Assembly: GCF_018336915.1 (NCBI RefSeq)
Contig: NZ_CP064923.1
Span: 480,001 to 512,000 of the forward strand
Length of the DNA: 32,000 nt
Source: Acaryochloris marina S15
GTDB taxonomy: Bacteria; Cyanobacteriota; Cyanobacteriia; Thermosynechococcales; Thermosynechococcaceae
Reading direction: 5' to 3'
Position numbers and translations under genes: made by a program. Positions 1 to 32,000 of this stretch are shown here, one piece after another; position 1 is the stretch's first letter, and each line of letters opens with the position of its first letter. The notes below the pieces were generated by a model. That model ran no database searches, was not told where the DNA came from, and was given only the letters and a program-made list of their open reading frames with translations.

Positions 1-645
1 CTCTGATGCGCTCGGTAGTACATTGACGGAAGGGGTTGCATAGGGACCCAGTTTCATACCACCTATCATGAAGCGGATAAAGTCGCCCAGGGATTCCAAC
101 AAGCGGGCACTACGCAGTGGACCACAGTCAATGGGATTAAACCCAATCTCGCTAGCTAACGTCATTGCAGTTTGCCGTGCCGCAGGATGGTCACCGCAGA
201 CATAGGCCGAAACCTGATGCTCTTTGAGTGGTTGAGGTGATAGCTCAAAGACTTCTTGGGCCATGGTATTGAAGGCTTTGATGACATGGGCATTGGGAAT
301 GTCTGCCGCTAACTCTTCGGCTAAAGATTCCGCCATCAAAGGACCGTAGGCAAACCCTTCAGGAATATCGCGATTGTTGCAGTCGAGGATCACTTTGCCA
401 GATAAGCTCTCGGTCGACGACAAAATGGCGGATGGCATCACACCTCGTACTGAGTAAAAGATCACCTCACCAAATTCAGCCGCCTCATCATTGGTGCCAC
501 TCTGAGTGTTGTGGCCTGCAAATTCAGCCACGGATTTTGCTCTGTTCGGATCCCGTGACCCCCAAAAGACTTCGTGTCCCTGCTCCGCCCAGAGAATACC
601 GAGGGATCTCGACATGTTGCCGGTCCCAATCAATCCAATTTTCAT
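1..645 (-). CDS. NADP oxidoreductase, coenzyme F420-dependent / NpdG-like Rossmann family (paralog A; 3' end runs off the window)
   Basis: Absent from the ORF track because no stop lies in the window. Translating the minus strand from the ATG at 645-643 gives MKIGLIGTGNMSRSLGILWAEQGHEVFWGSRDPNR..., colinear with the 3085-3762 product. The frame stays open to base 1 (215 codons). N-terminal GxGxxG dinucleotide-binding motif. Confidence 0.8.
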   Translation of the reverse strand, partial: MKIGLIGTGNMSRSLGILWAEQGHEVFWGSRDPNRAKSVAEFAGHNTQSGTNDEAAEFGEVIFYSVRGVMPSAILSSTESLSGKVILDCNNRDIPEGFAYGPLMAESLAEELAADIPNAHVIKAFNTMAQEVFELSPQPLKEHQVSAYVCGDHPAARQTAMTLASEIGFNPIDCGPLRSARLLESLGDFIRFMIGGMKLGPYATPSVNVLPSASE

Positions 646-700
646 GACGTTTCTCTCAGATCCTGATCAATCATGGGTTCACACGGATTAACTTGTGTGT

Positions 701-846
701 CTACTGACTAGACTTCTGGTAAGTAACAAATCCTCTTCTCCAATCGGTGTATGAGTTGATCGAGGTAATATTTCCGCCATCAACGCGGTGGTTGGTACCA
801 CTAATGAAATCTGCAAAAAGACTGGCTAGATAGGCCACCCAACTTA
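701..846 (-). pseudogene. Short-chain dehydrogenase C-terminal remnant
   Basis: The minus-strand frame reads ...SWVAYLASLFADFISGTNHRVDGGNITS... up to a TAG at 703-701. The (V)AYLAS(D)..(F)I(T)G....VDGG motif is the conserved SDR C-terminus. No matching N-terminal Rossmann part or start codon lies upstream. Confidence 0.35.
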
Positions 847-1052
847 TGGAATTGGACAATGCACGTCATTGCTTTTTCTCCCGTTGATGCTTGCTCTGAT
901 CGCTGATTCGTGATGTGTCATAGCTGCTACTGGATCAATATCGCTGCAGCCGTTATGAATAAATAGGTTGATGTTCTATCGGTAGACTAAAGAGCTTCCA
1001 TGAATTAGTCAAACGCATGAAATTGATATTAGACATTAATTTCATGCATGTG

Positions 1053-2165
1053 TTATTCCACTCCAACGGGTTTTCCCTCAATTTTGACTCGGGAATAGTA
1101 GCTCTCCGGTTTATCTCCAACCGTTGCCCCTCCGGTCAACATGGCCTGCATGTCAGGGGTAAAGAAGGAGTAAGGAAAGCTGGGATGATTGTGACTGGCT
1201 TGAGTGAGGCGATCTCTGCATTCCATCGGTAGATCAAAATCAAGGGCCTTGAGATTATCTTCAAGTTGATGTAGTTTTGTGGCTCCAACGATGACGGATG
1301 CAATCCCCGGTTGGTTCGCAGCCCAATTAACGGCAACTTGAGCCATACTATGACCCACTTCTTTGGCCACGGATTCTAGCTCAGCCACAATTTTCCAGTT
1401 GCGGTCCGTGAATTTGTTGAAGACTGGGTTATCGGCTCCTGCCAACGTCCCTAAGCGTCCTGCACCTTCATTGCCCTGTTCACTGGGTTTGTATTTCCCG
1501 CTCAACAGGCCACTGGCTAATGGACTCCAGGCCATAACGCCCATCCCGTGCTGTGTACCGAGGGGAATAAATTCACTCTCAATATTGCGTTCAACGAGGG
1601 AGTATTCCAGCTGCAGGGAAGCAAGGGGTTCGTATCCTCGGAGTTCGGCAATGGTTTGAGCACGGGATGCATACCAAGCTGGAATATCTGATAGACCCAC
1701 ATAGCGAACTTTTCCAGCTCGAACGAGATCGTCTAATGTGCGCATGACTTCTTCTGCTGGGGTAAGACTGTCCCAGGTGTGGAGGATATAGAGATCGATA
1801 TAGTCCGTGTCTAGGCGCTGTAGCGATCCATCTACGGCTCTAAGAATATTTTTGCGACCGTTGCCGCCTGCGTTGGGGTTACCAGGGTCGGCGTTGTAGG
1901 AGAACTTGGTTGCGATCGCAACTCTGTCTCGCAAACCCCGCTCTCGGATCAATTCCCCGATCCAAGTCTCGCTGGTGCCGTTGGTATACATGTCGGCGGT
2001 ATCAATAAAATTGCCCCCAGCATCCACATAGGTATTGAAGAGCTGACTGGCAGTGTCTCGGTCGGCACCCCATCCCCACTCTGTGCCAAAAGTCATCGTG
2101 CCCAGGGCAAGACGACTGACCCGGAGGCCACTACAGCCCAAGGTGTAGTACTGATTAATAGACAT
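1053..2165 (-). CDS. Aldo/keto reductase family oxidoreductase
   Basis: 370-aa ORF. AKR hallmarks: LGTMTFG near the N-terminus, FIDTADMY, GLSD and an IVGATK..QLEDNL C-terminal block. Confidence 0.9.
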   Translation of the reverse strand: MSINQYYTLGCSGLRVSRLALGTMTFGTEWGWGADRDTASQLFNTYVDAGGNFIDTADMYTNGTSETWIGELIRERGLRDRVAIATKFSYNADPGNPNAGGNGRKNILRAVDGSLQRLDTDYIDLYILHTWDSLTPAEEVMRTLDDLVRAGKVRYVGLSDIPAWYASRAQTIAELRGYEPLASLQLEYSLVERNIESEFIPLGTQHGMGVMAWSPLASGLLSGKYKPSEQGNEGAGRLGTLAGADNPVFNKFTDRNWKIVAELESVAKEVGHSMAQVAVNWAANQPGIASVIVGATKLHQLEDNLKALDFDLPMECRDRLTQASHNHPSFPYSFFTPDMQAMLTGGATVGDKPESYYSRVKIEGKPVGVE

Positions 2166-2225
2166 CTCTATCTCCTCATGGTTCTGATCACAAACCCCAG
2201 TAACGCATTCAAATGGTTGTGCTAG

Positions 2226-2993
2226 CTAAAGACCACCATCCACACAAATTTGCTGTCCAGTCACCCATCGGCCTAAATCAGAGGCAAGAAAGAGGGCCGC
2301 TCGTGAAATGTCTTCAGCGGTTCCCAGTTCACCCAAAGCGGCTTGGCTGGCCATCCATTTCGTCTGTTCCTCTGGAGTGTCAGCGACCCAATCCGTGGCG
2401 GTGTAACCCGGTAGTAGGCTGTTGACCGTAATTTTCCTAGAGCTGAGTTCCCTCGCCCAAGCTCTTGTAAATTGCTCCAGAGCACCTTTGGAAGCTGCAT
2501 AAATACTCGACAGAGGCACATAATGCCGGGTCGAACCAGATGAAAGATTAATGATTCTGCCGCCATCGGGTATCAGCTTCACCATCTTGTGCACCAGAAA
2601 AAAAGGACCTTTGACATTAGTCGAGAAGAGCTGCTCAAACTCATCTTCTGTCACTTCTTCAAAGGGTTTACTGATGAACCGTCCGGCATTGTTGATCAGA
2701 ATATCGACCTTGCCAAACTCTGTTTCCATGGTTTGAGTGAGCTGGTTGATATCCCCTAGATTTGAGATATTAGACTGGTAGCCTTTAATTTTGCCTAAAC
2801 TGGATAATTCATCGACTAAAGCGTTTGCTTTCTCCGCATTAGTCACGTAAGTGAAGGCTACGGACACTCCTTGGTCTATGAGGTCTTTAACAATGGCTTT
2901 GCCAATGCCCCTAGACCCGCCGGTAACCAACGCAACTTTATCTTTTAGCTTCAATTTATCTGTAATCATTCTTTTTCCTTGTTTCTCATTCAT
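2226..2993 (-). CDS. SDR family NAD(P)-dependent oxidoreductase (3-oxoacyl-ACP reductase-like)
   Basis: Motifs TGGSRGIG cofactor loop, NNAG, YAASK catalytic Tyr/Lys and a VDGG C-terminus. The second ATG at 2969 (MITDKLKLKDKVALVTGG, preceded by AAGGA) is the more likely true start. Confidence 0.9.
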   Translation of the reverse strand: MNEKQGKRMITDKLKLKDKVALVTGGSRGIGKAIVKDLIDQGVSVAFTYVTNAEKANALVDELSSLGKIKGYQSNISNLGDINQLTQTMETEFGKVDILINNAGRFISKPFEEVTEDEFEQLFSTNVKGPFFLVHKMVKLIPDGGRIINLSSGSTRHYVPLSSIYAASKGALEQFTRAWARELSSRKITVNSLLPGYTATDWVADTPEEQTKWMASQAALGELGTAEDISRAALFLASDLGRWVTGQQICVDGGL

Positions 2994-3084
2994 TGAGACT
3001 GCTCTAACGTTGCTTCAATGCCATGACTGGTATTCGTGATCATTGGGCCAGGTTGATCCTGGACCTGGCAAGACGGATATAGCT

Positions 3085-3762
3085 CTAAGAACTCGGTTGT
3101 CGTCCACCCAGCCGCTGCTGCAACGCATCCGGCAGTATTTTGACCGAAATGGTTGCATAGGGACCTAGGTTCATCCCGCCGATCATGAAGCGGATAAAGT
3201 CACCCAGCGATTCCAACAGGCGAGCGCTACGGAGTGGACCACAGTCAACAGGGTTAAACCCAATTTCGCCAGCCAATACCATTGCTGTTTGTTTGGCCCC
3301 AGGGTGGTCACTACAGATATAAACCGAAACCTGATGCTCTGTGAGGGGCTGAGGCGATAGCTCAAACACTTCTTGGGCCATGGCATTGAACGCTTTGACC
3401 ACATGGGCTTTGGGGATATCCGCCGCCAGTTTCTCAGCTAAAGATTCCGCCATCAGAGGACCGTAGGTGAACCCTTCAGGAATATCGCGATTGTTGCAGT
3501 CGAGGATGACCTTGCCTGTGAGGTGATCAATGGATGATAAAACAACCGACGGCTTGATGCCCCGCACTGAATAAAAGATCACATCCCCAAACTCAGCCGC
3601 CTCATCATTGGTGCCACCTTGGGTCTTATGGTCTGCCAGCTCAGCCACAGATTTTGCTTTGTTCGGATCGCGTGACCCCCAAAAGACGTTGTGCCCCCGC
3701 TCAGCCCACAGGATGCCGAGGGATCTCGACATATTCCCAGTACCAATGAAGCCAATTTTCAT
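3085..3762 (-). CDS. NADP oxidoreductase, coenzyme F420-dependent / NpdG-like Rossmann family (paralog B)
   Basis: 225-aa ORF beginning MKIGFIGTGNMSRSLG (GxGxxG). Aligns along its whole length, at both DNA and protein level, with the partial gene at 1-645. Confidence 0.85.
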   Translation of the reverse strand: MKIGFIGTGNMSRSLGILWAERGHNVFWGSRDPNKAKSVAELADHKTQGGTNDEAAEFGDVIFYSVRGIKPSVVLSSIDHLTGKVILDCNNRDIPEGFTYGPLMAESLAEKLAADIPKAHVVKAFNAMAQEVFELSPQPLTEHQVSVYICSDHPGAKQTAMVLAGEIGFNPVDCGPLRSARLLESLGDFIRFMIGGMNLGPYATISVKILPDALQQRLGGRQPSS

Positions 3763-4224
3763 AACGTATCTGCCCCTGTATGTCTTTTTCAGCGCATTTG
3801 CTTAGCAAGCTTGCCCCGTTGAGTGTTGGACGCCTAGGCTGCCACTCTGTTCTCTCACTTCAAGATTGCGCCAACGCTGGGCTGCAACAGCCAGCCCAGG
3901 TTGAGATAGTATTGGCCACTGATTTCATGCCCCATCTATGGCCTCGCATTCAAATCAGAACACCACTACGCTAGATCCACGACTAGGCAGTGTATTGAAC
4001 ATTCTTTGGCAAAGTGTTCAGATCTTTGGGTGGATCGAATTTAATGTCAGAATTTATGGTCCAAAGATTTTGTATGAAGTGGGATTGCAGAGCACTTCAG
4101 TCCAATCTTCAGCACGGTATTCTAATGTGCTCTGTTTAGGTAAATCTAGTGGGTGTATTGAACTTACTTGCAAAAGTTTGTAGGGATCAGCAAAAATGAG
4201 CCAAAGCTATTTGCTACCAACAGC

Positions 4225-5103
4225 ATGAACTCTCAATCTCCTCAGTTATTGGAGGCTGTTCCCCAAGAGTGGATCGTTTCTCAGCAAATCATTAAGGCTG
4301 GAGGCTTGACCATCTCGCATCATGTTGAGCCACCCTCAGATCTTGTGATCTCTGCCCTGAGTCAGCATGTATTGAACGTTACTCTCAGTCACGACAATAC
4401 TCAACAATTTACCCAAATTGGGAAACAGAAGTATAGTGGCCCCCAACCGTCAGGATCATTCTGGCTAGCGGTAGCGAATGATATGCCGTGTCGTTGGTGC
4501 TGGGAGAGTGTTGACGAAACCATGGTGTTCGATATTGATCCGCTCTATTTGCAGACATTTGCAATGGAAAACGGCTATCATGCCCCCGAACGACTGGAAT
4601 TGAAATCTATTTCTTTTAGTCACGATCCTCAGCTAGAGATGCTGGCTCAGCAGTACCATCGCGAAATTCAGCAAGGAGGCTTAGGGGGACGACTCTACAG
4701 TGAAGCCTTGGGCAATCTTTTTCTGCTACATATACTCAGAAATTACTGTTATCAACGCCCTAAGTTCCGCCAATATGACAAAGGCTTAGGGGATAAACGA
4801 TTGAAGCGAGTCTTAGCTTATATTGAACAACATTTAGCCGAAAATATTGGCTTACAGAAATTAGCTACCGTTGCGGGCCTCAGCCAATGCCACTTCTCTG
4901 AGATGTTTAAAAAATCCCTTGGTGTTCCTCCCTATCGGTATGTTCTACTCCAACGCCTTGAGCGAGCGAAACGCTATCTCAGACAAAGCGATCGCCCGAT
5001 TATTGATGTGGCTTTAATCTGTGGATTTGCCGATCAGAGTCACCTAACCAAACACTTTCGCAAATCTGTGGGTATGACACCTAGAGCGTTTAGAGAGTCT
5101 TGA
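4225..5103 (+). CDS. AraC family transcriptional regulator
   Basis: The C-terminal ~100 aa carry the AraC double helix-turn-helix (LAENIGLQKLATVAGLSQCHFSEMFKK...GFADQSHLTKHFRKSVGMTPRAFR). The ORF is open from TTG 4168; the first ATG is 4225. It is divergent from the oxidoreductase cluster. Confidence 0.85.
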   Translation: MNSQSPQLLEAVPQEWIVSQQIIKAGGLTISHHVEPPSDLVISALSQHVLNVTLSHDNTQQFTQIGKQKYSGPQPSGSFWLAVANDMPCRWCWESVDETMVFDIDPLYLQTFAMENGYHAPERLELKSISFSHDPQLEMLAQQYHREIQQGGLGGRLYSEALGNLFLLHILRNYCYQRPKFRQYDKGLGDKRLKRVLAYIEQHLAENIGLQKLATVAGLSQCHFSEMFKKSLGVPPYRYVLLQRLERAKRYLRQSDRPIIDVALICGFADQSHLTKHFRKSVGMTPRAFRES

Positions 5104-5286
5104 ACATACAGCGAATGAATCAGGTTTCAATGTAGCCGACTATCCAGCAAACAATGGCTTTCTGTAGTTGAAGCACACCCCAGATTTCTTGTGGTAAAGC
5201 AGGTTGCGATCGCAACTTCTGCATCAGCTATTCATATGTCTGCTGCTTGAGCTATTCGATCACCAAACGTCTTATCAAAAATCAGC

Positions 5287-6150
5287 CTAACGGAACAGAA
5301 GCACTGGCACTTGCACACTTCTCAGGAGCTGAACCGTGGTACTACCAATCACAAGGTGGCGTATGCGTCGGTGACCATAGGCCCCCATCAGTAACAGGCT
5401 CATTTTGTTTTGCTCAATATAGTCGGAAATTACCTTTTCAGGGGCTCCTGTGGACAGGGTGGTCGTCACGGTCAGTCCTGCCTGTTGCAGCGTTTTCTCG
5501 GCATCAGCTAACTCCTGGGATTTCACTGCATCCGACTCTTTTTTTGCCACTGTCAGCAGATGAATCTCAATATCCTTGAACCCTGGGGCACTGTCCACTA
5601 GGAAGTTCAAGACCCGCTTGCCCGTGGGGCTACCGTCATAAGCCACCAGTAGACTCTCAATCGGGGCAAAGGTTTGGGGAGTCACCAGGCAGGGCTTGGC
5701 ACTGCTGCGCACAATTCGATCCACGTTGGCCCCCAAATGCCCTGAGGCAAACTCCGCTGCCTCCCCCCGCTTGCCCAGCACGATCAGGTCGGATTCGGCC
5801 TCAAAATCATGGAAGCAGTCTACAAGGAAGCCCGTGGGGTTGAGCAGTTCTAGATTACTGAGCCCTTCTGCCTTGAGGACTTGCTCCGCATTGTGCAGAA
5901 TCAACTTTGCCCGTTGTTTGTTGAGCTTGGCTTTTTCATGCTCCAGGTTCACCAATTCGTTTAACAGCTGCTCGGATGCCCCAAGACCAATACTGCCGCT
6001 GAGATTGCCGGTGGAAACGACCTTTTGGCGAATATCACTGACAAACAGAACCTTCATCTGAGCCTGAAGTTGGTGAGCAAACCAGGCTCCATATTTATAA
6101 ATGCCGTCTGCAAAGGCAGACCCATCAGAGCAGAGAAGAATGGTTTTCAT
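5287..6150 (-). CDS. Universal stress protein, tandem Usp domains
   Basis: 287 aa with two repeats of the Usp fold pattern (ILLCSDGS...LIVLGKRG..., then LVAYDGS...LLLMGAYGHRRIRHLVIGSTT). Confidence 0.8.
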   Translation of the reverse strand: MKTILLCSDGSAFADGIYKYGAWFAHQLQAQMKVLFVSDIRQKVVSTGNLSGSIGLGASEQLLNELVNLEHEKAKLNKQRAKLILHNAEQVLKAEGLSNLELLNPTGFLVDCFHDFEAESDLIVLGKRGEAAEFASGHLGANVDRIVRSSAKPCLVTPQTFAPIESLLVAYDGSPTGKRVLNFLVDSAPGFKDIEIHLLTVAKKESDAVKSQELADAEKTLQQAGLTVTTTLSTGAPEKVISDYIEQNKMSLLLMGAYGHRRIRHLVIGSTTVQLLRSVQVPVLLFR

Positions 6151-6189
6151 ACGGGTGGTTTCCCTAAAGGATGGCGGGCAAGTGTAGGA

Positions 6190-7692
6190 CTAAGACGGGT
6201 CGTTGGAGATCAGTTCCTCATCCGTGGCAAGGCGATTCAGCAGGGTGGTGCTGGCTTCATTCAGACCCACCACATTCACTTCGATCCCTTGACGGCGAAA
6301 CTTCTGTACGGCTTTGTCGAGCATTTCCACCGCCCCTTGGTCCCATAGATGGGCATGGCTGAGGTCAATGGTCACCTGCTCGACGAGTTCAGAAAAGTTA
6401 AAGGAGGCCATAAATTCATCCCGAGACAGAAAGAAAATCTGTCCAGACACCTTATAGACGCGATGGGTTCCCTCTTCCAGCATCACCCGATCCACCAGCA
6501 CCAGCTCGGCGATTTTACGGGAGAAAAACACGGTACTCATAACGATACCCGTGGCCACTCCTAGGGCAAAGTTACGGGTAAAGATAATTACAAACATCGT
6601 CGTCAGCATGACCACGACTTCACTGCGGGGGACCCGAGGAATATTGGTGAAGGATGACCAGCGGAAGGTACCAATGGACACCATGATCATCACTGCCACC
6701 AGGGCAGCCATGGGCATCTGTCTCACCCAGTCTTGCAGGAACAGAATCGCCCCCAATAAAAAGATGCCAGCCGCCAGACTAGATAGACGACCTCGGCCTC
6801 CAGACTGGACATTGATCACGGACTGACCAATCATGCCGCACCCTGCCATACCGCCAAAGAAGGCTGTGACCATATTGGCAATGCCCTGGCCTTTGGCTTC
6901 TTGGTTCTTGTCGCTAGGGGTATCGGTCAAATCGTCCACTAGAGAGGCGGTTAGGAAAGAGGCCAACAGCCCGACAATCGCCAGAGTTAGGGAATAAGGC
7001 AGGATAATGTTTAAGGTCTCTAGATTGAAGGGTACCTGGGGTAGGGCAAATAAAGGCGGTGTCGTGGGCAGCTCCCCCATATCGCCTACGGTGGGCACAT
7101 CCAGACGCAGGGCAATGGCAGCAATGGTCATGACTGCCAAGGCGACTAGAGGCGAAGGTACCGCCTTAGTAAAGCGAGGCAAGATATAGATAATCCCCAG
7201 GGAAAGCACGGTAAGTACATAAACCATGGGGGGCACGTTTGTGAGCTGGGGCAGCTGTGCCATAAAGATGAGGACGGCCAGGGCATTGATATAGCCAATC
7301 ATCACGGCTCGGGGCACAAATTTCATTTGGCGACCCAGTTGGAGCACCCCAAAGATCACCTGAAAAATGCCGGTCAAAAAGGTGGCCGCCAGCAGATATT
7401 GCAATCCATGCTCTTTGACTAAATCCACCATCAGCAGAGCCATGGCTCCGGTGGCTGCCGAGATAGAACCGGGACGTCCCCCGAGGAAAGAGGTAATCAC
7501 GGCAATAATAAAGGAGGCATAGAGCCCGACCTTAGGATCCACCCCAGCAATGATCGAAAAGGCGATGGCTTCCGGAATCAGGGCTAGGCCGACCACGGCC
7601 CCGGATAGCAGGTCGGCCTTGGGATTAACCAACCACTCCCGTTTAAGAGCGCGCAAATTGAGAGAGCGGACGTTGAGATTGGGAATGTTCAA
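6190..7692 (-). CDS. SulP family inorganic anion transporter with C-terminal STAS domain
   Basis: 500 aa and polytopic. SulP N-terminal signature ([25 protein letters not shown]). C-terminal STAS-like anti-sigma-antagonist fold ([12 protein letters not shown]...[17 protein letters not shown]). Confidence 0.85.
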
Positions 7693-8194
7693 GGGGTCTC
7701 CTTAAGCCTGAAAACGTAAATCTTGGTGAGTGGGGGAGAAATTGGTCAGTCTCGGTTGTCAGTGGGACGCTAGATGAAACCTTTACAACGGAGCTATGGA
7801 TGGGGTGAGTGAGGTGTAGTGGGCTGATTGGGGGGCAGTGCCGCATCAGCTCATTGACTCCGAGTGGTCCTCACAAATCCCCATTGCTTGAGTTGCCCAG
7901 CGTTCCTGTGATGCCTTCCCTATATTGAAGCGACCTAGCTGCTGGCCGATGTTCTTGGGAATTGAGAAAGAGCACCATCGTTTGCGAGTAGATTTGCTTA
8001 ATAATTTTTTAATATATGCCTATCTAAAGACAAATCGGTGGCAGTGTCTAGGGGGACAAAAAAGAGAAGGCAATGATCGTGTGGCGGCGTCTTGGGTGGG
8101 GAGAAACCATTTAGCGTAACGGTATGGCGATTGCCTTCCTGCTGTACCCTTAACAAATGTTGGTTATTGACTCCTGTTCTGGGACTTCAGCGGT

Positions 8195-9088
8195 ATGAAA
8201 CGATTTTTACTCCCTAGCTTGTTGGGGTTATTGCTGGTTGCTTGCTCAGCACCGGAAAGCTCGACTCCTCGCCAACAGCCTTTTGTGGCTGGGGCTATCC
8301 CCGATCAAGACCCTGAAAAGCTCCAGCGTCTTTACAGCAAGTTAGCCACTTACTTAGAAGCCGAGTTAGAGGTTCCCGTTACCTATAAACCCGTCAATAA
8401 CTACGCGGCTGCGGTCACTGCTTTTCGAGTGGGGGATCTAGACATGGTTTGGTTTGGCGGCCTGACAGGGGTGCAGGCACGTCTACAGGTCCCTAAGGCC
8501 CAAGCCATTGCCCAGCGAGAAATTGATGCCAAGTTTACCAGTGTCTTTATCGCTAATAAATCGAGTGGGATTCAACCTTTTGAAGCAGTTAAGGGATTGC
8601 AAGCACTCAAAGGTCGGACCCTTACCTTTGGGAGTGAATCCTCTACCTCGGGACGGCTAATGCCCCAATACTTTATGCAGGAGGCCAACCTCACCCTCAA
8701 AGATCTCAAGGGTAATGTGGGATTCTCAGGGTCCCACGATACGACGATTAAAGTGGTAGAAGCTGGAACCTATGAAGTGGGAGCCTTAAACTCCCAAGTC
8801 TGGAAGGATCGGGTGGCTGAAGGCAAGGTGGATTTAGAGAAAGTCCAGGTGATTTGGGCAACCCCCTCTTATTTTGACTATCATTGGGTGATCAATCCCC
8901 AGGTGAGCGAACGCTACGGTCCCGACTTTATTCCTAAAGTTCAGGCGGCCCTACTTAAGCTCGACCCCGCTGTCCCGGAGCAGGCAGAAATTTTGGATCT
9001 CTTTGGGGGGAGTTCGTTTATCAAGACCGATAATAGTAACTATGCTCAAATTGAAGCGATTGGCCGCCAAATCGGCAAGATCAAATAG
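8195..9088 (+). CDS. PhnD-type (phosphonate/phosphite family) ABC transporter substrate-binding lipoprotein
   Basis: Lipoprotein signal with lipobox LLVAC. PhnD-family blocks (GDLDMVWFGGLTGVQA, TFGSESSTSGRLMPQYF, GSHDTTIKVVEAG). The true ligand cannot be read from the sequence. Confidence 0.75.
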   Translation: MKRFLLPSLLGLLLVACSAPESSTPRQQPFVAGAIPDQDPEKLQRLYSKLATYLEAELEVPVTYKPVNNYAAAVTAFRVGDLDMVWFGGLTGVQARLQVPKAQAIAQREIDAKFTSVFIANKSSGIQPFEAVKGLQALKGRTLTFGSESSTSGRLMPQYFMQEANLTLKDLKGNVGFSGSHDTTIKVVEAGTYEVGALNSQVWKDRVAEGKVDLEKVQVIWATPSYFDYHWVINPQVSERYGPDFIPKVQAALLKLDPAVPEQAEILDLFGGSSFIKTDNSNYAQIEAIGRQIGKIK

Positions 9089-9833
9089 CGGTATTCTGTC
9101 GCTGCAACAGGTGAGTCATCGGTTTGGTGATGTGTCTGCTCTAGCCGATGTCAGTTTTGCTATCTATCCCGGCCAAATTATCGCTTTAATTGGTTCTAGC
9201 GGTGCTGGCAAAAGCACGCTGTTGCAGTTACTCAATGGCACCCTTCAGCCCACCGCAGGTGAGGTTTGGGCCATGGGACAGCCTTGGCAAGCCCGCTCGG
9301 CCCGGCGGATTCAACGACAAATTGGCACCATTTACCAGCAACTCCATTTGGTGCCCTCATTACGAGTGATCCATAACGTCAATGCGGGGCACCTAGGGCG
9401 TTGGCCTTTTTGGAAGGCGGCGGCATCCTTGGTGTGGCCGCTAGAAGTGGAGACCGCCCAAGCAGCCCTAGCCCAGGTGGGCATTCCCGATAAGCTCTAT
9501 GCCCGCACGGATCGTCTTTCTGGGGGGCAGCAGCAGCGGGTGGCCCTTGCCAGAGTCTTAGTGCAAGATCCAGCGATTATGCTGGCTGACGAACCCATTG
9601 CCAGTCTCGATCCAGAACGCAGCCACGACATTATGCGGCTGCTCAGTCGTCTAGTGCGGGAGCGGGGTAAGACCCTGGTGGTGAGTTTGCATGGGGTGGA
9701 CTATGCGCAGCGGTATTGCGATCGCATCATCGGTCTCAAGCAGGGCCAAATCCAGTTTGATCTGCCCGCCCAGGACGTCACCCCCAACCAGCTCCGTCAT
9801 CTCTATCAGCTCGACAACCCACCTTCTGGCTAG
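9003..9833 (+). CDS. PhnC-type ABC transporter ATP-binding protein
   Basis: Walker A GSSGAGKST, signature LSGGQQQRVALAR, Walker B MLADEP. ATG 9003 overlaps the upstream gene by 86 nt. The usual distance to Walker A suggests a downstream start (in-frame ATG 9042 or GTG 9111). Confidence 0.8.
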   Translation: MGGVRLSRPIIVTMLKLKRLAAKSARSNSGILSLQQVSHRFGDVSALADVSFAIYPGQIIALIGSSGAGKSTLLQLLNGTLQPTAGEVWAMGQPWQARSARRIQRQIGTIYQQLHLVPSLRVIHNVNAGHLGRWPFWKAAASLVWPLEVETAQAALAQVGIPDKLYARTDRLSGGQQQRVALARVLVQDPAIMLADEPIASLDPERSHDIMRLLSRLVRERGKTLVVSLHGVDYAQRYCDRIIGLKQGQIQFDLPAQDVTPNQLRHLYQLDNPPSG

Positions 9834-9872
9834 GTCAGTACAATCAAGATCGGCCCCTCAATCCTTGTCGCC

Positions 9873-10451
9873 ATGTCGTCCCTTTCCGCTCCCTCTGCCC
9901 CCACCGCCACAGAAGCCGTGTATCGAATTTCACCGCTGATTCGGTATAGTCTTTGGCTGCTGTACTTTGCCCTCGTGGTTCCCCTGCCGATCTTGGCAAA
10001 AGTGAATCAGGTAGGAGCTGTTACCCAAGGCAGTCTTTACGTGGGTTTAGGACTGGGGGTGGTGGCGTTAGCCGCAGCCTTAAGTGAGCAAGTCTATCTT
10101 TCCGCCACAGGGATGGAGATTCGCTATCCCCAGTGGGTTCCAACTTGGTTTCGACAGGGCTGGGCTCTGACCTGGCCAGAAATAACGGCCATTAAGCCTC
10201 GGCGTACAGGACAAGGTGGTCTGGTCTATTATCTGATTACTCCCAGTGGTTCAGCCCAACTCTTGCCCATGCGGGTGGCTGGATTTGCCCAAATGACCCG
10301 CACCATCGAAGACCAAACCGGCTTAAAAATGGTGGCCGTTAAACCCCTCGCCCAAGTCTGGATGTACGGCATGTTACTGGGTTTCGGACTCCTATTAGCC
10401 CTGGCTGATGTTTGGATTCTATGGACGGGTATCAGCTATTTAGGTGGATAG
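9873..10451 (+). CDS. Hypothetical membrane protein
   Basis: 192-aa ORF with hydrophobic segments at both ends (LWLLYFALVVPLPIL, VGLGLGVVALAAAL, MYGMLLGFGLLLALADVWILW). No family recognised, and it is not PhnE-like. Confidence 0.55.
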   Translation: MSSLSAPSAPTATEAVYRISPLIRYSLWLLYFALVVPLPILAKVNQVGAVTQGSLYVGLGLGVVALAAALSEQVYLSATGMEIRYPQWVPTWFRQGWALTWPEITAIKPRRTGQGGLVYYLITPSGSAQLLPMRVAGFAQMTRTIEDQTGLKMVAVKPLAQVWMYGMLLGFGLLLALADVWILWTGISYLGG

Positions 10452-10498
10452 AATCGCGACGTGCAGATAACTCAGGGAGCGGTGAGTTTCCGCACCAC

Positions 10499-11479
10499 TT
10501 ATGCCCCATTCTTCTGGAAGGAAGGCTGGGCTATAAAGGTAGGTGTAATCACACCCTGGTCAAAGGGCTGACCGTTGACCCCCATTCCATGGATTACGAG
10601 CTGATGGTCATAGACCGCAATTGCGGCAAAACCGAGCTGTGAACTGGAAAAAGCGGTCCAATCCGACGAGCCTGTGGGCCGTAATCGCGCTCCCACTCCG
10701 CAGGTCAGGTAGGTGGTGCCAGCAATGGGCTGGGTCCGCTCGTAATGGTGTTCATGGCCGTTGATATAGAGCTGGACCTGGTATTTAGCAAACAGGGGCG
10801 TTAACTGCTCACCCAGGCCTGGATAAAGTTTGGGGGTGCCTAGTAATGGCCCTAAGCGCGTAGCTAGCTGCCATTTAATACTATGTAGTCCCGATGCAAA
10901 GATGGGATGATGCCCCAGAACAATCTTCCATTGGGCCATAGATTGAGCCAGCTCGGATTCCAGCCATCGCAATTGGGCAGGCCAGTGGTGACCTGGATTG
11001 GTATCTAGGGCAAAAAACTGTACCGACTCTCGGGTAAAGGTATAGTAGCGACCCGCCATATTGAAACTGGGGTAGCGAATCTGCCCCTCGCCTCCTTGGG
11101 ACATCACGTCATGATTGCCTAACACCGCATGGAATTTGACGGCTTGCTGCAGCAACGGTGCATAGGGTTGCTCGAAGACGGGGCCGATACGCTCCATTTC
11201 TCCTCCATCGTAGATGTTGTCTCCAGCTAAGAGTGCTAAAGAGAACGGATGTCGCCGGTGGAATTGCACCATAGCGTGTGCAACATCATACTGAGCCTGT
11301 TCTCCCGTCCCTACATCACCCACGGCGATAAATTGCCATCGAGGTGCTTGGGCTAACAACGGGCCAGGATGGGGTACCTGGATCTGTAAAGACTGGGCTA
11401 GACTTCTTTTGTGGCCTAAACCCACCCCTAAGGTAGACAGACTGGCTAATGTGAGAAATCTTCGACGATTTAGGGGCAT
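10499..11479 (-). CDS. Tat-exported metallophosphoesterase (calcineurin-like / purple acid phosphatase-like)
   Basis: Twin-arginine leader MPLNRRRFLTLASL. Metallophosphoesterase motifs GDVG, GDNIY, GNHD and GHHP...GHEHHYER. Confidence 0.8.
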   Translation of the reverse strand: MPLNRRRFLTLASLSTLGVGLGHKRSLAQSLQIQVPHPGPLLAQAPRWQFIAVGDVGTGEQAQYDVAHAMVQFHRRHPFSLALLAGDNIYDGGEMERIGPVFEQPYAPLLQQAVKFHAVLGNHDVMSQGGEGQIRYPSFNMAGRYYTFTRESVQFFALDTNPGHHWPAQLRWLESELAQSMAQWKIVLGHHPIFASGLHSIKWQLATRLGPLLGTPKLYPGLGEQLTPLFAKYQVQLYINGHEHHYERTQPIAGTTYLTCGVGARLRPTGSSDWTAFSSSQLGFAAIAVYDHQLVIHGMGVNGQPFDQGVITPTFIAQPSFQKNGA

Positions 11480-11668
11480 CTTGGCTGGCTATGCAGAGGC
11501 GGCAATTTGAATTGAGGTGCGACTTCCACCCTTGAAAATAGTAACTAAATCAGTGCCATGATCAATGTGGTTAAGACTACTCAGTACTGAATAAATGTAT
11601 TGACGCTACGTATTGGCAGACATTGCCATTCAGAATAAAGAAAGTACATTAGCAAGATAGGACTGCTT

Positions 11669-12424
11669 GTGACCCCAGACGATAGCCTATCTAAATCTAG
11701 ACAGCCTCAACTCCAGCTTCAACAGATTGATGTCGTGACTGAGTTGGGTAATCAATATTTACTCCAAAATATTTCTTTGGACGTTTTCACCGGTGAACGC
11801 ATTGGCATTATTGGGGCTTCTGGCTCCGGTAAAACAACGCTATTGCGTCTGCTTAATCGCCTCAGTAGTCCGACGGCTGGTCAGATCCTATTTGAACAAC
11901 AGCCGTTACCCGATTGGCCCGTCTTGTCTTTACGGCAGCAGCTAATGCTGGTGCCTCAAGAGCCTAAGCTTCTAGGCATGACCGTTCAAGAGGCGCTCGC
12001 CTATCCTTTGCAATTGCAAAACTTGCCAGATCAGGACATCGCTAGCCGAGTGCAGACTTGGCGGCAGCGGCTTGGCATTCCTGAAGCCTGGCTAACCTCG
12101 ACAGAACTTCAGTTGTCAGTTGGACAACGACAGCTAGTGAGCTTGGCCCGTGCCTGTGTGACGGAACCCAAACTTTGCCTATTGGATGAACCTACCTCAG
12201 CGCTGGATCCAGGCACCATCGATCGTGTGATCAAAGCTTTAACAGCCAGTACGATGACTTTAGTGATTGCCAGTCACCAATATGAATTTCTGAATCAGAT
12301 CTGCGATCGCATCCTCTGGTTGAACCAAGGCAAACTCATTTTAGATGCCCCCATGAGTGAGATAGATTGGGCAGACATCAAAGCTGAATTGACTGCTCAA
12401 GCGGAACAGGATGATTGGGAGTAG
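11669..12424 (+). CDS. ABC transporter ATP-binding protein (stand-alone ATPase)
   Basis: GTG start. Walker A GASGSGKTT, signature LSVGQRQ, Walker B LLDEPTSALD. Confidence 0.8.
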   Translation: MTPDDSLSKSRQPQLQLQQIDVVTELGNQYLLQNISLDVFTGERIGIIGASGSGKTTLLRLLNRLSSPTAGQILFEQQPLPDWPVLSLRQQLMLVPQEPKLLGMTVQEALAYPLQLQNLPDQDIASRVQTWRQRLGIPEAWLTSTELQLSVGQRQLVSLARACVTEPKLCLLDEPTSALDPGTIDRVIKALTASTMTLVIASHQYEFLNQICDRILWLNQGKLILDAPMSEIDWADIKAELTAQAEQDDWE

Positions 12425-12485
12425 CCCAATTTCCCCAAGATTAAATTTGAACATAGGGCAGTGCCGCCCATTTCCTATTGCCCCT

Positions 12486-14885
12486 TTACTGTCGGTCTTT
12501 GGACTGTTGCTTCCAGATGGTGATGCTGAGATACACCACGCTCAACAAGCAGAGCATTTCCCAGTTCAAACTGAGATTTGCCCAAGTGGGATCGTAAACT
12601 TTGGAGACTTGGAAGGGGGATGTAGACAAACCTTTAGGGACCATGGTATTCACATCCACCAAAGCGCCGTAAGCCCCCACGGACCAGCGACTAATCATAA
12701 GCCAAGACAGAAACCGGGCGATCCCCTCCAAGTCAAACAACACCCCTGAGAACACAATTTGGGGAATCAGGATCAGGGGCAAGGCACTAGCTGCCTGAAT
12801 AGAGGTATTCACAAATGCTGAAACCATCAGTCCAAAGCTCAAGCTGGCAAACAAGGTGAGATAAGTTGTGATGCCACATCCCAGGCCCCAGCCAATTAAG
12901 GAGGGTTCAGGAGCGTTAAAACTTAACTGAATTACTCCCAACACCAGGATGACTTGGACGATAGCCAGAGCTGCATGAATCAGCACCTTAGAGCCTAGGT
13001 AAGGCCATAATCTTAAATTGACTAATCGTTCACGGGCGTAGATTTGGGCCTCTTGAACAATGGTCTGAGACGTACTAGAAAAGCCAACCCACATGGCTGC
13101 ACAAGTAAAAATAAACAACACTCGTAAAGCGAGAGGGGCCTGCATCGGATCATTGGCATTGGCTAAGACCACCAAGGAATTACGATCTTGCAAAGCAAAG
13201 GTAATCAACCCAATTCCCACGGGCGCTGTGAATAACAGCAGGATCAAACTATAGTGCTCCCGCAAGACCAGTGTGAGATACCGTTGACTCAATACCCACC
13301 CTTGCCACCAGGGGTCTGCGCCTTGTCGGAGAGAGCTTTTCATCAAACCCATCCCACTCGGTTCTCCACCACTGAGTACCCTCTGCACATATTTTTGATA
13401 GGTGTCAGATTGCAGAAATTTATGAGACCAAAATTCAACCGCCTGATTCGGATGGGAGCCGACGTCTCCCTTACCCAGCTCGATGTAAATATCAGAAAAG
13501 TATTTGAAATCTGCAGAGGGCATCTGGAAAAACGTCAAAGCTTCCTTGGGAGGCCCAAAGAAACATAAATGCCCCCCTTGCCCCATAAAGGCAATATGGT
13601 CACAAACCTCTAGGTTAGAAGTGGCATGGGTGACCAAGATAATGGTGCGCCCTTGATCCGATAGTTCCCTCAGCAAATTCATCATGGTCTTGTCCAACCC
13701 TGGATCTAGTCCAGAGGTGGGCTCATCCAGAAAAAAGAGTTTCGGATTGGCCAATAACTCAACTGCAATACTGACCCGCTTCCGTTGACCTCCACTCAAA
13801 TTTTGCACTAGCTCCTGGCTCACATGGCTGAGCTGTACCTGCTGCAGGGCTTGAGCCACAGTTTTGGCACTATCGGTGTGGGGCGGTAATCGTAATTGAC
13901 AGGCATAGGTCAACACCTCCATGACGGTCAAATTCTGATGGACAATATCATCTTGAGGCACATAGCCGATTTCTGAACGATATCGGTCAAAGTGTTGCCG
14001 GATATCATCTCCATTCAGCAAGACTTGCCCGGAGGTGAGCGGTTCAATGCCCAGTAGCGTTTTCATTAACGTAGATTTGCCAGCGCCACTGCCCCCCACA
14101 AAAGCCACCAGCTGTTTAGGCTCAATGGCCAAGGACACCTGATTGAGAATCACTTTCTCCCCTTTACCTGTGGGGACTTTGCGCAAGAGCTGATGGGCGT
14201 CAATCCGGATTTGATCTCCGCTATCGACTAACTCCAGGACTCCCTGATGCCATAACAACGTGTAGGGGCCGATTTGGATGGTGTCACGCTCTTTGAGGGT
14301 ATAGGCTGCGTCCAAGCGCTGATGATTAACGAACGTCCCATTGGTGCTGTGGTCTCGGAGGACAAACTGATTGGCTTCATGGCTAATGGAGGCATGACGG
14401 CGGGAAACTGTAGGAGACGGTAACGCCATGGCTGCGTAGCGTTGGCCCACATCACTTCCCAGTTCCACTGGCCATTCTTGTAAGTTGAGTAAATTCAGCT
14501 TTAATTTGCTGAAGATGGCACTGCCCCTGTCCTGACCCGGCTCTAGATAGGTCAGGACAATGAGATTGCGCGGATCTAGGCCAATTTGGAACTGCTTGGG
14601 TTGATCGAGCAGATACCCTGTTTGGGTGGTGATGCGTCTATGCTCGGTAAAAATCCCATTGGTACTGGCTTTGGTCAATCCGTCACCATCATAAATTCGA
14701 TAGTGAGTACCCTGGCGACGGAATACAGCATGACGACTGGATAATGCCTCCCACCCCTCATTGGGCAAGACAAAATCGGCCCACTGGGGATCTCGACCTA
14801 ATCGATGTTCTTCTTGATTTAATAAGAAACGTTTAACCTGACCTCGACTCTTAAGTTCAACAAAGGACTGCTGAAGATCTGTCAT
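12486..14885 (-). CDS. Double-FHA-domain ABC transporter (FHA-FHA-ATPase-ABC2 permease fusion, ABCG-like topology)
   Basis: 799 aa. Two FHA cores (HRLGRD...SRHAVF...STNGIF and VELGSD...SRRHASI...STNGTFVN). Walker A GGSGAGKST, signature LSGGQRKRVSIA, Walker B FFLDEPTSGLD, then about 6 C-terminal TM helices. Confidence 0.9.
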   Translation of the reverse strand: MTDLQQSFVELKSRGQVKRFLLNQEEHRLGRDPQWADFVLPNEGWEALSSRHAVFRRQGTHYRIYDGDGLTKASTNGIFTEHRRITTQTGYLLDQPKQFQIGLDPRNLIVLTYLEPGQDRGSAIFSKLKLNLLNLQEWPVELGSDVGQRYAAMALPSPTVSRRHASISHEANQFVLRDHSTNGTFVNHQRLDAAYTLKERDTIQIGPYTLLWHQGVLELVDSGDQIRIDAHQLLRKVPTGKGEKVILNQVSLAIEPKQLVAFVGGSGAGKSTLMKTLLGIEPLTSGQVLLNGDDIRQHFDRYRSEIGYVPQDDIVHQNLTVMEVLTYACQLRLPPHTDSAKTVAQALQQVQLSHVSQELVQNLSGGQRKRVSIAVELLANPKLFFLDEPTSGLDPGLDKTMMNLLRELSDQGRTIILVTHATSNLEVCDHIAFMGQGGHLCFFGPPKEALTFFQMPSADFKYFSDIYIELGKGDVGSHPNQAVEFWSHKFLQSDTYQKYVQRVLSGGEPSGMGLMKSSLRQGADPWWQGWVLSQRYLTLVLREHYSLILLLFTAPVGIGLITFALQDRNSLVVLANANDPMQAPLALRVLFIFTCAAMWVGFSSTSQTIVQEAQIYARERLVNLRLWPYLGSKVLIHAALAIVQVILVLGVIQLSFNAPEPSLIGWGLGCGITTYLTLFASLSFGLMVSAFVNTSIQAASALPLILIPQIVFSGVLFDLEGIARFLSWLMISRWSVGAYGALVDVNTMVPKGLSTSPFQVSKVYDPTWANLSLNWEMLCLLSVVYLSITIWKQQSKDRQ

Positions 14886-15148
14886 TTTAAATAACGATTA
14901 ATGGAGACTCGTTTTTCATCAAAAAATATCACTTCTTGAAGAAAATCTTCAGAATCTATCGCAAACTAGTTCAAATCGTAATAATAGCTATTATCCACTC
15001 GAAAAAATCGAAAATTATCTCAGTAAATTAATATGTTTGAAAGAGGTTAACGCCTGAGATAGGTCGATAGTTTGGACCCCTAAACTATCAAGTTCGAACT
15101 GCTATTTTGATGTGTTCATACAAAGACTAAGCTATTGGTGGGATCCTT

Positions 15149-16927
15149 ATGCTTGACTCTCCTGACCAACCATTATCACTTCTAGGAGACCGTTATCGCA
15201 TTACTAGAATTCTGAGTGAGGGTGGTTTTGGAACAACCTATTTAGCCATTGATACCCTACTTCCTTCCCAGCGAAAATGTGTCGTAAAACAGCTCAAGCC
15301 CATCGAGGAAGATGCCCACATCAATACACTAGTGCAAGAACGGTTTGAGCGTGAAGCGGTCATTTTAGAATCACTCGGTGGCAGAAGTGATCAAATTCCT
15401 AGCCTCTATGCACAATTTGTAGAAAAGAACGTTTTTTACCTGGTGGAGGAATGGATTGAAGGGGATACCCTCATCGCCAAAATCCAAAAAGAAGGGTTAC
15501 TCAGTGAAAATGCGGTGCAGAAGATCTTGATCAGCCTCCTCAAGGTCTTGAGTGATATTCATGCCGCCAACCTTTTGCATCGCGATATTAAACCAGACAA
15601 TATTATTCTGCGCTGGCAAGATGGAAAGCCGGTCTTAATCGACTTTGGTGCGGTGAAAGAAACGATGGGGGCAGATCAGGCTGAAATGTCTAGCGCTTCC
15701 GTGGTTGTGGGAACACCTGGCTTTATGCCTGCAGAGCAAATCACTGGACAGCCTGTGGATGCCAGTGATCTCTACAGTTTAGGGGTGACGGCGATTTATT
15801 TACTGACGGGCCATATGCCCCAGGAACTGGATACTGATCTGGCAACGGGGCAATATCTTTGGCACCATTTGGTTCCTGGACTCAGTCCTGGGTTTATGGC
15901 AGTGATCGATCAAGCCACGCAGACCCATGCCCATGACCGCTTCCCAACGGCTGAGGAGATGCTACAAGCGTTGCAATTCCATGCCTCTTCTGATGCCTCA
16001 GTCGCTAGCTTTCAGCCGATTCCGACGGCCATTTCGACTCTGCCGACTGATGCGGTTCAGGCATCTCAGCTTGCCGGCCAATATGCGACTCAAATAAGTC
16101 AACCTGCATCTCCTGTACCTAAGCCCAAAGAATGGTATAAACCCATTGTCACAGGGGGATTAATTGGCTTGACCGTTTTGGGCACTTCTACCTTGGCCGC
16201 TCAACATTTACCTCAGTTTTTAGCAGCCTATCAAGATACCCCTGAGGAGAGTGACCCTACGGTTTCTCCGCCACCTCAGACTCTCAGTCCTTCTATCGCC
16301 CAGCCCCCTATCCCAGAAGATCCTCTCCGTCAGCCCGCTGTATCTATGCCAACCAATGCCACTGTCATGGGACGACCGGGGGCCAAAAACATTCGCCTGG
16401 GTGTCGGGACTCAGCAGGGAGTCGTGGGGAAAGCCCGACCTGGAGATCGGGTTCAGGTACTCAAAAGTGCCTACAACGCAGATGGATATTTGTGGTACCA
16501 GATCTTTGCCCCCAAGACGACTACGGAAGGTTGGATTGCGTCTCATTTGGTTGATGTTGATGCTGGCGTGAATACGCTCAAAAAGGTGCGCTCCGTGCGG
16601 CCAAGGCCAATCTTCAAACTGCCTCTGTACAAGCGGCCACAATATCGAAAACTGCCTGTGTTTCGACGCTCACGCCGGGGCTATTGCACCTTTCTGGCTA
16701 ATGATCGGAAACATATTGTCAACGACCCATGTACGATTGCGGATAACAAAGCGGGCACCTATCAAATTCGATGGTCTGATGGCATCTCTACCACCATTAC
16801 GACTGAGCCAAAAGTGGCAATCGATGGTGTGCCAGCGGTTAAAGTTCAAACCAGTGCCACTAGCCTGACGGTGAGTGGCAAGAAAGGCAAAGTTGGCTTC
16901 TGCTGGGATTGTAATCTTGACGACTGA
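15149..16927 (+). CDS. Membrane Ser/Thr protein kinase with extracytoplasmic SH3b-like and Cys-containing domains
   Basis: Hanks kinase motifs (GGFGTTY, VVKQL, HRDIKPDNIIL, DFG, GTPGFMPAEQ). One TM segment (IVTGGLIGLTVLGTSTLAA), a Pro-rich linker, an SH3b-like block (GDRVQVL...DGYLWYQI...GWIASHLV), then a final ~100 aa with four Cys. Confidence 0.9.
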   Translation: MLDSPDQPLSLLGDRYRITRILSEGGFGTTYLAIDTLLPSQRKCVVKQLKPIEEDAHINTLVQERFEREAVILESLGGRSDQIPSLYAQFVEKNVFYLVEEWIEGDTLIAKIQKEGLLSENAVQKILISLLKVLSDIHAANLLHRDIKPDNIILRWQDGKPVLIDFGAVKETMGADQAEMSSASVVVGTPGFMPAEQITGQPVDASDLYSLGVTAIYLLTGHMPQELDTDLATGQYLWHHLVPGLSPGFMAVIDQATQTHAHDRFPTAEEMLQALQFHASSDASVASFQPIPTAISTLPTDAVQASQLAGQYATQISQPASPVPKPKEWYKPIVTGGLIGLTVLGTSTLAAQHLPQFLAAYQDTPEESDPTVSPPPQTLSPSIAQPPIPEDPLRQPAVSMPTNATVMGRPGAKNIRLGVGTQQGVVGKARPGDRVQVLKSAYNADGYLWYQIFAPKTTTEGWIASHLVDVDAGVNTLKKVRSVRPRPIFKLPLYKRPQYRKLPVFRRSRRGYCTFLANDRKHIVNDPCTIADNKAGTYQIRWSDGISTTITTEPKVAIDGVPAVKVQTSATSLTVSGKKGKVGFCWDCNLDD

Positions 16928-17041
16928 GTTGAGGGCAGCGCGAGGGAGTGATTGTGAGGGACAAGGTTTGAGAGCCCACCGCTGTATCTTTTAAGTTCTA
17001 TTCACCCGAAGAGCCGCAGATTGGGCAGCCTGCCACTCTCC

Positions 17042-17842
17042 TTAACCCGATTGGGCTCTGGGGATAGGCATTTGGCTAGTAGTGGCCCCATCTGCCACAA
17101 AACGATTGGATGAAGGGGGGATCTGAGAGGCATCAGAGCGACGCGATGGATTTGCATCCATCAGATAGCTTAGATTGAGACGGTAACCCACGTTCCGTAC
17201 AGTTTGAATGAGCTGAGGTTGTTGGGGGTCTTGTTCAATCTTCTTGCGGAGGGACAAAATATGAGTATCTACTGTCCGTGGATTGTCGATACTTTCTGGC
17301 CAGGCTCTTTGCAAGAGTTCGACCCGGCTGAGGGCGGCCCCTTCTGCTTGGACTAAGACATAGAGTAGGCTAAATTCCTGGGGAGTGAGATCCACTAGCT
17401 CGTTATGGTAGTGAACGCGCCGCTGGATCAAATCAATCCTCAACGCTCCAAAAGAAATTTGTGTGGGCAGGCTGAGACGGCTGCGGCGGCTCAATGCCGA
17501 AATTCGAGCCAAAAACTCTTGCATGCCAAAAGGCTTACCCACATAATCATCTGCGCCTGCCTTTAATCCAGATACCACATCGGCTTCAGTTGTTTGAGCC
17601 GACAACATCAAAATCAGAGGATGCTTCTGGCGCTGTAGCCATCGACAGAGTTCCTGACCCAGACCATCTGGTAATTCAGAGTCAACAATAACCAGATCAG
17701 GTTGATGCTGTTGATAGGCAGCCTGGGCCTGCTTGATACTAGCGCTGAGATGAATAAAGTAGCCTACTTGCTGTAGATGCCAACCCAGAAGAGATCGCAA
17801 GTGAGGATTAGCCTCAACTATTAAGATGTGGAGTGAGTCCAC
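17042..17842 (-). CDS. OmpR/PhoB-type response regulator transcription factor
   Basis: Receiver domain with acidic pocket and phospho-acceptor (DLVIVDSELPDG) and conserved Lys (YVGKPF). Winged-helix output (TPQEFSLLYVL...VRNVGYRL). About 40 extra residues form a C-terminal tail. Confidence 0.85.
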   Translation of the reverse strand: MDSLHILIVEANPHLRSLLGWHLQQVGYFIHLSASIKQAQAAYQQHQPDLVIVDSELPDGLGQELCRWLQRQKHPLILMLSAQTTEADVVSGLKAGADDYVGKPFGMQEFLARISALSRRSRLSLPTQISFGALRIDLIQRRVHYHNELVDLTPQEFSLLYVLVQAEGAALSRVELLQRAWPESIDNPRTVDTHILSLRKKIEQDPQQPQLIQTVRNVGYRLNLSYLMDANPSRRSDASQIPPSSNRFVADGATTSQMPIPRAQSG

Positions 17843-18013
17843 GGAATTTAGGGTCCTGCATTTTGTTACCCCAACGTTAGCAGATAAATTTTAAGGTTTT
17901 GGTAACTGTAGTTACGAACATTCCACACAATGCAATTCTGACCCATAAAAAAGCAGGTCCACCAAAGATTGGGCCTGCTTGAATGCTTGAATCGATTAAG
18001 GGTAAGAGAGGGG

Positions 18014-18406
18014 TTAGGGCTGGTTCTTAGTGGGTTTAATCCACACCAGATTGCGCTTGTTCTTACGAATGAGATGGCCATGTTCTTCTGACATGCGCCG
18101 GGATACTTCCGGAACTAGGCTCTGCTCATGGGAGTGCTTGAGGGCTTCAACCTGTGCAGAGGTCCGGCTCACTTCTCCTTTGATTTCCTGTAATTTGGCT
18201 TCTTGGGTGAGCTGGTGAGGCAGCATGTTACTGAGGGTGTAGAGACAGGTCCCAATCAAAAGAACGTTGACCCCCAAGATTGTTGCGGTTTCGGTGGTCC
18301 GAGCAGCAAATTTAGAACTTTTGCGAGGATGGCGTTTTCTTGCCGATCTCTGCTTCATTTTGCGGGTGGGGCGGGGGTCAGGTTTTGGCTGGGATAATGC
18401 ACTCAT
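18014..18406 (-). CDS. Hypothetical bitopic protein (basic N-terminus, one TM helix, coiled-coil C-terminus)
   Basis: The ORF is open from 18463, but the ATG at 18406 (MSALSQPKPDP...) is the first Met after a non-coding-looking leader. TM segment ILGVNVLLIGTCLYTL followed by a heptad-like QEAKLQEIKGEVSRTSAQVEALK. The topology resembles FtsB/DivIC-type proteins, but no family is assigned. Confidence 0.5.
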   Translation of the reverse strand: MSALSQPKPDPRPTRKMKQRSARKRHPRKSSKFAARTTETATILGVNVLLIGTCLYTLSNMLPHQLTQEAKLQEIKGEVSRTSAQVEALKHSHEQSLVPEVSRRMSEEHGHLIRKNKRNLVWIKPTKNQP

Positions 18407-18813
18407 ATTTTGTTGGCCTTTATAAGGCAGTATGACGAACTGATTTACACCAATGCCAATCAATTAGCGGCATTTTAAAAACGGCAAAGACAGAAGAAAC
18501 AACCTAAATAGGCTGTTAGGTTAACGTTTGCCTTCTAAAACAGGGAACACCAAAATCAAAAACCGGACTTTCCCTTAGGTGGGGACTCGTTGGTTTTGCC
18601 AGCTCCAAAAATAACGTGATGCACGCAAAATTGGCTCAGTGTGTGGCTAGTGTAGCGAATAAAACGAAAAAATGTAAATCAATTGGATAGAAATCTTTAG
18701 TTTTTGTAGAATTCGGCTGTTGGGGTAAATTTTCTCCCGCGACTGGTTATGTAAGTCGATGAATGGGATACGGAAAACCTCCAGCAAAATTGCCATCAGC
18801 TATTAGACGATTA

Positions 18814-18848
18814 AACAAAAAAATAGTGCCTTACTCAAGGTAAAGCAC
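18814..18848 (-). terminator. Candidate intrinsic terminator downstream of psaM
   Basis: The minus strand reads GTGCTTTA-ccttgag-TAAGGCAC (8-bp stem with one G.U pair) followed by TATTTTTTTGTTT. It lies about 95 nt after the psaM stop. Confidence 0.5.
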
Positions 18849-18942
18849 TTGCTTTGTATGTTGATTTTAATGATACTGGATGCCTTATTTGATCAGTGGC
18901 TAAGACCACATCATAAGGAAGCCAGACCTGTGATTGGCATGC

Positions 18943-19038
18943 TTACTTGGAAAGGGCAGTGCCAAGATTGAGTGCTAGCAATGCAGGTAGCAATGCCACA
19001 ACAAGGGCGATCACAATTTGTAGATCTGATAGTTCCAT
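18943..19038 (-). CDS. psaM: Photosystem I reaction centre subunit XII
   Basis: 31-codon ORF, too short to appear in the supplied ORF track: MELSDLQIVIALVVALLPALLALNLGTALSK. It is colinear with the PsaM sequence as I recall it (MALTDTQVYVALVIALLPAVLAFRLSTELYK). GGAG lies 11 nt upstream of the ATG. Confidence 0.8.
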   Translation of the reverse strand: MELSDLQIVIALVVALLPALLALNLGTALSK

Positions 19039-19349
19039 GAATATCAAACTCCATTATTCCCATTTTTATTAGTCTACAATGTCTGCTCCTTCATGCATCA
19101 GGAAAATAGATTGTTACATCACTCAACATTCATCATTGGCCCCAATATAGAAGGAAGCCGCTTCTCGCGAGGTTCGAGCCCTGACAAAGGTCATATCTAA
19201 TATCCGTGAAAATCGGTCTTAGGTCTGGATCGCAATGCTTAATATAGTGTGCAGAAACGTTCACTTTAGCGTTACGTTGAATACCATAGAGACTGTAGGA
19301 TTTGCTACTAAATCCCGCTCCCTAAACCCAGTCCCTCATTGATTGCCAG

Positions 19350-20162
19350 ATGCTAGACCCGTTGTTTGAACTCTCTCCCCAGGTCAGTCTCGACACCGCA
19401 CTCATTATTTTTATTTTGATTGCCTTAGAGGCCGTGCTGTCAGCTGATAATGCGATCGCATTAGCGGCATTGGTCAAAGGACTGGAGGATGAAGAGCTTC
19501 AGAGCCGTGCTTTAAATATTGGCTTGTTGGCCGCCTTTGCCATGCGGATGCTGCTGATTTTTACAGCAACCTGGGTGATTCGGTTTTGGCAATTTGAGCT
19601 TTTGGGCGCTTGCTATTTGTTATGGCTAGCGTTTCAGTATTTCTTCAGAGAAGATGACGAGAATCATCATCATGGCCCCAAGTTTGCCTCTCTCTGGCAG
19701 GCCATTCCAGTGATTGCTGTCACAGACCTGGCTTTTTCTCTGGATAGCGTGACTACTGCGATTGCCCTATCGGATGAGCGCTGGTTGGTGCTGACGGGCG
19801 GTATTTTTGGTATTATCACCCTCCGATTTATGGCAGGGCTCTTTATTAAATGGCTGGAAGAGTATGTCCATCTGCAGGATGCTGGATATTTAACGGTTGT
19901 ATTGGTGGGATTCCGGCTACTGCTCAAAGTCATTAATGATGATTTTGTGCCCCCCCAATGGTCGATGATTCTGGCGATTGCTTTGATCTTTGCTTGGGGA
20001 TTTTCCAAAAAACGCAACCCCGACGATCCAGAATTTCACAACCCATTAGAGGTAGATGCGGATCGACCTGAATTGGCCAATGAAGTTAGCGATTTTATTC
20101 AAGAAGTCCGGGATCTATCTCAACCGGATCCTAAGCCTCAAGCTGCGAATGAGCAGATTTAG
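19350..20162 (+). CDS. TerC family integral membrane protein
   Basis: 270 aa and polytopic. TerC signature LSADNAIALAALV, with the second half-repeat DLAFSLDSVTTAIAL. Confidence 0.85.
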   Translation: MLDPLFELSPQVSLDTALIIFILIALEAVLSADNAIALAALVKGLEDEELQSRALNIGLLAAFAMRMLLIFTATWVIRFWQFELLGACYLLWLAFQYFFREDDENHHHGPKFASLWQAIPVIAVTDLAFSLDSVTTAIALSDERWLVLTGGIFGIITLRFMAGLFIKWLEEYVHLQDAGYLTVVLVGFRLLLKVINDDFVPPQWSMILAIALIFAWGFSKKRNPDDPEFHNPLEVDADRPELANEVSDFIQEVRDLSQPDPKPQAANEQI

Positions 20163-20214
20163 GTTTGTCGCCTGCTTCGATCTATTACAGCCATTAGACT
20201 TTGACTGTAAATAG

Positions 20215-20877
20215 TCAGTGCTTCCTTGGCTGATAGCGAGAGTAGACGAGCAGATATCCCAAGATTTGTAAGCCGCCTCCAGTCAGGCCAACCCCCAGAA
20301 TGACGGGAAATGAGCTGGAGAGGGTCAGCCACCAACCGTCTGAAATTAAGACATCCTCTTGGCGTTGGTTAATCTGACGATAGGTGATGCGCCTCGGCCA
20401 CTCTTTTAGTCTGTAGCGATATGGGCCAATGGCAGTGGTTTGGGGTTTAGATATCTGGCAAAACCTGGGGAGTGGTTGATCGTCAATCCAGATGAATTTC
20501 CCTTGTTGCAGTTTGTAGAACGGCTTTTTGAAATAGGGCGTGACTAAAAGCATTGGATGCTCTCCCCCACCACAAAGTGTCAGCCCTCCCTTAATGGTGG
20601 GGGTGGCAATGCTGGTTTGAAACGTGCCATTGGTATCGAAAACTTGGATGCGCCCTAACATCTGAGAGAACACATACAGCTGCTTTTGGTCGTCGGCATT
20701 GTGGAGTGCGATCGCAGATGCCCCCACCAACGGAGCAGGTTGATTAAGAGGCGTTCGTTGAAGCAGAATTCCTTGGGTGACACAGAACGCCATTAGGCTG
20801 ATTAACCCCCAGCTACACACCCACATCACTCTTAGATAGAAGGGCTGCTGTTGAGATGTTCGATTGAGGCGTCTCAT
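20215..20877 (-). CDS. Hypothetical membrane-anchored protein
   Basis: 220-aa ORF with an N-terminal TM (VMWVCSWGLISLMAFCV) and a C-terminal TM (FPVILGVGLTGGGLQILGYLLV). Its ATG overlaps the cobB stop (ATGA, 20877-20874). Confidence 0.55.
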   Translation of the reverse strand: MRRLNRTSQQQPFYLRVMWVCSWGLISLMAFCVTQGILLQRTPLNQPAPLVGASAIALHNADDQKQLYVFSQMLGRIQVFDTNGTFQTSIATPTIKGGLTLCGGGEHPMLLVTPYFKKPFYKLQQGKFIWIDDQPLPRFCQISKPQTTAIGPYRYRLKEWPRRITYRQINQRQEDVLISDGWWLTLSSSFPVILGVGLTGGGLQILGYLLVYSRYQPRKH

Positions 20878-21596
20878 GTCAGTAAGGTAGGGAGGATCTC
20901 TTCTGCTACACCCACAATGACCTCGTGAAAATAGGGGTTGGGTTCTGATGGGGCTTCCCGATTAATCAGAATCGTGCGGGCTCCAACATAATCGGCTGAG
21001 CGAACAAAACTGGCGGCGGGCTGCACCGTGCCAGAGGTGCCAATCGCTAGAAATAAATCACAATCTCGAAGGACCTTTTTGCTGTGCCAAGATGCATCTA
21101 AGGGCATGGGTTTTTCGAATAAGACGACATTGGGTAACTGATGGGCATGGCAGATGGAGCATTGAGGGATCTGATCGATATGGGTGGCTTGATCTGCAAA
21201 GACAGGGGCATCGCAGGCAGCATTAGAGCACCGGGTCTCTAGGAGTGATCCATGCAGTTCCACAACGTTTTGGCTGCCCGCCCGTTGGTGTAGTCCGTCA
21301 ATATTTTGGGTGATCAGGGTGAAGTGTTGAGATGAATTCCAATTTTGTTCTAGATCCGCCAGGGCTTGGTGAGCCGCATTGGGAATCGCCGACGCCACAA
21401 CTTCGCGCATAGCCCCCAGGGTTTGCCAAATAAAACTAGGATTATTTTGCCCAGCATCGGCATTGAGCTGATCAGCCGAAATTTCGTTCCAGACTCCGTT
21501 CGGCCCCCGAAAAGGACGAATCCCTGAGGCAACAGAAATCCCGGCGCCCGTCAGAATAACAATGCGTGAGTAGGCCGCTAAATTTAGATCAACCAT
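20874..21596 (-). CDS. cobB: NAD-dependent protein deacylase, Sir2 family
   Basis: Sirtuin motifs GAGISVASGIRPFRG, TQNIDGLH and HG. Zn-ribbon Cys pairs (CSNAAC...CSIC) and GTSGTVQPA. Confidence 0.9.
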   Translation of the reverse strand: MVDLNLAAYSRIVILTGAGISVASGIRPFRGPNGVWNEISADQLNADAGQNNPSFIWQTLGAMREVVASAIPNAAHQALADLEQNWNSSQHFTLITQNIDGLHQRAGSQNVVELHGSLLETRCSNAACDAPVFADQATHIDQIPQCSICHAHQLPNVVLFEKPMPLDASWHSKKVLRDCDLFLAIGTSGTVQPAASFVRSADYVGARTILINREAPSEPNPYFHEVIVGVAEEILPTLLT

Positions 21597-21655
21597 GGGT
21601 TCCTAGACCTCTGGCAATATTCATTTCACGATGTGCTAATGTTGGCTTCCACCCC

Positions 21656-21780
21656 TTAAGCTGCAAGAGATAACTCGTCGTTATAGAGGGTTGCAATCAA
21701 GTTACACCGAAGGGAGTAGCGACGGCGACGATTGCGATAGCGCTTGGACAGAATTCTGAAAATCTTCAGACTGGGGTTCA
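21656..21780 (-). pseudogene. Transposase C-terminal remnant (DDE_Tnp_4 / IS5-Harbinger-like)
   Basis: The minus frame ends ...LKIFRILSKRYRNRRRRYSLRCNLIATLYNDELSLAA*. The FRIL..RYRNRR.R..LR.NLIA..YN.EL block is the C-terminal signature I associate with this transposase family. No catalytic domain is present upstream, where the frame instead runs into the VOC gene and attC. Confidence 0.45.
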
Positions 21781-21806
21781 GAGCCGTTTGCAACCAGATG
21801 TTAGGC
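21781..21806 (-). other. attC-6, truncated (only the R''/L'' half)
   Basis: The minus strand reads GAG GCC TAA C: a GCCTAAC box containing the VOC stop codon, as in other cassettes. No partner GTTRRRY arm follows, and the transposase remnant begins about 20 nt later. Confidence 0.35.
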
Positions 21807-22181
21807 CTCCGTCTCATGGCAGACCACTTCGATGTTATGCCCGTCGGGGTCAAGAATGAATGCTGCATAGTACTGACTGCTGTACTGAGGACGCAGGCCT
21901 GGCGGTCCGTTGTCCTGCCCGCCCGCGCTCAGAGCGGCGTAATAGAACGCATCGACCTGGTGCCGGCTTTCGGCGACGAATGCTATGTGTAGATGCGCGG
22001 GCTTCTCGTCTGTTTGGTGCAGGCACAGTGAACTCTTGCCTGTTGGCTGACTCAATTCAGAACCGTTTGGAGGCCAATCGGTGACAACAGTCACTCCAAT
22101 AGGTTCGAGCGCTTTCAAGTAGAAGATTTTGCTCATCGCAAAGTCGCGAACGCCGAACTTGATATGGTCAAACACAAGCAC
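21801..22181 (-). CDS. VOC family protein (glyoxalase/bleomycin-resistance/dioxygenase fold), cassette 6
   Basis: Reads ...VFDHIKFGVRDF...HIAFVAESRHQVDAFY...ILDPDGHNIEVV. The track's ATG at 22256 lies inside attC-5. In-frame GTG codons at 22181 and 22175 (the latter with AGAGG 5 nt upstream) lie inside the cassette and give the usual N-terminus. Confidence 0.8.
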   Translation of the reverse strand: MLVFDHIKFGVRDFAMSKIFYLKALEPIGVTVVTDWPPNGSELSQPTGKSSLCLHQTDEKPAHLHIAFVAESRHQVDAFYYAALSAGGQDNGPPGLRPQYSSQYYAAFILDPDGHNIEVVCHETEA

Positions 22182-22210
22182 CTCTGTTCTTATTCGCCGG
22201 GAGAGAGATG

Positions 22211-22303
22211 GCCTAACGGTTTGCTTCACCGGCGCGAGCAAGAACCTAAAATACAAAGCAGATAAGTGATTATTGAGTGTCCGTGTGCAGGCATGGGTTA
22301 GAT
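22211..22303 (-). other. attC-5 recombination site
   Basis: Minus strand: ATCTAAC (22303->22297) ... GTTAGGC (22217->22211). The arms are partly complementary (TGCtTCACCGG / CCGTGTGCAGGCA). The left-arm block CGGCGCGAGC is shared with attC-1 and attC-4. Confidence 0.6.
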
Positions 22304-22323
22304 ATTCTTATAACAGATTCAAG

Positions 22324-22533
22324 TTAGATTAAATCCTCCTCAGAGAGTTGAGCGATTTTCATTAAAGCTTTCAAAGTTCTAATCTTTAAATCTCGATTCT
22401 TGTGAACTGGGATTGATAGAATTCCATCGACGTCAGCTTTTGCATAAATATGATGACTACCAGTTACTCTTTTTAAAGTCCAACCTTTTCGCTCCAAAAT
22501 TTTGCAAAATCGTTTACCTGAAACAGATCTCAT
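22324..22533 (-). CDS. hicA: Type II toxin-antitoxin system HicA family toxin, cassette 5
   Basis: 69 aa. YcfA/HicA pattern (ILERKGWTLKRVTGSHHIY). 4-nt overlap with the upstream hicB. Confidence 0.85.
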   Translation of the reverse strand: MRSVSGKRFCKILERKGWTLKRVTGSHHIYAKADVDGILSIPVHKNRDLKIRTLKALMKIAQLSEEDLI

Positions 22534-22733
22534 ACAGCAATTTCAACTACTTGATCAGGTGATTGAGTCACCTGACGCTCATTAGCAACATCAAGCCAGC
22601 CCTCAATAGCGTCCCTCAAGTTATTTATCACTTCGTCTTTTGTATCCCCTTCAGTAATACAACCAGGAAGTGCAGGAACTTCTGCCCAATAACCTCCTTC
22701 CTCTGCTGAATGGATAACTGCTTTAATCTTCAT
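22530..22733 (-). CDS. hicB: HicB-like (UPF0150) antitoxin, cassette 5
   Basis: 67 aa. MKIKAVIHSAEEGGYWAEVPALPGCITEGDTKDEVINNLRDAIEGWL is the typical HicB N-terminal fold signature. No C-terminal DNA-binding domain is present. Confidence 0.8.
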   Translation of the reverse strand: MKIKAVIHSAEEGGYWAEVPALPGCITEGDTKDEVINNLRDAIEGWLDVANERQVTQSPDQVVEIAV

Positions 22734-22751
22734 AAAATCACTGATTTAACA

Positions 22752-22779
22752 ACATTAACTTCAAATATATTTAAGGCAA
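22752..22779 (-). promoter_or_regulatory. Candidate cassette-internal promoter for hicBA
   Basis: Minus strand: TTGCCT (22779->22774), 16 nt, TAATGT (22757->22752), about 20 nt upstream of the hicB ATG. This is pattern match only. Confidence 0.3.
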
Positions 22780-22829
22780 TCGAATAAACTAATGTATCTG
22801 CGTGGTAAAAGGTTTCAGACAAGTGTGAT

Positions 22830-22920
22830 GGCTAACGGTAGCTGTCAAGGGCGCGAGTAGCAATTGAGAAGAGTTATGTAGCAGTCTAAATCGAGCGTCC
22901 CTTATACGGCGTTGTTAGTC
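22830..22920 (-). other. attC-4 recombination site
   Basis: Minus strand: GACTAAC (22920->22914) ... GTTAGCC (22836->22830). Arm pairing is AAGGGCGCGAG with CTCGAGCGTCCCTT, leaving two unpaired bases on one arm. Confidence 0.7.
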
Positions 22921-22953
22921 ATGAGTAAATACAATTTAGTTGAGGCTAAAGAA

Positions 22954-23142
22954 TTACTGACTTTTTGAGGTTTGGTATCCGCGATCTTCAATAATTGATA
23001 GCTCATACGAGTATTTATCGCACCAGACACCAATATCTTGATACCCTTTAGCGAGAGAATCCAATAGTTCTAAGATTATCTTGAATTTTTCGCCTGAGAC
23101 ACAGTTCTCCAGCTCATCAAGAGTTACTTCTTGGTAGCTCAT
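22954..23142 (-). CDS. Hypothetical small acidic protein, cassette 4 (second gene)
   Basis: 62-aa ORF. Its ATG lies 3 nt after the stop of the preceding 47-codon ORF. No family recognised. Confidence 0.5.
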   Translation of the reverse strand: MSYQEVTLDELENCVSGEKFKIILELLDSLAKGYQDIGVWCDKYSYELSIIEDRGYQTSKSQ

Positions 23143-23145
23143 GCT

Positions 23146-23289
23146 TTATTGCCACCAAAAACGCATAAGGTATCGGCATTCTTCTTGTATGCGGTCATCA
23201 GCTAACCGATATTGCACAATGTTTTGAACAGCACAACGTTGTTCATCGTCTCGAAAATAGCTCTTTAAGTTTAGGAAGTTAACTGTCAT
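23146..23289 (-). CDS. Hypothetical small protein, cassette 4 (first gene)
   Basis: The track ORF 23146-23373 starts inside attC-3. The first ATG inside the cassette is 23289, 8 nt after the GTTAGTC box, giving MTVNFLNLKSYFRDDEQRCAVQNIVQYRLADDRIQEECRYLMRFWWQ (47 aa). Confidence 0.45.
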   Translation of the reverse strand: MTVNFLNLKSYFRDDEQRCAVQNIVQYRLADDRIQEECRYLMRFWWQ

Positions 23290-23297
23290 GGATGTAA

Positions 23298-23360
23298 GAC
23301 TAACGCCTCGCATCAGCGGCTGAGGTAGGCTCGTAGCGCTTGCCGAATCGTTTGTTATGT
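23298..23360 (-). other. attC-3 recombination site (short, 63 bp)
   Basis: Minus strand: ACATAAC (23360->23354) ... GTTAGTC (23304->23298). The arms CAAGCGCTACGAG and CTCAGCCGCTG pair with bulges. It lies between the stop at 23374 and the next ATG at 23289. Confidence 0.55.
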
Positions 23361-23549
23361 GGCATTGCTGCATTCACTCTTCTAGCCACTTCAAATATTT
23401 TGAAAGTTTAACTTCAAACTCAGCTATGGATAAGCAAGCGCCTTCTGCCATTACCGTAGTTTTTTCGGTTTCAATATTTATTATTTCCATATTCAAACAT
23501 ATCGCATGGTCCCATGCTGTAATTCTCGAAATATAAAAATCGGTATCTA

Positions 23550-24503
23550 TAGCAGTCGCCACTCTAATTAGGACGCTAGGTTCAACACATGTTCCATTGC
23601 TTCTCTAAGTGAACTGAAGTGCTCTAATTGGTGTCTAATTCGACTTTTAATCCAAGCCCACGACCGTTCAATCTTATTCAAATCAGGAGAATAGGGTGGC
23701 AAGTACCACACTTCACATCCTGCGGCTTCTACCAGTTGCTCAATTCGCCCTTCCTTATGGAAGGTGGCATTATCAATGACTAACTTCTGCCCCGGTTTGA
23801 GCATCGGTATCAAACAAGTCTCAAGCCAAATTTCAAATACGGTGCGATTGCAAGCCCCTTCAATCGTGAACGGGGCCATGAGCTGCTTTCCTCTCAAAGC
23901 TGCAATCATATTGACTCGTCCACTTCTGCTACCAGACTTTAAAGCATAGACCCGCTCACCTTTGGGACCATAGCCATAGTCATACTCATCTCGATTGTCC
24001 ATCCCTGACTCGTCAGCATAGACGATATCGTCTGGGTCTACTGTTGTTAACTTTTGGACGAACTCAGCCCGTTTGTGCTCATCACGTTGGCGGTAGCCAT
24101 AGGTCTTTTTTTTCGAGTAAATCCAATATTCTTCAGCGCTCTTGAAATAGTACGCTCACTGATTTGCCCCTCCCACAACTCGGCCATCTGAGCTTGGGTT
24201 TTATAGCGATGTTCTTGAGCAAAAGCTCGAAACTTGTCCCAGTCTGTGATTTTGTGGCTATGGCCAAGGTGTTGTCTAGGGATGGGATGAAGATCACCTG
24301 TTTCTGCTTTGAGACGTTGCCATAGATTAATGGTGTTACGACTGATATGAAAGGTGTCACTCGCTTCTGAGGGAGGCATGCCATCAAGTTCAATAGCATC
24401 GATCACTTTGCAACGTAAATCGTAGCTGTAGATTTTAGGCATCCATTGAAAGACATAACAGTATCTCTAGTTTATTATGTCCTGAATAAAATGGCGCTTG
24501 CTA
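23550..24503 (-). mobile_element. IS630-family insertion sequence, ISY100-like (954 bp) with TA target-site duplication
   Basis: Imperfect terminal inverted repeats: TAGCAGTCGCCACTCTAATTAGGAC versus the reverse complement TAGCAAGCGCCATTTTATTCAGGAC (18 of 25 match). It is flanked by TA at 23548-49 and 24504-05. It encodes an HTH + DDE transposase in two frames. Confidence 0.85.
23568..24442 (-). CDS. IS630 family transposase (two frames joined by a -1 shift on an A8 run)
   Basis: Frame 1 (24442->) reads MPKIYSYDLRCKVIDAIELDG...IGFTRKK (HTH). A -1 slip on A AAA AAA (complement of T8 at 24106-24113) continues KTYGYRQRDEHKRAEFVQKLTTVDPDDIVYADESGMDNRDEYDYGYGPKGERV...DNATFHK...LPPYSPDLNKIERSWAWIK (DDE). 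Confidence 0.85.
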
Positions 24504-24641
24504 TAAGTCTACATAAGCAGAACCATGTCCTGTGTCAGTAAATTTTATTTCGTTGCATTTTAAGCAGAATAATTCCTGGTTATGCTCGAACCAAGATTTA
24601 AGAATTCTTACTGGCACTGATTCATCGTAGTGTCTCATGCC

Positions 24642-24732
24642 ACATAACGACCCACATCACCGGGCGGCCGCCAGAGACGTGGATTTCAGATGATGCACCC
24701 GACGGCCGCTCCGGTGCATGTGATTGTTATGT
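24642..24732 (-). other. attC-2 recombination site
   Basis: Minus strand: ACATAAC (24732->24726) ... GTTATGT (24648->24642). The arms CACATCACCGGGCGGCCG and CGGCCGCTCCGGTGCATGTG pair over about 18 bp, with two extra bases on one arm only. Confidence 0.8.
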
Positions 24733-24738
24733 TGCTTT

Positions 24739-25218
24739 TCAGAAGGCGATTGGTTTCTGGAGTTCAAGCGCGCAGTTTACCAGTTCGGTCAATTGGCCGC
24801 GAAACGTATCCAAGTATTGTTGGTCTTCTTCGTTGTCGCATGCGACTGAGCTGAAGTGTGCAAGTTCTTCGCGCACCAGATTAACTTGTTGAAGCGTTAA
24901 GTAGTCTCCGCCGTGGATGCCGTTGTAAATGACCTTGGAAAGGATCGTCGGAAACTTCTCGGCGTTCCGTTGAAGTGTTTCTCGGAGAAACGCCACAAAC
25001 GCGATGTTACCGATGTAATGATGCAGGAAAGTGCAATCTTCGTGATCGCAGGCTTGCTGGTGAGTCCACGCATAAATGGCGATAGCTGCATCGACGGTTT
25101 CGTGCGCACAGTTGATTGATCCGTCGGGGGAGACTTCGATTTCGATGCCCTGCGGCGGTGGTGTTTTGTGCCGTCCGGTTTCGTAGCAGTTGCAGTAGAC
25201 GAACGCATCCAATCCCAT
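24739..25218 (-). CDS. Hypothetical Cys/His-rich protein, cassette 2
   Basis: The track ORF starts at 25260, inside attC-1. The first ATG inside the cassette is 25218 (MGLDAFVYCNCYETGRHK...). 159 aa, visibly GC-richer than its neighbours, no family recognised. Confidence 0.6.
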   Translation of the reverse strand: MGLDAFVYCNCYETGRHKTPPPQGIEIEVSPDGSINCAHETVDAAIAIYAWTHQQACDHEDCTFLHHYIGNIAFVAFLRETLQRNAEKFPTILSKVIYNGIHGGDYLTLQQVNLVREELAHFSSVACDNEEDQQYLDTFRGQLTELVNCALELQKPIAF

Positions 25219-25242
25219 TGTGGTTTCAACTACGCCTTTGCA

Positions 25243-25336
25243 ACATAACGGCTCGGCCATCAGGAGCGCGACCGAATATATTTAAAGAGAAGCTGAGGCG
25301 TTTTAGTCGAGCGTCCCTTGCATGTGCTGGTTAGAC
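25243..25336 (-). other. attC-1 recombination site
   Basis: Minus strand: GTCTAAC (25336->25330) ... GTTATGT (25249->25243). It shares the blocks GGAGCGCGAC / GTCGAGCGTCCCTT with attC-4. Confidence 0.7.
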
Positions 25337-25386
25337 AACACTGGCACTGTGAGCGAGGATTCTTACAAGTTTCGATATCAGGAAAC

Positions 25387-25758
25387 TTAAATCCAGCGTC
25401 CAAATCTAAAAATATCTTGACAAGATATATATTCAATAACCCATGAACGATCTGAGGCAACTATTAGAACATCTTTTTGATAGAAATACCGTTCTGGTTT
25501 ATTCCGTAGTGAACTCCAATCTATATGCTCCAATGCGGACCATGTATGATCAACAAGAATTGCTTTAACGGAAGCTTCAATATTTTTGGACTGTAACCAA
25601 GAGGTCAGTTTTTGATAATGCCCTTGATCCTCTCTTACAGCTAATATCCACTCACTCGTTTCATCAACTCCATATTCCCACTTAACCTCATGTAAATGAT
25701 GCTCCACAAGTTTTCTGAGATCTCGAAGTCGCAGCGCTGGATTGAGGAGATCTACCAT
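25387..25758 (-). CDS. Hypothetical protein, cassette 1
   Basis: 123 aa from ATG 25758 (the track uses TTG 25767). The ATG lies 9 nt after the GTTAGAC junction box. No family recognised. Confidence 0.6.
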   Translation of the reverse strand: MVDLLNPALRLRDLRKLVEHHLHEVKWEYGVDETSEWILAVREDQGHYQKLTSWLQSKNIEASVKAILVDHTWSALEHIDWSSLRNKPERYFYQKDVLIVASDRSWVIEYISCQDIFRFGRWI

Positions 25759-25767
25759 ATCAAGCAA

Positions 25768-25841
25768 GTCTAACTATAATTAGAAGGCAAATTGCCTCTT
25801 GACACGAAAAAAATAAGAGCTAATTTTCGTCTCAAAGCCAA
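25768..25841 (-). other. attI-like region (junction core GTTAGAC; simple site about 25768-25785)
   Basis: Minus strand: TCTAA-ttatag-TTAGAC, an inverted pair around a 6-nt spacer that ends in a GTTRRRY box directly upstream of cassette 1. The adjacent palindrome AGGCAAaTTGCCT is at 25785-25797. Opposed promoter-like hexamers lie in 25799-25841. Confidence 0.5.
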
Positions 25842-26032
25842 GCTATCTCTACATTAGCATCTCTAATCAAAAACCAAACCTTACGGAGATTTACCGATAT
25901 GCAAACTTGAATCTGAATGTCTACATATAAGACAGGAAAAGCATTTTCAGCAGATCCATCATGCAGTCACGAGGAACGTTAATAGGCAAAATAACCGTAT
26001 AAGTCCCAACATTAGTTAATAACAGGCACTCT

Positions 26033-26396
26033 ATGCCACCCTGCAAACTCCTTGACAAGTCCGTGATGTAATGCAAACCAAGTATTACACATACAGCCTC
26101 GAAAAAAGTGGATCCAACACTTTATTCTCTTCCACAACAAACGTTATCCCAAAGAAATGGCTGAACTCGAAGTTGAAGCTTTTCTGACCGTAAGCGAACA
26201 TGTTTCTGCTTCAACCCAAAATCGAGCCCTCTGTACCCTGATATTTTTGTACTGATACATTCTTAAACAGCTTCTGGCTGAAACGATGGATGCAGCTCGT
26301 GCCAAACGATCACAACATCAGACTTCTTGCAGAATAGACCTCTTGCTTGATCTCCAGGATGCTCAGCGGCACAAACCCCAGTTGTCGCGAAGATAA
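26033..26396 (+). pseudogene. intI: Integron integrase (tyrosine recombinase) pseudogene: N-terminal SAM-like domain only, with frameshifts, a nonsense codon and 3' truncation
   Basis: Three successive frames read MPPCKLLDK / (Q)VRDVMQTKYYTYSLEKS / WIQHFILFHNKRYPKEMAELEVEAFLTVSEHVSASTQNRALCTLIFLY*YILKQLLAETMDAARAKRSQHQ.... They are colinear with the IntI N-termini as I recall them (..SVREFMQTRYY..IEAYLHWI..I.FHNKKHP..EVEEFL..V...TQ..AL..L.FLY.E.L). The catalytic R-H-R-Y domain is absent. Confidence 0.7.
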
Positions 26397-26399
26397 CGG

Positions 26400-27053
26400 T
26401 TAGCCTGGGGTATGGGAAACTTCTTTTTTCAGGATCAAGAAATTTCTCACACTGTAATAGCCATCGCATTTTTCCCAAGGGATGTCTTTCAGCGCGACTT
26501 CACCCTGGGGCCAAGGTTGATTATCCATCAAAGCCTCGAAGACTTGCTGAGCGCTGATATGACAATAAAAAGTCCGAAACCAATGCACGTCTGCAGCAAG
26601 GGGGGACTGTTCAATGGCAGATTCAATCGTGGTAAAGGCTGACTTGGGAACGGGAATATCAATGCCTTGGGAGGCGCGTCGCGAAAAGTTGCCGATATAG
26701 GCGACCCAATTGCTACCTGCTAGGGACCAGCGCTTAGTGGTGACTTGCTCTGGATCGTTTTTGCCATAGAAGCAGGCTAACAATACTGGAAAGGAACCCA
26801 GTACAAAATTTTGCACCCCATCCATAATGGCGTTGTTGTCTTCGCCTAGACCCGCGCAGCGATCAATCAGCAGTCTGCCATCGGGCAATAAGACCTCTAT
26901 ATCTAGGCAGCCGGCCCCGGCTTTCTTGGGAGGATGCCAAATCCCCCGAATGGCAGGCGCTTGACCATTGGGCAACACCCAACCCTCAACCACGGCACAG
27001 GGAATATCTTGGGCTTTAAATAGACGAATTAAAACATCTGCAAGGGTTGCCAT
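26400..27053 (-). CDS. Hypothetical protein
   Basis: 217-aa ORF with even coding texture. No motif recognised. It converges on the intI remnant. Confidence 0.6.
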   Translation of the reverse strand: MATLADVLIRLFKAQDIPCAVVEGWVLPNGQAPAIRGIWHPPKKAGAGCLDIEVLLPDGRLLIDRCAGLGEDNNAIMDGVQNFVLGSFPVLLACFYGKNDPEQVTTKRWSLAGSNWVAYIGNFSRRASQGIDIPVPKSAFTTIESAIEQSPLAADVHWFRTFYCHISAQQVFEALMDNQPWPQGEVALKDIPWEKCDGYYSVRNFLILKKEVSHTPG

Positions 27054-27084
27054 TCACATACCACAGTTTGTGAGCTAGACCGAA

Positions 27085-27109
27085 CACTCACCTCTAGATG
27101 AGGTGAGTG
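27085..27109 (-). terminator. Perfect 10-bp hairpin downstream of ndk (candidate terminator or RNA-stability element)
   Basis: CACTCACCTC-tagat-GAGGTGAGTG, 10 nt after the ndk stop. The trailing U-run on the minus strand is weak (TTCGGTCT). Confidence 0.4.
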
Positions 27110-27119
27110 CAAGGCGGAG

Positions 27120-27569
27120 TTATTCGTAAATCCAGGAGGTTAATGTGGGAGACCAATCTGCTAATTCTTCGGGCTTAAACCACAGGCTGATTTCGCGCTG
27201 AGCCGTTTCGACTGCGTCAGAACCGTGAATGATATTGCGGCCAATATCGATACCAAAATCGCCGCGAATGGTTCCTGGCTCAGAGCTGAGGGGATTGGTC
27301 GCGCCAATGACTTTGCGGGCCGCAGCAACGACGCCTTTGCCTTCCCAGACCATTGCCACAACGGGGCCAGAGGTAATGAAGTCAACTAAGCCACCAAAGA
27401 AGGGCTTTTCTTTATGCTCGCCGTAATGTTGTTCGGCTAACTCCCGGCTGACGACCATCAGCTTTAGACCCACTAACGTAAACCCTTTGGCTTCGTAACG
27501 GCCAATAATTTCCCCCACCAGACCTCGCTGGACGCCGTCTGGTTTTACAGCCAAAAATGTTCGTTCCAC
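27120..27569 (-). CDS. ndk: Nucleoside-diphosphate kinase
   Basis: The GTG at 27569 gives (M)[21 protein letters not shown]...NIIHGSD...EISLWF, 149 aa, the canonical Ndk length and N-terminus. The track's ATG at 27686 would add 39 non-conserved residues. Confidence 0.9.
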
Positions 27570-27682
27570 AGAATTAAGACTCCCTTCAGGGTTTACATCC
27601 TTATCTATGCTCAGAAAAGATGCGGCATTTGTAAAGGTAGGGAAACCCTCATCAAGGTATATCGCCTCAATGATGCTCGCGG

Positions 27683-28354
27683 TCAATCGGTTATGGCCTC
27701 CCTCTGCCTAGCCAATAGTAAGGATTGGGAGATGAAGCAGATAGCTAACCAGACTAAGCCTGCGGCATATCCAGCTACCACGTCTGTGGGCCAATGAACG
27801 CCAATATAAAGCCGACTAAACCCAATGGTGGCAATCAGGCTCGTGCCCACGGCCACCATCAGCAGCTGGAAGGAGCGAAACTGGCGAATGAGCCCATAGA
27901 TCAGTACGGCATAGAAGACTAAGGAGACCATGGCATGGCCGCTGGGAAAACTATAGAAGGGCACGTGCAAAATTTGGTCCCAGAGGGCAGGACGATGACG
28001 GGCAAATAGCTCTTTGAGCCAGATATTCAATCCCAAAGAGCCCCCAATCGCGATTACGAAGCCTAAGGCTTCCTGGCGTCGTTTTTGCCACAGCAATATC
28101 CCTCCCATGCCTAGGGTGAAGGGAAACAGAATCAGGGGTTCACCTAGATAGGTCACTAGCACCATTAACCGATCCAATATCGGCGTATGGAGGTTGTGAA
28201 TGGCTAGCAAAATCTGGGTGTCTAGGGCTTCTATTTGGGGGAGCAGGGTTGCGATCGCAACAAAAATACCTAAGGCTAATACCGTTGCCACTATTCCCAC
28301 GCGCTGCCAGGGCGAACGGAAGGATTGACCTAGGTGAATTGGCCATTTCAACAT
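27683..28354 (-). CDS. PAP2 superfamily phosphatase (membrane)
   Basis: Polytopic. PAP2 motifs [16 protein letters not shown] and [13 protein letters not shown]. Confidence 0.85.
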
Positions 28355-28459
28355 AGAGGAATTAAAGCGACGTCACAGTAGCAGGCAGACGGCCCACAAA
28401 CTTAACTGTAGGTGATATACCTTAATGACAGTTTAATGGCTGCTGATGAAACGGTGGTC

Positions 28460-28852
28460 TTAGCTGCCTTCAGCATCAACAGCATATTGTTTCAGATCAT
28501 CGAGGGAGACATGCTCTAAAGCCATGGCATGGGTCGCGGCTAACTTTACGGGGGGTGCTACTCCTGCTTCTAGGGCCTGCTGCCAGCGAGAGGCACATAA
28601 ACACCAGCAGTCACCGGGCTTCAGCCCTGGAAACCCATAGATGGGGGCTGGGCTACTTAAATCATTGCCTTGCACTTTGGTGTAGGCCAAAAACTCTGAG
28701 GTGACTTGGGCACAGACAATGTGCGCTCCCATATCTCCGGCACCGGTATTGCACTTGCCATCCCGATAAAATCCGGTCATGGGTGACGTACAGCAAATCT
28801 GTAAGGGACCTCCCAATACATTGGTGGCTTCTGTCTTCATGGCTTTTGTCAT
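28460..28852 (-). CDS. DUF2237 family protein
   Basis: 130 aa. NVLGGPLQICCTSPMTGFYRDGKCNTGAGDMGAHIVCA...GDCWCLCASRW matches the conserved Cys pattern of DUF2237 as I recall it. Confidence 0.75.
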   Translation of the reverse strand: MTKAMKTEATNVLGGPLQICCTSPMTGFYRDGKCNTGAGDMGAHIVCAQVTSEFLAYTKVQGNDLSSPAPIYGFPGLKPGDCWCLCASRWQQALEAGVAPPVKLAATHAMALEHVSLDDLKQYAVDAEGS

Positions 28853-29383
28853 TCACTTTGCTCCAACAGCCTGGCCTAGACAAACCATAGCAGGTCCTCT
28901 CTTCCAAGGTAGAAAGTTTAAGGTCTAGACGTTAGGAAAGATCCAAAAAATTTTGAATGCATAAAAATCTTGAAATCGGCAGATAATTAGGTAGTTATAT
29001 TAGGAAAGAATGAGTTAAATATTCTCTTCTAGCTTCAACTTTTATGGGGCTACTGCTTAACAGCAAGGGATTGCTACTATCAAGTGATGATAATATTTAT
29101 AGCTGCTATTCTGAGATTTATATATTCAGCAAACAGTTCCATGGGTTAATAGAAAAATATTTGACTATTTTCTTTGTAAGCTATTTATTGAGTGGAATTT
29201 TTTGCTTGCCAGAAATCTATTTGGCTTAGCCAAAAAAGAGTGACTCAGTCTTTGCAGTGGCAGCTCAATATTTGCAGAATGAGTCGAGAAAGGTACTAGC
29301 AGCGTGAGTGAATCTATCAAGCAAACCGTTTAGGGTGCTTGCCCTGAAAGACGTGATTGAGAAACAGGCATCTAGCAATCGGT

Positions 29384-31009
29384 ATGAGAATGCAGCGCAG
29401 ACAGTTTTTATGCTTTGGGGGCACCGTCTTGCTCAGCCTTGTGGCCTCCCCCCAGTCCTTTGCTAAATCCGTTGATGAAATTCGTAAAATTGCCCGTCAG
29501 ATCACTGTCAAGGTGCTGACTCAAGGGCCGTCTGGCTCGGGAATTTTGATTCAAAAAAAGGGGCCTGTCTATACGGTACTGACGGCGGCCCATGTGATCA
29601 AAAATTCCAATCGTGGGGAAGAAGCCTATGCCATGACGAATGATGGCGAAAATCACTTGCTCGATACCCAATCCATGAAAACCGGCTCTAACTTAGATCT
29701 TGCGATCGCAACGTTCTACAGCAATAAAACCTATGGTGTGACGGATATTGGCCAATTTAAAGCCCTAGATATTTTGGATGAGATTTATGTGGGCGGGTAT
29801 CCCTTTGCCGATCAGGGCATTTCCGTCTCTACTATTACCCTGACTCGGGGAGAAGTCGCTTCTATTGGCCCCTTTGAGGATGGCTATGGGTTCTCCTATA
29901 CGGCGGTGACCAAAGCGGGGATGAGCGGCGGCCCCATTCTCAATCAAGCGGGACAATTGGTGGGGATTCATGGTCGAGCGGCAGGACAGCGGTTAAAACA
30001 GTTTCGCCTCAAGGATGGTCTGAATCTGGGGATTCCCATCGATACTGCTATTGAGGTCTTTGGCTTGGAGCAGCTCGCTCCCACGGTGGCTCAAGCGCCT
30101 GAATCGGAGTCTCAACCCCCTGAGCCTGAGCCGCCAGCGGAAGAGACTCCCTCGCCTGAATCCGATTTGGCGAGCTTCACCTTTGAGGTTCTGGGGGTGA
30201 ATGACAAGGGCCAGGTGCGTAAACGGACCCAACAGTCGGCCCAATACTATCGCCAACCCCTGGTAGAAGGAGTGGACTTGGAGATGGTGTCTATTCCAGA
30301 GGGACAGTTCACGATGGGCTCCCCTGTGACCGAAACCCATCGAGAGAAAAACGAAGATCCCAAACATGTGGTGGATGTCCCTGGGTTTTTTATGGGGAAA
30401 TATCCCATTACCCAAGCCCAATGGCAGGCCATTATGGGGGACAATCCCTCTAAATTTCAGGGGGCCAATCATCCCGTCGATCAGGTCAGCTGGTTTTTAG
30501 CAGAAGAGTTTTGCCAAAAGCTATCGGTGGCCACGGGGCAGGATTACCGTTTGCCCAGCGAAGCGGAATGGGAATATGCAGCGCGAGCAGGCACCCACAC
30601 GCCATTTCACTTTGGTAAGACTATCACCACAGATCTGGCCAATTACGACGGCAATTACACCTATGACAAAGGGCCGAAAGGAACCTTCAGACGAAAAACA
30701 CTGGGAGTTGACCAATTCACGGGCAATGGGTTTGGCCTCTTCAATATGCATGGTCAAGTTTGGGAATGGTGTTTAGACCATTGGCATGATCATTACAAGG
30801 GGGCTCCCACTGATGGCACCGCCTGGATTGAGAAAGGAGACCCGAAACTGCAGCGAGTACGACGAGGGGGATCTTGGTATGATAGCCCCCATGCTTGCCG
30901 GTCTGCCTTTCGCTACCGTTCCCATCCTTATACCTATAAAAGTTCGTTTGGGTTACGGGTTGTCTTGCCAATCCTAAAGCCCTCGGTTGAGATAATTGCG
31001 GTGCCGTAG
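29384..31009 (+). CDS. Secreted trypsin-like serine protease fused to a formylglycine-generating-enzyme (FGE-sulfatase/SUMF1) domain
   Basis: Signal or Tat-like leader MRMQRRQFLCFGG...SFA. Catalytic triad contexts LTAAHV, DLAIA and GMSGGP. A Pro/Glu linker, then FGE-domain blocks (YPITQAQWQAIMG, HPVDQVSWFLAEEFC, RLPSEAEWEYAARAG, GNGFGLFNMHGQVWEWC, RGGSW). The ORF is open from TTG 29357. Confidence 0.85.
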   Translation: MRMQRRQFLCFGGTVLLSLVASPQSFAKSVDEIRKIARQITVKVLTQGPSGSGILIQKKGPVYTVLTAAHVIKNSNRGEEAYAMTNDGENHLLDTQSMKTGSNLDLAIATFYSNKTYGVTDIGQFKALDILDEIYVGGYPFADQGISVSTITLTRGEVASIGPFEDGYGFSYTAVTKAGMSGGPILNQAGQLVGIHGRAAGQRLKQFRLKDGLNLGIPIDTAIEVFGLEQLAPTVAQAPESESQPPEPEPPAEETPSPESDLASFTFEVLGVNDKGQVRKRTQQSAQYYRQPLVEGVDLEMVSIPEGQFTMGSPVTETHREKNEDPKHVVDVPGFFMGKYPITQAQWQAIMGDNPSKFQGANHPVDQVSWFLAEEFCQKLSVATGQDYRLPSEAEWEYAARAGTHTPFHFGKTITTDLANYDGNYTYDKGPKGTFRRKTLGVDQFTGNGFGLFNMHGQVWEWCLDHWHDHYKGAPTDGTAWIEKGDPKLQRVRRGGSWYDSPHACRSAFRYRSHPYTYKSSFGLRVVLPILKPSVEIIAVP

Positions 31010-31363
31010 ATTCCCTAGGGAAGTAGAAAATATTGAGGGACGTATCCATGAGTTGTTCAGGGTCAACTCTTCCAGTCTCGGTATTAGACCTCTTGCAATA
31101 TGCGTTTCATGATGGGCTACCAACTCAATTTATGCCGCCCGTGATCTGACTTGGAGTACTAGGCCTCTACCATATCGGTAATTGAATTATGTAATAGGTC
31201 TAATGACATAACGATATGACTTGGGGTAGTGATCTAACGAAATCTTCAGTAGCGACAATGAGTCGTTTGCTGCAAAACATTGTTTGCTAACTCTTTCACT
31301 GGGGGCTGATCAACTGTATATCTATCTTGAGAAGCAGGTTGACGAACATTGCACCTCCTGTCT

Positions 31364-31813
31364 TCAGGGGTGTTCTGGCGCTGTAGCCAGTGACTTAAGA
31401 AGCTTCTGCAAACCAGCTTCGCGTTTTGTTTCTGGAAACAGATCGATGTGCTGAATCCGCTCCAATGTTCGCGTGTCGTCAATCTCAATGGGTGGAACAT
31501 CGCATTTCGCTAACCGCACGGGAAAGATGTAGGAATGTCCAGGGCCGAACTGTCTGAAGGTGGTAATTGCGTCGCGTATTTCGGGATAGACACCAGAACG
31601 ATAACGCTCCTTGGTCAAGTCCGGCGACAGGCAGACCACTACGGCATAGGCATTTTTCATCGCCTCGCGTATTGCTTCCTTCCAGTCACGACCGCCAAGA
31701 ATGAACTCATCCCACCACACTAATTCGCCTGCATTTCCCAGATCTTCAACCAGCCGCGAAACGTCGTCCTTGTTGTCGTGGCAATAAGATATAAAAACGT
31801 GCTTCTCTCCCAT
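31364..31813 (-). CDS. TIR domain-containing protein
   Basis: The ATG at 31813 is preceded by GAGAGGAGAG and an A8 run. VFISYCHDNKDDVSRLVEDL...VWWDEFILGGRDWKEAIREAMKNAYAVVVCLS is the TIR_2 pattern. The same frame stays open upstream to the window edge, so a longer N-terminus cannot be excluded. Confidence 0.75.
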   Translation of the reverse strand: MGEKHVFISYCHDNKDDVSRLVEDLGNAGELVWWDEFILGGRDWKEAIREAMKNAYAVVVCLSPDLTKERYRSGVYPEIRDAITTFRQFGPGHSYIFPVRLAKCDVPPIEIDDTRTLERIQHIDLFPETKREAGLQKLLKSLATAPEHP

Positions 31814-32000
31814 TTTTTTTCTCTCCTCTCGTCTTTGCCCTTGGCGTTTATTCTGATAGCGAATTGAATCGATGCCGTTCAGCAATTCTGTTACCGAATA
31901 GCATTTGTCCGCTCCAACCGGGAAGTACTTACTTTCACCATGTTCCCCCAGCTTCAAAAGGTGATCATACGGCACCGTAACGTCTGGTCTGTCTGGCAAT

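Follow-up and report, generated by a model that had tools for sequence, protein, structure and literature searches.

In the window (the whole stretch of 32,000 nucleotides that was analysed), an IS630-family insertion sequence has almost certainly inserted, and recently, into the TA at codon 45 of a TriTu-family cassette gene, within an array whose integrase has decayed, in an Acaryochloris-type cyanobacterium. According to this explanation a recently active IS630-family element would have transposed by cut-and-paste into a TA dinucleotide at the end of codon 45 (TTA, second and third bases) in a gene of 102 codons, and this TA would have been duplicated upon insertion. The target gene would be the third cassette of a chromosomal array and its product a TriTu-family immunity protein. 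The N-terminal 45 residues of this protein would end at a TAG supplied by the element, and a 62-codon downstream ORF would begin at a GTG internal to the element. The transposase itself, which is encoded in two frames, would be read through a run of A residues by transcriptional slippage or -1 ribosomal frameshifting.

The inserted element, its ends and its coding parts are located as follows:

23550..24503, minus strand: IS630-family insertion sequence, 954 bp (empty-site comparison with the related Logan contigs L001-L003 and L023, nine further copies, NCBIfam NF033545)
24504..24505, no strand: TA target-site duplication at the transposase-proximal end (single TA in the four related contigs, TA in the nine copies)
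23548..23549, no strand: TA target-site duplication at the transposase-distal end (same basis as for the TA at 24504..24505)
24479..24503, minus strand: terminal inverted repeat upstream of the transposase, TAGCAAGCGCCATTTTATTCAGGAC (19/25 match to the other end)
23550..23574, plus strand: terminal inverted repeat at the other end, TAGCAGTCGCCACTCTAATTAGGAC (repeat comparison and nine further copies)
24047..24442, minus strand: transposase orfA, 131 aa, helix-turn-helix DNA-binding part (Pfam HTH_Tnp_IS630 5.9e-07, HTH_23)
24106..24113, minus strand: A8 tract (T8 on the plus strand) with the -1 frame change joining orfA and orfB (fusion, all 10 copies)
23568..24002, minus strand: transposase orfB, 144 aa from the first ATG, DDE catalytic domain (Pfam DDE_3 1.4e-34)

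Read on the plus strand, the TA at 23548-23549 is followed by TAGCAGTCGCCACTCTAATTAGGAC, and GTCCTGAATAAAATGGCGCTTGCTA at the far end is followed by the TA at 24504-24505. Comparison of 23550-23574 with the reverse complement of 24479-24503 gave 19 matches over the 25 bp of these imperfect inverted repeats. An element at 23550-24503 with TA on both flanks and 25-bp imperfect inverted repeats had been proposed in the initial annotation of this DNA, and all of these coordinates hold. The motifs TAGC..GTCGCCA and AGGAC were also present at the termini of related elements (A. marina AP026075, Gloeobacter). The TA target with its duplication, the short imperfect terminal inverted repeats as well as the NCBIfam and Pfam matches place the element in the IS630 family. 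Its transposase is encoded on the minus strand, so that the element is transcribed in the same sense as the cassette genes.

Since orfA and orfB occupy different frames, no single ORF covers the transposase, and a -1 change at the A8 tract is needed to obtain a 291-aa protein. This fused product scored 192.9 bits against NCBIfam NF033545 (IS630 equivalog, cutoff 100) and is reported to be 100% identical over its whole length to P0003 (QUY43148.1), a 290-aa 'IS630 family transposase [Acaryochloris marina]'. In the 90% cluster, P0003 is accompanied by several variants that come from an A. marina genome and Acaryochloris sp. 'Moss Beach', and the 131-aa and 144-aa parts also occur there as separate products of Logan, ENA and JGI contigs. 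The lack of a single spanning ORF, together with the one ORF of ISY100, the studied cyanobacterial relative, could be taken to indicate that the 131-aa/144-aa split is an inactivating frameshift, that this copy is dead and that the insertion is a fossil. We consider this improbable, because the A8 tract was identical in 10 of the 10 copies examined and because relatives of 41-86% identity also have an A-run, with a change of frame at this position or close to it. The tracts involved were A9C in A. marina AP026075 (86% protein identity, +1 needed), A8G in Gloeobacter violaceus (-1), A7G in Leptolyngbya boryana (-1), A8G in ISAcma31 of A. marina MBIC11017 (-1), A8G in Piscirickettsia salmonis (41% identity, -1) and, about 20 nt farther upstream, an A8 run in Gloeothece PCC 7822 (+1). 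Since the A-run persists even though the shift needed is not always in one direction, the pattern points to slippage of RNA polymerase or ribosome on a homopolymer rather than to decay. In addition, the public record assigns the 290-aa product to a gene span of 875 nt for which direct translation fails, and each full-length plasmid match among the matches listed aligned as two or three pieces. The same A8 tract in all copies thus argues for the split transposase being a conserved recoding feature and not damage. Frame changes have been noted in the IS630 family, with transcriptional realignment in a Roseiflexus IS630 (PMC5009743), and recoding at the A-run here may likewise proceed by transcriptional slippage or by -1 ribosomal frameshifting. 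The element is probably still functional, and the two transposase ORFs called in the window are to be annotated as one recoded gene.

The element is multicopy. The 32-kb window contains this one copy only, and nine other DNA copies were compared with it, six of them from Moss Beach (chromosome and plasmids), one from an ENA contig and two from Logan contigs. These nine were 99.1-99.6% identical to the window copy across all 954 bp, with 4-9 base differences. Every one starts with TAGCAAGCGCC and ends with GGCGA(C/A)TGCTA, the sole variation among the ends being the one C/A position at the transposase-distal end. The check on other copies suggested in the initial annotation thereby returned the same termini, with TA on both sides, each time (n=9). 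Two of the copies have common flanks, one contig has no flank beyond the TA, and the remaining copies occupy six different sites; none of the copies examined was located in an integron cassette or beside a called integron gene.

The gene into which the element inserted is present in two parts:

24504..24638, minus strand: interrupted TriTu-family cassette gene, codons 1-45 (ORF calls; register identical to that of the intact alleles)
23374..23547, minus strand: interrupted gene, codons 46-102 and stop (ORF calls; the Pfam TriTu match spans the joined protein)

The 45-codon upstream fragment (24638->24504) is stopped by a TAG at 24503-24501, which constitutes the first three bases of the element. 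On the other side, the 62-codon ORF called at 23374-23562 on the minus strand starts with a GTG (23560-23562) that lies within the end of the element, and this start codon is the artefact it was suspected to be. Removal in silico of the element and one TA yielded an ORF of 102 codons, in which ...GSAYVDL is joined to DTDFYISRITAW... and which translates as MRHYDESVPVRILKSWFEHNQELFCLKCNEIKFTDTGHGSAYVDL up to the junction and as DTDFYISRITAWDHAICLNMEIINIETEKTTVMAEGACLSIAEFEVKLSKYLKWLEE beyond it. A homolog search among 5.8 billion proteins recovered an uninterrupted 102-aa protein (P0001, 98% identity) and a 106-aa protein (P0002, 62% identity); the in-frame restoration predicted in the initial annotation is therefore matched by intact homologs of the joined ORF, and the uninterrupted 102-aa ORF that it proposed to look for does exist elsewhere. 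The restored ORF starts 3 nt past the GTTATGT box (24648->24642, minus strand) and stops 13 nt ahead of ACATAAC (23360->23354), and with both spacings confirmed and attC-2 and attC-3 on either side it corresponds to exactly one cassette, as had been claimed. Given the truncation, the insertion would be expected to inactivate the cassette gene. In current annotation terms, the short ORFs called at 23374-23562 and 24501-24638 are the two halves of one TriTu-family gene.

The assignment of this gene holds at the family level. The joined protein matched Pfam TriTu (PF24689) with an E-value of 2.7e-13 and 50 bits (cutoff 27), residues 14-97 aligning to profile positions 4-89 of 91 and thereby spanning the junction (residues 45/46). 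Among solved structures, the joined protein matched TriTu (7zhm_C) alone, and weakly (E 0.0095), with residues 40-72 aligned across the junction (sayvdldtdfyisritawd vs siiidfeddryisrftvwd). In Salmonella, TriTu is paired as immunity protein with the Rhs toxin TreTu, whose ADP-ribosyltransferase activity is directed at EF-Tu (PMC9825190). No cognate TreTu-type toxin domain was detected among neighbouring cassettes, whether in the window or at the related loci, and with no toxin gene beside it the TriTu-family cassette would be an orphan immunity gene.

The region that contains the interrupted gene is a chromosomal integron array that lacks a functional integrase and amounts in practice to an attC cluster. 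From the integrase side onwards, its features are:

26070..26357, plus strand: decayed integron integrase remnant, N-terminal part only (TIGR02249 match, in-frame stop and frameshifts)
25768..25774, minus strand: GTTAGAC core at the array start, attI side (the sequence shared with L001-L003 ends at 25768-25770)
25336-25243, minus strand: attC-1 (xxxTAAC and GTTRxxx boxes)
24642..24732, minus strand: attC-2, which closes cassette 2 and precedes the interrupted gene (ACATAAC...GTTATGT imperfect palindrome, fold)
23298..23360, minus strand: attC-3, site of the interrupted cassette, 63 nt (ACATAAC...GTTAGTC core boxes and position)
22920-22830, minus strand: attC-4 (xxxTAAC and GTTRxxx boxes)
22303-22211, minus strand: attC-5 (xxxTAAC and GTTRxxx boxes)

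Each attC site of the window is delimited by an xxxTAAC box and, opposite, a GTTRxxx box; the inner arms of the sites are related, and the same kind of site follows each of the cassettes of L001. The integrase remnant at the head of the array abuts a DUF6348 gene, and its conceptual translation (...WIQHFILFHNKRYPKEMAELEVEAFLTVSEHVSASTQNRALCTLIFLY*...) matches TIGR02249 at 8e-16, far below the whole-protein cutoff; the version of the remnant in L002 is less damaged (1.3e-20). With only the N-terminal part left, a stop and frameshifts, the integrase is dead, and no intact integrase was found in the window. The DNA fold of attC-2 reached -25.1 kcal/mol (z -4.78 vs shuffles), whereas attC-3 folded no better than shuffles (z -0.88), and by folding energy four of the five folded attC sites, attC-3 among them, did not exceed shuffled sequence. 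These folding results and the missing intact integrase would be in keeping with the flanking repeats being some other intergenic repeat and the gene not being a mobile cassette. Because only attC-2 beats the shuffles, the case for attC sites relies on the xxxTAAC...GTTRxxx core boxes with their related inner arms, the integrase remnant at the array head and the breakpoints between strains, where cassette content varies at or near the GTT boxes. This evidence, together with the distant homolog P0002, which is likewise located between two such sites, makes a repeat of another kind very improbable.

Strain differences of this type were apparent directly upstream of the TriTu cassette, where the window has a 173-aa ORF, L001-L003 have a DUF7683 gene and L023 has a TIR-domain gene. 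The similarity to L001-L003 begins at 24648, at the GTTATGT box of attC-2, and with L023 it extends to 24667, some 19 nt inside the 3' arm of the attC, owing to the likeness of the two attC sites in this arm. The strains therefore differ cassette by cassette with breakpoints at or near the GTT core; at attC-3 no synteny break was observed in the strains compared. The gene for P0002 was found on an 808-bp contig, flanked on each side by an attC site from another sequence family, with its ATG 3 nt past the 7-nt box as in the window. Being bracketed there by different attC sites, it indicates that the restored ORF is one cassette that has moved between integrons. A literature search on Acaryochloris and integron retrieved nothing specific.

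The uninterrupted state of the site was observed in related strains. Four Logan contigs (L001, L002, L003 and L023) are the source of P0001 and of P0137 from the same cluster; these four related assemblies have the intact gene at the same chromosomal place, with a protein about 97-98% identical to the restored one. The integrase-side chromosomal neighbours common to the window and three contigs include DUF6348, to which L001 and L002 add DUF2237, PAP2 and NDK, and L001 and L023 extend beyond the array into SIR2, TerC and PsaM. When the contigs were aligned to the window by BLAST, one block ended at 24504 and the other started at 23549, with an overlap of exactly 2 bp that corresponds to a single TA, and all four contigs read ...GTAGACTTAGATACCG..., which is the window minus the element and one TA. 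The 2-bp overlap and the single TA at the empty site identify a TA-duplicating insertion and fix the element at 954 bp (23550-24503). The empty site is present, for example, in the strain from which SRR17348486 derives. A separate Logan assembly of run SRR12447961 (contig L017) was 100% identical to window positions 25855-24479, a stretch that covers the 5' part of the gene and the outermost 25 nt of the element, where the contig ends; it reproduces the upstream junction and may derive from the same reads as the window. Among the GTDB representative genomes, a DNA pattern across the A-tract had no match and a protein-based scan for the restored ORF had no relative, and with both scans negative neither the element nor the cassette gene is present in those representatives.

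With respect to the direction of the event, the element could in principle have been ancestral at this site and lost from the other strains by precise excision, which would make the intact gene the derived state. Cut-and-paste elements of the IS630 family do excise (PMC2170065), and just five alleles were compared. However, the ORF was intact in four of the four related strains as well as in the 62%-identical homolog from an unrelated integron, the Pfam TriTu profile runs uninterrupted across the site, and the 4-9 differences per 954 bases between copies fit recent movement, which leaves precise excision elsewhere with hardly any credit and suggests an insertion here rather than a loss in the other strains. 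Equally hard to credit is an assembly artefact in which a repeat was misplaced inside the gene, since, even though insertion sequences are multicopy and break short-read assemblies and the SRR12447961 contig ends 25 nt into the element, both junctions have the expected TA duplication, the flanks rejoin in frame and that same assembly, possibly built from the same reads as the window, has the same upstream junction at 100% identity.

The insertion adds 956 bp upstream of cassettes 4-6, and the initial annotation was correct about this geometry in stating that about 1 kb had been placed ahead of these cassettes. It had also considered promoters or terminators carried by the element. A simple consensus scan of 22200-26100 for promoters and terminators found promoter-like sites at a number below shuffled expectation, no same-strand terminator-like site within the element and no promoter-like site near attI, and it speaks neither for nor against a polar effect on the downstream cassettes. 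A nonsense change (TTA->TAA, stop at 23146-23148) occurs in the next cassette and was seen in none of the four other strains. Two amino-acid changes, H3 and K74, are private to the interrupted gene, in which no private silent change occurs. The nonsense change and the H3/K74 changes fit relaxed selection; they are too few to carry weight. That the insertion represents one step in the decay of a silenced cassette array is a doubtful proposition, for which we would claim only a small chance. If the element did cut off transcription from the head of the array, the related Acaryochloris strains would form a natural time series of integron erosion, and if the decay reading were true, the orphan TriTu cassette would be a marker of how strains differ in their resistance to ADP-ribosylating contact toxins.

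The insertion into the TriTu-family cassette gene is an ordinary case in which a publicly annotated Acaryochloris insertion sequence landed in a TA inside a cassette gene. Acaryochloris is a genus known for its many mobile elements, and the case presented here provides a clean, dated example of IS630 activity in it. It also shows TriTu-type immunity genes travelling as integron cassettes. Current understanding is unchanged by these results, and their practical value lies in the annotation of the region.

Among known systems, TriTu (PDB 7ZHM) shares with the restored 102-aa protein the common core ...D..YISR.T.WD..., and the latter passes the Pfam threshold; the similarity is only distant, however, and the gene described here is a lone integron cassette without an adjoining toxin gene. 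Insertion sequences of the IS1111-attC group occur in integrons and target attC sites. The element of the window resembles them in being located within a cassette array but differs in that it entered a coding sequence at an unremarkable TA, the kind of site that IS630 elements use everywhere, and there is no sign of attC targeting since the other copies examined are spread over at least six different TA sites.

ISY100 (ISTcSa) of Synechocystis sp. PCC 6803 is described as an element of 947 bp with 24-bp repeats and one 282-aa ORF (PMC2170065). The likeness to it, taken from this description, comprises the cyanobacterial host, the size (947 vs 954 bp), the imperfect repeats (24 vs 25 bp), the insertion at TA with TA duplication and a transposase with N-terminal HTH and C-terminal DDE parts, while the single 282-aa ORF of ISY100 contrasts with the two frames joined at A8 (about 290 aa) of the window element. 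Synechocystis PCC 6803 was absent from the best 120 protein matches and the best 60 plasmid matches, and tblastn against bases 1-100,000 of the Synechocystis plasmid pSYSM gave no match, ISY100 being described as chromosomal. The label 'ISY100-like' given in the initial annotation thus stands for size, repeat length and TA target, and fails for the single ORF of about 282 aa; it denotes a general layout and not a demonstrated close kinship. In the annotated records, the nearest element with an ISfinder-style name is ISAcma31 (IS630-like, A. marina MBIC11017 plasmids), which shares the A8G tract and, at an identical position, the -1 change; with a protein identity of only about 50% it is a different insertion sequence. 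The copies annotated as 'IS630 family transposase' in Acaryochloris marina and 'Moss Beach' (QUY43148.1; CP071717, CP071719 and CP071724), on the other hand, are the same element, and the insertion sites in CP071717, CP071719 and CP071724 differ from that in the window.

The interrupted allele of the TriTu-family immunity cassette differed from all four intact alleles (related contigs L001, L002, L003 and L023) by two amino acid replacements in the restored ORF, H3 for N and K74 for E, neither of which was present in any of the four. Private silent changes were not detected in this allele relative to the same set. This pattern is compatible with relaxed constraint, two changes being too few for a test. 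The features of the array and its surroundings considered here are as follows:

About 26070-26357, plus strand: remnant of the integron integrase gene, reduced to its N-terminal part and carrying frameshifts and an in-frame stop
24630-24632 and 23461-23463: private amino acid changes at codons 3 and 74 of the restored ORF
23146-23148, minus strand: TTA to TAA nonsense change in the ORF of cassette 4, directly downstream of the interrupted cassette
22324-22733, minus strand: HicB/HicA toxin-antitoxin pair as one cassette (cassette 5)
20215-21596, minus strand: SIR2-family gene (240 aa) and a 220-aa ORF, overlapping by 4 nt

The ORF of cassette 4 is split by the TAA in the window and unbroken in L001, L002, L003 and L023 (119-139 aa as called), making the change private to the window among the five strains compared. 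The HicB/HicA cassette was kept in every related strain whose contig extends that far. Since only a disrupted N-terminal portion of the integrase gene persists, adjoining the DUF6348 gene, the array is without a working integrase in the window.

Differences between cassettes and between strains were also observed in the upstream part of the array. Cassette 2 together with its attC (24642-25248) encodes a 173-aa ORF with no Pfam match and has a G+C content of 52% compared with 36-41% in cassettes 1, 3, 4 and 5. Its composition and its unusually stable and G+C-rich attC suggest that this cassette is of another origin than its neighbours. Comparison of L001 (7840-8000) with L002 (4190-4350) revealed a deletion of about 20 nt in L001 at the attC that separates the DUF7683 cassette from the TriTu cassette. 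The deletion takes out the 5' box along with some of the arm, lengthens the DUF7683 ORF (136 versus 119 aa) and in effect fuses the two cassettes.

The array ends irregularly in both the window (21668-21806) and L001 (9924-10175). The window carries an attC-like 5' half (GCCTAAC...GGTTGCAA) for which no clear 3' box was found at 21668-21806, and similarity to L001 picks up again at 21728, a point that does not coincide with a GTT core. As their last cassette, the window and L023 have a glyoxalase-family gene, in place of which L001 has a different gene of 146 aa. Immediately past the last attC-like site lie the SIR2-family gene and the 220-aa ORF, the latter without a Pfam match, which could form a putative two-gene defence module.

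In the inserted element, the A-run at or near the junction of orfA and orfB, the two transposase frames (24106-24113), is kept across this IS630 clade from Acaryochloris to Piscirickettsia (L014, L015 and L018-L021). The frame shift required varies, being -1 at A7G or A8G and +1 at A9C or an upstream A8. Because the run is kept while the shift needed differs among these relatives, their sequences hint at transcriptional slippage and not at a fixed ribosomal frameshift site.

A TriTu-family gene with 62% identity was located on contig JAANTA012639318.1 of GCA_024449835.1 (300-808), flanked by two near-identical attC sites belonging to another sequence family. This setting shows the TriTu-family gene to be one that moves as an integron cassette.
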